The position numbers were made by a program, and so were the translations under genes. Positions 1-64,000 of a stretch of DNA of 64,000 nt are shown piece after piece (the stretch's first letter is position 1; the number at the start of each line of letters is the position of its first letter). Source of the stretch: Dimorphilus gyrociliatus (taxonomy: Eukaryota > Animalia > Annelida); the NCBI GenBank assembly GCA_904063045.1, contig CAJFCJ010000013.1, positions 294,623-358,622 on the forward strand, in the 5' to 3' direction. Below the pieces are notes generated by a model. It made no database searches, was not told where the DNA came from, and saw only the letters and a list, made by a program, of their open reading frames with translations.

Positions 1-172
1 ATATCTGTACATTTCCCTAAATACGTGTATACATATACAGTATATATATATATATGTGTGTGTGTATACAGTATATATTATAAATTAAATTATTAAATAT
101 AAACAAAAGAATAATAGAATAAATCTCCGAAAAAAGGATAAAAAAAACAATAAATTAATGTAATTATAACTA

Positions 173-1967
<1,795 letters not shown>

Positions 1968-4900
1968 CTAATACAACTTAAGCAAAATTTACTTGATCTG
2001 ACTAACCAACAGTACGGTTCTCCCCAAAATAGGAACTTAGGAAGGCTGTGTCCGACTTCCGGTTTCTACTGTAGATGGGCTCCCCGCCTTATTTTTATCC
2101 AGGAAGGGAACCAGTTTTATGTAATGGTTGTTAATAGTAACCTAATAGTTGGCATTTCTAAGAGCAATTTAATGAAAAATTGGAATTATTAGAGGTTGTG
2201 AAGAGTATAAAATTTGAAGTTTAAATAGATTAATAAAGCAGTATGTCATATCTTCGGGAAAAATTTGACAAACATCAGTAATAACGTCAGAATTAGGTAT
2301 TACAATTTTAAAATTAGGACAAAGCTGCAAAAACACCGCAAATTCTTCTGTAAAAAAAAAAAAAAAAACTTTTCCATTTTATAATTTTTTCTTGATAAAA
2401 GAAACGCATTCTTACTTTTTCTTTGTTATATAATATCTTTATCAGATTCATATATCACAAAATAATTACTACTAAAACTCGATTTAATTGCATATTTTCT
2501 AAAAATAGAACGAAATAAAAAAAATTTATGAGAGAATAATGATTAAAATAGGGAAAAAATAAACAATAACAAAAGAAGAACACAAGTATTATCGGATAAT
2601 TTAGGTGGGGGAAAAAAAAAGTCCAACTTATCTCTGAACATTTGATAACTTCATTTACTAATAAAACATCATAAAATATAGCAAATAAATGACCATTTTA
2701 AATACTAATATATACAATACTGTATATATATATTTATTGTATTAGTATCAATCTATAAATAGATTACAAACTTAATAAACGTAGGTTTTCTAAGTGATAA
2801 ACTTTTAGAATATAATAATAATAAAAAGATATGTTTCCATTTCTACAAGAATGAACTACCTGGAAAAATGTGAAAAATAACCCAAGTAATAAAAACTGTA
2901 TCACGCGACATGTTAGAGAGTTTAAAATACACGAAGGAGGGCTTGATCATTCTCAGTCTATCTATGGAAGTGAAACTCTGCGCTACGAACTGTCTGAAGT
3001 CGTAAACACTTCGTTGATTATTTATCATCTATATTGTATACGCTGTACATACTGAATCTACGGTATTTATGTATGAAAATTTAAACCTTAATACCATATA
3101 CAGGCATCTGTTTTATTATCGTTTCTATTAATTAATAGCCGATTGACTATTGTTTTATTGATAGATATATCTATGATATTGAGATAATTCGAAAGGAAAA
3201 GATTGAGACTCTATGGCTTCAATGATTAACAAGAAGAGTATGGCGTTCTGCAATGTTTTACTATTCTTTGCTGTACTCTTCGAAGTAAATAAGCTTAAAG
3301 GTCCTTAGTTTTTTAAACATTGTTTGTTATTATTTATTCATATATAAATGATAATCTATTAGGGTATTTAACTAAAGATGACCGAAGAATATCGTTACGC
3401 CGAAAATTCAAGTCGAAAGAAAAATTATGCATCTTCCATTTTCACGAAGCAAACTTAGGTAACCCAGGGAAGAGGAGAGGGCTTTCGGACGAAGACAGCA
3501 GAGCGTCTAATCGATGTAGAAAATGTTTTCAATATCATCCATACAACATGTCACTGCGCTCTTTTAATACGATCGATTACACATAAATAGGATGTTTTCT
3601 GGTTAATATTTTACTCTGTTACAATATAATCTATATAAATTATAACTAATACACTTTGATTTAACCCCAAGCAAGAAAAATGTTTTCTTGTCTTCTCCTA
3701 AAATTATTCTCATAGTAGTTCTATCTTTTCCTAAAAATATCTTTATTATTCTTTTCATCTTTGCAGTAATACATACTCTCCATGAAATATTGATTTTTAT
3801 CATCATTCTGATTAAAATGAAAGTGCATCAGTGTGTATTCTCCAACGAATGAGATAATTAATTAAACAGTTTCATCATTAATGTAAAATCATTTACTAAA
3901 ACCTACTAGTCAGCTTTAAGATAACACAAATTAACTTCAATGGTTGGATAGAGAATCAACAAAATCTCCTTTTTTAATCCTACATTATACGTTATATATA
4001 TGTTCTTATCATCTTGAACCAAAAAGCCAATTGAAAGTAGGATGAATTATTTATATACTTATTCTTATTTAAATATTAATTTCATGTTCTATAAAAAGTA
4101 TACAAGTATACTTTATTTCTATTGCACATATAATGTTTACGCTTTTTCGTAGATGTAATATAAAGTATCTTAACAAACAATTGTTGTATTAATATCGTTA
4201 ATAGTATATTTATTTTATAGAATTGAATAAAGTATGTAGTTTATGGGTCTACAACGTATGGACGTACATTGATATACTAGCCAGATAATACAACATATAC
4301 TATACGCATTCACTACAAATATTTATCCATGTATACACTAATACTTTAACGATTAATACAATATTTATGGAATAACAAAATTTACAAATACTCATTATAT
4401 GTAGGTCTTTTTTTTGTTTAGAAAGGAGAGATTACAACATAATTAAGATAGTTTGCCATAATAGTAACAAACATAGACTTTATACTAAGGTTCTCTTTTA
4501 AACAGTAAATAAATTGAATCCTGAACAATTTCCCAGTTTAAATTCAAACAAAGACAAAAACTACTAAACTTTTAAGTTTACATTTAGGATTAGATTATGT
4601 GCATTAAATGTAGCTTTCCAAAAATTGGATATAGGTAGGTTCGTAGATAGAGAGACGAATATATAGATGTACATACATGGAGAGATAGATTGAGAAATAT
4701 ACACGCACAAACATAGATACTATCATAATAGACCTTGTATACATTTAATGTATATTCGTTTAGCGTCATTTTACGGAATGACCTTCAACGAAGATTAAAG
4801 CTCTTTCAGTGGATGCTCTTTTCTTTCCCTTATGATTAATAATGGGAATTACAATGTATTATTATGAATTATATAATAATAAAGATAAATAATATTGAGG

Positions 4901-6401
4901 TAGGGGAGGAATTTACATAAAAATTTCAATCACCGGGAGTACAATCTTGACTTGAATATTCTGCTACTAGAATAAATCCACTAGGTGGATCTCTTTCGAT
5001 CTTATCAATCGCCGATTCTATATTCTAACAAATTCATATCTTTTTTTTTGCCAGCAGATGGATCCATGCTGCTAACTCGGAAAGAGGAATTTACAATTTT
5101 AGCCAGAAAAACAGAGTATAGTTAGGACTATAGTGTAGATGGTAATTTTCAAGGCGTGTTCTTTCGCATTTCTTTTCTCATTAACATATCTGAATCAACG
5201 AAGACGAATCGTTGTTAAAGATACAACACAATATACAATATATTTGGTAATTTTATAGGCCAAAAATATATTTTTAGACGCCTGTTTAGCTATAGCTAAA
5301 CGGGAAATTGGCAGATCAGTCCAATTCTTTTTTGATAGAAATCTTGGAATCTATTTAAACAGTCGAGTTCTTTATGAATGTAGAAGTTAGTATAAAAGAA
5401 AATAACTTACATCAAGTTTTCTCCAGAAATTTCATCATCTCTTTCCTTCTTTTTCTGGACTTTGACCAGCCGCCTTGCGAGAGCCGAAAAGGCAACTGGC
5501 GCTGATAAAGGCAAACAACCTATCTTAAGTATCTTTCCATGCGGACATAAATTAGCATATCCACTCCTGATTGGTCCTATGAATACGTGTCCTAAAACTA
5601 GACAAAGCGCCACGTTGCTTTGTTAAGATCTGTAAAAATGAACTTTGCTCGTCTGAAATTACACATTTTTACCTTTTCCAATATCATTAATAATCATAGA
5701 AGTCTACTGCCCGGCCACGCCCTCCCTTAGCGTCCTTGAGCAAAAGACTTTTAGAGGAAACATGACGACTTGATAGAAATACAATTTACATCCTTGTCTG
5801 AACAAAATTAGATAAATAATTATCTGAAAGATGACAGCCTTGAAATTTTTTGTCCAAATTCGATTTATTTTCCTTTTAATAAAAATACAAAAAAGTCTCT
5901 TCCCCTCTCCAAATATGAAAGATATTTTCGATTACGTCTGACAATGAAGATGAGAAATTTTTTAACGATTTAAAAACTGCTGGGTTTTCCTTTTTTTGTT
6001 CAAACAAATACCATACAATTTCCTATTATGTAAGATGGTTTATTAAATATTTTCTTTTAAAAAAAAAACAAAGAAGAACGCTGAGATCTTCTAAACGTAT
6101 TTTCTAAACATCTTAAATTTATCTATATATGAATATTTGAATATTTAAAAGAGTTTAATTATTTATTACACAAACTAAGAAAGAAATGCTTTGTTTTTCT
6201 TTAAATATTTATTAATTGTATCATAATATAACTTATTTTTTTTTTGATATTGTTAAAAGATAGAGTACAAAAGTAAAAGAAATAGTTGAAAGTCGGAAAA
6301 AGTATGTTATTTCATCCTTGAAACATTTGTTTCTTTTATGTTTGTATACTCCATACAAAAAACAGATAAAATTAGGGGGTTATCAGACAGGAACAAATAC
6401 A

Positions 6402-6435
<34 letters not shown>

Positions 6436-7524
6436 TGTTGTGCGTATGAACTGACGGCATACGCCCTCGATATCTCTTATTTCCATAATAAGTTCTTTAA
6501 CCTTCTTTAACATTTTCTTTTGATTTTGTATTTGAATTTAGGTTAAGGCAACCATTTTTATTGTAGAAGGTGATTTTTAAATGGAGCATTAGATTTAATC
6601 ATAAATAGAATTTCCGTAGCAAGGTTTTTTCGTGTTTTTTCTTATATTTTATTAGTTAAGTGTTTACAACTTGTGCCAATTTAGCGAACATTAATAACTC
6701 AAGGTGTAAAAAATTTCACCCTAAACCTTTCGGATAGATAGTATAGTTATTTTCTGTCTATCTCTCTCTCTCTCTCTCTTTTTCAAGAAGTCAATCTTGT
6801 TTCTTAGCCATATTTTCAAGGTATTTGCAATAGTAGGTTTTCTTTCGAATTGGTTGCTTAAAAAATTAATAGTCATACAAGATTCTGTCGATATTAAAAT
6901 GTTAAAATTTCAGTCTACAACCTAATGTACGATCGCATTAAAAGGTTTCACCATTCTTATCGTCAGGGTTCAAAGGTTCTCATCTCTTAGGCTCTCTCAA
7001 ATAAGAATAACAGTTTAAAATTACACATATTTTAGGCGTTGGCTTAAATAAGAAAAAAAAACGGCTGAAGAGATAGATCGGTACTAATTTAGAAAAATTA
7101 CGAATTATACGACATTGGAATTGAAAGATCATCAGTAGAAGATGTCTTTAAGAAAATATCTGCATTGTTATATGACAATTTAACATGGTAACAATAAAAT
7201 AAATTCATCTATATATAAATATATACAGTATCTTCAAATTTGCGTACTGTATATATATATATATATATTTATTTATTTACAATATCTGTACAAAATATAT
7301 ATGGAGAAAAAGTGATACTGTGAGAAAACAATTGAATTTTGATTGAAAAATATGATGGAGAACAAAAGAAAAGATAATAATTAGATAAATAATAATAGTT
7401 CTTATAAAGGACAAAAAAAGGAAAAAAACAAAAATGCCTCACTAACTTCTGAACACAGCGGAGTAAAACAGGGAGAGAAGTACTTTCTGTGTTATATAGT
7501 TGAGCAAATATCATATTATCAAGT

Positions 7525-8905
7525 TCATTTTAAGGATGAAAATAGCACACTAATACTTTGGAGATAAGTATAGACATCAATTTTTTCTGCTTTTAAATCG
7601 AAATAATTTCCGTAGAGTAGGTTCATTGTTCCTATTGCTTGTCGTTTTTTCGTTTTCTTACATCTTAATCTATCGGTTGTAATATAGATAAATGTTTGAA
7701 GACCTAATAGCACCTCTGTTACGGTAAATATATCTGGATGGTTCATTGCAAATATTTCGGGATACGCTTGCCTAAAGTAGTCGACAGATGCGAAATTTCT
7801 TGGAGAAGATGGTTGTGGAATAGTTGCCCAATAGTATGGTGGAATTTCAGCAGTAGGTAAAATGTGGTTTCTAAGGATCAGTTCTGCAAATGTTATTAAA
7901 CGATCGTCGTTTGCAGGGCAATCTTTTACTATGGCCTCAAAAGCTTTGGAAACGTCATTGGGATCTAAGAATGCCAAACCGAAGAAACAAGTCAACCATT
8001 TTCCAGTCTTCGAAAATGGTTCGTTGTAATCTTCTAATAAATTGAGACTTCTCATTTTCCTGATAAAAATTTGGCTAAGATGAAAAGCACAACATTTGAT
8101 TTGAGCGTCCGGTATAAATTCATATAAAGCTTCAATCGCGTAAGCGTCATGATGGGAATAAAACTCTTTCGGTTGAAATTTACAATTCAGTTTGTTAGCT
8201 TCGTCGGTAATGAATTGGAAAATTTCCATATAATTCGCCTTTGTAGAAGTAGAAAATATGGCGTAAAGCAGAGGTACAATTACGTCATCCTTGAAACCAT
8301 AAATAAAATACATATGGCTATAATATTTAGGCGCAGTTCTATAGCTTATATCAGTAAATAATATTTCAACATCGTTGCACATAGCTTTAATGTTTGAGCT
8401 ACAGGTAAAGATAATTGTTCCTCTATTCTTTGCACCGAAATGAACGAATTTCTCTCCTCTTATTGTTCCTTGTGAATTTTTATCCAAATACACGTGCAAA
8501 TTACGTACATCGTCCGAGAATACTGTAGTAGCGTCCAAAGGCGTTTCCACAACTTGAAAAAGTTTTATTTTTTTTTTTTTTGTTTATTAATATCATTATT
8601 TAAACACTTAATAACCTATAAATACCTGTAACCGCATTTACGTCGACTTTCGCTTTCTTCGGATCTTGAATAAGTTCAATAATTTCGCTGTGTCTCTTAG
8701 AAGGTTGTACTGACTTTTTCCGATATTCAGCATTTTTTTCCATCATTTTTTCGTAGGTAAGACTATTGGCGATGGTTGTTATATTTTTTTGCTTAACTTG
8801 CCATTCGGCATCTTTAGAAGCCATTTTTCCGTAGTTTATCGCGTTATTTGGTACAACCGTTACATTATTTTGCATCGTTTGCATTTTAGTCCCTCTATCT
8901 GCCAT
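7525..8905 (-). CDS. MULE (Mutator-like) transposase-derived protein, two exons, catalytic triad degenerate
   Basis: Exons 8905-8626 and 8552-7525 are joined in frame by a 73-nt GT-AG intron. MULE-domain motifs: IIFTC..NI, LFTDISYRTAP, VPLLYAIF, CCAFHLSQ (CxxH), FFGLAFL, YW. No terminal inverted repeats seen by eye. Confidence 0.85.
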
Positions 8906-11900
8906 TCTTTCGTAATTTGGATTACTATTAGTATCGTTTGTAATGTTTTTGTTTATATATTGTATATTTGCTCACTTAGCTATAGATTCAAAGGAAAAGC
9001 TTTGCTCTTGATTTATTCGATTGATTACTGCAAGTTGATTCTCCTGTTCGAAAAAAAAAGGAAAGAAAAGAATTGAACATTTATTTATTTAAATAAATCG
9101 TATTACGTATTCTAACCGTAATAATTATTGATAATTGATTAAATATTGGACAAGAGCAGGACAAAACGTTAATCAATGTGACGCTCATTTATTTTTTATG
9201 ATCAGAATTTCTTCCACGTATCGTAATATCTTACTTAATTCTACAATTAATACAATATAGAATGAGAAAGTTTTGTCGGAGATCTAATCATTGACTGTTG
9301 AACTATACTTCTTTCTATTTTTTTTTTTTTACCAAGGTTAAGGATTCTTCCACACCTTTGTATTCGGTATTAAAATCATGCTATACTTTTAACATTTACA
9401 TCCAACTTACTGATCATATATTATAAATACAAATTAAGTATAGATATGTAATAAGTATATCTATCTCTGTGATATTGTACTTTGTTCTTTTCCATTGTAG
9501 AGAGGCTTAACTATAATTAAAAATTCTACACTTTAATGTCCAAATACATCACATAAACGATAAAAATAAGAGTATCGTTTTGCGCAATAATCAACTAAAA
9601 TCAAGAAAAAAAAACAATGGCAAATAATTATTATTATTTACTGTTATCAATAGATTTTCTTTTAAAAAAAAAAAACACTAATTGTAATTCTATATTAATA
9701 ATATACTATACGGCCTTTACGTCAATTAATATATTAACATAGATTTTAATCTCTTATCATTTTAAATTGTACAACTGTAAGAAATGTTGATTTATTATCT
9801 AAACAACAACAAAAAAAGTAATAGAGAAAACGAAATAGCTAGTTTAAAAAGTGAATATCGAAGAATGGAGATTGGGCGTACGATATTTAAAATAATAATC
9901 CTCTATATTTGCCACTTAACAAAGATTATACAGCTTTATTTTTCATCAGTTTAGTATTACGGAAGAAAATATTTATTAGATACATATTTTTTTTATTAAA
10001 AAAAAAAAAATAAGCAACAGATGTCGTTGAAGAGTGACTACGCCGCCCTCTTTTTTCCTAACAGGAATAATTTGTAATAAATTTCAAGTACTAAATAAAG
10101 ATTCTTTCCCTTTTTTTTTTGCAAATTATAATTTCGAGTTGTTTATAAATAGAGACAAAAAAGAATTCGACCAAGACTAAAGGTTGTAATAGTATTTTCA
10201 GAACGATATCAACATCTGATAAGATCAACTAAGTAGGTGAAATAAAAGTAATAGATCTAGGTATATATAGTAGAAACTTTTATATCCTACGTACAATGTA
10301 TATAAATATAGAAATTTTTTAATTATTGTACAAGATTTATGTAAAAACTATCGATTATTCCTATACATAGCTGAAGATAATGAAAATCAGCTAACGTTCT
10401 CTTCTCTACATTTATTCAAATGAAAATTAGCTTCCGAACTTGAAAATTGAATGGCTATTCAATAAAAATCCAATAAGCAATCCTAAATACAAATTCAATA
10501 AACTAAACTGTTATTTAATGTTCCAATTTCCAGAATATTATAAATATTAACTAACAAATGAAACAACTTATTTACCGTAACCGTCGACTGATGACTTTAA
10601 AGGAGACATTTCCTATGTAGTATAAACATTCCAAAGGTCCTTGAGCAGTGTCTTATCCGAGTATTGTATTACGCGTCTAATATCTCAAAGACCATTTAGG
10701 TAAAAAAAAAAAAAAATACTTTCTTTTAATGTATATACTTGGAATTAGCCACTAAAATAAATTATTAATTAGGTCAATTAGGGCAATTTTATTCCCTATT
10801 AACCTGACTCATAGAAAAAAAAATGACATTGGCGTTCTTGTTGTTACCCACATCAGATTTCTCCTTCACACGTCTACCTATCTTTGTTGTTAGCCTATCT
10901 TTCCTTTTGAAAAACGAGATAAAATTAACCGTATAAGTGAATTCTTATAGCGATTAGCTAATGGTTTTATCCATAGAATACAATGGGTTGAATTAATGCA
11001 ACGATTTCTCTTAAAAAGGCAAAAAAATTCACTCCGCCTGTTACTCGCTCAGTTTTTTCCCAAAAACTAATCTGGCGTATGTTTAATGTAATTAGTATGT
11101 TGATTCTCTCTAATATATATTCATAAGATTTATAGAGCACGTTAGAATTTTTAACAACGGTAGATTAATCTTGTAAGATAATGATAAAAACGATAATATT
11201 ACTTTGCCCATTGAAAAACTTGGCCATAATTTACCTTTAGCTTAAATCTGAAAAGTGTGAAGTTTGAAAAACTCTTCAAGATTCTAACTTCTTATATGAT
11301 TTATAAACACTCTCGTAATTTCTAAAGTCGGCGTCTAGTGATATAGTAATGAGTGTCTCTATTATATTAAAATTTTCTCTACTCTTACATTTAGCGCCAT
11401 CTATGACCTACCTTTGTAATTTTTTGGCGAAAAGTTTCACAACCCATACAGAATATGAAATATAAGCTATACAATATTAACTAGTATATTCAGCTCTAGT
11501 ACTTTTCGTCGTCTATATATGAAAATGAACTAATGCGTACAGTATAACTTACCATTTTTTCTTTCTGTATAAACGTCGGGGTGTTGAAGTGACAGTACTC
11601 AATGTTCTAAGAATATTTCGCTACATACACAAAAAAAATAAATAAATTGTGAAAAAAATCTACTTTTATTACCGAGAATTCTTTTATAATTCATTAACCA
11701 ATCAACTAAAAATCTTTCGTAAAAATTTTATCGATGACGTCACAAAATATTATACTTCCTGTTCCATCCCGCCTTTTCTATAAAATTTAATTATTGACTA
11801 TTAATTATTGAAAAATCGAATGACGAATAAAGCAAATCTATCTTCAAGATAGAAAGGAAACAAGATAGAGCATCCTCCAAGTTCCTCGTCAATTGCCACA

Positions 11901-14900
11901 CAACGAACTACAAGGAAATAAATTATTCGATTTGTTTTTTTTCTGTTGAAAGAAATTTATTACTTTGTACAATTTGCGCTTTTTTCTTCGTAATCCAACT
12001 TAGGTAGTTTTTTTGTCTTTAAAATCTCAATAGGAGTTTTAAAACTCGCACTCATATCCACATAGGGGTCGAGAGAAAATATCTACATCCTTGGCATTAT
12101 TAGAATCCAATTTTAGCATAGAAAAGGGCTATGGAAGCATACGGCGAATATTAGCTTGTAGTACGTTATATCCGAGCTAACAATTGGGAGAAGTGAAAGA
12201 GACAGAGCTAGGAGTAGTAGAGCTAATTAGAGACTAGGGTAAAACTAAAAAGTTTATGGATGCTTTCAACCGTATTTCTCTCTGCTAGATATGTTCAAGA
12301 ATTTGAAGTCTTTTTTATATTGTGTCAACTTCTGTTGTACGTACCCCTCTATTTGGAATTTAAAAACAGAGATCAAATAGCATGAGAGATCAAATTAAGA
12401 ATGATTTCATTAACTCCAATTGTTTAGTAGAGTAACATTCTTTAAAAGTATTTCATATAGGATCCTGAAAAATCATTCCATCTTTTCAACAATTGTTTTT
12501 TTAGAAACTTCACGTCCTCTGCAATTTTTGTCTCAAAATATATGCGACAAACAAACTCTGATATATTCAAGCATACGTCTATAGTACTGCTAACAAATTA
12601 AATTGTAAGACAATGCAAAATAAACAAACAAACATACAAGAGAACTCACTTTTACGCTATCTAGTGGATATCTTATCCTCTAGCTTTGTTTTCTTTATCG
12701 TGTCTCCTTCTTTCTTAAATCACGTCAGAATGAAGTATTCTCTTCCTTAAAATATCTTTTCATTCTTTACTTCCAAAATTGTTAATCCTGAAGTGGGAAG
12801 CCAGCAAGTAGAAAAATTTTAAAGATCTCCTATACTTCTCTTTTCCTTAGGCTTTTTAAAAAAACTTTTATTTCATAGTTTTGCTACAAAATAGATAAAG
12901 CAAACAAAACAAAAGTTCCTCGTCTTAAAAGAAAAATTATAAAGAAGATATTGAACTGACAATAAAATTTGCTAACCAGATATTAAGTTGTACTTAAATA
13001 TAAAGATTTCATTCCTTGAAAAACGATAAACCAGAGATAACACTAAAAATCAGAAATGACTCAACAGGAATAGATTTTCAAACTTTTGAAAAATTGAGGG
13101 ACTATGAGCGACACCTAGTTGTTGAGTAAACGAAAGACTTCACATTATAGGATAATAAACTCTTAGCATCCTCTTAAAATTAAGGAAGATATATAGCGAC
13201 TCCTAGCTGCTAAAATCTTTTATCAGATTATTAAAACAATTCATAATGTACCGTCTAGTTTGTTATCTGGGATTTATATATTTAGTTTAAATGTTGGAGA
13301 AAACGTGAACTGTTACCCTAACCCTAACACATCGATTTAGCCCTAATATGATCTAAAAGTAGCCAAATTTAACCGTAAAAGTGCCTTTAACTTAGCTTTT
13401 CAAACTGTAATGTCAATGGATTTTTTCTCGTTTACTTTTACATTTAAAAAAAAACTTGTAATACTCACCAAAACGCTTTATCTGCTTCTTCTTCTTCTTC
13501 TTCTTCATAAGTAAAAATCAAACATGTCAATTTTTCCAATTTTTTCCTCCTTAGCTTTCTTCCAGACAATTAGTAGTGAAATAGCGATAGTAGACATTTA
13601 AACAATCGTATCCTCTCAGAAAGGATAAACACCAATGTTAAAAGTTTGTAGTGAAATGATGACATCTAGTGTATAAAAAAGGGAGATAATTTTCGGAAGT
13701 CACGTTTGATAGAATTTAAAAAACTTTTATAAATTTTCTTCTCAATTATGTAGGTGAATGCTTGAGTGACTCGTTGGTTTGATATATAGCGATTGTTTGT
13801 GGGCAGATACTACTATCAAATGTTTCTTTCAATATCTAGGAAATTAATGGAATATTAATACCTTTGATCAAATTAAATTAGACGCTTTCGTTGTTCATGG
13901 CATAAAAATTATTCATTCTAATAAAAAGTTTGTCATGGCTTTAAATATTTAGAAAAAATGTACTTTTATCCAAACTGCATCAACAGTTGCTTTCTAGGTT
14001 GGATAATTATCTCTCAGCAATTAGATATTAGCAAAAGCGATGACCTCAATAGATTGCTAATTAATGCTCGGCGAGTTATTATTAAGCATAGCCAGTATAT
14101 TCTTTGATCTACTTACAGCTCTTTGATTTCACGATTAAGTAAGTCTGCCTCATCCTTAAAAGTACAGGTTTATGCTGAACTTTCTTTAGAAGGTAATTGT
14201 TTACAAAAGGAAAAAAGAATCATCATCAATCCCTTTTAATTCATCGTAATGAATAATGAATATTAAACAGTATATTTGTTCTTGTGCTTTCGTCACTAGA
14301 GAGCAACATTTTTTTTTAACTTTTGTTCCATTTACAGACTGTAATTATCCAATTTAATCATCAGGCTATTCACAATATTTTTAACGATTTGCAGAGTTAA
14401 ACTCTATCTGGATGGCTGGTAAAAGTTTTTGTGTCATTTTTTTAAAATCAGTGTTCCAACTGAGCCTTTTTATTCTTTGTTTTTTTTTCATTTGGACCGG
14501 AAAAAGTCGAAAAAAAGAAATTAAATAACAAAAAAAACTACACGCAAAGAGGACTAGGCGCCTATGTAAAAATTTATGTTTACAAGATTGCAGGTGTAAC
14601 CCAATTTAACGCCTAAAATGCGTACGAAAAATAAGCGTCTCTTTTCCAGCATTTTAACCCTTGTAGAAGCCATTAGGCGTATACAGTATATACATATATA
14701 TATATATATATACAGTATATAGAGTATATTCTAATCTTTAACAGTTTAAATTACTCAGTTAAAGATATAACTGTAGATGTCTCTACTAGTTGAAAAAAAG
14801 AACGAAAAATCGATAGCTATTAGGCTTAAAACTTTAGATTTAAAACGCCCCTTTTCTCTAAAAAGAAACCTAGATATTTAATAAATAAATAAAATAACTA

Positions 14901-14970
14901 TGTATCTTATACATTATATATATTCTTGTGGAAATATATAATGAAAAGAGAATAAACTAAGGGACAATCG

Positions 14971-17297
14971 ATGGCTGCCGAAGAAATTAAGATACTATTC
15001 GAAGCATTAGGTGAGATAGAACAATAAAGCTTTATTAGTTCTATTGTTCAATTGTAGTAGAAACAATTTTAAATTGATCTTTAACTAACTATACGTTAAT
15101 TAACCGAGTTAAAAAGTTAGTTTAATAGAGTGCCGCGTGTTCATAAAAAACGAAAAACACCATTAAAAAATAACTGATACGAAAGTTATTTTTGTGTTTT
15201 TTTTATATATTTTTATTTTACGACTACCGATACACTTTGCCTCAGACGCCAACGGAGGAGAGATACTGGAACAGTTCAACTCTTTCGAACGGTCAGAATC
15301 GGATAAATTATCTGAAAGAAGCATTATAAGTAATAATAGTAATCAAAATATTGCGAATACCTCTGATCTAATGGATAATTCTATCAAGTAATTCAAATAT
15401 TTAATAGTATAATAATGTTTAAATGACATCAATTAACAATTATTTTTTTATTGTAAAATCTAGCATGGAAAATTTTGAGGATATTCAACTTCAAACGGTA
15501 ATAAATAATAGTAAAAAAGCATTATAAACCTTTTTATATTCTTTTCCTCTCTTTTTCCTTCTTCCCTTCCCCCTTCCCTTTCTCTCTCATTTTCTTTTTT
15601 AATTTACGTTCTCTGCTAATCTAAACATAAATTTGCAAAACAAAACAAAACAAAAGATAGATGAAAGTGAAAATATTAAAGAGTGGAGGCGAACCGCCCT
15701 CAATGATGTTGAATTTTTGGAGAGGGACAAATTCGAAGAATTAGCCAATAATCTAAAGGCTAATCCGGTAAGGAGGTCAAAAGTTTAAAAATTGAACTAA
15801 TTATATTATATTTTGTTGTTTATTTATTTAATTATTGCAGACAGTTGTTGATTCCGCAATGGCAATGGAAGATGTCGAAACGGAAAGCGAAGTGGAAAAA
15901 AATCTAAGGAAAAAGTTGACTGAATACCGGAAGCAATTTATGATGGAGAAGAAATTCTTCGATATATCTTTACAGGAGCGTCAACTGGCTTTTGTCCTCT
16001 CTTCGACGGATATCCAGCGGATATTGGGCATAGCTACAGAGGAGCAGCAAATAGCTATCGAAAGTAACTCATTAGAATAATTAATTATATAATTTAGATT
16101 TTGCCAATGTAACCATTATATGTTTTTAAAAAAAAAGGAGCTCAAAATGAGGATAATCACCGGAAAGACGCCATAGTTCAACTACAAAAAATTCAGGAGG
16201 AAAGAGCGGAAATAGAGAGGAAACGAGAAAAGAATATATTGGATTATTCCATTGTGGAATGTGAAGAATGTAAAAAGTTAAAAGATGAAATAGATTGCTT
16301 AAATCGAACGTCGACGAAAAGTTCTGGTCACATAAAGACTCTTTTACGTCTCTTGGATCTAGAGATGAAAGCGAGCCTCAACTTAAAAACTTATACTAAG
16401 AAATTAGAAATGGTTCTTGGTAAGAAGGCGGAAGATTATAGACGGGTTGTTGATAATTTAAAGTTTGGGCTAAAATGTCAAGAAAACGAGTTTAAGTTGT
16501 TTAAAGAGTCTTATAAGGCCAAGATAAAGCAACTTTTTGGCATTTTGTCAAAACTTGAAGATGAAAGAAAACAAACTATAACCGAGTCCATACGGATAAG
16601 AAAGGAAAATGAGTCAATTATAAAAAGACGAGATCTTCATTTAGCAGACTTGAATACAGGTCTATCGAATTTTCCTAGTACTATTCCAGAGTATAGACTA
16701 TGCGTTGCAGGACTGCGCGACGAAGTGGTCAAATCCAGGACGGCGAGAGATCATATCGAGGAGCAGTTAACCTCTAAGCTGCTTGAGATTAAGCAGCAAA
16801 TCCATGAAGAGCAGTTGGAGAGGAGTAGAGTTGAGGAAGATATCAGATTAGAGCTTTTGAAGACTCAAAAAGAATTGGAAAATACCTACGAGTCGAAAAA
16901 GCAAATTGAAGGGGAACTACACCAGCTGAAACATCGAATTTTAGTTTTGCAAGATGATTTGAATAATAGCGAATGTGTTCAAAGAGATTTTGTGAAATTA
17001 TCTCAGTCTTTGCAAATACAACTAGAAAAGGAAAGATCGAAGACGCCAGGCGATGAAAAATGGCAAAGGATTAAAGAAGAAAATGGAAGATGCAACGAAT
17101 GCGGCGTCTCTTTTACCCCACCACCGAAAAAGGCTCTTTGCGAGCATTGCCGTCTGCATTTTTGTCCCGACTGCCTACCGCATTCAATAGTCGTTGGCCC
17201 ATTCCGCAGGGAGGAGGGAATATGCCGACCCTGTTTTTCGCTGTTACCTTCTACATCCGTTAAATCTAATAAGCATCGTTCTTCTAATTTAAAATAA
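14971..17297 (+). CDS. RABEP1: Rabaptin-like Rab5 effector (coiled coil, Rab5-binding helix, C-terminal FYVE-like domain)
   Basis: VQRDFVKLSQSLQIQLE is the rabaptin Rab5-binding signature; an 8-Cys FYVE-like domain ends the protein. First exon 14971-15010 (MAAEEIKILFEAL), then small in-frame exons starting near 15246, 15464, 15657 and 15841, and a last exon from about 16138 to 17297. Confidence 0.85.
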
Positions 17298-18760
17298 TAT
17301 TCTTTTTATTTTCCATTCACTCTTTGTACAATGCTTACTTAAAAAAGGAAGAAAATCCTTAAGAAAAAGTCATAGTGTACGCGCCACCTTCCGGTTTTTG
17401 ATTTAGAACTTGGCGGATAAAAGAGTTAATCAACGACCAAAGTTTATTCTAACTAACACGTACATAGAGAGAATGTTTGAAAAGAATACATAATATTATT
17501 TTGTCATAAATAGTCATTTATAGAACCGTAAATAGAACGCACACACACACATATATATTTATATTTATATATATATATATATGCATACATACATACATTG
17601 TATAATTAATGGGGAAAACTGGGGGAGAGAGAGAGAGATGGAGAGAAAGAAAGAGAAAGGGAGAGGGGAGAGGGAGAAAAAGAGAAAGAGAAAAAAAGAT
17701 AATTTAAATATAGTTGATGTAAGCATGAAAAAGACATTTTTTTTTCATTTCTTTTCGTTTTTTTCTGGCTAAAACTTTTACCAAAAAAAAACCTTTTTTT
17801 TTGCCAACAAAACGTTACGATAGAAAATATACACAACAATTAGAAACATCTATAGATATTTATATCCACAATCAAGGTCAGTTTTAGTTTGTTAAATTAA
17901 GCATCACTCCAAAAACACTGATAGGATTAAGATTATTATTTACTTGTTGTTCGTTATTAATTTACTTTATCTTTTCAGCCATAAACAAGAACAATACTCA
18001 ATTAACGGCGTTACCAATATATATATATATATATATACTTTTATGTAGAACATAATCAATCTATTGGCAGAAGTGATGCTTTCTTTATTTAAAAAACTAG
18101 AGACGACCTCGATAGAATACAGTACATTGGCAATTAAAAATCTATACACCTCAGTGCAGATATCCGTAGCCAATTTATGTTTTCTTTGTAATTTACTTAT
18201 CGCGTTACACTGTATAATTTGAGCCAAACTTATAACTTTTCATAATCAGTTATAATCTACCTAGATCAACCTGATTTCGTTTGGCTCAACAGTATTATCA
18301 TCAACGTAATCACCACCAACATCGTTATCGTTATCGACATCATAGACATAACCATAATCGCTATCAAAATCATCATCGTAGTCGTCATCGTCATCGTCAT
18401 CATCATAATCATCATAGTCATTGTAATATCTCCCTCTATCATCGAGTAACAGATAAATTTATCTGTTAAAAGTCACCAACTTCGTTTAAATCATTGTTAC
18501 ATTCTAATCGCCTCCGAAGGAGGGGAAGGGAAGATAAAATTCAAACGAATTTAAGGCGTACATCGACTCTTTTAACAAACAAACAATAACGTATAATCCA
18601 AGTAAATGTTTAAAAGATTAACAGCTATTGTTCTTGCTGTTTGTTCGAAAAGATTTCTCACAATTCGAGAAACAAAGCATCATTTACTCGATAGAGAAAA
18701 ATTTTGTAAAATTGATTATACAGTATAAGAAAGTGATACAATGCAAAAGTTAACTATAGC

Positions 18761-18930
18761 TAAATAGTTAGATAGATAGATTGATAAATAGATAAATACA
18801 TAAGACAGAGAATTAGATAAATAGATAGATAGATAGATATATGGATAGATAAATAGATGGCTTATATAACAATACATTAATACATAGATAAAATAGATAG
18901 ATAGATAAACAGTTAGATAAATGCAAAATG
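18761..18930 (+). repeat. Degenerate (GATA/ATAG)n tetranucleotide microsatellite
   Basis: Repeated tagatagata/gatagataaa units; explains the spurious ORFs at 18716-18998. Confidence 0.85.
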
Positions 18931-21045
18931 GATAAATAGGAAAAAATATTTTCTCGCTCTGTAACAAATAAGAGAAAAGAAAAACAATAAAAGTACATTT
19001 ATAAAGAGTTTACAATTCGATAAGAATGGTATGAATGGTCTTAATTTTTACAGCAGACAATTTCAAAACATTTCAATACAATAGATATAATAAATACGAA
19101 TAATAATCGGCTAATTACATTTGTACCAGCAAAATCGTGAACTCTCAATTACTTCTTTTTTTTTTTTTTTTTTAAATTTTACAAACTTTGACAAACAAAT
19201 CTAATACTACAAATAGGGTTAGTAGATAATATATATATATATATTTATGTATATATGCATATATACGTGTATAAGAATTCTGTACATTACAAATTATACC
19301 TGCGCTTATGTAACCAGTAAACCTTTTAACGTAAACATGTACTTTAAAACTTTTACAATGACAAACATACATTGGACAAACATTTTTTTATGCAATTCTT
19401 ATATAATTACTAAAAAGGACTAAATAAATTTTATATAAAGGTGTGTAGATAAGGAGACGACGAACGAGGGCGAAGAAGAGGACGAATGAAGAAGATGAAG
19501 AAGGTTAAGAAGATAAAAGAACGGAAAAATATATAATAGAAGTGAGAGCATATACGGTTTTAAATATATAAATATGCCTATTTACCTTAAATCCCTTTGC
19601 TAAGACAATCAAAAATATGTACAAAATTGGTTTTTTCCTGTTCGCTGTAAACATTTGCTTGTGTTATTTGTTGTTACTTCTTTATTTTCCATTTCCTGCT
19701 TGATCATTTTATGCTTAATCTGCTCTCCTGCAAATTTTCTGAGTGATAGTTTTAGAGAAAGTACTGCAAGATTGTAAGATTGTTGTAGGTCTTGCCGCGT
19801 CGCCCAGCAGCCCTAAGGCCAACTGGTATCGAGAGCTGAAAGAATCGAGTTTTTATTTGTTTCTCAACAAAGAGATTAACATATGAATTATGATTGGCTA
19901 AATAACCTCTAAAAATAGGCGTAGAACCGCCTTTATTTTTCCAAGCATCAAAGTTTTGCAAAATTTTCCGCTTTTCTCACTTTAATTAAGAAAGATGCGA
20001 TTTTCCGCTTTTTTCATTTAATCAAAAAATACCGTTATTCCCAAATTAGTAGACTTTTCGATCAACATTTTTAAAAATATAGCATTATTCAATATTTCAA
20101 ATTGATGGAAGAAAAAGGGGAAAAACCAATAGGACGGGAATAGCGATAGATTAGAGATGAAGAGGAAGTTAAGAGAATATATTAAGTGTACTATATATAT
20201 ATATATATATATTTATAGCCACTTTATATGTAACGTATGCTAATATTTTACTTGTGTTATATCTCTTCTTCTCCTCTCTCTCTCTCTCTCTCTCTCGATC
20301 TCTCCTCCTTCACTCTCCTCTTAATGTCTTCTATATCTGTTCAATTTAACACTAACAACAACTTCAAGACAAAACTTTTCTTTACGAGTTGGGTAACTTT
20401 TTTCAACGTTACCCAAGTCTAGTTTAAACACCTTTAAATTAGTTTTTTTAGTCTTTTTTTAGCCGTTAATGCCAAGCAATGACGCTTTGTTTTCTTCGTT
20501 TATCGCAAATCCTAACATCTTATCAGATCAGGACGAAAACTAAACTTTCTTTTTACAATAGAGTTTATAAAAAAAGAGTTTTGTTTGTCAAAGACCAAAA
20601 TAATCATTCCAGCTAACAAAAAGACCTTTAGAACCAATAAATCTTCTGTTTTTCTCCTTTTCTGCCTTTAAAAACAGTTATAAGCAAAAAAAAGTTTGCA
20701 TAAATTTTATTTTTTTTTTAAAAATAACCACCGTAAGCAGTCCTATAAATACCATCTTACTAAGATGTTTCTTTGAAGCTATAGGCTCAAAAATATGGAT
20801 ATTTTTGATAATAATAATAAAAAAGACTATATACGACATACAGCGTATACTTAACTAAGTAAATAAGCAGCATAAACTCTGTATTAGACGTGTTTTTGGT
20901 ACTATATCGTTGACATCTTTAAGATCGTAAAAGGTCATAGTGTTTTTGTGTTACTAAATTGAGTTGAGTGATCTTTTTATTAATTGTTTTTGTGTTTAGA
21001 TATTTAAAAATGATGGATTTATTTACAATATAAAGAGGATAGACA

Positions 21046-21050
<5 letters not shown>

Positions 21051-21078
<28 letters not shown>
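21051..21078 (+). repeat. (AG)n microsatellite
   Basis: Perfect AG run seen directly. Confidence 0.95.
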
Positions 21079-21082
<4 letters not shown>

Positions 21083-21174
21083 AATATCGCTTAAAATATT
21101 TTTCCTGCTCAATTTCGCGCAGTTGGTCATTTTTCTCTCGTAAAATAAATCATCTTTTCCATTCTATGAGTATA

Positions 21175-21216
<42 letters not shown>

Positions 21217-21999
21217 AACTATATACATATATATATTAGTATATAAAGCTCTTTTGTCTCTAGTTACATCTAATTAATTCTTGATGAGAGATTATCAAAA
21301 CTTAATTAATTAATTAGAAAAAGGAAAATAAAGAGAAGGAAAATTGTTAATAATTAAGCTTCTTCGTATTTCTTCCTTTCTTTTTTTTTTTTTAATTTAC
21401 CACTTTATTACTTTTAATAGTTTTTTTTTTTAAATCTCTATTCTAATCATAAACTATCCGTTTAGTTTATCTATTATCTGTTTAGGCCTATATTACAATG
21501 ATAGATAATTAAATTATTTATTATATTGAATTATTTAACTCATTTTAGTTAAAATGTTAAATTAGGCGTATATAGCAAAGTGTTCTCGTTGATGGAGTAT
21601 AAGTTTTTTTTATACATGTATTGTAAAAACGTTATATTCTTATCTTTTATCGGAATATATAATATTTGCACTATCGGAACGATAATAGTTTGAATAATAC
21701 TATACGTTTTCTTGGAACAGCCAATTTATACCTATGTATATGTGTATGTATGTATGATTGAATGAATGTACCATATATAAAAATTATCATTGTAGGCCTA
21801 TAGTTTCAATGTAAATTACAAGTTTTTTTTTTGTTATTTAGAGCTAAGCAAACTGATAATTTGTGTAATAGGGAAGTGATGGAAAGCTTCAAGGACTGGT
21901 AACCCTTTTAATGTACCTGAATAATATCCATTGCACCTTTAGGCGATTTCTAACACTATCCATATACTTGTATATTGAGAAACGATTAAGATGAAAAAC

Positions 22000-22220
22000 T
22001 ATCGTATCCATTACTGCTTCAACTCATCCCTTTATAGTCCGCTAAATCGGAATTTTAATAATGGTGCTACTCGATTTTCTTACTCCTTTGATTGACTTTC
22101 TCAATCAACCCTATATCATATTTATAATGAATATACGAATTCATCTATCGAAGTACCAAGTTAATTCTCCTCCACTTTATTATCTCTCTTTTATCTTAAA
22201 TCTTCAAATTGAGGAACAAC
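22000..22220 (-). pseudogene. Possible heavily decayed Ty3/gypsy Gag fragment
   Basis: One minus frame reads FEDLR*KRDNKVEEN*LGTSIDEFVYSL*I*YRVD*ESQSKE*ENRVAPLLKFRFSGL*RDELKQ, resembling the Gag Q..GES.DEF...L ... RF..GL motifs, but with many stops. Confidence 0.3.
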
Positions 22221-23544
22221 TAGTGTACATCAATTATTCCTAATGACTAAAGTTTTCTTTTCTAATAAAATACTACAGATAAAGGAATAATCTTTATCCA
22301 AATATCCTTAAATATATGAATATCCAAGGTAAATGTTTCAATTTTAATGATCATGAGATGCTCATTGACGAAACAAACTCTCAAAGCCACAATAATTAAA
22401 GTGAAGGGTAGAAAAAACTTAATACCTATTCTTTATCCTTAGCCTGTTCTATTTTTATAGATTATTAAAATTAATGTTAAGATAGCCTATCCTATTCTCT
22501 CTTTCTTTAAATATTCTTGTTATCCTCCGAAAAAATACACTCAATTTATATTAACTAGGTAAATTAGCTTTAGCTAATCTTTTTATATAAATGAAAAATC
22601 CCTTATTCATCTTTGGAAATCTTACCTTTGATAAGTGTTCTATATTCAGGTTAAACTTTTCTTTTCTCGTAAAAACATTATATATACTGTACTATGCACG
22701 TATACAGTATATACAATATAACCTTATACATGAATGCTTGTATACTATTTACAGTATACTGCGTATAGTGTAAGCATTAATATGCTTAAATCATCTAACG
22801 TAAGATGTTTCGTAAGAATGGAGTAACATTTAAGAAAATCAGGTCAGATGGATAGGATAAAAAATTTACTATTGTTCGAAAAAAAAAGCATTGAAGAGAG
22901 GGGAGATATATATGTATATTTTTAGTAGTTTATTTAAATATTAAAATAGAGAGAAAGTATCAAGAGAAAGATAGAGAGAAGAATAAATGGAGGAGGAAAC
23001 ATGCATAAATGTAGCTTTTTGTATTTTAGTCCTCTATATGTCCTTTCTCTTTTCTCCTTTCGTCTGTGTCTTGTTGTGTACTTCTTATCTCCTCCAGCCT
23101 CGCTCTCCTTCCCTTCTCTCTCTCTCTATCGCCAACTAAATCCGGAAAAGAGGTTATAGGAATAGGCGCGATTTGCAAAAACTTTGGTTCTAACGTTACA
23201 TCTTAGTTATTTTTTTAAACATGGTCTATTGTTTTTTTGAAGCGGATATAATCAGAGAAGAAGGTTAGACACTTTTTAAAAGAGGCTAATGTACCATTAT
23301 GTTATATATATACAACAATGCTGATAAGTTAAATATTTGAAATATCTGGTTAAGTCTGTTACATAATAGAAACATAGAAATGCAAAATGAGAGACAGAAA
23401 GTGAGAGATAGGCTGAGAGAGAGAGAGAGAGAGAGAAGGATAAAAGTTAAAAAAAGTCTTATCGAGATACGCTTATGAGCAACAAAAATTATTATCAAAT
23501 ATATTTAGAAATAAATTTGTTTATTATTCAAGACAATTGGAGAA

Positions 23545-23600
23545 GAGGAGGAAGAAGAAGAAGAAAAGAAGAAGAAGAAGAAGAAGAAGAAGAAGAAGAA
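23545..23600 (+). repeat. (GAA)n/(GAG)n trinucleotide microsatellite
   Basis: Seen directly. A similar run lies at about 51507-51556. Confidence 0.9.
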
Positions 23601-23698
23601 TAGACAGTAGGGAGAATATGAAGAAATGAAGGAGGATGAGGAAGAGGAAACAAAGAAGAATTCGAGAAAGAACTCTACAGTTTTAATTTTTCTCCTTC

Positions 23699-24744
23699 TC
23701 AAGAAGACTTCGGCGATGATCTCTTCCCTTCTTCTTTTTCGGTTTTAGTTTTTTCGGTGTTTCCTGTTGGTGTAGTTGTAGGTTTTTCATTAGTATTAAG
23801 TTTAATTTTTGCAGAATTGGCCAACATTGGAAATTCGACCTCTAAGGGTAACTGATCGTCCGAATTTTTTGCCCTCCTATTGTCGGAAGTTAGCCTAAGG
23901 TGATGCTCTTGACACACACGGGGGCATGCGAACGACGGATTTGTTGCGATTGTTGGCACTCTCGTTCCTTGAAAACCTCTTAAATCTGACGTTTCGAAGC
24001 GGCTAATATTTCCTTGTCCAGGGGAAATTATTCTTAAGCTTTCTGCACAGTTAACGCTCGGGAAGCTATGTCCATTAGAATATGGATTAAATCTTCCCTA
24101 ATTGGGTTAAATGGAAAATTTGATATATTATATTATTACTTAAAAAAATGTACGATTTAGCAATAATTAAAAACCTGTCGAGATCTTATAGAACTCAATC
24201 TGGTTGAATTCTCGGCCTTTCTCCTGGTTGAATCCTCTCTGTTCCTCTGAATTTCATATTCGAAATGCTTTGCATCTTGCAAGATTTCATTCAGACTCCT
24301 GGCACCTTTTGCTTCCGCTCTTAAGGAAATTGCTTGATTATTCAATCCAGTAATAAAACGATCTCGTGTCATCGCTTCCGGATCCGAGAATCCTGCACTT
24401 ATTGCAATATCATATAAAGCCTTACAAAAATCGTCTAGCGATTCTCCTTCCCTTTGAACCCTGGAGAAGAATCTCAATCGATTTTTAAACATTTTATTAC
24501 CGGTCTCAAAAAATTCGTCAAATTTCTTTATAATCTCTTCTATCGTCCTGTCCTCTCCGCCAATTGCCGAAATCAGACTTTCGGCCTCTTGACCCATAGA
24601 ATAGATCAATGTAGAAACTTGAACTTTGGAATTTTCTTCATTCAATTTAGACGCTATGGAGTAACGTAGAAAACGCTGCCTCCAAATTGGCCAGAGATGG
24701 GGAGAAGCAAAATTAAACGGTGGAGGAGGATCTAGTCGAGACAT
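23699..24744 (-). CDS. Spliced Ty3/gypsy Gag (capsid)-derived protein, about 322 aa; putative domesticated Gag
   Basis: Exon 1 (24744-24175, 190 codons) has PPPFNFASPHLWPIWRQRFLRYSIAS, QVSTLIYSMGQEAE, FFSRVQREGESLDDFCKALY and MTRDRFITGL, typical of gypsy Gag. A 77-nt GT-AG intron (24174-24098) joins it in phase 0 to open exon 2 (24097-23699). No pol ORF or LTR nearby. Confidence 0.85.
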
Positions 24745-25804
24745 CCTCTTTTTTTATTGTACTTTATTCTTGCCGTGCACCTTTACAGTTTCGAATATCG
24801 TTTATGATTAACTGCCTCTACATAATTTAGGCCCAAAGTGGAAAAGTGCAAATTCCTTTAATTAAAGACTGAGATATCTCATTACCATAAAAAAATGTAG
24901 AAAGATCTTTCTTGCACAAAAGAAAAAACACGAAAATTACAATAATCTCTAAACTTTTGCTTTTTTTCCGCTAAGACGTGTTGTCCCTGTTGTGCAGTTC
25001 GAATTTGTGATTGAAAAAAAATACTCCAAGCAAACTTTAAAAAAAAAACTGGCATTGTATTAAATTTAAGAAAAAAAGGTAAAATTCTCTTCAGCGATTA
25101 TCCGAGAGAAGATCCGTATGGTATAATTAGTAGATGTTGTCTAATACAAGTCATAAAGTGCACTCTTCCCCTCAATCGAATTAAGTTTTTCTCTTCTACC
25201 TTTAGTTCTCCCATTGTTTATGTAAAACGTTGAGACTTCTTTTTTATATTAATTATTCTTGTTTTATTTATTAAATCATTCTATCGTTACTCGCCTTTTG
25301 TCGTTCGTAGCATAGGTAGCGCTGCTAACCAGATAATGTGTAGTGCCAAAATTTATTCATATTTCATTTTTTATGTCTATATTAGAGATAGCTAGCAGAA
25401 AACTTAAATTTTATAAAAAGAAAACATACATCAAAGTGTCTATGTAGACATCATTTTCTTTTTAAAAGCATAAATGTCATCTTTTTTGTCAAAAAAACAA
25501 ACATCAATAGAAACAAATTAACAATTAAAATACGAATTATGGATGATCTTTAACGATAACAAGTATATAACAAACCTAATTTTCTTTATCAACCATTATA
25601 ATTAATTTGAGATTACCTTGTAAAAGTACCAGCTGATAATCGCATGATAAATGAGAAAGTACTTGAAAAGAGTTCATTACTCTCAAATTTGCGCTGCTCG
25701 CATATGTTAGATATACCCAAATTGAAACCTTGACATTTTTGTAGAAGATAACATACAGGTTTATGGTGCCTCTGTGAGCGAATTAATCAGTTGAACCAGT
25801 CAAA

Positions 25805-28618
25805 ATGCAGAATAACGGTTAAAATTTTTAATTAATACTGATATTTGTCAATTTTTTTATTCGATTTATACGTAATTTAAAGTTACCAGTTATTTTTTAA
25901 TATATAGAGGAACCAAAACAAACTATATCGGAATTTTATGCTGGCAAAAACGTGTTTCTAACTGGCGGCACAGGTTTTATTGGAAAGGTAATTTTATGAT
26001 TAAATAAATGAGATCAGCATGGCTGAACCATAATACAATAAAAAGAAAGAATACAAAATACATATAGATGTAATGAATATCCTTTATAGGTCGTAATTGA
26101 AAAACTATTGAGATCATGCCCAGACGTACAAGGAATCTACTGCCTAATCAGACCAAAGAGGGGAAAGACAATAGAAGAGCGTATGAAAACTATGCTACAG
26201 GATAAGGTATAATAAACAATTAATCAATAGGAGAATTAGCATTTGCTAAATATAAAATTCAAATAGGTTTACGACAGAGTTCGACGTTTAAATGCCGATT
26301 TTGCTAAAAAAGTCCATCTAATTGCTGGCGATGTTATAGAAGAAAATTTAGGAATTTCGCAAGATGATTACGAATTTTTAGAGAATAATATCCATATTGT
26401 ATTCCATTCTGCTGCTACAGTAAGATTTGAAGAACCTTTGAAATTAGCTATTCGGATGAATGTCATCGCAACAAAAAAAATGATACAACTCTGTAAAAGG
26501 ATGAAGCATTTAATTGTTAGTTTTTAAGAGAAGAGATCTATAAAGAATTTCTTAATTTTCCTCTTTCTTTCTAATTTAGTCTCTTGTACATGTTTCGACG
26601 GCATACGCTAATTGCGATAGAGAGTTTATCGAGGAAGTAATCTATCCATCGTTGCATAAGCCTGAAAACATTATCGATATGGTTCAGTAAGTGAATAACA
26701 TGTTCTTATAAAAATGTGAACGTCTTTTTCTTTTATACAAGGATTCTCGAAAAAATATTAATCGACTAAATAACCTTTATTACTATCATCGATATTATTA
26801 TTATTATTATTATCATTATCGCCAATATAATCACTATTACTATCATTAATGTTATTTGTCTTTTATTCAGATGGATGGACGAAGATACCTTGAATTCGAT
26901 TATGCCGAAATTAATTGGACCGAAGCCTAACACGTACACATATACTAAACAATTAGCCGAATACATGCTCGTACAAGAAGCTTCAAATCTGCCCCTAGCT
27001 ATTCTTAGACCCTCGATTGTCACTGCTTCGTGGAAGGAACCTTTTCCGGTTTGTACATTGTTTTATAGCTCTTATTTTCGGCTAACCCAAGAGATAAATA
27101 TAATTATCAAGCGTAATTTTCAATTTTCTTTTTATATCTTATCGTTAAAGCAAAGGTCATAATAAATAATATGACTTTGACCTTTAAACCGCTTTTTATG
27201 AATAATATTAATAATAATCTAATTTTATAGGGATGGATTGATAATTTAAATGGTCCTTCCGGTTTATATATTGCTTATGGAAAAGGTTTAATGAGAACGA
27301 TGATCATGGAAACAGATCTTGTTGCGGATATGATTCCGGTTGATATTTCTGTCAACATGTTATTAGCAGTTGGTTGGTATACTGCTGTCCACAACCCCGA
27401 AAAGACAATGTTGTATCATTGTACATCTGGAACATTGAATCCTTGTACCTGGGGAGCAAGTTGTAGCCACGTCAAAGAAGTATTCAAAAAAGTAATAATT
27501 CTTATTCACGATTGGTCAAAAAAAGCATTCCGATAGACTTCAGAAATTTACAGTTTTCCTTTCCCCTTAATAACGCTGACAAATATAAAACATATAACAT
27601 TTCATTTTACCATAGATAGTGAAATGTAGAATAGAGATGAAGAAAGACTATTCTCTTGAGTGTATACTAGATCTAGTACATCATTTATACTTGCTTTTGT
27701 TAAAGAGATAAGAACACTGAGAAGACAATGTGTTTATTATACTTTAATTTAATGAATAATCTATATATTATAGTTAGGAGTTAGCCTTATCTGTCTATCT
27801 TTGAATTTTCTCTTACAGTTACTTTTAATATTGGCGATAATTAGTTAATTATACATATGTTTATTCATAATAGGTACCATTAGAAGGAGGATTTAGGAGA
27901 CCAAGGTGTTTTTTGACAAATAAGCCAACTTTATACGACTATTGGATTTTCGTTAGTCATCACATTCCAGCGTATTTAGTAGACGGTGCGTGTAGGCTAA
28001 TTGGTAAAAAACCAAGGTATATAAGCATCTCTAATCATTATAATTTGAAGCGTCTATTTGATAATTTGATAATTCTTTTATTTATAAAATAGGATGGTCT
28101 CTCTTTACGCTCGATTACATAAGGCTATGAGCACTTTGACTTATTTTACTACAAGATCGTGGGAATGGAGTCACAATGGACTAGACGCACTAAAGGCTGT
28201 GATGACAGCAGAAGATTCCCAGGTACTAAAAACACATAGATATGTAATCTATATATAATATACATATTTGTTGCATAGAATTTTTACTTGGACCCAAGAT
28301 CCATCCATTGGCCTTCCTATTTCGAAGATTTTTGTTTGGGCACAAAAAAGTTTATACTGAAGGAGGAGATTTCAAATGTCGATACTGCTCGCGCACATAT
28401 AAGAAAGTAAGTAATGAGTTAATTAGTTAAACTTACAAAAATATTCTATTTTGCACAGATTAAGAAATATTCGCTATTGTTTCAATACTTTAGCCCTTGT
28501 GTTGCTATGGAGGTTGTTGATTGCAAATTCGAATTTAGCGAGAAGTTCCTGGTTCTTCGTTCTCAATTTAGCCCTAAAATTTTTGAGATTTTTTAGATTG
28601 TCTAGTACAATGACCTAA
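25805..28618 (+). CDS. FAR: Fatty acyl-CoA reductase (FAR1/2 family)
   Basis: Motifs [63 protein letters not shown], and a C-terminal TM. Eleven exons join in frame from ATG 25805 to TAA 28618. Confidence 0.96.
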
Positions 28619-29479
28619 AAACTTTAATTATAAGTTGATCTTTTTCAAACGAACAACTTATAATTGAAAGAAAAAATAAGCACTCCTAACCACTAATGAT
28701 ATAGATATATTTATACATATATACTAAATAGAAATATCTATAAATTAAACAAAGTATATTTATAAATTATATCAAAAATCTACAACAAATCATTGTTTCA
28801 GGTTGTGTGTTGACGTTCAGTATTTTTTATTTAATTGATTTTATTTTCTTTCAATTCACTCTGTTCACTCTCTGCTATATATGTATATATATATATATAT
28901 AGTGTGTCTGTAACGTCGTCTGTGATTACCTGAATTAATTTTGGTTAAGTTTTCCTTTTTTGTCTTTTATTATAATTTCTCTTATTTTTTAAAAAATTCA
29001 AAACAAAAATTGGGAAGACGCCAATGGTTGTTTTTTTAATCAAAGTAATTTATAGTATTCGTGCAAAAAGAGACTATATTGAAGATAAATCTGCTATTTA
29101 CATTCCAAACTTTTATAACTAGTTCCGATATCCTTTTATATATGTACAGATATATATCAATATTCCATTATTAATAATAATATATACCACTATAATTATT
29201 TAGTTTATATTTATCTCTAATTCATTGAAATAAAAGATTAAATTACGTAATTTTTACCTTTAGTTCCTTTATAAAAGAGTTTAGTCAAGTTGAAAAAGCT
29301 TGATATAGTGTTGTTGAAAGAATATAATATTGAAGATTTCTTGATAATAGGCTTTTTGAAAAAATAGATAGAACCGGAAATTCAGTGCAGCGCTGGAGTT
29401 TTACAGCAGAAACCGGGTTGTATGTGCGCACGTCAAGAATAGCATCGTCTCAAATTTCAGCAAATCATCTCAATCAAAA

Positions 29480-32096
29480 ATGCCCGAATGCCGCCTGTCA
29501 AGAGACTTCTTCCTATGGTCAATTTGTGTTATTTATCTATTTGCTTTCGGATCACTTTATGTTCAAATTCCTGGTTTGTTTAAAAAAATTTTACGGTTTT
29601 TTCAAAGAATTTTCCTACCTATTCTTATACATTGTATTTCATAGGTCTTTACGGTCAAAATGGAATATTACCTGCTCGTTTGGTGGTTAAAGAACGTACG
29701 TTCTAATTATATCTTCATAGTAACTTTCATAACGATTCTGATTTTATTTTTTACTCAACAGCTGCAAAAACAATATCTGAGTTATTTCATGACCAACCTA
29801 CTTTAGTAAGAGTTTTAATGGGCGTCGGATTTAGCGTCGAAACAGCAATGGACGCTGTATGTTTGGGCGGTATAGTATTGTCATTCGCTGGGGCAGTTTC
29901 ATCAATTTACAGAGGTCCTATAACTTTCGCTTTTCTTTGGGCTTCTTATTTTTCGCTGTATCAACTTGGACAAACTTTTCTCTGGTTTCAATGGTAAATA
30001 TTTCCGTAATTTTCTTCAAATTACTACTCTTCCATTATACTTTTTATGTTTTTCACTAATTAAACCTTCCTCTTTATCCCCTTTTCAATTAGGGATATTT
30101 TGCTGTTAGAGACGGGCTTTCTATGCATCTTCATATCCCCTTTCTCTCTAAGACTACGCAGTCCAAGTACAAACCATAGACCACACGACCATATAACTCT
30201 GTGGCTGGTCAAATGGCTTTTATTCAGATTAATGTTTGCAAGCGGAGTTGTAAAATTAACGAGTAGATGTCCTACTTGGTGGTCCTTGACTGCTCTCGAT
30301 TATCACTTTGAATCTCAATGTATACCAACTCCAATAGCTTGGAATTTTCATCATTTGCCACAATGGTTCAACAAGTTTAGCGTCGCTCTGGTTTACGTTA
30401 TTGAAATAGCTATACCCTTCCTCTTCTTCTCACCGAGAAAACAGCACCAAATTTTCTCTGCTGCTTTACAGGTAGGCTTGTGAAAAACAATAAAGTAGAA
30501 AGAAAGAAAGGAAGACAGACAGAAAGAGAGTGAAAAACAAGTAAAGTTAATCCAAGAGTAAAAGTGAGAGACAGTTAGATAGGATTCTCAGCTGTTACAA
30601 TCAATAAGAACCTTTCCATTTAGTTTAGAGTACTATACATTTATGTTAACGCGTACAAAGTAGCAATTTATTACCTGTTAACGTCTAAACAGTAAATAAC
30701 TAACTCATTTAAGAATTCCTTCTTCTTTTTTTTACTACAGATAATCCTGCAAATGATAATAATGATCACTGGAAACTACAATTTTTTTAACCTGCTCACT
30801 ATTTGTCTTTGTATACCTCTATTCACAGAATCTTTTATCGATACGATCACTTGTAATCTTTTGCCGCTTAAGCGATCTTACTTGGAAGATGATGAATTAG
30901 AGTACAAACGAAGAAATTTTTCGCTTCTCTTTCGAAGATTTTTAGCCTTTCTTTCTGATATATTGGTCTTTGGAGGTTTGGCATACTGGACTACTGTCGC
31001 TTTCAATTTAAAAATAATTGTTAAACCGACGTTCAATATCGAAAGTTCTGTTAATTTCGATTTAAATGGTTTGTTTAGGTTCCTTCGCCTAATCACACCA
31101 ATCTCTCTATGGCTTGGTGGCCTTTCTTTAGGATGGACTATATTAGGAGCATTTATCGAAAGTTTCAAAATGAAAACTTTTTGTAGGAAATTTACGTCAG
31201 TTAGCTGTGTTGCCTTTTTTTCAATTCTAGCATCGGGCCTATTTAGTGTATCGCTAGTTGAACACACTATTATTGATCGCACTTCTCAAAATAATCTATG
31301 GAATGTTGTTAGAGATTGGCATACGGCCACAAGAAAGTTTCAAATTGTTAATTCATACGGTCTATTTAGAACTATGACTGGAGTTGGTGGTAGACCAGAA
31401 GTTATTTTGGAAGGTGCACCAAAAAGAGATGGTCCTTGGTTCGAATATAATTTTCAATACAAACCCGGCAATCTTACAAAATCTCCCCCCTGGGTAGCTC
31501 CCCACCAGCCACGTCTCGATTGGCAAATGTGGTTCGCCGCTCTTGGTGTCTATGAACACAATGCTTGGCTCTTGAATCTCGTCTATCGATTGTTAACTAA
31601 CGAGCCAACTGTCGTACAATTATTAGATGTCGATCCCATACCTAAATACAGAGAACAATATGGTGATTCAACGCCTCGTTACATCAGAGCACTACTATAC
31701 AATTATCATTATTCTGATAAGAATGAACGAGTTTATTGGTGGAGTCGAACTCTCAAGCAAATTTACCTACCCGTAGTCGGTCTTGATGATAAAGGCTTTA
31801 TGCAATACTTAACAGAGGCTCAAATAATCAAGGTAAATTATAGCAAGATTCGTACAATCTAAATTAATTATAGAACTTGAAGTATTTCTTCTAAATAGCT
31901 TATAGTAAATTTTTTTTTCTTTTAATCCTTCTAGACTGACGGCTCAAAGGAGAAATATATAAATACGAATCCAATAGCCAAATTTGTCTCCTCCCTTAGG
32001 GAACTCTTTGGTCAACCAGATGGCTTTATAACACTTATTACTTTATTTATTGTAGTAATTATTGTGAACGTAATAAGAAATAGACGATGCAACTAG
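29480..32096 (+). CDS. LMF2: Lipase maturation factor 2
   Basis: Motifs LYVQIPGLYGQNGILP, WFQWDILLLETGFL, RLMFASGVVKLTSRCPTWW, TGNYNFFNLLT, NSYGLFRTMTGVGGRPEVILEG, PHQPRLDWQMWFAAL. Six exons in frame. Confidence 0.96.
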
Positions 32097-32409
32097 AAAT
32101 TAACATAATATTTGAAAAATATTTATTCGAAAACAAAAAGAAAAATATATTTATACTAATATATATATATATAATATATATGGCAAGAGAAAAAAATATT
32201 TATATAAACGTGTAGAATATATAGGTATTTACTAAATTCCACCATAATGAAAAAAGTCCCCTAGATGTTTTACGTTTGACAAATGATGCAAATATTTTCA
32301 ATATGTTCCTTTGCTCGTTAATTGTTAATAAAAATTTTTAAAAAAATCTTAAAAATGTTTAAAAAATAATTTTTTTTTTTGACAAACATACTGTATATTT
32401 GCTTTTTGT

Positions 32410-33351
32410 CTAACCACGGAAGTATATGTTTCGCCTAATATCCGAAGTCGTAGGCATGGGAGGATTGATACACCTTCGTCTAACGTAGACTTTTAGAGCT
32501 CCCATTATTGTTCTATTCTGCAAACCATAAACAATAGCATTTATAATAGGTGCAAAGTGCCAGAAAATCGTTACGATTGATAGTAAAACAGGCTCTTTAG
32601 CTCGACCAAGACGACAGGCTATGATGGGTCCATAGCAAATAATGCAAGCACCTAACCTGTACGCAACACTTGTCGTAACGCTTTTAATTTTAATAGCCGA
32701 AGCCGAAGTGCGAACAGCTAACGTTGCTATCTGTACCACTGCAACGATTCGACGTTGTTGGTTGTTAGTTACCTGAACGATATACATTAGACTGACGAAA
32801 GTTAGCAAAATGGGCAGGAGGCTAGAAACGAAAACTTGTAGAATGTGTCTCCAGTTGTCATTTGATGCAACACAAATTGAATTAAAAATTTCATAGTCAA
32901 TTCCAATGGAAATGATTCCACAGCATATAGATAGTATCCATATAAAGGAGAATTGCAGGAAAAAATTCCTTTTGGAAGAATTAGCTTGTCGGAAAGGCCG
33001 TGATAAAGATAAAAAATACTCAACAGCAAGAGAGCTTATAGTTGATAAGGCGGCACAGTCAATTGACGTTGTTATCAACACCATTCCATCACAACGTAAA
33101 TACTTCTTATTCAAATCACCTCCGAGAAGAATGAAAGCAATCTGTAAAGGCATTATCAGAGAGGAGGCAAGCAGATGAACCAGTGACAAGTGGCAAACAA
33201 GAATATGCTGTTGGGTGTGCAACTTCTTTGTTCCTATAATCGCAATAATAATTGGAACATTTAATACAATACCACCAAGCATACAAGCGACGGTCAGAGT
33301 TGCTCTAGCGGATTTCTCCACTACAGATACCGTCGACGTCGCGTTATCCAT
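32410..33351 (-). CDS. Intronless orphan rhodopsin-like (class A) GPCR, 313 aa
   Basis: Seven hydrophobic segments; TM1 Asn (VLNVP), TM3 Cys (LRCDG), LAVEYF at the DRY position, ECL2 Cys, CYGP at CWxP, NAIVY at NPxxY. Confidence 0.85.
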   Translation of the reverse strand: MDNATSTVSVVEKSARATLTVACMLGGIVLNVPIIIAIIGTKKLHTQQHILVCHLSLVHLLASSLIMPLQIAFILLGGDLNKKYLRCDGMVLITTSIDCAALSTISSLAVEYFLSLSRPFRQANSSKRNFFLQFSFIWILSICCGIISIGIDYEIFNSICVASNDNWRHILQVFVSSLLPILLTFVSLMYIVQVTNNQQRRIVAVVQIATLAVRTSASAIKIKSVTTSVAYRLGACIICYGPIIACRLGRAKEPVLLSIVTIFWHFAPIINAIVYGLQNRTIMGALKVYVRRRCINPPMPTTSDIRRNIYFRG

Positions 33352-33515
33352 CGCTCGACTGTCAATAAACGCCAGGGTGTGGCGCTAAGAGGTACTTTTT
33401 TTTTCTCCAGGGGTTACTCGGTTCATTATACTACAAGAATCAAATTGTAATTTCTCAATGTATTTAAAACAGCGTAAAGCTTAATATCAAATGGTGACGA
33501 AGATATTGTTAAAAG

Positions 33516-34851
33516 CTAAAAGAGTATTGCCACAAAAACATAAATAGTCAGGAAAAATAAATCAGCCTATAATTCTTTGAAAGTGTATATACTTATTGAA
33601 ACACAGAAGAATATTGCTAAAAATCTTACAGGAGATCCTTGAGCTGTTGTATTATCTTCCTCAAGATCGTCTGGTGGTGATCCGATATCAATTGTTAAAT
33701 TCGTAAAAAGTGGTTGTTTTCGTACACTTATAATTTTATATCCCAAGTCGACAATATTACTAAGACCATCCTTTTGCCATCTATTCATCCAATTTTTAAG
33801 TAGCTTGAAACGACCCTTTGCCTTCAAACGTTTTTTATGCTTAACCATCTTATATCTACCAAATGACGATTGAGGTCTATCTATCCGAAAACCTTTAGGA
33901 AATAATAAATACAGTAAATTAATAAACATAGACATGGAAAGATCGGCACGAAGCGATCTGATTAATTAGCATGATTAAGCAATAATAAGACAACGCACCT
34001 GACGCCATTATCCTCCTATGCATATCGTCGTCTTCTGCCCCCCATCCCCAATATTCATTTGAAAATCCATTTGTTCGATCTAATTGACGCCTATTTAAGG
34101 CTAAAACGCCTCCAACAAGACCAGAGTAAGGCAATTGAAATCTCATCTCGTCAAGAGCAGGTGAAAGATGGCGTGGTTCACTTCCACAAGAATAAATGTT
34201 TCTGTCATCTATTGGCAGCATATCTACATCATGATATATAAAGCAGTTAAACTTTTCTTCCTTTAAAATCTCCTTCGTTGCCGCATTCATTATTTTTCCT
34301 TTATTAAAAACTTCGTCGAAAGCTTGTTCTACCAGAAATACAGTATAATCACAATTCTGGCGAGACAATAGTTTATGTAATCTTCTTAATAAATCCATTA
34401 AGTGCATATAGCGATTTCGATATGGGATAATTATTGCAAGAGTTTGTTTCGAAAAGCAGCTTTTCTGACTAGACTTACCACCTTCGGCAAGATTTTCCAA
34501 CATTGAAACAATATGAGATTCGTTCAAATTATTATCATGTTCATCAATTAGATCATTCGCTCTTAATTTAGGCTTTGAACAAAATTTCTTCGTTGTATCG
34601 GTGAGAGAAGTTCGACCAATCTCATTCAAAGCTTCGATCTCGTTATATCCAGAGTTGGGATCACAATATTCAGCTATTATCAAGATGTAGATATAATGAA
34701 TAATTAGGTAAGAGATTATCCATTTATATCTCCAAATAAGAGATCTACCAGGGATACTCTGCCAGCAGAACATGATTCTTCTGAAAAGAAATTTTTTAGT
34801 CTCACTGGTACACTTTGAAACTGATATGTAAATAATGCTCTTTGATAACAT
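33516..34851 (-). CDS. GT7 beta-1,4-galactosyltransferase-family enzyme, predicted beta4GalNAc-transferase
   Basis: Motifs AIIIPYRNR, FNKGKIMN, CFIYHDVDMLP, LPYSGLVGGV, GFSNEYWGWGAEDDD; N-terminal TM WIISYLIIHYIYILII. Exons 34851-33999, 33892-33630, 33566-33516. Confidence 0.92.
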
Positions 34852-36199
34852 TGATTATTAATATCTTACTATTTTTCATTTAGAAAAAGCTTTGGGTAGA
34901 AAGCATAAAATATATTATCAAATACTTTATCAGTTCTCAACAAGTTAAAAAAAAACCTATATTCTTTACTCTTTGATAAGCACAAAATCATCAAAAAAGA
35001 CCTAACACTAAAATATTTGTCAGACACAGAATTTTATCAGTTGAAATGCTAATCAGTAGAAAAGTTGAATATATGCACGTAGACATGAGGCCGATCGACG
35101 ATTAACTATTGAATATGAACTTTAAAAAATCCATTTTGAATAAAAGTAGTAGAAGTTTTTCATACGAATTAATTGTATGAACGAGGCAAAAAATGGGCAT
35201 ATGTAGTATTATATGGATTGTCAATGCCTAATTCCCTTTAAACATTCTACTAACGCAATTACTATAGAAATAATCCTATTTAATACTTTTTAAAAACCGA
35301 TTCGAATCAATTTAAATAATCATTTTAAATAAGAATACAGTATACTTCTCTGGTAGAGAGACTTTATTCATTCCTGACGAACCGGAAGGGTTTTAAGTCA
35401 CGCCACCTATTGGGAACTTATTGTTATTTAAAGAATATTATACCCGTAGCTAACATAGATTCTCTAAATTGCAAATAATATTTTCTCACATAAAGTAATA
35501 TTATTAATAATCACGCTTTATAAAACAATTAGCAATATTCTACCAATTACTATTAGAATGAAATTAAATCACATAATCAATTGCTCAAAAAAGTCCAGTT
35601 TAGTTTGAACAGCATATGAAAACAAAAAAGAAAATTATTTTTCGTAAAGAACTATACAAATAAAACTGAACATTTCTTTCGAAATACAGTATGCTCTATT
35701 GTTAATGCCTTTTATCAATCATAAGAAATTAAATACAACGTTAGTTTGCATTTTATTCAAAATATGCGTCACATAAAGACGATAGAACACTTTTACAGTT
35801 TTAACAAGATAGTTAGTTAGAATAATAATAAAAGGACTAGAAGTTTTATACAAAAAACTGTTTACGGTAAATCTATTCACCTGGTAATATAAAAGTATAA
35901 ATGAAAATTTTTTTGGAAAATGCCCCATCAAATTGATTGTGTCTGTAGCATTTAAAATTTACCGGCAAGGGTATCAGCTGGCGGAAACCTCATAGAGGTC
36001 GCTCTGATTTAAAACAATCGATAGGGGTAAGACCTTCTTCATTCTGAAATTGGCAAATGCTCTTTCCATCTACTTTATAAAATATAAAATTTAATTGTAA
36101 AAAAGATAAATAATTTTTCTGAGATGATCGATTCTCTTTTATATATTTTTTTACACGTTGTCATATTTTAATAAAAACACCCCCGCCGATTGTTATTAT

Positions 36200-39084
36200 A
36201 TGGCTGACATGCCAGGGAAAGCCGATAAAATGCATAGTAAGGTCAAGCAAAAGAGCGCTTCGACCGCAAATGATTCAACTGCACTGTCAATAAACGAGCG
36301 TATCCTCAAGGAATGCCATGATTTATACGCTGATAAAGAATGCGGTAAGTAAATGTTCTTTTTTGCTGGTATTTCTGTGTTTTTTTGTTAGAGCAGCAGA
36401 CAGCTTTATACTTGAAAATTCGTAAGATGTAAAGCCCCCAACCTACTGAGGTCTATTTTCAACGCCAGAATTGCGTTAATAAGAGTACGCTTTATTAAAG
36501 TATTAAAGGAAAAAAGTTGAAACATTGTTAAAAAAGATTTTTTTTTTTGTAAAGCTGTCTACTGTCTAAACATTATTTACTGTGTCAGTAACATAATTAC
36601 AGAAGTAATAAATCGCAAAGAGAAATTTATAAAATAATTGAGGAGGTGCCCTGCTAGGCTTTCATTAGATGCATTATGCGAATTTTCTATTTTAAAGCCT
36701 TTCAATGGCCTGTCGACTATTCTTGTCGACTTGGATCGATAGATATAGGCTAAAATTGGGTAGTGGTTAATAGCAAATTAAATATTGTATCGGAGTAATT
36801 TTTCAAAATACAGGCTTAATACGAATTGCGGAAGATCTTGGCTTAACTCTTCTGGCACCTAGGAAAAAGATAACAATTTTACTAATTGGAAACCATTCTG
36901 CAGGAAAGAGTTCCTTTACAAACTGGTAATGTATTTTTTCTGAAAAAAAAAAAATTTTCACTTCGTGATTAGACTCTGAAATAAACGTAAATCGGGAGTT
37001 TATCGCACGTGATTACTCGCTCTGATGAAATAGTATTTATGTTCCACTCCGGTGCGTTCGAATTTTTTGACTGATCTTTATAAAAATAGGGGACAGAAAA
37101 GGGAGTATAAAAAGAAAAAATAGTAGGGAGTGTCTAACATACGAGAGAGTTTAATCTATTTATACATGATTTTTTTTTCAGGTATGTCGAAGAACACATA
37201 CAGAAAACGGGAGTAGCCATCGAGACGCAAGGTTTCACTTTTGTTACAAGCGGAAGGAAGAGAGAATCGTTAACGGTATGCTTAATTTATTATTATATTT
37301 TTGTCATTTTTTGTATTTTTGTTCGAGCATACATTTCAAAGTTTCGACTAACAAAGAAATAAATTGATAAATATATTTCAAACAGGGAAATGCAACGCTC
37401 GTGCTGTATCCTCATTTTGAGCCGCTCAAAAAGATCGAAGGTAAATAATTATGTTGTCTGATCCAGTTGTTACCCCAATTCCGCAAATGGAATAGAAGCG
37501 AAGGATAATTTTCCAAACTCGGTTAATTATTTTGCAGATTCTTGCTAGCAGAAAGCTCCCTGTTAACGAGCACTGTTAAAAGCGGGGCTTTGTTCTGTCT
37601 TGTTTAAATTTTAGAAAATTTCTAACTTTAAATCAAACTGAAAATAATTACGGGCTTATGATCGCTCTGAAGCTAGGTCGCTGTCGTACAAGAGATTAAC
37701 AGATAGCTGCCTTGTGAAGGGCTGATCGTAACTTGACTAATTCATCTAATCTAATCCAATCTAACATTCCTTTATGGATTTGTTTTTCTTTTAAGCAGAA
37801 TAAATAATCAAACAGAATTTCATTTACTTTTAAAATAAATAAGAAACCTATTTTTCTCTCGATAGGAGTTGTTGATTATCTGACTACCGAAATATCAACT
37901 TCAAAACAAAAGAAATTTAATCTGGTTACTTTTGTTGATACCCCTGGTCTGGTAGATGGAGATATGAAATATCAATTCGATGTGAATAAGTCCATTCTTT
38001 GGCTGGGTGACCTGTCTGACTTGATATTTGTCTTTTTCGATCCAATAGGACAAGCTCTCTGTAAACGTACATTAAATTTAGTTGAAAAATTGAACGAAAA
38101 GCATCCCGATAGAATGAGATTCTATCTTAGTAAGGCGGATGAAGCTGGACACGAAAGTGATAGGCAAAGAGTTATGATGCAAATTGTTCAAGAGTTATGT
38201 AAAAGACCTGGTCTGAACAAAACTGGTTTTGACATGCCAACTATTTATATACCTTCTTTGAAGGGCAATGTAAGAAAAAACAGTGTAATCATATGCTTTA
38301 TTTTACAAATTTCACTTAAAACAGAATAGCCGTTGCGTCAACCAAATTGATGACGTCTGTAAAGATATTGAAAAAACAATTAACCAGACTATTCAAAATA
38401 CTTTGAATACATTGGAAAAAGATTGTAATGCAATAGCAGAATTAATCGATAAGAAATTAGAAAAAGATCGACTTGACAGTTTGTATAATTTGAAAGCTAG
38501 TCTGAAGGGTTGCGGGTTGACAGTTTGTGCCTCTCTTCTACCGATTCTTTTGCTAATTAATTTCCTTGCGACATCGGCTTCATACCAATTTGTGCGAAAT
38601 ATGCTAGGAAGAGATCTCCATTCAATGATTACTATCTATTTGGTTAGTTATAACGATATAGAAATCATCGCAGAGTTTTTTTTAACAATAACACTTTCAT
38701 TACAATCTAGGGTCCGGTTACTAAAGTGTGGTCGTTCGTGCCATCTGAATATCAGCTTTATGTCATAATGGGAATATTTTGCCTGTTCGGTTTTATGGTT
38801 CTATTAGCAAAATGTTTCACTGGGTAAGAAAATAATTGAGCACAAATCTCATATTATATTAAACGGTTGATTTTTGCAGACGTCGAAAAACACTAAATCG
38901 AAGGCAGAAAAAGCTGTTAATGGAGAACAAGCTATATGTTGCCGACTACGTTAAGAAAAAGAAGGTAACGATACTTATTATATATAAACCAGAATCATCT
39001 ATAGTGATACATTCTAAAATTTTTTCTTAGACTAAATTATATGAGGAATACTTGAAGCAGAGCGTGGCTGAACATGATTTGTGA
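36200..39084 (+). CDS. Dynamin-superfamily (EHD/sarcalumenin-like G domain) GTPase with two C-terminal TM segments
   Basis: G1 GNHSAGKS, G3 DTPG, G4 SKAD; hydrophobic segments GCGLTVCASLLPILLLINFLA and LYVIMGIFCLFGFMVLLA. Exons 36200-36344, 36814-36925, 37182-37275, 37386-37440, 37866-38269, 38325-38642, 38711-38823, 38880-38964, 39031-39084. Confidence 0.88.
36962..37029 (+). ncRNA. Candidate intronic box C/D-like RNA
   Basis: GTGATTA (36965-36971), CTGA (36976-36979), GTGATTA (37009-37015), CTGA (37022-37025), with a short terminal TTC/GAA pairing; box spacing is atypical. Confidence 0.3.
37656..37731 (+). ncRNA. mir-980/745: Pre-microRNA of the miR-22/miR-745/miR-980 family, intronic
   Basis: TAGCTGCCTTGTGAAGGGCTGA (37704-37725) matches Drosophila miR-980-3p as I recall it (UAGCUGCCUUGUGAAGGGCUUA) at 21 of 22 nt. 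It lies on the 3' arm of an imperfect hairpin closed by TTATGATC/GATCGTAA. Confidence 0.85.
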
Positions 39085-39435
39085 ATTTAGGAACGTTGGG
39101 TTAAAAATAAAAGTTACATTATTTTTTTCTCTTGAAATTACCGGGGCCTTAAATTTAGTAGCTATTTATGCTAGACGGTGCTCTAAGTGTTAATGCATCT
39201 CAACCCAAAAGTGTTCGTCTTTGCTGTTCCCTTTTATTACATAATACGGCAGCTGAATATCCTACTTCTTATTAAATGTGCTAACAATAAAACGTTTTTT
39301 ACGGGGGCTGATGATATTTATTAATGCATCATAATCTAAATGAATCGTAGCTTAACATGTTGTTTTTGGCATGCGCTATATTTCATTTAGAAAACAACAG
39401 TTCAAGTATTGTGAAATGAATCAACTTTTGACCGG

Positions 39436-40389
39436 TTATTTGTTCATATTTTCGTCGTTATCTGCCATCTGCGGACAATCATCGTAGTCGGGCTTTATTG
39501 GAGAAATGTCGAAATTCTGCAATGGGGTACCGGTTGAAGATAAAGGCATTTGCAACAGCGGTGGAGTTACTGATCCAACGTTAGGTAAAAACTGGAAAGA
39601 AGCAAAGGCTTTTATCAAAAAGAAATATACTAAGATTAAGTGATATACAAACATCGCTATTCGTTCGAGGTCTAGGAGGAGTGGCGAAAGGATTCAAGAC
39701 AGCACCATTATTTGGCGGAACTTTCGCCACCTGCTTCGGAGAATCTATATTGTCAATACCTTGAGTAACACCTAGAATACCATTTGATTCGACACTTAAA
39801 ATCACCCATATTATCTCGCCAAATGCCAAACCATTTGGAGAGAACGTTCGAAACTTTCCTTCATACATGCCAGTTTCAGGCGGGCTGAGCAAATTTAAAC
39901 TTACACGATGCGACTCATTCGGCTCTAACGGATGTAAACGAACAACAGTTTCGCAGGAAAATTTTTCACCTTGGGAATGTGCGAAATAACACCCGATGGG
40001 CCATTTTTCGTTTCCGTTATTACATATATGCCAGGTTTTTACGAATGAAGTCGCAGGGGTAATGGCCTCACCTTCACCGAGGGTAATATCTTTTATTAAA
40101 GCCATATTAGGAAGAGGTGGTTGCATGAAATCATAAAATGCACAAACCGCAGCTTGAATATTCCTATTGAGATATATATATTTTTTTATTAAGCAAAAAA
40201 TATATATATGAAGATAGAAACTAACCAATTTGTCATATCTAAGTAAAATGCACATCCTTCGTTGCTAATCTGGTTATTTAGTAGTTGCCTGAGCTGTAAA
40301 ATTAAAACATCTTTATCCTCCGTGTTCATTTCTCTAAACTGCCTCAGCAAATTCGACTCAATCGGATCATTGGAACCATCCGTCTCCAT
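39436..40389 (-). CDS. ILRUN: ILRUN/C6orf106 (UBA-like + NBR1 FW domain)
   Basis: LLRQFREMNTEDKDVLILQL, FYLDMTNWNIQAAVCAFYD, KDITLGEGEAITPATSFVKTW, FGEIIWVILSV. Exons 40389-40226, 40163-39653, 39591-39436. Confidence 0.95.
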
Positions 40390-40742
40390 TATGTTCAAAT
40401 TCGATTCAAATTTTTCAACACTCGATTATGATCATAACCTATTAAAAGTAAAGCAGTTATAGAATTAGAAAAATCTTGAATAATTCCATTAGGCGAAAGA
40501 TTAGTGAAATTATCATACAAATTGCAAAATAGCTCATACGTTCATCAGATCGGAAGTCAACGGAAAAATACCAGTTATGACCGATACGAAAATAACTTTT
40601 ATCGGGCGATAATGTAAATTTGCGGGAAATTCAAAATAAATATTTATTGGTAAAATGATTCACAAATAACGAATACATGTGCAACAAATAGTAACGATTA
40701 CAAATTAATTTTCCATTAATTAAATACAGACAAAAATAGAAT

Positions 40743-41946
40743 TCAAAGCTGTAAAGTATCCTTGAAAAAACGGCGGACTGTTGTACCAACGGAAGAAGCC
40801 GATAATGACATGTCGTGTGTTATCTAAAATCAAAATTTATATTTATAAAACATAAAAATAGAAATATTAGTTTTAAAGACTAACTCTATGCAGGTAAGGT
40901 TGTACATCGGGATAGCTGGTATCAAAAATGAGATCAAGATCGCGAGCGCTTGTCATTTTCGGTACATAATCGTGCCTGTCCATAGCCTGAGATATTTGCA
41001 GAATTTTTGCCCTTGCAGCTTCACCAACTGACTTATGAAACTCTTGACGTTCCAATTCATTATTCAAATTTATTATATTCAATCGGGTTGTCCATACTTC
41101 CCATGGAGTACATTCGGATGGGAATGGCCAACGTGCCTTTCTCTTTTGATAAAATTCTAACGAAATTGCGCCCGATGTTTCCAATTCATTTGGACTGATT
41201 GAACATTGAAAAAGAGACACTTCCCGCTTAACGGCGGCATCCAACTCATCAGATCCCAGCCTAACCTAAAAATTGAAATAAAAAAACCATTTACTTTTAT
41301 GCTTCTTCTATATTAAACTATTATTAAGATCATTACATAGGTACAGTCAATGTAATCACAATCAACATCAACAATACCAATTGAACCAATAGTATAGTTT
41401 CTGCAGCCTTGTTGAAAATGAATCTGTTAATTTCGGATATTTGATTATAATTAAATCTCTTAGAGATAAGCAGATTGTTAACGAACCTTTCCCATACTAC
41501 GATGGAACAGTAAAGAATGGAAAATGCCTATTTGAAAATGTCAATTAAGGAAAAACTTAAAACTATAAATGGATATTTACGTACATTGCAGAACCTCTTC
41601 GACTTGCCGACCTTCCACCGTCTGTAATAAGACATAAATTAATGTAATTATTAAGACAACGTTATATCAATTAAAAATAGATCTTATAATGGAATTATTT
41701 TCTATTTAGCATTTTATGTTAATATATAAAAATTAGGGATAGCTATTTTAAAAAATCATTTACATTTCGACGAGAAATCTATGTAAAACAGTTTATTTCC
41801 AAAAGAAATTCCATATTATCGCTCGTTATGAATCTTATAGGATACATTCGAGTGTATAATGTAAAGTAGATTCACAATATAGCCGAAAGAAATAAACGTT
41901 TCAGAATAATACTTACAAACTCAAAAACATGTGATCTAGCGTTCAT
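40743..41946 (-). CDS. ATG101: Autophagy-related protein 101 (HORMA domain)
   Basis: MNARSHVFE, IFHSLLFHRSMGK, DVDCDYIDCTYVR, LEFYQKRKARWPF (WF finger), PWEVW, VRRFFKDTL. Six exons in frame. Confidence 0.95.
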
Positions 41947-42266
41947 GTTAATCAGGGAGAAACATTTGTTTGTTTACAAAATACGACAAGTCTCGAATGA
42001 GCTTCGTATTTAGTATTTAATGGTGTCCACAGTATTTAGTATGGTATGTGATCCCTCCTCCGTTTTACGCATAACCGGCTGCTGCAGTTGAATGGTGTGC
42101 ATACTTCATTTTATGTGACGAAATTACGGCAAGTAGTAATCTTTAGGCTTTTCCAAGAAGAACGGCGAGTTTTCGGTAAACAATTTTATTGTGTCTAAAT
42201 AATTCGAATAGTATAGTTTTAATCTGTATTTAAATTACAGTGGGACAGAGGAGAAATATACGGAAA

Positions 42267-44081
42267 ATGGAAAAATATCATTGTCCATGCTGGAACGTCT
42301 GCCTGAGAGTGAAAAAACATTCATCAAAGGAGCTACCAGATGACCTTCCTGCTAATGATTCGTTTTTCTCTTTGCAATTGGTAGATGTGCACTTGCCCGC
42401 AGCTGACGTCTCTTGGGTAAGTAAAAGTATCGAGTAGTCAACATATAGTTCTCACACCATATCTCCTGTGTAAACTATTCAGAAGTATGAAAGTCTCGTT
42501 GAAATATCAGCTGTTCAAGATTGGATTATAAGAAGGTGTGCTAACTGCAATACCTATTTATATGCCGAAGAAATAGCTTCAGATATGTCAACTTTTCTAA
42601 TGAACGCAAATCTAAAGGTTGATAAATAATAGCAACTATTTTTATCCTCGTTTTTCTAAATGGCCTCTCTATTTATTAATAGAAAAACGAGAATGAAGAA
42701 GAAATCGAAAAGTCGATCAACTATTCGCCTGTCTATAAAATCGTTATTGATAGCAGGAACATAAAACTCCCGCCTTCAAATGTGTTTCGTAAGCGAACTA
42801 AACTAAAAATAAGAAAATATAATATAATGTAACAAAAAAAACAAACGTAACGAAATTTTTTAAGTGTTACAAACTTTTAAAAACAAATAAAAGCATTAAA
42901 AATAATAGTTATAACGTTAGGATATACCGTCTTTAACTTTTAAATTTTAAAACAGAATTCGATGCTGAATCTTCCATAACAAACAAATATATTGAAGAAA
43001 ATATGGAGCTTTATCAAGAATACTTGAAAAAGGAAAAAATTAAAATGGAGGAACGTATAAGGTAATTCAATAAATATTGAAATAAATACTTAAATTAAAT
43101 TCGAAGTAATTGTGCTCTTTGACCGAGATTTTTGGTAGTAAACAGATACTTTATATCCAACCGCCTTTTTCATGTCCGGTTAATACTTCTTATTCTAATA
43201 TTTCAGACAATATCAGGAGGAAGAAAAAAATCGTTTTGAAGTTCTTGTGGCTAAAGCTCACAAAGATAAATGTGCTCTGAATAGGTATCAATATGGCAAT
43301 TTATAACTTAATTATTCAGAGATCATATTTCTGATATTATACATGTAATCTGTCAACTCTAGTTTACGATAATTTATATATTTGTGTCTAAATATGCTCT
43401 TATCAACAATTTTGCCCTCTTTAACAGACTCGTGCTAAGTTTGTCAAAGAATGAAAATGCAGCTTCAGATACAGAATCTATAGGTTTGTAACTTGAATTG
43501 AAACAAAACGTCTAACAGGAATATTTTTTGTTATTAATTTATTCAGCTAAAGCTGCAGAGAAGGTAGACAACTGTTGTCCTTTTTTCATTATCCATTAGT
43601 AATTTTTTAATCGCAGAAATCAAGTCCAGCTGTGATAAAGAAAAGGTCTAAAGGTCCTGATGATGATTTTTTTGATATTGAAATGGAAGAGGAAGAGGGA
43701 AATCAATCCCTGGATGACTTGGATGACGAAACGGATTATAAGACAGAGGTGTTCAATGCAGAAAGATCAGGAGGCGATTTTGACAAGAGAGATAGATGGA
43801 ATATTAAACAGGAAGCAGTTGGTGAATCTTATTCAACAGCAGCAATTAATATTTCATCACTTTCGGACAATAAGAGACTGGAAAGAACGAGATCGTGTCT
43901 TGATGATGATGACGATGCTATTCCGGTCGATATTGCTCGTAGTATGAAGGAGTTATCTTTGTCTCTTCACAAGAATTACGACTCTTATGTTTTTGGCGAA
44001 AGACCAAAGAGTAAGAGAGCTAATGCTTCTGAAATTGCAAGTTCTATGGTGGCTAATAGAAAAGACAGTGAAGACTTTTAA
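42267..44081 (+). CDS. AKT1S1: PRAS40/AKT1S1 (Lobe)-like mTORC1 regulator
   Basis: C-terminal IARSMKELSLSL..YVFGERPK resembles PRAS40 IAASMRAL..VFGDLPRP; acidic FFDIEMEEE is TOS-like; the N-terminal region is Cys-containing. Eight exons join in frame. Confidence 0.7.
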
Positions 44082-44921
44082 AATCATTACGTTTTTAGAT
44101 ACCCTTTTGAACAAGTAATTTTTTTTTTTGTTATTCTTCAATTTACGTATAAACAAAAATGCTTTTAGTTATTTACAGCGAAAACAGTTGATGGGTGCTT
44201 TTTCAAAAAAAAATGTTGGTGTACGTTTTTGTGTTTCGTTTCACTTGAAATTGTTTTAGAAATAAGATTAATTAATGCCAACTTATAGAGCGTCACCGTT
44301 AATATTTAAATGAAATTTTTCGCACTATCTATGCAGTATTTAAAGAAATTCTGAGGTTTCTAATAAATTAATTTTGAAAGGTTATATTTTAAAATATGAA
44401 TTAAAATCAATATTTTATATTTCCCGCTGATCTTGGACTGTATAACTTATAGGAATCACTTTCGTTTATTACATCCGGGTTACATGCGCAATTTATCTAT
44501 TGCGCACAGCACCATAACAGCTATACAGTCGTCAACGATTTTGGCAATTTTATTCTTTCAAATCGTAAGTATCAATCGCTGTCAAAGACATGTATGGTAC
44601 AAATCTAAACGATTTATTAAATAACCAATTTTCAAATATTATTAAAAATCCAGACATGTTTAAGAAACTATTTAATGATTGCGTCAATTAGGCTCCGGAC
44701 TTTTCAGACTCATATATTTATGGAATTTTTTAAGTAAAGAAAACGCCTAAAACGAATCAAGGTTGTCAATTTCGCCTATATATTAGTTTAACAATATGTT
44801 TGAAGATTAGTCTATTTTTAGAGTTATTTCTGATGAATCAAGCGCGATTTAAAATGTTCTTGGTTTCACCTATTAACAAAATCTTTCATTACAGTTAAAG
44901 ATCATCTAAAGCTTTGTCAAT

Positions 44922-47900
44922 ATGTCTTTCGGAGAAGATCAACCAGAAGTATGTTTGTTTATATTTATACTACAATACTCCCTAAATTAACGTTGCGATC
45001 TGCTCAAAAATTAAAGCAAATTCATGACTACATCTCTATTGTAAAAGAATATTCTTATTTTATCGTCCACCCGGAATGCCTATAAAATAATTTTTTTAAA
45101 TTGACAGTATTAAACAATGTTTAATACTGTTTATTCTTACGCAACTATGTCAGATAGAACTCACTGAGCTGATAGTGCTCAATGTGTCGTTAAAGAAACG
45201 ACCACATTGAGCACATAATTAGTACTACTCATTTGTCACTGCTACCTCATAGCAAGAACGAATATAATATTTAACAAAATGTCGAAGGTAAAGTTTTATA
45301 TAAAAACAGTAGTTTAAAATTGAATTTACTAGTTATTTTCTACATTATTGTATAACATAATTTAAGAATTATTAATTACCATTTTTTTTAATGCACAAAA
45401 AGTCATTTGAAAGTCAAAATGAGTACTTTTTTGGGTAGCGGGAAGAAAACGTGGTCTCATAATTTTTTTTTTCACATTTCCAATAGATATTGAGGCTAAA
45501 CATGCTCTAATAAGGCGCCAATTTATAAATGTATCGTTATACATTAATATTTTTCGCTTAAAAAAAACAAAAACGGTTTTACCAGAATTGTCGAGAAAGG
45601 TCTAACGACTTTCAATTTTTTCCCATAATTCTTTGTGACGTCATTGAAGCTTTTTTTTTTTAAAAATTCAAATTCAATTTGCCCAGTAAAAGGGCAATAG
45701 GTGAAAACATGATTATATTATGTATAGACTTGAATAAATATTAAAGATATAGATTTAAAAAAACTGTTTAATTACTTGAAGAATACTTACTATGGTGAAA
45801 AGTAACAAAGTTATAAGTATATATATATACGTGTACTGTATATTTACTTATAATTGAAATTAATGTCTAGTCATTTAATATGTATCTGAGAGAATCTTTT
45901 TTATAAGAGATGGAATTGACTGCCGACTTGATTAAGGAAATACATTCTGGAAACAAGACATTAAATCTTTTATAAGTGAAATTTTAGATTTTCCGTTGAG
46001 CTTTGATCTACAGTGAAAGAAAAAATATTTTCAAGTTAGCTTCTTAAGGAAACTGTACAGATTAATCCTTTTTTAAAAAATACTATGTTTTATTTTTTAT
46101 ACTTAAGATTTGCCTTTGATTTTTGAGCTAAAAGATAGATGGCAAAAGCTCATATATGCGTTTATTTAGACGACACGAACTTTTCTATAACATCCAAGTT
46201 TTATATACTATATCGAATATCTTTTGCATTTAGTCATACTTTTCGAGCCAAAATCAAAGCGTTTAATGAACGCTTTTGTCTTGTATAAATATAACAATAG
46301 TTTATTAACTCTCGGCTAATAATCCATTGACTATTTTTATTTTAGTGCCCACTCTGTATGGAAAGTTTCGAACCAGACGACCTGAGTTTTTTTCCCTGTA
46401 CTTGTGGTTATCAAGTAAGCAAAGTTTTTACATTTTCATAAATTTGATCTCTTACACTCATTGATATATAATTAATTATTCATTAATAGATTTGCCGTTT
46501 TTGTTGGCATCGGTTACGAACGGAGGAAAATGGCTCCAATGGTCTGTGCCCGGCCTGTCGTAAGCAATACGCAGAAGATCCCGCTGAATTTAAACCACTC
46601 AGCGAAGATGAAGTAAATACAAAAAATAATTTCTTAGACTACTTTTTAATGGTTTTTTTTTTTCAATTTTATAAAAAGGTGCATCGTATCAAAAAGGAGA
46701 GGCGGTTGCAAGATTCTCAAAGAAAACATAAAGCAGCCGAAAGTCGTAAACATTTAGCAAACGTTCGTGTGATGCAACATAATCTCGTCTTCGTTGTCGG
46801 CTTACCTCCTCGATTGGCCGACTCGGAAATTTTAAAGAAACAAGAATATTTCGGAAAATTTGGAAAAATTCATAAGGTCGTCATTAATCCCTCAACCAAC
46901 TACGCTTCAACCCAGGTTTGTTAATTATTCTATATTATAATTTTACATCGTAAATGATGCAAAATTGTAGTATAAAGCATATCTTGAACTTTTTTTTTTA
47001 ATCCGATTTCTCTGTGAAATAAATATAAAGTGTCTTATCTATATCTCTATATAGGGCAAAGTTAAAGACAAGGTATCAATAGTAGTTTCCCAGTTAAAAT
47101 TTTTTATTTTTTCTGTTTTTTTACCCCTATGGCCCTTTATAAATTTCTAAAGCTGTTTTTGTTTTACTTTGTTGCTTGATTAATGACTTTTTCTCACACC
47201 TCAATGTATTCTTCTGTTGACCCTGGTTTTCTGATCTTATCAAAACAATTTTTTTTAATATTGAACGTTTTACAGGGGCCCAGCGTCAGTGCTTATGTGA
47301 CGTTTATGAAATCCGAAGACGCTCTGAAAGCCATTCGGAATGTTAACAATATACACGTTGATGGAAGAACATTAAAGGTCTCTCTTGGTACAACGAAATA
47401 CTGTAGTCACTTTCTCAAAGGCTCGGCGTGTACAAAGACTGATTGCATGTACTTACACGAATTGGGCGATCAGAATGCTAGTTTTACAAAAGAGGAAATG
47501 CAACAGGGGAGACATTTGGAATACGAACAAAAACTTTTCGATCTATATACCCATAATAAAAGGTTTGAAAACGTTTCTCTAACATTTTTTTTATTTTTAT
47601 ACTGGAAAAAAAGAAGTACTAAAACTCGTTACGTATTTTTATTAAAAGTAGAAAATTTACTGAATGTACGCAAGAAGAAAAACCTGAACCGATAAATCAT
47701 ATAGTTGAAGAAAATATCGACCGATTAAAAAAGCATTTAAATACTAATGGCAGAATAAAAAATGATGTAACTTATGTGAATGGAGCACAAAATGGTTTGG
47801 CAAAGCCGCATTCAACATTAGATGTATTAGGACATGACAACGCAATATCGAGATTATCACCTAACAGTAGTAATTCGCCCTATTCATCCTTTTCCTCTTC

Positions 47901-48829
47901 ATCATCTCCAACAGAAATAAGTTCAAAATCGGAAGTGAGTAATACAACCAAACCTGGTCATAATTCAAATTCTACAGCCGAAATTCGAGCACAACCAATA
48001 TTTAGAGAATTACAAAACCCTCTGCCAAGCCACTGGCATATCGAAAGAGAGCTTTTATCTAGCAATCATGACGATGACTTAGGTAAAGTTGAGAATAGCT
48101 TTTTATTTTTATTAAAGATATATATTCGAACTGATAAACGATTATTTCACCCAGGTTTTGATCCTTGGGCAGAATCTGCCAAAGGCTTAGCGGATTTGGT
48201 TCAGAGAGAAACCAATAGAAAGAATTTAGCAGCTGTTAACCAAAGCTTACCAAATGTTGAGCAACGTACGGAACTTAGAAAGCCGCCGATGTATCCATGG
48301 GCTACAAACGGAGTTGGAATTGGCAATGGTTCACTCAGTTATCCAGTAGTTGAAAATGGTCTCTGCAGGAATAATCTATTTCATAATATTCAACCTCCCT
48401 TTCCAATGATGAAAGAGGATGAAGTTGAAGAACGTGAGAACGACGAACTGCTTAACGCCTGCATGAACCTAAATGCCCAGGAGACATCGAACCTTCAACA
48501 AAACACGCAAACTACTCGAGAACTTCAAGAGGGTTTTAGGGCCCTTCTTCCTGCTGGCGTCAATATTCGATTTGGTAATTCAGACAATGTCAAAACCCAA
48601 TCCAATGGAAGACATCTGTGGTACGATCACGTCTTTCAACAGACTTTTAACGATCCGGCTATTGTCAGCGCAGGTAACAATATTAGAGAAACTGTTATTA
48701 CAAAAGAAATAATATGCAATTTTATTTGTAGGTATTTCCTTAAATGGTCATTATAACAATAATATGGTCAACTTCGATCGAATGCCACCTCCCGGCTTCA
48801 GCTCTCCCAATGTCATCGAACAAAACTGA
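44922..48829 (+). CDS. CNOT4: CCR4-NOT subunit 4 (RING, RRM, C3H zinc finger)
   Basis: First exon MSFGEDQPE (44922-44948) splices to CPLCME..FFPCTCGYQICRFCWHR at 46346; then RVMQHNLVFVVGL, LGTTKYCSHFL, CMYLHELG, DDDLGFDPW, DPAIVS; stop TGA ends at 48829. Confidence 0.95.
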
Positions 48830-49143
48830 AAGCACGACGAAAATGGTAAAGTTTTTAAGGATGATCATTAAAGAAAAGGATATATATATATATCTATATA
48901 TGTATGTATATGTATATGTATATATATATATATATTTATTTATATTTTATTAAATTTATATATATATATATATATAAATATATATATACAAGTCTATATA
49001 TGTATACCAAATATATCAACATGTATTCCTATGAATACATATATGTTTTTATAACACGTGTGTCCATTGCATATGTGTATCGTATATGTATTTGAATTTA
49101 TATATGTCGAATATATAAAATATATATATATATGTTTGTAGAC

Positions 49144-49178
<35 letters not shown>

Positions 49179-49424
49179 CATAAAATATTTATAAAAATTC
49201 GAATTGTTGGAAATAAACAAGAAAAGCTGAATACAGAGATATAAGAGACTTAACTGATGTTTTAATTTAGTCATTAGCTCAACGTACCGGAAATAAGATA
49301 AACTCCTGATTAAGACGCCTATTATCTGAAAGACGTTTATTGGTAAAAGAACGTACTTGGAACATAAAATTTGAAAACGTTTAGAAGAAGAAAAACGAGA
49401 AAAGTACGACAATGTAAACTAATA

Positions 49425-50297
49425 CTATTGAAATGCAGACGGATCACAGATATATATAGTAAAGCCTGAAGAACATGGTATAGCGCTGCATTCTTTGCGG
49501 ATCGTTGACGAAGTTCCATTCACTACAGTCATGCTAGAATTATATGGATAGATGAAATACATATCGCGACCTCGACAATGCTTGGTCAATTGATGATCAG
49601 TCACAAAATCGACGAGACTTTTTTCGAGCTTAGACTCATCTGCTACATACTTCTTAGCTGTCATTTTGACTGTCCTATTCTGGTGAGATTCGAGGCTTTC
49701 TGCGTCCTCGTCGAACGTGTCGCGCAGTCTTTGCAGGTAGCATTCATCTTTTGTTACATCCAGGTAGGCGGCAAATTGCTATAGGATAGAAAATAATTCT
49801 ACCATTAAAGCAGCCAACGCTTTCAGCGTGGATAGTAATTAATGACGTACCGCTTTATAATCCATTAATATCTGTGTTTCGTCCATATTTTTGGTTTTAT
49901 TACTATGCATTGTTATACATTTTTCCTCAAAGTTTATTTGCGAGGTTTGCGTAACTGGTTGATCTCTGTTGTCTAGTAGCTGAACAACAATAGGTCTACC
50001 CAACTGTGTTGGCCGGCGGGCATAGATTACGGCTAGGGCGATGACGGCGCCGAGTAGAGCAAGGGAAAATAGCACGAATGTTACGGACATGAAGACAAAT
50101 AACCTCCTGCTAGTCTTTCTCCTTCTATTTGCTAACGTCTTCAATTGGGGAACCTGGATTTCTTTTTCAGCCGAATTAGGTGTATTGAATGCAACATTCT
50201 TACCACCCCCTCCGCCTCCTCCGCCTCCTTTCTTCGAAGCCGCCAATTCATGGCCTTTTTCCTCCTCGTTCCTCGCAGGGTTCCCGAACGCCGTCAT
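49425..50297 (-). CDS. Type II membrane BRICHOS-domain protein
   Basis: TM LFVFMSVTFVLFSLALLGAVIALAVIYA; BRICHOS pattern LMDYK..AAY..CYL ... KHCRGRDMYFI. Exons 50297-49851 and 49778-49425, 72-nt intron. Confidence 0.8.
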
Positions 50298-50407
50298 GCT
50301 ATCGACTGAACAATCTACTCATCGCCAAACCAGTTTACATTTCTATTTTTCGTCTCGTCCTTTTAGGCGGCCGCTTCAGAAAGTACTCTGCAGTTAGGCG
50401 CTGAGCG

Positions 50408-50742
50408 ATGTATCCAGTCTCTCGCCTGCTCGTCTTAGTCCTATTGGCCTTACTTGTAGCTAACAGTGGTAAGCTAAACATTTAATTTTGTTGTTTTTTC
50501 CAACTCCGTTTACAAAGAAAAAAAACACTGAGTAAGATCGTCGTCTTTTCTTTAGTAAAAACAATTTTCATCAAAAAAGAAAAAAAAGAAAGAAAAAAAA
50601 AGCGTCACATTTTGGCGATAACTTTTTTCTTCATTAATTAATTTCACTTTTAGCAGCCAATTCATCAGTAATTTTCTTGTTGGATATAGTATATATACAT
50701 TATTTACAATATTAAAATATTAATATTTCATGTACATAAATA

Positions 50743-50774
<32 letters not shown>

Positions 50775-51504
50775 GTAACAGTAACAGTTGTTCCTCAATT
50801 TCAAATGATTCTGCTTATCAAAATTTGGAAATTTTATCTTAAATCTTGAAACAATGACGTAACAGATATATTTCTTCATCTTAGCCGTAGGATACATTGT
50901 TTTCCCTTTGTAGCAATGTGCAACAACTATCGCTAATATACTTAAATTAATAATACTTGTACCTATAGAACAACTTCTCTGCTACGAATGCAGTAGTAAG
51001 GAACAATCAAGTTGCGGTCCGTATTTCGAGTCATCGGCTTTCGAGAGCAAGAAGTGCTCTCTCAACGAGACGGTCTGTGCGCTTCAAAGGCAACCAAGAG
51101 AAACCGGTCAGCTTGTCGCCATAATTCGTAGCTGTTATACTCCCGGTAAGGCAACATCTCTAGGGCTACGTAATTTCCCGATTGCAGTTTCTTTTTTACT
51201 CAGATGCTATAGACATATACGAGACAGAGTAAAATCGTATTGTCATATCATGTAGGCAGTAGGCTGTAAACATTATTTTTACTTTTAATTACACTTTGTT
51301 TCCTTTCTCCATATATTTTTTCATACCCTTTATACAGGCCTATTTTCTGGCTTAAATTCGTCCGAAGGCTGTCGATATTGGACAAACAATCATAATTATA
51401 GGGCACTCTATTGCTTTTGCAGCACCGATTTGTGTAATAGCGGAGGTGTATTTCGAGTGTCGTTTGTCTTAATATTTTGTTTAATTTTATGTAAATTAAA
51501 GTAA
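50408..51504 (+). CDS. GPI-type Ly6/uPAR three-finger protein (quiver/sleepless-like)
   Basis: Signal-peptide exon 50408-50468 (MYPVSRLLVLVLLALLVANS); exons 50969-51145 and 51338-51504 give a 10-Cys LU pattern from LLCYEC to YCFCSTDLCN plus a hydrophobic tail. Confidence 0.88.
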
Positions 51505-52004
51505 GACAAGAAGAAGAAGAAGAAGAAGAAGGAGGAGGAGGAGGAGGAGGAGAAGAAGCGAAAAAGACTAAAATTTTTGTTTCGTTTTTTTTTTCTTTGT
51601 ATACGTAGCTCTGTGTATTTCTATTATACGACTTAAAGTAAATTAATATACCCTACGTACAATTGCTGCCATATTATGTGTGTACTGTATATGTACATAT
51701 ACGATCAAAACAACACGTTTATATTCATCCTTCTAGTAGCGAACATAATTCGATGAAATAAACATACTATAAAGAAGCACATTCAACTCATCCCTACTCA
51801 TTAGAACATATGTCTGAAAAAAAAAAGCGGAATGTGACCAACGCCATCTAATGTACACTGAAACGAGTATATCTAAACGATGACTAGTTAGGATTGTTTA
51901 AAGTTCTCTTCTGTTCTATGTCGCCTCCATTTCTTAAATTCTTTTTTTTTTTATTTTTTTTAGTTTTTTTTGTTTTTGTTGCTTTTTGTTGTTCTAATTC
52001 TCGT

Positions 52005-55000
52005 TTACAAATGCAGTTCGAGGGCTTCGCAGAATAGTTTTGCAACACCTTCTTTACTTGATCGTATCGTCAGACGGTACATCTGTTTGTAACAAGAAAA
52101 ATATTATAGTATGCACATGTTTTCTTATAATAGATGTACAGTATACACATCAATGTATACATATTTCTTGTTGTACATTATTTGATCAAAAACAAGATAA
52201 GTAACTTGAGAGAAACTTCAACCAACCTGTTTACTCAATTCCAATCTCATTAAGACACCTATCTGTTGTTGTCGAGTAGCCACTATACCGGCTCCAACGC
52301 AATTACTTTCATTCGGATCGACGCCTTCCAAAAATGAAAAACCAAAACCCATCAGGCGAGCTTTTACATTTTCTTTCGCCACGGAAAACTTAGCTTTAAA
52401 GATACTCTGATTCTCCTGTTGAGGTTGGCCAAGTGCCTTCCATCTTTGGAAGAATGTCTTCGAATTCATCGCTACACCTTCAACAAATTTACTTAACATT
52501 ACTGGAACACGAATAGATAAACGCTGATCTGTTTCCCAAGTTCCTCCACCCTTATACTTATACGTAAGCAACAGTTGAGGATTGGCTTCAAAAACTGTTA
52601 TACATTCGGTATTTATCTGAAGTTGTTTCTGAGCTCCGCCAGGCAATTCCGATTCAATTGGCTTTACGTCGATCATTAATTGACTTGATAATTCAGACGC
52701 ATTTGTTATTTCTGTTGTCAAGTTAGTCATTGGATAGTTAGACTTGTTTCCCAAAAATAAACAAACTCTTCCCAAATTCTGACGAAATTCCGACCTAACG
52801 CCCACTTGTATCAGCTCATTTTCAAAGAGAACTCCATTATTTTTAGTATAAAAAGCATTGAAATTATCTTGCGATTCTTGAGAGTTGGAACTCGAACTTG
52901 TTAGGTTATTATGATTGTTAGTTTCTGTAAGCGAATCTCCTCCTAAGGCTAGGTCGACGAGCAGAGAATTTCCAGTAGATTGTGTCGGGAGTGGTTCGAC
53001 GGTTTTTATTTGGGGAATCGATGGATCAACTAAATCTGTGATTGCTTGAGATGCGGGTGTCTGCTTATATGTAACTGGTGCATCTTTAGTGGCTGGACGT
53101 TTCTTTTTCAATTTTGCCAATATTGAACTTTGACGTTCGGGGAATGGAGGCATTTCTTCTAGAACAGTGGCCAACACATCAGCAGATGCAATGGTAGACA
53201 ATTGAAGATATTCTATGGCGCGTTGCTGCAATTCGACATCCGCGTTACGGATTTGATTCTCATTGCTTAAAACTTCTTGTACGTGAACTTTAATTTCAGG
53301 AAAGAGGTTAACAAATTTGATATAGGCTGATAAAAGAAGCCCTCTGGTTTGAACATTGCATAAATGAAATTTCGAATGCAGCAATTTAAATTGTATAAGA
53401 GGGCTAGAGCGTGGATCTCCAGCAATAAGATTGCCAAACTCTCCAAGAATATAACCACCGACTTTGACCATATTTTCGTGGCATGCAGGCGCCTGTAGGG
53501 CTTCAAAAACAGTTTTGGCAGCATACCCTTGAACGTCGTCCCGATTAATAACAATATGTATGACTCTATACCACACTTCTTCGCTAACGTAGTCACCGGC
53601 TACTCTAATTAAATTCAGGATTGTGTCAACGTACCAAGTATAATCTACGGCGTACTTTTCGGCTAAAATGGCAACTTTAAGCACCATCTCTTCCCTGATA
53701 GAATAATCGGCCGTTTCCAAATACGTCAGCATCTCAGAAACAATATCAGAGGCATTACTTCGATCGCACATAGCGTACAATAAATCAACAGCTCTTTGTC
53801 TTACGCTTACATCTCTCTCAGTTTTTAGGGCCTGAATTACCGTCTCTTGGTGCTTCTTAACAGCGTCATGGGAAAATTCAGATGTTGCCAAAAGACACAT
53901 ACTTTCTAAAGCTAAATATCTCAGATTAGTTTCTCTGTGCTGAAGAAACTGTCCTAATTGATTACAAGCTCTAACAAGCAAAGTAGGATCGCAATCCATA
54001 TGGATGATAAGGTTAATAGCTTCAAATAAAACAGCATTCTTTGCGTTGGAATGTTGTACTTTCTTCGATTTTGGAGGCTCTTGCGCTTTGTTCAATATCG
54101 TCTCCAAGCATTCTGGTAGTCGAGTCTTCACTCCAGGATCATCAGATGGAGGATAATTTTGCAGAAGTCGTAATAACTTAACGGACAGCCATGGAGCGGG
54201 TACAAAGTAATAAGTATAGTCTTGTAAATCAGTATACGAAGACGTAACAATTCTAGACAATCTGGAAACAGCCAATGTTACGCATCCTTTGTACTCTTCT
54301 GGATTTCTCTTTACAAGCGTATCAATTAAGGAAACGGCAGCAGTCACCACCCCCAAATGTTGATCATTTAATAAATGAATTATTCTAGATGACCATTCTT
54401 GCATTTTAATAACTTCAGGTGCATTACGAATTAATCTCAGCAGGCATAAAGCCGATGATTGCTTAACGGAATCAATTGTTTCTCCCGAAACTAGTAGTTT
54501 TGGGATAACTTGACCGAGTTCTTCGGCCATTTCGGCACTTCCAATGTTGGCAATACATTGTAAAGCCAAATTAACGTGAATTGGGTTACGAGAAGACAGG
54601 TCATTCTTTATTGATTGTATAACCAATTTCATAAGTTCGTTACTCTCACTTACTAAAACTGATATGAATAAATATCCTATTTGCTTCTCAGTATACTTGT
54701 TCGAGCTAAGTAGATTCACCGCCTCCATATGTCCAAAGTCAATATCGTGACCCAAAAGAAATATAAATAACAGCTTACATACATATTTCTTCTTTTGATA
54801 GCCATCCAAAGTTTTATCTCCTATAATAAAAAAAAAAAAATTACAATTGTAAACATCGCAGATGAGTGAAAGTCGACTATCAAAACACAATACTTAAAAA
54901 TATCATTTAAATAAAAAACATTAAAAATAAATAGAGAATTTAATATAAAATTCTTTTCTTTACCCTTGAACTTGGATCTGATATTAGCTAATTCCTTGTT

Positions 55001-55179
55001 AATTCTTTTTACTTCAGCCTCTCTACTTTTGCCTGTTTAAAAGAAGTACAAATAGAATTTATTATATTATTATGTACTGTATTTATATAGAAGAATAATA
55101 GAAAGGGATACTTACAATTTCTAATATCAGAAATAAAGACGGCCAAGCCACGCATTCCATCACCTTTTACTGCAGGCAT
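52005..55179 (-). CDS. AP2A: AP-2 complex subunit alpha (alpha-adaptin)
   Basis: [57 protein letters not shown]; trunk, hinge and appendage all present. Four exons, the large one 54820-52227. Confidence 0.98.
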
Positions 55180-55744
55180 CCTATCGATTGGTGCTGAAAA
55201 ATGTTTCAAATGTATAAGCCGCATAGTATGATGAATCAATTAATAAATAAATTTAAATATAAACCAATCAGTCACGAGTCACGCGAAAATGAAACCGTTT
55301 GTTTGTCCACATTAATTGAATATAGTCTTTAAGATTTTAAGAATCTTTAAGTAATTATTTTCTTTTCAAATAAATTGAATATTTATTCTTAAATTAGGAA
55401 TATAATAACAACAAACCGCCCCTTTACCGAATTAATTAAAAGCGCAGTCAACTCATATAAACAACTTATAGTTTTATAATTTTAGGTAATAATTTCTTTA
55501 CCATAGATTATCGACTGGAAAAAAAACAAGCAAGAAGCGTTATTTCAGTGAAAACAAAGGCGGTAAAAATCTCCCCAAATCAACTCAACAGGAACTGCGA
55601 CGCCATTATGACTAACCAAAACGAGACTGGTACTCCCACTATGGTACTCAATAAAATCAATTAATAGTTATATATTTTATATTTAATAAATATATTAAAA
55701 ATTATAACAAATAATAAAATAATAATTATTGATATCAACGAACT

Positions 55745-55792
55745 AGTGACATCTAGTACGGGATTTGGTTGGTGGATAGATAGATGGCGTTA
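55745..55792. promoter_or_regulatory. Divergent pair of CTCF-like motifs upstream of AP2A
   Basis: GTACTAGATGTCACT on the minus strand (55745-55759) and AGATAGATGGCGTTA on the plus strand (55778-55792) resemble the CTCF core CACTAGATGGCGC. Confidence 0.4.
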
Positions 55793-57421
55793 CGAAACGT
55801 GTGCCCGCGTATTTTAAACAGGCCTTTAGGCTTTTTCTTCACTAGCCAACTAGGGTTATTCTTCCATTAACAATTAATTATTATTTTTCTATTACAAATC
55901 GTTTAATGAACGATAACCGTTTTATTAATAATTCTCCTTGTTTTCTTATCCTATAAAAGTCTTCAAAGGGAAGAAGACAACACTGGAAAATTCGTCGGAA
56001 ACATCTTAAAATATCAGCACACAATCAGACAGAATATTTAGATTCAAGCATTTCCAAGGTCAAACGACGAATGGAACAATTAAATATTATTTATTTTCTT
56101 TCCTTACTAATGGGAGAATCATTGTTCTTTTATTTATTTGACATTTCTCTTAATTATTTACAAGAATAGGTCCAAAAAAAAAGAACATAGAATGGAATCT
56201 TCGTGGTCAACTCTAATTATTTTTGATATGGAACGTGTTAATTCTCTTTAGGGAAAGAATACCAAAAATTCCTCTGAAACAGACATAGTAAATGATCCAA
56301 GAGGAAGAAGTAGTATTTTAATTGAATGCAGCTGTTGTTATCCAAAATTTTCATTCCATAAATAGAAAAAATGTTTTTAAAGGATAAAAAAAGAAGTGCA
56401 TTATTTATGAAGAAAAATTCGAGTAATTTGCTTAATAAGTATAGGAAAGTAATAATTTCTTTTAATCATTATATTGTCACTATCCAATGAAAAGAATATT
56501 CTTCAAGCTCCCTTCCCCCTCTCTGTCGTTCTTGTTCGCTCTCTCTCTCTCTCTCTCTCTCTCTTCCTATATACATATATATTTATAGGTCTCTCTCTCA
56601 ATGCATATATTTACTGTCTCATATTCGAAATACTGAGGATGAAATATACTATTTCTGGTTGATTAGGTGAAATACTCTCATATTTTTATGATTATACGAC
56701 AGGTATTTTACTTAATTTAGCTAATAGTATCCACTTTAGCACCTGGCTTCTTTGTAATTAGGGGAGAGGAAGGTTATGAGGTCATTTGGGGGCCGATCAC
56801 TGTATGCTGCGTACACATATTAATAGACAATATTAATATAGCGCTGGCGTTTTGCCTCTGATCTTCTATATCACGACAATATGCGTAGTGAAAATATTTC
56901 AGCTATTCTCTCAAGACTAGCTATTAACCATAACAGATCACCAGAGAATGAAAAGGTCGCCGTCTTTATTCTTGATGAAAACGCTAACAAAGACTTATCT
57001 GCAAAGATAAAATTTTCCTAAAAGCTTCCTCTTATCATACCTACGCATGGAAGATGCTGCTGTCATCAGCAAGACTCTATACTGTAGCACCACCGGTTTC
57101 CAAGGTAACATTGCCTATCCGCAAAATAATTTTTTAGGAGGGTAAAAAATGTAAATTACCAATAAAAAATTGAGATATTTTAGCCATCGTCTATTTTCAA
57201 CTTGCAAACTAGTTAGTAGAGAAATAGTATTAGAAAAATAAATGGCCAAGAACCTTTTCGTTTTTCTTTATTTTTGTACAGCAATACGAATTTGAAAGAC
57301 GTTAAAATACATACAATTGTTCTTTTTCGGCAAAAACTTTAAAATACCATAGAGAGAAACAGTACATTCATAGTTTAGATATAAATAAGAATACCTATAG
57401 CACAAGTATGAATGTTTAATG

Positions 57422-57464
<43 letters not shown>

Positions 57465-57717
57465 ACTTTATATGCAATTCTATGAATAAAGTTTGTAAGT
57501 AAGATGAAGGCTGTGAACATACGTAAAATAGCTTTTATAAATTTGTAAATAAACGATGTTCAAAGAAACATTCTTTAAGAAATATACATGTACGAGTATC
57601 ATTATCATTTAATTTAACAAAAAAAGAAGGGCAGCTTTAATAGTAATGAATAACCAAATTCTAAAGCCAGAAAATTTCATCATAAAAAAGAACTCTTTGT
57701 TTTCTCCTGTTCCATTT

Positions 57718-59537
57718 CTAATTTCTTAAAAGAACAAATACTAGAAGTAGAATTAGTAGCGTCGTTGACATAGAAGTTTCAAGTTTCCCTCCCCAGTTAC
57801 CACCCACTAAGCTCTTATATTCTTGCGCTATTGGAAAAGAATAAAGAATGAGGAACGAATAATTATTAGAATATTATTAAGAAGAGTTATTGTATATTTA
57901 ATTTTATCTTATTTACTTTTAATTAATTTGAAATCATAATCCGCCTTTCCGAATTTATTTTCAGCTTTAATTGTATATTTCCCATAGTGTTTATCAGCAG
58001 CAACCTTAGATATTAGAATATTGATTTCTCGTTCGTCGTCGTATTTGTTTTTCTGTTTAAATTTAAAGAAATTAATTCCGTTCGATTTATCTTCGCAGAT
58101 GCAATTAAGAAAGAGAAATATACAAAAAACATTAATTAATCTATATCTCAATGTACATACCTCCTCGTAGAGTTTCAGTCCGAAATCAGGTGAATTTTTT
58201 AAATTACCACCTTTAGGTAATGTAAGAGAAACATCTGCTTTCGGATTAGATCTCACTTTACATACTATCTTAAATTTATCTCCAACTCTTCTCCTAAATT
58301 CCACAGCTTCGCAATTTAATTTTGGAGAATATTCAATAACAACTTTAACCTCTGTAGAGATTTTTTTAGTTTCTGGTACTTGAGCTGAACAAGTTAGTTT
58401 GGCGTTGTTATATTCAATAGCCACGCTATTACTCTTTAATGTATAAGACATATTGAAGTTTAGATCTGACTCCTCAGAAGATTTAATCGAAAGTCCAAAA
58501 TCGCTTGTAACGTCTACATTCTTTTCTCCACTCACTTCCTTATCTCTTGAAATAGTAACTTTTGGCTTAACTTTAGAACCTTGAACAATAACAAGGCAAC
58601 TTAGAAACTTTCGGTTTACTTCGTTGAGCGTAACAACACTTCCGTTCTTGTTGGATACTATGTTGTTGGAAAAGGGAGCGTACGATCTGAATTCAACTTT
58701 CCGAGGTAATACTAAGACGTTTAGGGTAAAGTTATAAACAGTCTCTTTGCAATGTTCCGAAGTGCAACTGCATTTATAAACTCCGCTGTCTGAGCCTTGT
58801 GCCCTGCTTAAATGGAATTTAATAATTGTACGACCGTCAGTCTCGGAATCTGTTGTTTTTGCATATCTATTGTTTTTATCTACAAGACCAGGAGTACCGA
58901 CGAGATAGAGAGCGGCTCTTGATTTTTCAATAATTCTCACTGACTCTGTAGCCGGTAGAACACAATTGATTACATAATCTTCACCTTCGCGCACGCTGTC
59001 CTCAGATTTTTCCCAGCCTAAATTTACAGCAGATACGGTCGATGTTAATAGTAGAAAACCTGTTTTTGAGGAATGATAAACTGGCCTATAATGACAGCTA
59101 TTTACTATATATTTAACAACATGTTCGCGTGGAATGGTTTTACTGTATGTAAATTAATCACGCGATGAACGTTTTAACACTTAATGAATAACAAACGTAA
59201 ACAAGGATACACTCCTCTGTTTTATATCGCTCTTAAAAGACAAAGGTGTTAAAGAATGAGGGGATCTGCTCGTGTTAAATAACAATTGTCTTGCATGGTA
59301 GATATAGCCCCGATCGAAAGGATAAAACAACACTGCAAACAGGTTATTCTAAACAAAACAAACTGAAATCTCGGAAAATCAATAAAATCACGCGACGTTT
59401 AGAAGAGCAAAGAAAAAAGTGGTAGAGACGACGGCTAAGAGAGAAGGAGGGGGGGTGTGTATTGGGTACAAAACAGAATAAAAGAAAAGAGAAAACATTT
59501 ATCATACGATGTTGTGTATCTTACCTAAGAATCTCAT
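57718..59537 (-). CDS. Three-Ig-domain cell-surface protein with GPI-type tail (lachesin/IgLON-like architecture)
   Basis: Signal MRFLG|FLLLTSTVSA (exon 59537-59525); Ig motifs YVINC..DSGVYKC, FLSC..KLTCSA, KIVCKVRSNP..YGKYTIKAEN; last exon 57827-57718 encodes TTLLILLLVFVLLRN*. Confidence 0.82.
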
Positions 59538-59787
59538 AATATTTTCCTCTTCTTGTCAGATCTAGAAACGGTATAAATAAATTTTGGCAGAGCTTCCTTC
59601 TAAGAGAAAACGTGCGGCAAAATATTGTTCCAGAGAATCACGCTCTGCCGTATACGAATACAGAATTTTTATTAATGAGTAGGGGAATTCGTAGGAAAAG
59701 CCCCAGCCTCGTTCCCAACAAGCGCGAATGAGTCATTTATATAAAAATATAAACTTGAACTAAAAAATAGCAAACTAGCTGTTTATC

Positions 59788-59818
<31 letters not shown>

Positions 59819-61216
59819 CTATTTAAAATGGTACTCGTTTATCATTCTCATTAGACGCCTATATACATCATATGATAAACGACTGCTACTTGTTTCATTG
59901 TCAATTAATTTGAGAATCCTTTTGCGGGTTTCAGTCAAAGTTCTTCTATGCTTTTCAAACCTGTCTGTTGACGATTTGCATAGTTTAGCCATAGAGTACC
60001 TAATAGCGTCGATAATAAAGTTAAATCCCTCCAATATGCTCATAATCGATATACCAGCTAAAACGCTTAGAATCCCGCCAATGTTAGCAGCTGTTGTATA
60101 AAGATCTCCCTTCGCTTCATTTCTATATTTTTCAGTTATCATAGTTGAGTAAAAAACGTTAACTTCCGTTTGATTTATATCCTCTCTAAACGGTAAAGTT
60201 GTAACTCTAGTATTATATTTAATACGATGACAAACATCTGGACAAATTCGATTTAATTTGTCCCTATTAATTTGCTCTAATTGCCTTTTGGAACTATCAA
60301 TACAACTTTTGAATATTGAAGAATTATTACAAGATTCTAGAAGAGAATTATTAAGATATTCGTAATAGTTGCAATTGCAATTAAATTCAACAATTCTTTG
60401 AAAGAGACTGTAGATGCAAGTTTGTCGAGTATAAAATGGTAATTCAGTCATTCCCTTGCTCCATTTAAAAGCAAAATAATCACGTTTCTTCATTTGTTTC
60501 TTTGTTAAATATTCACAATTGCTGTACGATTGTGGATTATCGATCCATTCCATCCTCCGTATTCCTACGTGATTAATAGTGGCTGGCGTTATGTAGATAC
60601 CGTCGATTTCCGGCAAAGGTGATTGGGTTTCTTCATGAATTTCTAATCTGATAATGGGACTATTGACAAGAAACTTTAAGCCTGTATCCTCTATCATAGA
60701 GTTGGCTTCCAGCAGTCCAAACTCGTTGTAAAGATAACAGTTTTTATAAAGATGGTGATTGTATCTTCTAAAATTACTGTTTAAATTGAATTAATTGATA
60801 TTTTTATTAAATAAAAAAAATTGATTTACTTGCCATTCTTGAAGATTATTATTAAAGTAGCACTTTAATGCCTTATCTGTTGCATTCCCCAGACAGAACG
60901 TAATAACAGGGTAAGTAAGGCGAGTATTGTAAGACTGAGTGATGCTAGTTGACGTTCTTCCTTCTGAAAAGGAGCGTAAAGCGAAAACCGTTGCACTCAG
61001 AGCGATAATTAACGATGCAGCAAAACACAAGGACCAAAAGTAACTTGTCAATTTGCCTCGAGCTGAAACAAAATAAGCCGGTCCGTGCGTATGTGTCTTC
61101 TCAGCATAATGATATACTAGTTCTTTGAAGTCTATAAAGTCGATTTGATTGTCGCTAAATGTGCCTGGTGAAGCTTTAAATACAATCCTTTCCCTGGGGT
61201 TTCTGTCAGAGGCCAT
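59819..61216 (-). CDS. DEG/ENaC/ASIC-family sodium channel, about 446 aa, reduced extracellular domain
   Basis: HG motif (THTHGP), TM1, YPVITFC, CYLYN, GLKFLVN, thumb cysteines, and TM2 NIGGILSVLAGISIMSILE. Exons 61216-60834 and 60776-59819. Confidence 0.92.
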
Positions 61217-61382
61217 TCCTCTTACGTAGACGCCGAACCGTCCCTCAATTAATTTTCAACTATTGAAAGGAGCGCGCAGTTCTAAAAACTGGTGATAAGT
61301 AATAAAAGTAATATTTTTCTATTGACCTTGACCTGTAATTGTTTTCTTAGGAGTTTACTTGCGATTCCTTTAAGAATCTGAT

Positions 61383-62040
61383 ATGGCGAGAAGATTAGGT
61401 AAATTAAACACAAAATCCTCTATGTTATTCCTATGCGATATGCAAGAGAAATTTAGGAGGACGATACAATATTATCCTTCTATTCTTGAGGTCAGTAGAA
61501 GGATGCTAACTGCAGCCAAGGCCTTAAATTTGCCAGTTGTCGTAACCGAACAATATCCAAAAGGACTTGGTCATACAGTAAAGGAATTAGATGTTAAAGG
61601 ATTCCCTATTATTGAGAAAACCCAATTTTCTATGTGTACTGCGGAAACTCGAGAACATTTAAAGAGCGTCAAAAATTTAAATTCTGTACTACTTTGTGGA
61701 ATTGAAGCACACGCGTGCGTACAACAAACAGCATTTGATCTGTTGGAAGATGGATATGACGTCCATATTTTAGCCGATGCGGTCTCATCAAGGAGTATGG
61801 TTGACAGGTCTGCTTTGAGCATTCGCAATGAAAAATGTTATATATTGACATGATACAATTTTTTCCTTTAGAATGCTGGCTTTCCGAAGAATGGAGAACG
61901 CTGGGGCTTTTATTACAACGTCCGAATCAGTTTTATTGATGCTTTGTAAAGATGCGGCTCATCCCAAATTTAAGGAAGTACAAAAGTGCATTTGGGAAGT
62001 GACCCCGGACAGCGCAATTCTCTCTGGACAGATTGAATAG
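61383..62040 (+). CDS. ISOC: Isochorismatase domain-containing protein
   Basis: [59 protein letters not shown]; one intron after the AG ending at 61807. Confidence 0.95.
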
Positions 62041-62239
62041 ACCTTTAATTTTAACATTAATACTAAATTCTTTTCATTGAATGTTTTGATCTTTTGAACT
62101 GCAGATGGAGTTTTGATTCATTTTTTCGCTAGATGGCAGTGATAGCGTTTTATTTATGTGAACGATAATTAGTTTTATAAAAAAACCTTTCACTAAAAAT
62201 ACTTGAGATTGATAAAAAAATTGTTGTTTTTTTTAAAAA

Positions 62240-64000
62240 ATGGCTGACAGCCGTCTAAATACACGTATATTCGATGGCGGTGAGAATAAAGACGTTTTAA
62301 ATTGCCCGAACTGTACTTCCAGGTTCGATAAATCGTAGCTACGCCCCCTGACCCTTCTTTCAAAAAATACAAACTGCTGACTCTTTTCTACAGAATTTAT
62401 CCAGATTGTCGAAAAACATCGACGAATGGAACCTATCTGACTACGTGCTTAGAATGTAATAAATCATTCAAATTTCGTAAAGAATCTATTCGCCGATCAG
62501 CCATCAAGTTGTCCGTCAATGGAACGTCACACATTGGTAAAGCAAAATGAAGCAAATAGCATTAGGAAAGACTTTTATTAAATAAATTTATTTTTCATAT
62601 CTATTATCTAGTTGACAACAACACGGCAGTCAGATTAAGCTTGAATGAATATCTGAGAGATGTTCTTCAATTGAAAGGAACAAAGGTTATGTGTAGAGAA
62701 GGCGGATGTGGATGTTGCGTTGTTACGGTTTCCTATATAAAAGATGATAAAACCAAGACAGTCCCAATTAATTCCGTAATTAGTTAAAGCTGTCTTAGGT
62801 TAATGTTTCTTTACAAAATTAACCATTCTTCAGTGTCTATGTCCATTATACTCGTGCGATGGTTGGCAAATTACTACATCGGAAGGTATAGGAGACAGAA
62901 GAAAAGGCTATCATCCAATTCAATCGAGATTAGCGGCATGTAATGGAAGTCAATGTGGATATTGTTCTACAGGAATGGTAATGAACATGTACGGATTTTT
63001 AGCTGACAGGAAAAATCCTACCAGAGAAGAAATCGAGTCGACTTTTGATGGTAATATATGCAGGTGTACTGGTTACAGGGCAATTTTGGATGCTATGCAT
63101 CAACTTCCTACTGATATTGAGGTAAAATATTCTATGCATTGGGATAATACGACTGCTTATATATTACATTATATTTATTTGTTTTTCCATTCCTTTCACG
63201 TGAATATTTTAATAGGATTTAGTTGAAAGAAAATGCTCAGGAGTGAATGATTCGATTTTCATTATATCGTCGGATGCACAATGGATAAGACCGGAAAATT
63301 TGGTCGACTTGTTCGACTTGCTGAGTAAAAGAAATGATTATTCATTAGTTTGCGGTAACACTTCAAAAATTTTATTTGAAAACACAAAAAACAATCAGTT
63401 ATTTATCGATATAAGAAGTTTGCCAGAGCTCTGTCAAACGACGGTAAATTTCCCTAAGTTGTCTCTAACATTATTGTTAAATTGAGCTTGAAAATAGATT
63501 ACTGAAGATTTCGTAAAAGTTGGATCTTGTGTTACGATAAGCGAATTGACAACGATTATGGATAAAATTTCGGCCAATCAGGGTTTCGAGTACTGTAACG
63601 AAATTAGAGATCACTTGAAATTAATCGCGGGTTCTCCAGTCAGAAATGTATAATGAGCTAAATTCTAGACGCGTTATTGATTTTAATTTCTCTAAGTCCC
63701 CTTATAATTTTTATCGATGTTATATAGGTTGGCAGTTGGGCTGGTAATTTAATACTAAGACGTTCTTGGACTTCATTTCCATCTGATATTTTGACCCTTT
63801 TTGAAGCAGTCGGGGCTGAAATAGAATTTGGTTTGAATTACTCATTTTATCTATCATTTGTCCCTGAAAAAATTGTAGAAAAAGCCCTACTTCTATTATA
63901 GGTTCCAAGATTGAGACAAAAGTTTGCAGGGCATGGGAATTAATTGAGATGCCCGAAGCTGATTTGGATAAGAAAGTCCTCTTGAATGTAATGTTTCGTC
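62240..64000 (+). CDS. Xanthine dehydrogenase/aldehyde oxidase (partial; runs off window end)
   Basis: 2Fe-2S motifs GTKVMCREGGCGCC, QCGYCSTGMVM, GNICRCTGYRAI; FAD domain CGNTS and IAGSPVRN|VGSWAGNL. Leading exons 62240-62322 and 62394-62536. Confidence 0.93.

What the first reader, a model, noticed from the sequence alone, without database searches (positions are those of the whole stretch)
23699..24744. Spliced, stand-alone Ty3/gypsy Gag capsid gene: candidate new Arc-like domestication
Seen: an intact 190-codon Gag capsid exon (PPPFNF..WPIWRQRF, TLIYSMGQEAE, SRVQREGESLDDF, RDRFITGL), a canonical 77-nt intron of host-typical size, and a 133-codon second exon giving an unrelated C-terminal tail. 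That tail has at most a remnant Cys/His cluster (CPRVCQEHH) instead of a CCHC knuckle and ends in a Thr/Lys/Glu-rich, likely disordered stretch. No protease, RT or integrase ORF follows in the next 6 kb, and I saw no LTR or primer-binding site. Established: Arc (separately in tetrapods and flies), PEG10, RTL and PNMA genes are co-opted gypsy Gags, several forming capsids that carry RNA between cells. Inference: an independent capsid domestication in this lineage, possibly an intercellular RNA-transfer system.
Basis: partly seen in the sequence, partly recalled or inferred. Interest (0 to 1): 0.9.

Follow-up and report, generated by a model that had tools for sequence, protein, structure and literature searches.

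The report
Domesticated retrotransposon capsid gene in annelid
A tiny marine worm (Dimorphilus gyrociliatus) carries an unannotated two-exon host gene made from the capsid (Gag) gene of a Ty3/gypsy retrotransposon, kept almost unchanged in a distant relative; this is a new, independent case of the kind of co-option that produced Arc and PEG10, and what it does is unknown.

Summary
On the minus strand there is a 190-codon exon (24744..24175), a GT..AG intron of 77 nt (24174..24098) and a 132-codon exon plus stop (24097..23699).

- **Origin:** exon 1 is a complete Ty3/gypsy Gag capsid domain. It is 30-39% identical to the N-termini of intact gag-PR-RT-RH-INT polyproteins. A family profile hits Drosophila Arc1, and a confident AlphaFold model (pLDDT 89.6) matches Arc, PNMA2, PEG10 and HIV capsids.
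- **Species:** the window is D. gyrociliatus (GCA_904063045.1). The public annotation calls no gene here.
- **Ortholog:** an unidentified relative has the gene in the same collinear block, between FAR and a Rabaptin/FYVE gene.
- **Selection:** synonymous sites are saturated, yet exon 1 is 92% identical in protein (dN/dS 0.02-0.06), better kept than three neighbouring host genes. Exon 2 is also under constraint (dN/dS 0.13-0.24, indels of 3 and 6 nt). It has no conserved start codon, and its frame is closed by stops up to the acceptor AG, so splicing is well supported without RNA data.
- **No element around it:** no pol, LTR or second copy lies in the 64 kb.
- **Tail:** no homologues, no intact zinc knuckle, predicted disordered.

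Verdict: a real, independent Gag domestication. Capsid assembly and RNA transfer remain untested.

The parts
24175..24744 (-). Exon 1: 190 codons from the ancestral gag start codon. It holds the complete two-lobed Ty3/gypsy capsid (CA) domain (helices at residues 15-31, 39-50, 52-61, 68-94 | 103-117, 122-132, 137-145) plus a long C-terminal helix (151-189).
   Evidence: The ORF is. phmmer gives 3505 hits, with the N-termini of PR-RT-RH-INT polyproteins at E 1e-20 to 1e-39. 24 of 48 family members hit Pfam Retrotrans_gag. The family profile hits dArc1 6TAP at E 9.6e-5. The AF2 model has pLDDT 89.6, and its Foldseek top hits are Arc, PNMA2, HIV CA, PEG10 and MOAP1. dN/dS is 0.02-0.06.
24098..24174 (-). 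Intron: 77 nt, GT..AG, phase 0 (74 nt in the ortholog).
   Evidence: The donor CAG|GTTTTT and the acceptor AG are conserved in L001. Identity falls to 21/40 in the middle, with indels of 1 and 2 nt. There is a stop in the exon-1 frame after 5 codons, and 4 stops in the exon-2 frame, the last overlapping the AG. No RNA evidence was available.
23699..24097 (-). Exon 2: 132 codons plus a TGA stop. This is a lineage-specific, basic (pI 9.4), probably disordered tail. It has conserved motifs (NGHSFPxVNCAESLRIISPGQGNIxRF; CxRVCQxxH; QLPLEVEFPMLANxxKIKLNTNEK; KRSSPKS) and no CCHC knuckle.
   Evidence: Translation is. It is 72% identical to the ortholog, with indels of 3 and 6 nt only and the stop at the same place, and dN/dS is 0.13-0.24. 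The best-kept first 45 codons have no in-frame ATG in either species. It has no homologue other than the ortholog and no Pfam match. AF2 pLDDT is 40.9.
24756..24915 (-). Conserved non-coding block directly upstream of the start codon, taken to be the promoter or 5' UTR of the gene.
   Evidence: It is 144/160 identical and gapless against L001, while the flanking non-coding DNA is 50-65% identical and synonymous sites are saturated. Stops are present in all frames (read). There is no unusual RNA folding (z +0.27 and -0.11). The function is inferred, not shown.

Best explanation
This is a host gene of the annelid Dimorphilus gyrociliatus that was exapted from the gag gene of a Ty3/gypsy LTR retrotransposon.

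Shown:
- The gene keeps the ancestral start codon and the whole two-lobed capsid (CA) domain, including every residue that is invariant or nearly invariant in the transposon family.
- It has lost the zinc knuckles, protease, RT, RNase H, integrase and LTRs.
- It has a short intron just after the CA domain, which joins CA to a 132-residue, basic, probably disordered tail with no detectable relatives.
- It sits at the same place in a collinear gene block in a second, strongly diverged species.
- It evolves under purifying selection that is stronger on CA than on three neighbouring host genes.

Inferred:
- The 322-aa, 36.6-kDa product acts through what CA domains do, which is self-association into dimers, oligomers or capsid-like shells. 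The conserved short motifs of the tail would supply partners, localisation or weak nucleic-acid binding.
- The strong, even constraint points to a cellular role of the Arc/PNMA/PEG10 type rather than an arms-race role.

Whether shells form, whether they carry RNA, and in which cells the gene is expressed are all unknown.
For: - Gag origin: phmmer against 1.8 billion representatives gives 3505 hits. In P0042 and P0103, residues 1-175 align with the query and are followed by aspartic protease, RVT_1, RT_RNaseH, Integrase_H2C2 and rve. 24 of 48 aligned relatives hit PF03732 Retrotrans_gag.
- Capsid fold: the family profile hits Drosophila Arc1 capsid (6TAP) over both lobes at E 9.6e-5. The AF2 model has pLDDT 89.6 and eight helices. 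Foldseek top hits are all retroviral-type capsids: Arc CTD, PNMA2, HIV-1 CA, MOAP1, PEG10 and dArc1, with probability 0.9-1.0. The viral library returns Gag and metavirus ORF1.
- Family residues: all invariant and near-invariant family columns are kept in the window protein.
- Orthology: P0001 is 92% identical and lies on contigs with FAR upstream in divergent orientation and Rabaptin/FYVE downstream. There are 17 collinear blastn blocks between window 15.6-34.2 kb and L001.
- Selection: exon 1 has dN 0.03-0.045, dS 0.8-1.75 and omega 0.02-0.06. Exon 2 has omega 0.13-0.24. The neighbours FYVE, GPCR and LMF1 are only 78-85% identical in protein, with dN 0.09-0.13.
- Splicing: both splice sites are conserved. 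Exon 2's frame is closed by stops until the AG in both species. Its most conserved part has no start codon.
- No mobile-element context: there is no pol or second gag copy in the 64 kb or in any of the ortholog loci fetched up to that call, L001-L004, and no LTR-like direct repeats.
- Tree: the two orthologs sit on a long stem (1.5 substitutions/site) with short tips (0.08), nested among transposon Gags.
- Species: contig CAJFCJ010000013.1 of GCA_904063045.1 is D. gyrociliatus (PMC10735302).
Against: - There is no RNA evidence for transcription or for the junction.
- The published annotation, which used transcriptome evidence (PMC7854359), has no gene model between FAR and the end of the fetched locus. 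The window's ORF is not in the protein collection.
- The donor GTTTTT departs from the usual GTAAGT-type consensus (consensus from my own knowledge).
- Only two species are available, so selection is an average over both lineages, and the age of the gene is bounded only by their split.
- Genome-wide copy number in D. gyrociliatus was not measured. Its most abundant transposon is a Ty3/gypsy family, Dingle, whose Gag I could not compare.
- Foldseek E-values are marginal (about 1e-2) and TM-scores are 0.5-0.6.
- Nothing here tests assembly or RNA binding, and the nucleocapsid knuckles that bind RNA in the ancestors are gone.
Confidence: 0.75

Rival explanations
1. It is a Gag-derived restriction factor. 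A capsid-only protein would co-assemble with, or bind, capsids of related Ty3/gypsy elements such as the resident Dingle family and block their replication, in the manner of Fv1, enJS56A1 or Ty1 p22.
For: It is a stand-alone CA with the assembly domain intact and the enzymatic parts lost. The host genome is compact with only 4.87% transposons, and its most abundant family is a Ty3/gypsy element (PMC7854359). The long stem branch could reflect an early adaptive phase.
Against: dN/dS of 0.02-0.06 on CA is lower than in neighbouring housekeeping-type genes. Restriction factors in arms races usually show fast or positively selected evolution (from my own knowledge of Fv1 and TRIM5). The closest transposon Gags found are only 30-39% identical, which is too far for simple co-assembly unless an unsampled relative lives in this genome.
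Confidence: 0.12
2. It is a decaying, truncated retrotransposon insertion (a solo gag) whose ORF is still open by chance, and the 'intron' and 'exon 2' are fortuitous.
For: The gene is absent from the published annotation. The donor is non-consensus. The tail has no homologues and is predicted disordered.
Against: The locus is orthologous in two species whose synonymous sites are saturated. Even so, both keep 190 + 129-132 open codons. 77 of 99 exon-1 differences are at third positions (p 5e-20). Exon-2 indels are 3 and 6 nt and the stop is kept. No LTR or pol remnant is present.
Confidence: 0.03
3. Only the 195-aa capsid protein is made, either unspliced or by intron retention. Exon 2 would then be conserved for another reason, for example as part of a different transcript or as a 3' UTR element.
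For: There are no RNA data. The donor is weak-looking. The CA-only ORF ends 5 codons into the intron. Exon 2 is much less constrained than exon 1.
Against: Exon 2 shows codon-position periodicity in exactly the frame produced by the splice (25/16/48, p 1e-4) and has 3n indels. Its best-conserved 45 codons have no upstream ATG, and the frame opens at the AG. The read-through extension is not conserved: 5 aa in the window against 45 aa in L001. A CA-only isoform through intron retention remains possible alongside the spliced form.
Confidence: 0.1

Closest known systems
Drosophila Arc1/Arc2 and tetrapod Arc (Ty3/gypsy Gag-derived, capsid-forming, mRNA-carrying)
   Same: It is a stand-alone host gene made from a Ty3/gypsy Gag, with a two-lobed CA domain. 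The family profile aligns with dArc1 across both lobes (E 9.6e-5). Arc CTD is the best structural match. It has no pol and no LTR, is syntenic between species and is under purifying selection.
   Different: It is not an ortholog of either Arc. The Foldseek alignments to Arc structures show about 15% identity, against 30-39% to active-type gag-pol elements, so the capture was separate and happened in a dinophilid annelid lineage. It has an intron after CA and a novel 132-aa tail. It lacks the N-terminal coiled-coil/matrix-like domain of tetrapod Arc and the zinc knuckle of dArc1 (both from my own knowledge of those proteins). Capsid formation and RNA transfer have not been tested.
PNMA family and MOAP1 (mammalian Gag-derived genes; PNMA2 forms non-enveloped capsids without RNA)
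   Same: A CA domain is followed by a divergent C-terminal extension, with no NC knuckle in many members. PNMA2 capsid and MOAP1 CTD are among the top fold matches. The only Pfam hint for the window protein is PNMA (E 0.086).
   Different: The Pfam score (12.7 bits) is far below the family cut-off (25), so it is not a member. It comes from a different host phylum and a different source element.
PEG10 / RTL (SIRH) genes (sushi-ichi-type Ty3/gypsy domestications in mammals)
   Same: It is a Gag-derived host gene under purifying selection. PEG10 CA-CTD is among the fold matches (TM 0.68-0.72 normalised to the target).
   Different: PEG10 keeps the CCHC knuckle, the protease and a -1 frameshift (from my own knowledge). 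Here the second part is reached by splicing, frameshifting is excluded by stops in the target frame, and no protease remains.
Gag of intact Ty3/gypsy elements of the type represented by P0042 and P0103 (gag-PR-RT-RH-INT in one ORF)
   Same: It has the same N-terminus (M..PP.PF.F..P..WP.W..RF), the same CA length, and all family-invariant residues.
   Different: Those elements carry two CX2CX4HX4C knuckles and a DTGAD protease after CA. The window gene has neither, and its post-CA sequence is not detectably related to theirs.
Drosophila Gagr (domesticated gag of gypsy-group errantiviruses)
   Same: It is an invertebrate, single-copy gag-only host gene conserved across species (PMC10816282, title and abstract seen).
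   Different: The source lineage and the host are different. No sequence comparison was made here.

Membership tests
Ty3/gypsy (Metaviridae) Gag capsid domain | Significant sequence homology to the Gag region of elements with the order PR-RT-RNaseH-INT | tested here: met
   E values run from 1e-20 to 1e-39 against the N-termini of polyproteins. P0042 and P0103 carry Asp protease, RVT_1, RT_RNaseH(_2), Integrase_H2C2 and rve in that order.
Ty3/gypsy (Metaviridae) Gag capsid domain | Match to a curated Gag family model (PF03732 Retrotrans_gag or PF19259 Ty3_capsid) | tested here: inconclusive
   The window protein itself has no Pfam hit at E<=0.01. However, 24 of 48 aligned relatives hit PF03732 and one hits Ty3_capsid, so membership is transitive rather than direct.
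Ty3/gypsy (Metaviridae) Gag capsid domain | Two-lobed all-helical CA fold (NTD + CTD) | tested here: met
   The AF2 model has pLDDT 89.6, with 4 + 4 helices. Foldseek top hits are Arc, PNMA2, HIV-1 CA, PEG10, MOAP1 and dArc1. The family profile hits dArc1 at E 9.6e-5. Foldseek E-values are only about 1e-2.
Ty3/gypsy (Metaviridae) Gag capsid domain | CCHC zinc knuckle (nucleocapsid) after CA | tested here: not met
   Relatives carry two CX2CX4HX4C knuckles. The tail has only CxRVCQxxH with no fourth ligand. A profile of the relatives' post-CA region scores no better than shuffled tails, with 810/2000 and 1913/2000 shuffles at or above the observed score.
Domesticated (exapted) transposon gene | Loss of the parts needed for mobility (LTRs, pol) | tested here: met
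   tblastn with five gag-pol relatives finds only CA in the 64 kb and in the ortholog loci fetched up to that call, L001-L004. There are no LTR-like direct repeats within +/-10 kb.
Domesticated (exapted) transposon gene | Orthologous, syntenic presence in more than one species | tested here: met
   It holds the same position between FAR and Rabaptin/FYVE in a collinear block of about 18.6 kb of the window and about 20 kb of L001. Neighbouring proteins are 78-85% identical and dS is saturated, so the second genome is a distinct species. Only two species were available.
Domesticated (exapted) transposon gene | Purifying selection on the coding sequence at the orthologous locus | tested here: met
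   dN/dS is 0.02-0.06 for exon 1 and 0.13-0.24 for exon 2. Third-position excess has p 5e-20 and 1e-4.
Domesticated (exapted) transposon gene | Single or low copy in the genome | tested here: inconclusive
   There is one copy in the 64-kb window. In the sister species there is one locus per sample, and no paralogue appears between 40% and 90% identity in the protein collections. The whole D. gyrociliatus assembly could not be scanned.
Domesticated (exapted) transposon gene | Transcription, splicing and a host function | not testable with these tools
   No RNA-seq was accessible, and the public annotation has no model here.
Arc (tetrapod Arc or Drosophila Arc1/2) as a gene family | Orthology or closest sequence relationship to Arc genes | tested here: not met
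   The closest relatives are transposon Gags at 30-39% identity. Arc is reached only by a profile at E 1e-4, and the Foldseek alignments to Arc show about 15% identity. It is Arc-like in kind but not an Arc.
Arc-like function (capsids that carry RNA between cells) | Self-assembly into capsids, RNA encapsidation and release in vesicles | not testable with these tools
   The only evidence is that the CA fold and the family-invariant residues are kept.

The most novel reading that the evidence does not exclude
The protein still assembles into capsid-like particles and is used by this miniature annelid to move RNA or protein between cells. That would be a third, independent, spiralian invention of Arc-type signalling. 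The nucleotide-level constraint inside its own coding sequence (codons 76-129) and in its 5' leader would then mark the RNA it recognises.
Probability: 0.1. Interest if true: 0.85.

Novelty: new member of a known kind. Interest (0 to 1): 0.55.

Why it matters
Co-opted Gag genes (Arc, PEG10, RTL, PNMA, Gagr) are known almost only from mammals and flies. It is an open question whether capture of a capsid is a general and repeatable route to new animal genes.

Here is a clean case in a spiralian. The source is the gag of a widespread Ty3/gypsy lineage. The gene is stripped to CA, has gained an intron and a new tail, and is held under tighter constraint than its neighbours in one of the smallest and most transposon-poor annelid genomes.

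D. gyrociliatus is a laboratory-cultured species with a published genome, transcriptome and ATAC-seq data (PMC7854359), so expression and assembly can be tested directly. The case also shows that a reference annotation can miss such a gene entirely.

Tried and rejected
1. **Tail as a degenerate relic of nucleocapsid plus the start of protease.** By eye, 'CPRVCQEHH' resembles 'CPRCGGIAH', and 'PLEVEFPMLANSAKIKLNTNEK' resembles 'PWTVTLDIAQVPLAFKIDTGAD'. I built HMMs of the relatives' post-CA region and of the protease active-site region from 46 relatives. The tails of both species scored no better than their shuffles, with 575-1913 of 2000 shuffles at or above the observed score. phmmer of the tail against all 152 retrieved proteins found nothing either (best E 0.19). 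Rejected as unsupported, though not disproved.
2. **Programmed frameshift instead of splicing.** Excluded. The exon-2 frame has 4 stops (window) and 2 stops (L001) inside the intron, the last one 0-3 codons before the AG.
3. **Structured RNA as the cause of the conserved 5' block and the synonymous-site suppression.** MFE z-scores are -0.4, -0.5, +0.3 and -0.1, so there is no signal. Rfam has no hit in the window.
4. **Search for the tail's origin in 5.8 billion protein clusters.** Only the ortholog's 83-aa ORF was found.
5. **Looking for a spliced transcript or the window's own ORF in public assemblies.** The 195-aa ORF is not on record. All Logan contigs carrying the ortholog are unspliced genomic DNA from one species.
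6. **Identifying the second species.** A literature search for the SRR series found nothing relevant.
7. **Literature on Gag domestication in annelids.** Nothing found.
8. **A malformed paper query** was repeated in corrected form.
Full report
**1. What is there**

On the minus strand, an ATG at 24744 opens a 195-codon ORF that ends at 24157. A GT at 24174-24173 follows codon 190 (CAG|GTTTTT). An AG at 24099-24098 precedes a second open frame that runs from 24097 to a TGA at 23701-23699. The interval is 77 nt and phase 0.

The spliced product would be 322 aa, 36.6 kDa, with pI 9.2.

**2. Where the window comes from**

A single-exon GPCR in the window (32410..33351) is an exact match to a protein on contig CAJFCJ010000013.1 of assembly GCA_904063045.1. 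That accession is the published genome of the annelid Dimorphilus gyrociliatus (PMC10735302; genome paper PMC7854359).

The genome paper reports a 73.8-Mb genome with a median intron of 66 bp and 4.87% transposable elements. Its most abundant family is a Ty3/gypsy element with an env gene, named 'Dingle'. The 77-nt intron is thus of host-typical size.

The neighbours are ordinary host genes:
- coronin
- a Rabaptin/FYVE protein
- fatty-acyl-CoA reductase (FAR)
- LMF1
- a GPCR
- a beta-1,4-galactosyltransferase
- AP-2 alpha
- an ASC channel
- an isochorismatase-domain protein

**3. Exon 1 is a Ty3/gypsy capsid**

Pfam alone does not call it (PNMA, E 0.086). An exhaustive phmmer search of 1.8 billion representatives gives 3505 hits at E<=1e-3 and 794 at E<=1e-10.

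In the long hits the homologous stretch is the N-terminus. In P0042 (1294 aa) and P0103 (1309 aa), residues 1-175 align with the query. They are followed by aspartic protease, RVT_1, RT_RNaseH, Integrase_H2C2 and rve, which is the Ty3/gypsy order. Half of 48 aligned relatives hit PF03732 Retrotrans_gag, and one hits Ty3_capsid.

A profile of the family finds the Drosophila Arc1 capsid structure (6TAP) across both lobes at E 9.6e-5. An AlphaFold2 model built on the 48-sequence alignment is confident (pLDDT 89.6) and shows 4 + 4 helices.

The best Foldseek matches in the PDB are all retroviral-type capsids: human and rat Arc CTD, PNMA2 capsid, HIV-1 CA, MOAP1, PEG10 and dArc1. Their probabilities are 0.9-1.0, although E-values are only about 1e-2 and TM-scores 0.5-0.6. 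The viral library returns retroviral Gag, a fungal metavirus ORF1 and caulimovirus coat proteins.

The window protein keeps every invariant and near-invariant column of the family: P7, F10, F12, P15, W18, W21, R24, F25, G51, F79, E101, L110, R127, D128, G133 and others.

**4. It is not part of a mobile element**

tblastn with five full-length gag-pol relatives and two Gag-only proteins (P0007 and the ortholog P0001) finds only this CA exon in the 64 kb. The next best hit has E 0.3. Direct repeats within 10 kb on either side are all microsatellites. Relatives carry two CX2CX4HX4C knuckles and a DTGAD protease after CA, and the window gene has neither.

**5. It is orthologous and constrained in a second species**

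The only close relative in the protein collections is P0001, at 92% identity. It lies on Logan assemblies of SRR23372215/216/228/229/231/232 and SRR31984834. All of these are at least 99.96% identical to each other, so they represent one species or strain.

The 38-kb contig is collinear with window 15.6-34.2 kb in 17 blocks. FAR lies upstream in divergent orientation and the Rabaptin/FYVE gene lies downstream.

The species is clearly different. The neighbouring FYVE, GPCR and LMF1 proteins are 78-85% identical, and dS is 1 to above 3, which is saturated.

Against that background, exon 1 has 99 nucleotide differences, of which 77 are at third codon positions (chi-square p 5e-20). Only 16 are amino-acid changes. 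dN is 0.03-0.045 and dN/dS is 0.02-0.06 by four methods. This dN is lower than in the three host neighbours (0.09-0.13).

A fixed transposon copy at an orthologous site should drift neutrally. This degree of constraint means the host uses the protein.

**6. The intron and exon 2**

There is no RNA evidence, but the comparative evidence is coherent:
- **Splice sites.** The donor CAG|GTTTTT and the acceptor AG are conserved. The interior of the interval is the least conserved part of the locus (21/40) and carries indels of 1 and 2 nt, giving 74 nt in the ortholog.
- **Coding signature.** Exon 2 differs at codon positions 1/2/3 by 25/16/48 (p 1e-4). Its indels are 3 and 6 nt only, its stop is at the same place, and dN/dS is 0.13-0.24.
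- **Frame closure.** The exon-2 frame is closed by stops throughout the interval in both species. In the window the last stop is the TAG that contains the acceptor AG.
- **No own start codon.** The best-kept part of exon 2 is its first 45 codons (NPYxNGHSFPxVNCAESLRIISPGQGNIxRF), and neither species has an in-frame ATG there.
- **Read-through not conserved.** Reading through from exon 1 gives 5 aa in the window and 45 aa in the ortholog.

Splicing of exon 1 to exon 2 is the only simple way to translate exon 2. A frameshift is excluded. An additional CA-only isoform by intron retention cannot be excluded.

**7. The tail**

The tail has no Pfam match. It has no homologue in 5.8 billion clusters other than the ortholog's ORF, and no similarity to any of the 152 retrieved Gag or polyprotein sequences. 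AlphaFold gives pLDDT 41 on a two-sequence alignment, which is weak evidence for disorder. The tail is basic, with pI 9.4.

Between the two species it keeps several short motifs and a C..C...H cluster (CxRVCQxxH), but there is no fourth ligand, so it is not a CCHC knuckle.

I suspected it was the eroded remnant of nucleocapsid plus the protease active-site strand. Profiles of those regions score the real tails no better than shuffled ones, so the origin of exon 2 is open.

**8. Place in the family**

In a maximum-likelihood tree of 146 CA domains, the two orthologs are joined with support 1.0 on a stem of 1.5 substitutions/site and are separated from each other by 0.08. They are nested among transposon Gags without a supported sister.

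This pattern has two readings. Either the source element is unsampled, or there was a burst of change after capture followed by stasis. No ortholog-level hit (above 40% identity) exists in any other genome in the collections. The gene is therefore known only from these two related species.

**9. Mechanism**

Shown: the gene is an exapted Gag with an intact CA, under strong constraint.

Inferred: it acts through CA self-association, in dimers, oligomers or shells, as in Arc, PNMA2 and PEG10. The tail would provide short linear motifs and positive charge. I put about 0.45 on particle formation in vitro and about 0.1 on Arc-type intercellular RNA transfer.

A restriction-factor role against resident Ty3/gypsy elements is the main functional rival (0.12). 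It is disfavoured by the very low dN/dS and by the distance to the sampled transposon Gags.

**10. Annotation status and novelty**

The public annotation has no gene between FAR and the end of the fetched locus (L006 positions 17548-20942, which is window 25804-22410). The ORF is also absent from the protein collection.

Literature searches found no report of a Gag domestication in annelids. The genome paper does not mention one, with zero occurrences of 'domesticat'.

I rate it a new member of a known kind. It is the same kind of event as Arc, PNMA, PEG10 and Gagr, but independent in origin and in a phylum where none was described in the library searched.

**11. Limits**

- Only two species are available.
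- There are no RNA data.
- No genome-wide copy count was possible.
- Dingle Gag was not compared.
- The second species is unidentified.
- Foldseek statistics are marginal.

Noticed in passing
window 24359-24518 (-), codons 76-129 of exon 1: Synonymous change is suppressed here. Only 10 of 51 conserved-residue degenerate codons differ from the ortholog, against 62 of 117 in the rest of exon 1 (Fisher p 8e-5; the region was chosen after seeing the data). Nucleotide identity is 93% although dS is saturated elsewhere. No unusual RNA folding was found (z about -0.4). The cause is unknown.
   Followed up: partly
window 24756-24915 (-): A gapless 160-nt block just upstream of the start codon is 90% identical between the two species, while the surrounding non-coding DNA is 50-65% identical. 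It has stops in all frames, contains a donor-like ATG|GTAATG, and gives no RNA-fold signal. It is probably a promoter or 5' UTR, possibly with a leader intron.
   Followed up: partly
window 22410-25804, corresponding to L006 17548-20942: The public annotation of GCA_904063045.1 calls no gene in this interval, so the Gag-derived gene is missing from the reference gene set.
   Followed up: yes
window 7525-8550 (-): This 341-aa ORF has a weak MULE transposase domain (E 1.2e-5, 26.1 bits, just under the Pfam cut-off of 27.6). The genome paper lists MULE among the DNA transposons of this species. Whether it is a mobile copy or another co-opted gene was not examined.
   Followed up: no
window 23420-23445 and 23545-23640: (CT)n and (CTT)n microsatellites lie directly downstream of the stop codon. 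The ortholog lacks about 66 nt just upstream of the (CTT)n tract (window about 23619-23684), so the 3' flank varies in length.
   Followed up: no
window 52218-54890 (-): AP-2 alpha adaptin is encoded almost entirely (890 aa) in one uninterrupted ORF. This illustrates the intron loss described for this compact genome.
   Followed up: no
L007 (JGI sample 3300017525, 4104 nt): The closest clean full-length relative, P0042, lies on a 4.1-kb contig of JGI sample 3300017525 as a single gag-pol ORF. If that sample is a metatranscriptome, which I have not checked, elements of this Gag type are transcribed somewhere. The host organism is unknown.
   Followed up: no
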